In this document: positions 1 to 10,889 of the stretch, piece after piece
How positions within the stretch are numbered: position 1 is the first letter of the stretch
Layout: each line of letters starts with the position of its first letter
Origin: Candidatus Thorarchaeota archaeon
GTDB lineage: Archaea; Asgardarchaeota; Thorarchaeia; Thorarchaeales; Thorarchaeaceae
Assembly (NCBI GenBank): GCA_048882485.1
Contig: JBHLRP010000009.1
Span: forward strand, 5,129 to 16,017
Length of the DNA: 10,889 bases
Direction: 5' to 3'
Notes under the pieces: generated by a model
The model's database searches: none
What the model was told of the DNA's origin: nothing
The model's input: only the letters and a program-made list of their open reading frames with translations
Position numbers and translations under genes: made by a program

Positions 1-2
1 GG

Positions 3-167
3 CTATTTGGATTCACCTTTGGGAAACTCATCACTGGAATTCGCGTAGTTAGTGAGCAAGGAACGAAGATAACAATGAAGCAATCTGCGAAGAGGAACCT
101 GTGCAGACTAATTGACGGAATTGCGGTTTACATTGTTGTAGTTGAATCTCTTGTAGTAGATGTATGA
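3..167 (+). CDS. RDD-family membrane protein, 3' part (5' end outside window; C-terminus apparently truncated)
   Basis: Not in the ORF track. Frame 3 is open from the window edge and reads LFGFTFGKLITGIRVVSEQGTKITMKQSAKRNLCRLIDGIAVYIVVVESLVVDV*. This matches the RDD core G-x-T-x-GK-x3-GIRVV...R-N-x2-R-x-ID. The usual terminal QRLGD-x2-A-x-T-x-V segment is missing. Confidence 0.75.
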   Translation, partial: LFGFTFGKLITGIRVVSEQGTKITMKQSAKRNLCRLIDGIAVYIVVVESLVVDV

Positions 168-341
168 GAACGCTGCAGATACAAATGGTGCAGCAGCAGC
201 ATGAACTATCAAGGCTGAATATAAGTCCAATGCACTCATGGAAATTCCCATCACTGCAAAACATACGAAGTATATAGCAACTGAATGTGCAACCAGGATC
301 AATGATTCTCTAAGGTCCATTTTCTTTCTCCTTTTTGTCAT
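108..341 (-). CDS. Small hydrophobic membrane protein of unknown function, probably C-terminally truncated (possible pseudogene)
   Basis: Two hydrophobic segments (LILVAHSVAIYFVCFAVMGISM; ALIVHAAAAPFVSAAFSYIYY). AGGAG lies upstream of ATG341, with an alternative start at ATG320. It resembles a family I recall as longer (H..GW.LC...MG...IHA..AP...YF..FNY then further TM helices); here it ends in a low-complexity Asn tail right after FNY. Confidence 0.6.
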   Translation of the reverse strand: MTKRRKKMDLRESLILVAHSVAIYFVCFAVMGISMSALDLYSALIVHAAAAPFVSAAFSYIYYKRFNYNNVNRNSVN

Positions 342-403
342 TACTCCTCTGGGGTAATGTCCTTAACATCTCAGGACCACCCATCCCGCACGCCCCAAAC
401 TCC

Positions 404-418
404 TATAACAGTGTTATA
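404..418. promoter_or_regulatory. Palindromic operator candidate TATAAC-agt-GTTATA
   Basis: Perfect 6-bp inverted repeat with 3-nt spacer in the intergenic region upstream of the 108..341 gene. Identical arms recur at 1387..1401. Confidence 0.55.
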
Positions 419-479
419 TTTCTGTCGGGCCCTCACGGTCCCATGCGATTCGTGCATTGAATTAAGTGGCTGTCATAAT

Positions 480-866
480 TTACTCCGGTAAGGATTGACA
501 CATATCACAATCATGTGGATTATCAGACTTGGCTTGATGTATTGTGGAAATGGTACCATCTTTTCTGAGGGACATGCATATAGAGCATATTGTTCCCACC
601 GCGTCTTTTTGCGAAACCGTGTCTGAAGTAATCTCATCGACAAGGGTTTCAATTGCAGCCTTTACATCCGGCAGAGAACTTAGAGCGTCTGTCAATTGGT
701 CTCCCCTCTTCTGGGATAGGTATTGGCTGATGGCTGGCTGTGTAGTGCCAAGCAACTCTGCAACTTTCGTCTGGGACATGGAGTGGTTCTCAACAAGCTC
801 TCTGGCTAGAAGAGAACGAATAGCAGGGAGTATCGCTGCAACAATGGTTTCACATGGGGGACGCAT
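480..866 (-). CDS. Archaeal XRE-like HTH transcriptional regulator (COG2522/ThiR-N-terminus-like) with Cys-rich C-terminus
   Basis: N-terminal MRPPCE...LPAIRSLLA..L signature and HTH SQTKVAELLGTTQPAISQYLSQKRG. C-terminal CSIC and CDMC pairs. AGGTTGGTG RBS-like sequence upstream. Confidence 0.85.
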   Translation of the reverse strand: MRPPCETIVAAILPAIRSLLARELVENHSMSQTKVAELLGTTQPAISQYLSQKRGDQLTDALSSLPDVKAAIETLVDEITSDTVSQKDAVGTICSICMSLRKDGTISTIHQAKSDNPHDCDMCQSLPE

Positions 867-906
867 TCAGACACCAACCTATGTGAAGTATAATCCCGTA
901 TATGCA

Positions 907-1063
907 TACCGATGAACCATAGGAAACGTCATCGCTAATTAAGGCAGCCTCCGGGATGCGGAAACAGGGGCGGTGGTCGCGACCAGATGGTGTAGGCTTG
1001 CGCAGCACTAAGGCAGGACCGTCCGCGTGAAATGAGGGATCTCTAAAAGCCATCGGTAGCGAT
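907..1063. ncRNA. Candidate structured RNA or cis-regulatory element (family unassigned)
   Basis: GC-rich intergenic block bounded by inverted repeats TACCGATG (907-914) / CATCGGTA (1051-1058). It has internal stems, including GGGCGGT 968-974 / ACCGTCC 1018-1024, and a 12-bp palindrome TGGTCGCGACCA at 974-985. No credible ORF. Confidence 0.35.
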
Positions 1064-1100
1064 CCACCATATTTATGCTCTCAACAATCTCAGAAATAGG

Positions 1101-1325
1101 TCATAATGCCACACAGGTATCAGCATGGATGAAGCCTGGCATTAGACGCACCCTGTCCATGAATCCTTTTAACTCGATGACTGATTCGAGTTCTGCGTAT
1201 GCAATTACATCATAAGCTCCTGCAACTCGATTTGCTCTTCTAACTCCCTTCATTCTGCTGATAGTTTTGTAGGCATTGCGCACTTCGTGCGCACGCAACT
1301 GCACCAGCACATTGAGTCTGAGCAC
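1101..1325 (-). CDS. Stand-alone Lrp/AsnC ligand-binding (RAM) domain protein
   Basis: 74 aa, GTG start with GGAGGT RBS. Pattern VLV...KGV..A..VAGAYDVIA..E...L..F...VR.MPG....T is typical of RAM domains. No HTH. Confidence 0.85.
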   Translation of the reverse strand: MLRLNVLVQLRAHEVRNAYKTISRMKGVRRANRVAGAYDVIAYAELESVIELKGFMDRVRLMPGFIHADTCVAL

Positions 1326-1386
1326 TCTATTTCTACCTCCACTTTGCGCTGAATAGCATTAACTCAGTTTGGTTTTCTCTTTTGTT

Positions 1387-1401
1387 TATAACGCCGTTAT
1401 A
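1387..1401. promoter_or_regulatory. Palindromic operator candidate TATAAC-gcc-GTTATA in divergent promoter region
   Basis: Second copy of the 404..418 palindrome, also followed by TT. It lies between the divergent Lrp-domain gene and the 1461 membrane gene and overlaps TTTATA/TTATAT TATA-like boxes. Confidence 0.55.
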
Positions 1402-1460
1402 TTCTTAAGTAGATTTGGTTCAACATAGTTATCTGATTCAAATTGGGGAGATGTTGAAGA

Positions 1461-1769
1461 ATGCAGGAGCAAATGCTTGCAGTGCCTCTTCCTATGCTTC
1501 TCGCGATAGGGTTTCTGATTGGTTTTGTGTTTCTGGGACTTGGCTACCGAGAAGGATCCGACATGACAAGGCGTTATCGTTTCATAGGCGTGGGGGCCAT
1601 CACCATAGGTATTATGATACCAGTGACTCCGATTTCCTGGTATGGATATTGGATAGTGACCACTGGCCTATTGTTGGGACTGATTGAAATTGCCATGATC
1701 TGCGTAACTTTGATTATTGGCATCCTTCTCATATACAAAGGTGTCAAAATCTATTCAGGAAATCAATAA
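1461..1769 (+). CDS. Hypothetical membrane protein (about 3 TM helices)
   Basis: 102 aa with three long hydrophobic stretches separated by short charged loops. GGGGAG/GGAG sequences lie near the start. Confidence 0.75.
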   Translation: MQEQMLAVPLPMLLAIGFLIGFVFLGLGYREGSDMTRRYRFIGVGAITIGIMIPVTPISWYGYWIVTTGLLLGLIEIAMICVTLIIGILLIYKGVKIYSGNQ

Positions 1770-1810
1770 ACGACTCCAACAGTCGCGCTTTGACTGCTAT
1801 AGTTGGTGTT

Positions 1811-2659
1811 TCATCTCGTATTCTCTTTTGAGTCCTCTAGCCCAATGATTTCGCTGATTTGACTGACAACGGCACCAAAGGCCTTAGCTGCTTTAGAGTC
1901 TGGATTCTCCTCAACAAATGGAGTTCCCTTATCAGATAGGGTGCTGATTCTCGGGTCCAATGGTAATGATCCTAAATGACGTATTCCAAAATCATCCGCA
2001 GCCTTTCCTGTCACTCCTTCTCCGAACAGTTTGTAGATTTCACCGCACTTCGGACAGACAAACTCACTCATGTTCTCTACTATCCCCAAGACAGGTACAC
2101 CCATTCTCTCCACAAGACGAATCGCTCGTCGTGCATCAAGCACAGCAACCTCCTGAGGTGTTGATACTATTATCACACCATCTATGTCGGGAATCGACTG
2201 AAGAATACTCAGTATCTCATCTCCCGTGCCAGGAGGAAGGTCCACAACCAAAACGTCCAGCTCTCCCCACATCACATCACTAAGGAACTGCCGAATAGCT
2301 TTTCCAACAAGCGGGCCTCTCCAAGCGATCGCGTCATCTGTCTGTCTGAGCAGAAAGCCCATGCTCATCACTTTGAGATTTAGCGGGCCCTGTATAGGTC
2401 GGATTCTTTCGTTTTCTACCTGCGGGTGGATTCCCTCGAGACCTAAAAGCTTCGGAACGTTTGGACCGTATATGTCAACATCAAGAATACCGGACTTCAG
2501 CCCTTGCTTGGCGAAAGACATTGCCAAATTTGTCGCCACTGTGGTCTTTCCTACACCGCCTTTGCCAGAGAGTACAACGATTTTGTGCTTCACATCTTTC
2601 ATGTTGCCTCTGACTTCAGGTGGTACCAAGTCTTTTGCATGAGCATCTGTATCGGCCAT
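1811..2659 (-). CDS. mrp: Mrp/NBP35 (ApbC) family Fe-S cluster carrier P-loop ATPase
   Basis: Deviant Walker A SGKGGVGKT, DVDIYGPN, WRGP, DLPPGTGD and ENMS..CPKC cluster-binding motif. GAGGT RBS upstream. Confidence 0.96.
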   Translation of the reverse strand: MADTDAHAKDLVPPEVRGNMKDVKHKIVVLSGKGGVGKTTVATNLAMSFAKQGLKSGILDVDIYGPNVPKLLGLEGIHPQVENERIRPIQGPLNLKVMSMGFLLRQTDDAIAWRGPLVGKAIRQFLSDVMWGELDVLVVDLPPGTGDEILSILQSIPDIDGVIIVSTPQEVAVLDARRAIRLVERMGVPVLGIVENMSEFVCPKCGEIYKLFGEGVTGKAADDFGIRHLGSLPLDPRISTLSDKGTPFVEENPDSKAAKAFGAVVSQISEIIGLEDSKENTR

Positions 2660-2803
2660 AAAATCAACCTCACGTCATTTTGCTATCTCTCAACATCTGA
2701 AGAATCAACAACTACATATAATTATGAATATTGATTCATTAAAAATGAACCGGTAAAGGAAAGGAAAACCGTAGACTCGAACTACAAATCGTGGCTTCTA
2801 CCC

Positions 2804-2843
2804 AAAAAGACAGATGCGGAGGCTAAATCAGAATTGCCTCCGC
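2804..2843 (-). terminator. Stem-loop plus T-tract downstream of TRASH-like gene
   Basis: Perfect 8-bp stem GCGGAGGC (2816-2823) / GCCTCCGC (2836-2843), followed on the minus strand by ATCTGTCTTTTT. Confidence 0.5.
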
Positions 2844-2869
2844 GCGGCGAATAGACGAAACTGAAAAGA

Positions 2870-3043
2870 CTAGAGCTTGGCTTCGAAAGCCTCCATGCAC
2901 TTCTCTGTGTCGAATTGGTAGGTTTTACCACCCGCCTCGAGCTGATAGTGTCCTCCAGGACGCATTTTACCGCCACACTCATCGCATGTGATGTCGAGCT
3001 TTCCACCAATCACACTCACAAATTTCTTGATTCTCTCAGCCAT
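2870..3043 (-). CDS. Small TRASH/YHS-like metal-binding protein
   Basis: Start placed at ATG3043, downstream of a GGAGTGA RBS. Motif CDECG...GGKTYQFDTEKCMEAF fits the TRASH/YHS pattern CxxCG...G..Y.F(C/D)xxxC..F. Confidence 0.75.
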   Translation of the reverse strand: MAERIKKFVSVIGGKLDITCDECGGKMRPGGHYQLEAGGKTYQFDTEKCMEAFEAKL

Positions 3044-3301
3044 TTGTATCACTCCATTCGATTAGGTGGTACAATAAGTCAGTACCACGAGGTAAATCGA
3101 ATATCAAGTATTGCTAGGATTTCTACATAAACCATTGGAGTGGTGGTTGAGTGAAGCTAAGTCGAGGGTCAGCTGCAGAATTACGTGCCTGAAGCTCTCA
3201 AGCGCGTCCAACAGAGAAGGTGGGAGTTAAAAACGCTCTCATACCCATCAAGGGAGTCATTAGGATAGAATCTATCTTTCATGGTGAAGGAAGGTGCCTA
3301 C

Positions 3302-3730
3302 ATGAAGCACGGGAAAAATGATAGGGCTGATGTATTAGCGATGATATTCCACAGCGCGGCATACGATAGAATAAGCTATGGTCTCATGCTAGCAAAAGCC
3401 GCATTGGCTTCTGGAATGGAAGTCATTACTCTCTTCACATTTGGAGCTCTGAAACGACTGGTTAAGGGAGTGATCGATGATATAGCACCAGAAACTAATG
3501 ACGACCTGAGAGATGATATTGAGATGGGACTTGAAGTAGGAATTTTGCTTCCCATCTCAGAGCAGATTCGTGAGGCAAAGCGTCTTGGACTTAAACTTCA
3601 TGTCTGCGTCACAACAATGACTCTCTTCAATCTGTCACAAGAAGAACTGATAGAAGAGGTTGATTCTATAGCTGGTCTAGGGATGTTTGTAGACATTGCA
3701 CGGGATGCCGCGATGAGCCTATACATATGA
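3302..3730 (+). CDS. DsrE/DsrF-family (DsrE_2-like) sulfur-relay/peroxiredoxin-like protein
   Basis: LA..ALASGMEV.TLFTFGAL and G.KLHVC.TTM.LF.L..EELIEEVD...G...F......SLYI, with the conserved Cys. The likely start is ATG3302 after AAGGTG; the ORF track starts at 3281. Confidence 0.88.
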   Translation: MKHGKNDRADVLAMIFHSAAYDRISYGLMLAKAALASGMEVITLFTFGALKRLVKGVIDDIAPETNDDLRDDIEMGLEVGILLPISEQIREAKRLGLKLHVCVTTMTLFNLSQEELIEEVDSIAGLGMFVDIARDAAMSLYI

Positions 3731-3745
3731 ATTGAAAGAATCATC

Positions 3746-6469
3746 CTAGCTAAAGGAGCTTTGTTGGAACGCAAAAGCAACAGCTTCCTCTAGTGTCATT
3801 TCACCACCTTTCTCATATTCCCGCTCCCACTCTTCTTCGCCTAGCTGGCTTCGCACTGGATTGATACGTGCTTCTAACTCCTTTGGATTGACTGGTACAA
3901 ACAATACACCGACTGGCTTCGCAGGTAGTCGTGCTGTTCCGAAAAGTCTAGCGGCCCGTTGCAGGTCGCCGCTTTCTTTGGCAACACGCGCTAATCCATC
4001 AAGACACATCAAAATACCGAGCCTGTTCCCCATCTCATTCCAAATGTATAGGCTCTTCTCAAAGGTCCTTTTCGCTCGCTCAATCTCTCCCTGTTGAAGA
4101 ATAACATTAGCATACTCAGTGAGGCCTCGAGCCATGGCCCACCTGTCACCCGAGTCATGAATCAGAGTGATACTCTCTTCGATGAATGACTTGGCTCTGT
4201 CAAGATTTCCATCAAGCATCGCAATCACACCCATATGATTCAGCGCCGCCCCCCATCCCCATATGTCATTTAGTCCTTTGAAGATCTCCAAGCTCTCATT
4301 GAATAATGACATTGCAGCGTTTTCATCACCAGAATGCACAAAAATAATGTCCCCCAGCCAGTTCAGAGCGAAGGCCTTTCCCCAGATATCTTCGACCTCT
4401 GTCATGAGCGACACAGCTTCCTTCGCGTAACTATGTGCTCTATCATAATCGCCTATATTCGCAAGACCACCAGCTAGGATGACTTGAGCATGGGCTTGAT
4501 GCCACTTCATATCATTTTCCTTGGATATCGATGCGCTCTTTTCTAGCAGGGAGTTTGAGGTTTCATAATCACCTTGTCCCCACGCAAGTCCTCCGGCAGT
4601 ATAGAGGACCTTCGCTCTTATTTCTGGTGCAACTCCGCTCCCCATTTTTTCGAGAAATATCGATGCCCATTTTCGTCCTTCCGTGATGTGACCTCGGAAG
4701 TGCCAAAACCAAGCCAGAGACCCAACAACTCTCATCGCTACAGATTGCTCTACAGATCCCTCAAGAGCCCTCTGAATTACAGCTCTGAAATTATCCAAGT
4801 CGCTAGCAAGAATTGAGAGCTTCATCTCTCGTTTTTGACTAGGAAGAATCAATTCTGCACCTTCGGCCAACCCTAGGAAGTAGTCTGCATGACGATGTTT
4901 TATCATGGATTCCTCGCCGCTCTCAGAGAGTCGCTCGCTGGCGAATTCACGTATTGTTTCAAGCATGTCGAAACGTGCTGCACCCTTTGCGTCTTCCCTA
5001 TAACGTACTAGATTCCTATCAACAAGTCTTTCAAGTGTTTCAAGCGTATCTTCTGCAATCTCTTCTTCTGAATTACAGACTGATTCTGCAGCATCGAGCG
5101 TCCAACCCCCAGTGAAAGCTGCCAATCTTCTGTAGAATTTGGCTTCATGTGATTCAAGCAGGTCATAGCTCCATTTGATAGTGTCCTGCATCGTCTTCTG
5201 TCTCAGAGGCAAATCTCGTGATAGACTCTTCAAAAGTGGGAGTTTTCTTTCTAGACGGTCCAACATTGCAACTGGCGAAAGAAGGCGTATACGAGCTGCA
5301 GCTAGCTCGATGGCCAACGGAAGGCCATCCAAGCGTCTGCATATCTCAGCGATACTCGATGCGTTTTCTCGTGTCAGTTCAAAGCTTGGCCTTACGGACT
5401 GCGCTCGTTCCATGAAGAGTGCAACTGCAGGATATTCCGTAATGCACTCAAATGGTTCATTGCAGTCAGGTTCAGGTACAGGAAGAGGCGGTACTGCAAG
5501 TTCCTTTTCACCCCGTAGATGGAGCGGCATCCTACTTGTGACAAGAACCTTGAGCATTGGACAGCTCTGAAGAAAGTCCGCGACCAAGGGAGCTGCGGAT
5601 ATTACCTGCTCAAAATTGTCCAGAACTAAGAGCATCTGCCTGTCCTTGAGGTTTAACTTGAGGATTTCTGCCATTGGTCTAGTTCCTGCATCCTTAAGTC
5701 CGAGTTCACTTGCGATTACATCATCAACCAGCTCAGGATCAGAAACCGCTGCAAGCTCAACAAAGCAAACACTATCGAAGGACTCCGCCAACATATTTGC
5801 CAATTCGATTGCGAGACGTGACTTGCCACTACCCCCGGGGCCTGTTAGTGTCACAAGACGTGCATCTCCCATGAGCAAGTCAAATGCCCTTGTTGCTTCG
5901 TGTGCTCTTCCTACTATTGGATTAGCTGGAATCGGCACGGGACATTTCACAATTCCAGCTACAGCCTTCTCCCTTTTCGCCTGGCTCATTGCAAACCGTT
6001 CAGAAAGGAGCACAGCAAGGTCTTCGGCTATGAGCGTTTCAAGCTGTTGAGGGGTTGAGAAACTTTTGTAGGACACTCCACCATAATCACGAATCTCGAG
6101 TAGCATCTCCTGCAGACGGGCATCTCGATTAGAAACGGGGCTCTTAACATAGATTAGCTTGGGTTTCTTTTCTGAAAGGTGGTATTCATCCTCTAAACCT
6201 GAAATTTCCTCTCCTGGAGCAATCCATCCATACCTCTCGCCATAGATACCTATGAAGATGTCACTTTGTTCAAGGTAGGCACGATAGAGGTCACGAGCAT
6301 CATGCGGCCGCGCTCCAAGCTCGAACATAACAGGTGCGAGATGCAGCTTGGCTATGGATTTTCGAGCGACCTCACGCTCCTTCAGCATCTCCTTTAGTGT
6401 CGAACTCACAAATACACGCAACTTTCTGTCTGGGGTCCGAATCACATTGTCTATTTCCGCTTGAGCCAT
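3746..6469 (-). CDS. DUF4062 - STAND NTPase (NB-ARC-like) - winged helix - TPR protein (NLR-like)
   Basis: N-terminal RVFVSST..E...ER....SDIFIGIYGERYG...SGLEDEY (DUF4062). Walker A GPGGSGKS, Walker B LLVLDNFE, VTSR sensor, GLPLA motif and RFDMLETIREFA. C-terminal helical TPR-like repeats (e.g. WGKAFALNWLG, WGWGAALNHMG). GGAGGT RBS. Confidence 0.92.
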   Translation of the reverse strand: MAQAEIDNVIRTPDRKLRVFVSSTLKEMLKEREVARKSIAKLHLAPVMFELGARPHDARDLYRAYLEQSDIFIGIYGERYGWIAPGEEISGLEDEYHLSEKKPKLIYVKSPVSNRDARLQEMLLEIRDYGGVSYKSFSTPQQLETLIAEDLAVLLSERFAMSQAKREKAVAGIVKCPVPIPANPIVGRAHEATRAFDLLMGDARLVTLTGPGGSGKSRLAIELANMLAESFDSVCFVELAAVSDPELVDDVIASELGLKDAGTRPMAEILKLNLKDRQMLLVLDNFEQVISAAPLVADFLQSCPMLKVLVTSRMPLHLRGEKELAVPPLPVPEPDCNEPFECITEYPAVALFMERAQSVRPSFELTRENASSIAEICRRLDGLPLAIELAAARIRLLSPVAMLDRLERKLPLLKSLSRDLPLRQKTMQDTIKWSYDLLESHEAKFYRRLAAFTGGWTLDAAESVCNSEEEIAEDTLETLERLVDRNLVRYREDAKGAARFDMLETIREFASERLSESGEESMIKHRHADYFLGLAEGAELILPSQKREMKLSILASDLDNFRAVIQRALEGSVEQSVAMRVVGSLAWFWHFRGHITEGRKWASIFLEKMGSGVAPEIRAKVLYTAGGLAWGQGDYETSNSLLEKSASISKENDMKWHQAHAQVILAGGLANIGDYDRAHSYAKEAVSLMTEVEDIWGKAFALNWLGDIIFVHSGDENAAMSLFNESLEIFKGLNDIWGWGAALNHMGVIAMLDGNLDRAKSFIEESITLIHDSGDRWAMARGLTEYANVILQQGEIERAKRTFEKSLYIWNEMGNRLGILMCLDGLARVAKESGDLQRAARLFGTARLPAKPVGVLFVPVNPKELEARINPVRSQLGEEEWEREYEKGGEMTLEEAVAFAFQQSSFS

Positions 6470-6486
6470 TGGAACCTCCCCGGACT

Positions 6487-6507
6487 ATTAACTATTGTTA
6501 AAATACT
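6487..6507. promoter_or_regulatory. Palindromic element TTAAC-N4-GTTAA, copy 1
   Basis: ATTAACTATTGTTAAAATACT, 18 nt upstream of the STAND start. 19/21 identical to 8085..8105. Confidence 0.5.
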
Positions 6508-6716
6508 TTGATATAAACCTGCTGTTTATTGATATGTCTAGTTTTTCAGCTTGAAATGCAAATTCCACAGGGTGTATCGTCGCATCTCTCATGCCAAGGC
6601 CTGACTGAAGAACACCTAGTTTCAGGAGTGGAACGAGGCAGCATGAGGCCTCTCGTTAAATTGACTGTGAATCTGATAAGGTAGTCACTTTCCAAAACGA
6701 AAATGCTCGTCCATAG

Positions 6717-7109
6717 CTACGACTTGAAGTAGTTTTTCATGGGATCAAAATAGAAGTCCTTCCAGCCCTGCTTGTAATCATATTTCTGGCCCTCCGGAAT
6801 CTCCGTATGGATTAAGACGATTTTCGTACCTTTCTCAACCTCCTCCAGAATGATCTCGACAGTAGAATCAGGACTGCCGGATGGAAAATCAGTTGTACGC
6901 CATTTCTGAATGATCCTCTTGCCTGGTTCCATCTCTATCGTCTTACCTTCAATATAGCCGTCCCATGCTGTGAACTTCCCATTGACCTTAGGTTCGACCT
7001 TTGCCTCACTCCCAGTCATGGCGCTGTGTTTCTTGCTATCTAGCCATGACTCATAAATTTCCATTGGCTTCGCGGAAATAGTTGTTGACATTTTCAGTTC
7101 CTCTGTCAT
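6717..7109 (-). CDS. AHSA1/SRPBCC (Aha1 C-terminal-like START fold) protein
   Basis: IYESWLDS..HS.MTG..A......G.FTAWDGYI.G...E.EPGKRI.Q.WR..DFP....S.V.I.L......T...L.H..IP........GW..FYF.PMK.YF. Likely start ATG7109 after a purine-rich RBS. Confidence 0.92.
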   Translation of the reverse strand: MTEELKMSTTISAKPMEIYESWLDSKKHSAMTGSEAKVEPKVNGKFTAWDGYIEGKTIEMEPGKRIIQKWRTTDFPSGSPDSTVEIILEEVEKGTKIVLIHTEIPEGQKYDYKQGWKDFYFDPMKNYFKS

Positions 7110-7149
7110 TTCCTTGCCTCTCCTCCATTGCACCGCTTTCTTAGAATCA

Positions 7150-7392
7150 TCATAGCTTTTGGATGAATTGCTGCACTTGGTATTCCCACTCCCGAGTTCT
7201 CAGGACTACCTCATTCTCATGGTCATGCTCAATCACCTCGAGTGTGATGTAGCCCAAATCGCTAACAAACTCCATGCAGCATGTTGCTTCAGGATTCCTT
7301 GCAGCTAGTCCAAATCTTCCATCGAACTCAGCCTTCGCTTTTCGGATGATTTCAGCTCTGTCCAGCTTTGTTCGTTTCGACATTACTTTCAT
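7150..7392 (-). CDS. Small conserved hypothetical protein (CC motif; C-terminal TREWEYQV..F)
   Basis: Protein-like C-terminal ~80 aa (KLDRAEII.KA...F...GL......CC.EF....GY.......EV.L.TREWEYQVQQF). The longer ORF call to 7470 runs through an AT-rich TATA region, so the start is probably ATG7392 or ATG7401. Confidence 0.7.
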   Translation of the reverse strand: MKVMSKRTKLDRAEIIRKAKAEFDGRFGLAARNPEATCCMEFVSDLGYITLEVIEHDHENEVVLRTREWEYQVQQFIQKL

Positions 7393-7535
7393 AGTCTTCA
7401 TTATAGTTAATATATCATTATAATATACAGCTTTCCATAGATGAGCTGAAACGTTTGCCTCTAGAGCCAAATGGATTTCTAGCTACCTTTGTGCATGCCA
7501 GATATTGCATGCTTACTTCTGCGGCATCACTTTTT

Positions 7536-8081
7536 CTAACAATTGGTCAGGAATGCTTCGTTTGCAAGATGATAGATTAAGCGAGCAGTTTCAGGATTCC
7601 ATACACCCTTCTTAGTATCAAAGAACTTCTCCATAGCATCAGCAGAAACGACCTGGCCCACTATGAGTGTGTGATTTCCAATAGGAACCATATTCTTCAC
7701 TTTGCACTCAAAGGAGGCGATGGCCTCTTCCACTGAGGTCGCATTCTTGTCTGTTTTCCCAGGTACTGGAGTCAAACCAGCCTTTGTTATCTTGTCTTCA
7801 TACTGTCGGCCGGTATGGGTGCCTGCCCACCACAGCTCACTTAGAGCATTAAGGGGCATTATATTGACAGTGAAAACACCAGCTTCCTTGACTATATTGT
7901 AGCTGGACTTGTTTGGAGAAATCACTATCCCGAATAATGGGGGCCGAACTGAGAGAGGAGTGGCCCATGCAACAGCAATGGCGGCTTTACTGTTATCTCT
8001 TGGATCATTTGCCGTGATTAAATACGTCGGGTGTGGGCCTGATAATGCAATGAAGGCATTCGTGTCACATCTAGATCTCAT
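7536..8081 (-). CDS. Flavin reductase family protein (flavoredoxin / DIM6-NTAB-like, FMN-binding split barrel)
   Basis: P.PTYLIT, VAWATPLS..PPLFGI.I, FTVNI, G..TGR...DK, FECKV......G.H.L.VG.V motifs. Likely start ATG8081; the ORF track starts at 8093. Confidence 0.92.
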   Translation of the reverse strand: MRSRCDTNAFIALSGPHPTYLITANDPRDNSKAAIAVAWATPLSVRPPLFGIVISPNKSSYNIVKEAGVFTVNIMPLNALSELWWAGTHTGRQYEDKITKAGLTPVPGKTDKNATSVEEAIASFECKVKNMVPIGNHTLIVGQVVSADAMEKFFDTKKGVWNPETARLIYHLANEAFLTNC

Positions 8082-8084
8082 AGA

Positions 8085-8105
8085 ATTAACCATTGTTAAT
8101 ATACT
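8085..8105. promoter_or_regulatory. Palindromic element TTAAC-N4-GTTAA, copy 2
   Basis: ATTAACCATTGTTAAT is a 6-bp-arm palindrome, extended by ATACT. It lies immediately upstream of ATG8081 and is a near-duplicate of 6487..6507. Confidence 0.5.
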
Positions 8106-8137
8106 GATAAGCTATACGATATGTCGTGAAAATGTAG

Positions 8138-9268
8138 TTATTGGTGCCTAGATTCCTCAGCCTTTCTGATACGTTCTCGAAGATCCGCGATTTCCTTATT
8201 CCTCTTATCTAGCTCAGCCTTCTTTCGCTGATTTGTCCTCACATAATCGTCATAGGCATCTGACCACTCTTGTCTGGTTTCACGAAGCTGTCGTTTCAAA
8301 TGCTCGTACATGATTCTCTTGACATGTACCGTGTTCTTTAGATTGAGTAGGGCAGTGTCCAAGTCTGAGGTGACATTCGAGAGTTCAGATTCAGTTCTTT
8401 TCAGCTCGGCACGCAAGTTAAGAATCTCAGTTGGTGATTCCTCGACTAGCCTTTCATCAGTCACAGGTTCATGGACTGATGATACATAATCAGCAACCTC
8501 CATTCTTGCTTCAAATGGACTTGCCGGTTCACTGGCTCCTGCTTCACTTGGCTCAGTAGGTCCTACAGAACTATTATCTGATACGGGCTGAACTGATTCA
8601 GTTTCAGAAGTTACAATACCTGTATCATTCACATCTTCATCTATAGCCGTAGGCCTGTCAAGTCTGAGCTGGACGCGCTCACTTATTACGGGTTTACCAT
8701 CTGCTTCGTCAATCATCATCTCGGTGAGCGACTTGAAGGCTTGGTCAATATTCTCACCAGTCAATGCTGATGTTTCGATGAAGATGGATGGAGTGTTCAT
8801 CTTCTCCCCAAATCTCTTAGTGAATGCTTGGCCCTCTTCGTATGAAACGGTTTCTTCACTTGGGTGACTTGGTCTCAGATCAATCTTGTTGCCTATAATA
8901 ATCAGAGGGGGAAGTTTGCCCATGAATCCATGTGCTTCGACAAGCCATTTCGATGCATTGTCGAATGATTCTCTATTGACTACAGAATATGTCAGCAGGA
9001 GACCGCTGCATCCTTCATAATATCGTCTACGAAGGCCCTGAAAAAGGGGTTGCCCAGCTATGTCCCATATCAACAGGTAGATAGGAGTCTTTCCCATGAC
9101 AAAGGTCTTCTGCGCAAAATCCACTCCCAATGTCGCGATGTAACTTCTCTTGAACACACTACCTAGGAATGAGCGACGTATGCTCGTCTTTCCGACAAAT
9201 CCATCTCCAATCAGGCAGACTTTGAATTGTCGGCGATGTAGTTCAAATGGGATGCAGACTCCCTCCAT
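8138..9268 (-). CDS. Rab-like small GTPase (Ras superfamily) with acidic linker and C-terminal coiled coil
   Basis: G1 GDGFVGKT, G2 YIATLGVDF, G3 WDIAGQ, RabF4-like YYEG, G4 GNKID and G5 ETSA. These are followed by a D/E/S/P-rich linker and ~95 aa of charged heptad-like helix. No C-terminal Cys prenylation motif. Confidence 0.93.
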   Translation of the reverse strand: MEGVCIPFELHRRQFKVCLIGDGFVGKTSIRRSFLGSVFKRSYIATLGVDFAQKTFVMGKTPIYLLIWDIAGQPLFQGLRRRYYEGCSGLLLTYSVVNRESFDNASKWLVEAHGFMGKLPPLIIIGNKIDLRPSHPSEETVSYEEGQAFTKRFGEKMNTPSIFIETSALTGENIDQAFKSLTEMMIDEADGKPVISERVQLRLDRPTAIDEDVNDTGIVTSETESVQPVSDNSSVGPTEPSEAGASEPASPFEARMEVADYVSSVHEPVTDERLVEESPTEILNLRAELKRTESELSNVTSDLDTALLNLKNTVHVKRIMYEHLKRQLRETRQEWSDAYDDYVRTNQRKKAELDKRNKEIADLRERIRKAEESRHQ

Positions 9269-9389
9269 TCAGGGATGGTGGCGTTATCTATCTTCCAATC
9301 TGTTGCTTATAGTGATATTTCAGCTGTGTAAATGAGGATTTCGCAATTTTCGTCGTATCACCCCAGTATCACGCCAATCTGTACCATTG

Positions 9390-10106
9390 CTATTCCTCGA
9401 TTGCTCCTCCAATCTTTCTGAGGTGTTGTCTAAAGGTGAGGGATGGGTCCTTTCTTCTGGCATGAAGATAACTCTCAAACTGTAATTGCTCACTCAGACT
9501 ATTTCCATCTCTAATCTTAGCAGACTGGTTCTGCTCTTTTTCCATTATGGCCTTGGCAGCTTCCAACACTCTTGAAACATCCTCATATGGTACAAAGAGA
9601 ACGCCATCAGGGTCTCCAAACACTACATCTTCTCGGGTCACAGTCAACCCACCAAATCTAGCTAAGTCAAGTGCCTCAGGACTTCGTGGATCGACTCTTT
9701 GGGGTCCGGCCGGATAGGCGCCATAACTCATAATTGGAAGCCCGATATCCTTCAGCTCCTTTGTGTCTCTGTGAGTGCCCCAGACCACAATTCCCCCAAG
9801 TCCGCGTTCCTTCGCTTCAAGCGCGATGAGGTCACCAATGCATCCCTCATCATCCCGACCACTGTTGTCTACCACCAGCACATCCCCCTCATTTGCATCT
9901 TCCATGATTTCCAAGAAGATGTCTACACTTCCAAAATGCTGGCATGGAAGCGATCTACCTGCAATTAGCAATCTACTATCAATCAGCTTGATGCCAGGTG
10001 GGCCTATTCTCAGAGGAACAGCTAGTCGTATACAGGCATCAGCTATTTGTGGTGTAGAGAGATTTGTGAAGGCCTGGTTGATCTGATCGTTTTTCAATGA
10101 TGTCAC
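9390..10106 (-). CDS. RraA-family / HMG aldolase-like protein
   Basis: ST..IADA, GDVLVVDN.G, GCIGDL.A..A...G..G.VVWG..RD, GDPDGVLFVP motifs. GTG start 3 nt after the upstream stop, suggesting co-transcription. Confidence 0.9.
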   Translation of the reverse strand: MTSLKNDQINQAFTNLSTPQIADACIRLAVPLRIGPPGIKLIDSRLLIAGRSLPCQHFGSVDIFLEIMEDANEGDVLVVDNSGRDDEGCIGDLIALEAKERGLGGIVVWGTHRDTKELKDIGLPIMSYGAYPAGPQRVDPRSPEALDLARFGGLTVTREDVVFGDPDGVLFVPYEDVSRVLEAAKAIMEKEQNQSAKIRDGNSLSEQLQFESYLHARRKDPSLTFRQHLRKIGGAIEE

Positions 10107-10109
10107 CTC

Positions 10110-10889
10110 TCATAAGGTCTGTGATGTCTTCGCCTTAGAGTATTGCGTTCCTTGCTTCTTACCGACTGGGCAAACATTGATGCATATCGAACAATCGATG
10201 AAGCTATTCTTTGTTGGTCGGCGAACCAACTTCTTCTCTAGTTTCCGCACATCTGGAGGAACATCCGGAGAACAAGGACTCTCAGCAGAATATGTCATAC
10301 ACCTATGAATCGTTAGCCTATATGGTTCAATCGCGCTACTTGGACATGCTGTAATGCATTTCTCACAATCTCCACACAAATCCTCCTCAAAGGGCTCATC
10401 CGCCTCAAGCTCTGCGGATGTGAGAACAGACACCAACATCACTCTGGGTCCGAGATTTGGCGTCACTAATAGAGTGTTCTTTCCTTGAGCACCCAGACCA
10501 CACCGAACCGCGGTCGTCTTGCAGGGTATTTCAAAAGAAATGAGTGCTTCAAATCCGTTATCTTTCAGATAATCGACGATGAGCTGAGCTTTCCTCCTCA
10601 TGACCTCATAGCCAACATAGTATGATTCGACTTGCTCATTGTCTGGGTGCATCCCATACCCTTTCCAGTCTTGCGGGTATATGGATAAACTGAACGAGTC
10701 ATCCCAGATTTGCTGAGTCATGATGATTACAGATCTAGCTGACTCCAACTCCTCAGAAGGTGTTTTCATCTTTCGAATCTTACCAACCCATCCATAATAC
10801 AAATCACTGACCCTCTCAGGAGTAGTAATTCCTACATCTGCAAATCCACTACCAAGCGCAAGTTCTTTCAGACTCTCTGTAAGAGTAGA
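10110..10889 (-). CDS. Epoxyqueuosine reductase/reductive dehalogenase-like 2x[4Fe-4S] (probably cobalamin-dependent) protein; 5' end beyond window
   Basis: The frame stays open to the window edge (STLTESLKELALGSGFADVGIT...). Motifs: ARSVI, A.RCGLG..GKNTLL.TP.LGPRV.L..VLT, CGDCEKCITACP and C...CSICINVCP. Confidence 0.88.
   Translation of the reverse strand, partial: STLTESLKELALGSGFADVGITTPERVSDLYYGWVGKIRKMKTPSEELESARSVIIMTQQIWDDSFSLSIYPQDWKGYGMHPDNEQVESYYVGYEVMRRKAQLIVDYLKDNGFEALISFEIPCKTTAVRCGLGAQGKNTLLVTPNLGPRVMLVSVLTSAELEADEPFEEDLCGDCEKCITACPSSAIEPYRLTIHRCMTYSAESPCSPDVPPDVRKLEKKLVRRPTKNSFIDCSICINVCPVGKKQGTQYSKAKTSQTL

Follow-up and report, generated by a model that had tools for sequence, protein, structure and literature searches.

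What does an NLR-like gene do in the genome of an Asgard archaeon, and what would set it off? The gene considered here lies in a stretch of 10,889 nucleotides of a Candidatus Thorarchaeota contig (hereafter the window), where it forms a single ORF of 907 amino acids at exactly 3746..6469 on the minus strand, the strand to which the coordinates of all its parts below refer. It begins with ATG, and a Shine-Dalgarno-like GGAGG (6475..6479, minus strand) is situated 6 nt 5′ of this codon. Full-length homologs of its product, P0001, are 40–95% identical to it, the nearest of which (84%, 73% and 52% identity) belong to Candidatus Thorarchaeota; together with an adjoining gene for a Ras-family GTPase, this agrees with the Asgard-type genome named in the preliminary description. 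The tripartite layout of effector, NTPase and sensor proposed there is likewise borne out, both by Pfam modules, which run from a DUF4062 head through an NB-ARC-type STAND NTPase to about eight TPR hairpins, and by an AlphaFold2 model (mean pLDDT 88) with a five-strand β/α head, a STAND core and a TPR solenoid. By its sequence, P0001 is thus a predicted archaeal member of the known NIR(DUF4062)-STAND-TPR class. Since the architecture, enzyme activity and defence role of this class have already been described, P0001 alone adds little, and it is unusual mainly for its promoter, which carries an operator of a host stress-type regulon.

The head suggests what the output might be. Three 2026 preprints have identified DUF4062, also called NIR, as a TIR-like NADase (10.64898/2026.09.04.749371; 10.64898/2026.05.01.722283; 10.64898/2026.06.25.731849). 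Activity has been reported for Swarozyc, PsAvs2, Vulcan, Vesta and TEP1, with loss of function upon mutation of the catalytic glutamate, and five of five assayed NIR domains convert NAD+ to ADPR and nicotinamide. In P0001 the domain consists of five β/α units (residues 18-156, 6002..6418; placed by Pfam, models and VIA) that were modelled with a pLDDT of 84, and its Pfam match to DUF4062 (PF13271) covers residues 18-97 (E 4.2e-20; 72.2 bits against a cut-off of 24.7). This is the only copy of DUF4062 in the genome. Ahead of strand β1 is the motif IRTPD (residues 10-14, 6428..6442), which is nearly invariant in the family and aligns with the D-K-R start of the DUF4062 chain of KpSwz, the Swarozyc protein. 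The acidic E-x-E-Y motif described earlier is present as E-D-E-Y (E93-D94-E95-Y96), and E95 (codon 6185..6187), the predicted catalytic glutamate, is invariant in 50 homologs, as is the motif around it, S-x-L-E-x-E-Y. E95 aligns with position 97 of the solved KpSwz E97A structure (PDB 10wc), an alanine there in place of the glutamate, and this chain matches residues 14-95 of P0001 at E 7e-4; E97 of KpSwz, E108 of PsAvs2 and E1008 of TEP1 are equivalent catalytic glutamates. The relationship to TEP1 that had been drawn before also finds support, as the TEP1 domain of PDB entry 11gz matches the head of P0001 at E 3.5e-4. Judged by these homologous NIR domains, P0001 would be expected to be an NADase itself.

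Fold comparison bears on which substrate the head would use. A TIR/nucleoside deoxyribosyltransferase-like fold had been anticipated, and our VIA search recovered it, with Z scores of 13.5 for the CMP N-glycosidase MilB, 12.2 for the SARM1 TIR domain and 12.1 for a deoxyribosyltransferase (NDT). Further matches included many TIR and ThsB chains, animal TIR adaptors among them, and the spectrum as a whole is the same as that published for the NIR domain of PsAvs2. Foldseek with the head alone placed generic flavodoxin-like folds on top, and it was VIA that resolved MilB, TIR and NDT. With MilB as the best structural match and deoxyribosyltransferases and DNPH1 close behind, the head could be active without being a bulk NADase, either as a nucleotide N-glycosidase (MilB/DNPH1-like; CMP/dNMP-type) or, like the TIR of Thoeris, as a maker of an NAD+-derived signal. 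Pfam's placement of the NIR domain in an N-ribosyltransferase neighbourhood would suit such an activity, as would the first annotation of the Avs2 head by Gao et al. as a CMP hydrolase (as cited in 10.64898/2026.09.04.749371). Nevertheless, the TIR matches fall within approximately 1.5 Z of MilB, the assayed NIR domains uniformly hydrolyse NAD+, and next to the gene there is no conserved gene for a receptor or effector that could act downstream, a point against the making of a messenger; we consider this chemistry improbable.

Behind the head, residues 188-520 (4910..5908) form the STAND NTPase, comprising a nucleotide-binding domain, a helical domain and a winged helix (NB-ARC, Foldseek). The Pfam NB-ARC match (residues 198-397; 34.2 bits against a cut-off of 23.5) scores higher than that to NACHT (20.1 bits, below the cut-off of 26.7). 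The Walker A (GPGGSGKS, residues 210-217, 5819..5842), Walker B (LLVLDNFE, residues 280-287, 5609..5632) and GLPL (residues 382-385, 5315..5326) motifs, said before to be intact, were all verified on the DNA, together with IRTPD and with E95 in L-E-D-E-Y, and an alignment of the 50 full-length homologs shows G210/G213/G215/K216, D284 and G382/P384/L385 to be as invariant as E95. By Foldseek, the best matches of the STAND core are 6mfv (the STAND-TPR protein PH0952), the plant NLRs RPP1, NRC and ZAR1, Apaf-1/CED-4 and AVAST5, a filament chain of the last being found at rank 16; when PDB sequences were searched by phmmer with the NTPase region, no match was significant. The presumed sensor is a TPR solenoid of about eight helical hairpins (residues 521-850, 3920..4909; Pfam and model helices 520-845), with Pfam TPR_12 and TPR_MalT matches across residues 660-846, and it is followed by a C-terminal cap that the model folds as a β-hairpin and three helices (residues 851-907 and stop codon, 3746..3919).

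This NTPase-TPR core and its cap are homologous to those of AfsR, MalT and PH0952 and of the Mycobacterium tuberculosis cyclase-STAND-TPR proteins of the Rv0386/Rv1358/Rv2488c type, a family usually taken as signalling. P0001 differs from these in having the NIR head for its output domain and neither a cyclase nor a DNA-binding domain of the SARP, BTAD or LuxR kind. A Pfam search of P0001 at E ≤ 1 found no GerE/LuxR, other HTH or BTAD family, confirming the absence of a C-terminal LuxR HTH that had been remarked upon, and the cyclase domain PF00211 had no match in the protein. NCBIfam matches to AfsR, HaaT and FxSxx_TPR lie far below their cut-offs and are confined to the TPR/NTPase core. Taken with the 6mfv fold match, the sub-threshold AfsR and HaaT matches, which place the core with the MalT/AfsR/PH0952 type, and the animal TIR adaptors among the fold matches of the head, would be in keeping with a non-catalytic head that serves as an adaptor or oligomerisation module, P0001 then being a scaffold or regulator in the manner of MalT/AfsR-type STAND-TPR proteins and adaptor TIRs. 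We find this very hard to credit, because the catalytic glutamate and its motif are invariant, no part of the protein is better conserved than the head, and P0001 has no DNA-binding or other output domain.

The reading that we favour, and to which we give about an even chance, is that P0001 is an autoinhibited, ATP-dependent NLR-like switch whose output would be NAD+ destruction and whose trigger would most likely come from a virus or mobile element. At rest, the TPR solenoid and an ADP-bound NB-ARC-type module would keep the protein monomeric; a protein ligand, most likely a conserved virus or mobile-element protein, would bind the TPR array and so permit the STAND core to exchange its nucleotide and to oligomerise, and this in turn would cluster the N-terminal NIR domains into an active assembly. 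A predicted complex of two copies of the head alone (residues 8-175) scored 0.12 against a mark of 0.42, which speaks neither for nor against such clustering. Activation by oligomerisation and cleavage of NAD, as put forward in the preliminary description, has since been shown experimentally for a NIR-STAND-TPR protein, PsAvs2 of Pseudomonas chlororaphis, which, once triggered by terminase, defends by depleting NAD+ and arresting growth (Le Mouellic et al., bioRxiv 10.64898/2026.09.04.749371), so the mechanistic reading was right and is no longer new. For P0001 we infer both the activation by oligomerisation and the viral nature of the trigger.

Compared by description, PsAvs2 resembles P0001 in being a single gene for a NIR head with catalytic glutamate, a STAND NTPase and C-terminal TPR-type repeats. 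P0001 differs in that it has no PADLOC Avs match, its NTPase is NB-ARC/MalT-like and its TPRs are of the MalT/AfsR type, and in that it is found in an archaeal host with no defence island. Swarozyc (KpSwz) and Evangelion (Eva01) (10.64898/2026.05.01.722283; 10.64898/2026.06.25.731849) share the homologous DUF4062 head and the NAD+-depleting output and are also single-gene systems, but, unlike P0001, they do without a STAND NTPase and bind the trigger directly through auxiliary helical regions; in KpSwz the trigger is the portal protein. The eukaryotic proteins TEP1, NWD1/2 and NPHP3 have the same order of N-terminal NIR head, STAND NTPase and repeats, yet combine NACHT with WD40 (or NPHP3-type TPR) where P0001 has an NB-ARC-like core. 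As this core differs and the clade is dominated by bacteria, we see no sign of a specific link between Asgard archaea and eukaryotes, and such an ancestry is rejected; the head resembles TEP1 no more closely than it does KpSwz.

Sequence conservation within the family follows the modules, with mean pairwise identity falling from 63% in the head to 48–49% in the NTPase, 31–33% in the TPRs and 24% in the tail, as one would expect if the effector is fixed while the sensor diversifies. Purifying selection acts family-wide, most strongly on the head and most weakly on the sensor. This gradient is among the points that we counted for the favoured switch, along with the domains and motifs, E95, the folds, the literature, the accessory distribution, the tandem paralogs and the stand-alone nature of the gene; against it we counted the missing defence context, the lack of an Avs or bNACHT model, the host-regulon operator and the existence of cyclase-fused relatives.

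Genomic context gives an immune role no support. The neighbours in the window are housekeeping genes, with no defence genes and no significant PADLOC matches among them, and 150 neighbouring ORFs at 17 bacterial homolog loci gave generic PADLOC matches only. No conserved partner gene was found beside the homologs. For P0001 itself, PADLOC 2.0.0 at E ≤ 1 returned no Avs (families 1-5) or bNACHT model, its matches being a generic TPR model and weak P-loop matches to mad8 and SspC.

The distribution of the gene speaks to how it came to be here. It belongs to a very large and overwhelmingly bacterial family of tens of thousands of members, within which the Thorarchaeal copies form two separate nested clades, A and B; a single Thorarchaeal clade is rejected (p-AU 4e-80). 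Horizontal acquisition, suggested from the start of the protein, is supported by this, and if the protein is active, its gene would have reached Asgard archaea from bacteria at least twice, extending NAD+-depleting NLR-like immunity by NIR/DUF4062 to them from bacteria and human TEP1, the only places where it is so far known. A recent transfer is a different matter. We sought such a signal in GC, GC3 and codon usage and found the STAND gene to be host-typical, and, with clade A spanning 52–95% identity within Thorarchaeota and a host operator in the promoter, the transfer is not recent. Nor do the relatives bear out Actinomycetota, one of the two phyla first named, the nearest named bacterial ones in the tree being Calditrichia and Anaerolineae. 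Several bacterial loci carry tandem paralogs, and in other relatives the STAND-TPR core is fused to adenylate/guanylate cyclases; one of these, P0039, has DUF4062 and Guanylate_cyc in tandem ahead of the same NTPase-TPR core.

Presence and absence among close relatives, a check that had been recommended, turned out to be patchy, with the gene in 4 of 201 Asgard genomes and in 2 of 17 genomes of the same genus. In another genome of the genus, G170, the locus is otherwise syntenic and is missing a variable block of approximately 3.8 kb (3735..7510) that holds the STAND gene, an AHSA1/SRPBCC gene (6717-7133) and orf106 (7150-7470). A three-way alignment of the block showed no apparent repeat common to both junctions, and the window has no tRNA, so an integrase or mobile element as its carrier is not supported.

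The promoter brings in a different kind of trigger. The palindromic operator TTAACAATAGTTAA (TTAAC-N4-GTTAA, 6488..6501) overlaps the TATA-like AT tract of the STAND promoter, and a second copy (8086..8099) immediately precedes the flavin reductase gene (7536-8093, minus strand). The window thus has two copies where 0.01 would be expected. The genome holds 12 copies, 11 of which have an ORF start 2–32 bp downstream. The regulon comprises roughly 12 promoters, about 11 of them besides that of the STAND gene; next to flavin reductase they include those of a photolyase, an aldehyde dehydrogenase, a glyoxalase, two SRPBCC/AHSA1 proteins, a thioredoxin-like DUF255 protein and an MFS transporter, Pfam names being all from which the function of the regulon is read. 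A repressor binding TTAAC-N4-GTTAA would hold down expression. As a candidate for this regulator, orf106 had no Pfam match, and Atlas returned only unnamed clusters.

With this operator common to its own promoter and those of redox, detoxification and photolyase genes, the same STAND-gated NADase might answer to a non-viral trigger, the TPRs recognising a metabolite complex or a host protein that is damaged or induced by stress. Under oxidative, electrophile or photo-oxidative stress, P0001 would then lower NAD+ and so impose dormancy or death. The position of the STAND gene directly after the flavin reductase-orf106-AHSA1 unit of the regulon is in line with this, as are the host-like codon usage, the lack of defence context in the window and at the bacterial loci, and the conservation of the operator upstream of orthologs in two genera, including those of genomes G387 and G149, despite differing loci. 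We nonetheless see it as possible but rather unlikely. The NIR proteins tested so far are all antiviral or of unknown role, host regulators can also control defence genes, the Thorarchaeal paralogs of clade B have no operator, a patchy distribution is more what one expects of an accessory immune gene than of a core stress function, and the function of the regulon is read only from Pfam names.

The ortholog of 73% identity retains the operator at another locus, which looks like integration into host physiology. Carried further, a bacterial-type NIR-STAND-TPR gene may have been domesticated into the Thorarchaeial regulon, where it would be repressed together with the redox, detoxification and photolyase genes. 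Its product would then work as a switch that depletes NAD+ under stress, bringing on dormancy or death, and not as a sensor of viruses. We think this doubtful; if true, P0001 would be the first NLR-like NADase of a prokaryote to answer to a physiological trigger and not to an immune one, and it would come from the lineage nearest to eukaryotes. We know of no immune trigger for the eukaryotic NIR-NLRs TEP1 and NWD1. The host-regulon operator offers a testable handle, on the restraint of a potentially lethal enzyme or on a non-viral function. The flavin reductase genes of genomes G170 and G134 also have the operator upstream.

The single long open reading frame at exactly window 3746..6469 (minus strand) starts with ATG, has GGAGG 6 nt upstream and encodes a 907-aa protein in which Pfam identified DUF4062 (residues 18-97; E 4.2e-20; 72.2 bits, cut-off 24.7), NB-ARC (residues 198-397; 34.2 bits, cut-off 23.5; AAA_22 was also found) and TPR_12 plus TPR_MalT (residues 660-846). 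On the DNA, we located IRTPD (residues 10-14), L-E-D-E-Y (residues 92-96), Walker A (GPGGSGKS), Walker B (LLVLDNFE) and GLPL, and across 50 aligned full-length homologs (37-84% identity) the predicted catalytic glutamate E95, the P-loop Gly/Lys residues, D284 and G382/P384/L385 were invariant. With modules, motifs and invariance confirmed, and no helix-turn-helix (HTH) of any kind found by Pfam in the 907 residues, the three-module layout with intact motifs and no LuxR HTH given in the preliminary description is real. Since a DNA-binding domain is absent, identity as a MalT/AfsR/LuxR regulator was rejected; the protein does belong to the NB-ARC-like STAND NTPases. AlphaFold2 modelled the entire protein with confidence (pLDDT 88), giving a five-unit beta/alpha head (residues 18-156), a disordered linker (157-187), the STAND core (188-520) and about eight TPR hairpins (521-850) followed by a small cap. 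Foldseek placed the core with the Pyrococcus STAND-TPR protein PH0952 (6mfv), plant NLRs (RPP1, NRC, ZAR1, Sr35), Apaf-1/CED-4 and the AVAST5 filament.

Modelled alone (pLDDT 84), the head matched MilB CMP N-glycosidase (Z 13.5), SARM1 TIR (12.2) and 2'-deoxyribosyltransferase (12.1), followed by a long run of TIR and ThsB domains, in keeping with the TIR/nucleoside-deoxyribosyltransferase-like fold first proposed for it. The suggested kinship with TEP1 was borne out by a sequence match to the solved DUF4062 structure of the human protein (11gz; E 3.5e-4). Another match was to that of the Swarozyc protein KpSwz (10wc; E 7.4e-4), where E95 aligns with the position carrying Ala in the E97A construct. 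Preprints from 2026 have settled the biochemistry of DUF4062: in TEP1 and in the defence system Swarozyc it acts as a TIR-like NADase (Osinski et al., 10.64898/2026.05.01.722283), and under its new name, NIR, it forms part of a NIR-STAND-TPR Avs2 protein that senses phage terminase, leading to NAD+ depletion (Le Mouellic et al., 10.64898/2026.09.04.749371). Evangelion has also been described (Ibarra-Chavez et al., 10.64898/2026.06.25.731849). In light of this work, the mechanism proposed earlier, ligand-triggered oligomerisation activating a nucleotide- or NAD-cleaving effector, agrees with the one demonstrated in the meantime for the NIR-STAND-TPR architecture. The three preprints do not mention Asgard archaea, and two papers on the Asgard defensome make no mention of DUF4062, Avs or NADases. 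Profile, catalytic glutamate and fold place our protein in PF13271/NIR, with putative NADase activity, and we consider it quite probable that it is a NIR enzyme gated by its STAND module, with NAD+ or a closely related nucleotide as substrate. That the head acts on a different substrate or makes a messenger seems improbable, and that a head with an invariant E95 has a non-catalytic role is more improbable still.

Representative clusters matching the protein number 184,852 at E<=1e-3 and 67,183 at 1e-30, much of this being due to the common STAND-TPR core. Full-length look-alikes of the same architecture run to thousands and belong to Chloroflexota, Actinomycetota, Acidobacteriota, Bacteroidota and Calditrichia. 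At loci L041, L047, L049, L055, L064 and L068, in several genomes of Actinomycetota, Chloroflexota and Bacteroidota, two or three full-length paralogs are arranged in tandem or close together. In some relatives, P0039 among them, a class III cyclase is inserted between head and NTPase, which links the core with the cyclase-STAND-TPR proteins. P0039, P0048, P0049, P0063 and P0074 (~1,100 aa) have DUF4062 together with an adenylate/guanylate cyclase domain of class III ahead of the same NB-ARC-TPR core, so that by domain content a single switch bears two distinct heads that act on nucleotides; our protein itself was rejected as a cyclase-STAND protein by the membership test. It is, by sequence, a new archaeal member of a known architecture with putative function, and it stands out by its Asgard host, by evidence that such genes were acquired twice independently and by a conserved host operator. 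Mean pairwise identity drops along the protein, from 63% in the head through 48-49% in the NTPase and 31-33% in the TPRs to 24% in the tail. This gradient from conserved effector to diverged sensor, the tandem paralogs in bacteria, an accessory, horizontally spread distribution and analogy with PsAvs2, the Avs2 protein of Pseudomonas chlororaphis, and other tested NIR systems make an antiviral trigger the most likely reading, to which we give about even chances.

Distribution among Asgard genomes was patchy: of 17 genomes of the same genus 2 carry the gene, and of 201 Asgard genomes sampled 4 have a full-length homolog. In an unrooted maximum-likelihood tree of 65 rows, Thorarchaeal sequences formed two separate, fully supported clades, both nested among bacterial or unlabelled sequences: clade A (the window, G387, P0003, G149 and P0005, the last clustering at 90% with a protein that bears the name Thorarchaeota) and clade B (G377, two G363 copies and G120). 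Constraining all nine Thorarchaeal rows to one clade cost 376 log-likelihood units (p-AU 4e-80, for a group defined after the tree was seen). The two nested clades and the rejected single clade support at least two inter-domain transfers; as the family is mostly bacterial, the bacteria-to-archaea direction is favoured, although the tree is unrooted. Horizontal acquisition, as first suggested, is thus upheld, but the nearest named relatives of clade A are Calditrichia and Anaerolineae, not the proposed Actinomycetota. The transfer into clade A is old, given the gene's ordinary composition for its genome (GC 76th percentile, GC3 32nd, synonymous-codon score 21st) and the 52-95% identity span of the clade.

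In genome G387 the entire locus is syntenic (89-98% protein identity). G170, a genome of the same genus whose neighbouring genes are 85-93% identical, has ~45 bp between its flavin reductase and DsrE genes and lacks the block at window ~3735-7510 with orf106 and the AHSA1/SRPBCC and STAND genes; neither genome search found the STAND gene elsewhere in this 88% complete assembly. Alignment of window 3735-7510 with positions 8290-8440 of the G170 locus (L036, contig C94) gave a clean 3.8-kb presence/absence difference, the three genes being absent together, with no obvious shared repeat at the junctions; the window contains no tRNA or integrase. In G134, a more distant genome, the flavin reductase has an orf106 homolog as its neighbour, so a loss of the block from G170 is no less likely than its insertion here.

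Neighbours in the window encode an HTH protein, Mrp/NUBPL, DsrE, AHSA1, flavin reductase, a Ras-family GTPase, an RraA-like protein and a ferredoxin-domain protein, none with a meaningful PADLOC match. The GTPase (8138-9268, minus strand; 376 aa) is Ras/Rab-like and has a long coiled coil at its C-terminus; it is kept in G387, G170 and G149 and counts among the typical eukaryotic-signature proteins of Asgard archaea. Among 150 neighbour ORFs at 17 bacterial loci, PADLOC gave only generic matches (kinase-like PD-T4-6, ABC-like AriA, WYL, mad2/3/8), and Pfam identified ordinary metabolic and regulatory genes with no recurrent partner. The STAND gene is stand-alone, its protein matches neither PADLOC-defined Avs families nor bNACHT, and a defence-island signature is absent for the subfamily in the window and these 17 loci, so that this line of evidence did not back the proposed immune role. 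It favours the main rival, in which the same biochemistry serves as a host stress switch, as do the signalling relatives of the STAND-TPR core and an operator with its regulon. Two copies of the palindrome TTAAC-N4-GTTAA are present in the window (0.01 expected), just 5' of the start codons of the STAND gene (6488-6501) and the flavin reductase (8086-8099). The 3.96-Mb genome holds 12 copies, 11 with an ORF start 2-32 bp downstream; those outside the window lie on contigs C13, C15, C18, C25, C26, C39, C43, C61, C63 and C116. Besides the STAND and flavin reductase genes, those below it encode DNA photolyase, aldehyde dehydrogenase, glyoxalase, two further SRPBCC/AHSA1 proteins, a thioredoxin-like DUF255 protein, an MFS transporter and an ATP10-like protein, which by Pfam names alone looks like a redox, detoxification or photo-damage response. 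Conservation of the operator extends to the STAND orthologs of G387 and G149 (the latter 73% identical, from a different genus, its shared flank only a Ras-family GTPase homolog ~5 kb away) and to the flavin reductase genes of G170 and G134, all of which have it upstream; it was not found upstream of clade B genes. Its conservation and downstream genes indicate that the clade A gene is wired into a host regulon, and overlap of its left half with a TATA-like AT tract suggests a putative repressor site. Even so, we judge a host stress switch clearly less probable than an antiviral trigger. Small orf106 (7150-7470, minus strand), paired with the flavin reductase in two genomes, is a candidate regulator.

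Any DUF4062 domain was found in 43 of 400 Asgard genomes. Two such proteins of 1,416-1,487 aa, at loci L130 (G165:C4:17800-23200) and L133 (G324:C96:5700-10900), combine DUF4062, NACHT/NPHP3_N, an APAF1_C helical domain and a double WD40 propeller matching TEP1 beta-propeller Pfam models, with an NWD1-type winged helix in L133 only; in eukaryotes, NWD1/NWD2 and the C-terminal half of TEP1 have their domains in the same order. Others of 1,138-1,379 aa, at L129 (G171:C38), L131 (G077:C21) and L134 (G329:C2), carry DUF4062, a P-loop and TPR repeats matching the Nephrocystin-3 TPR model (above cut-off in L131), a layout resembling NPHP3.
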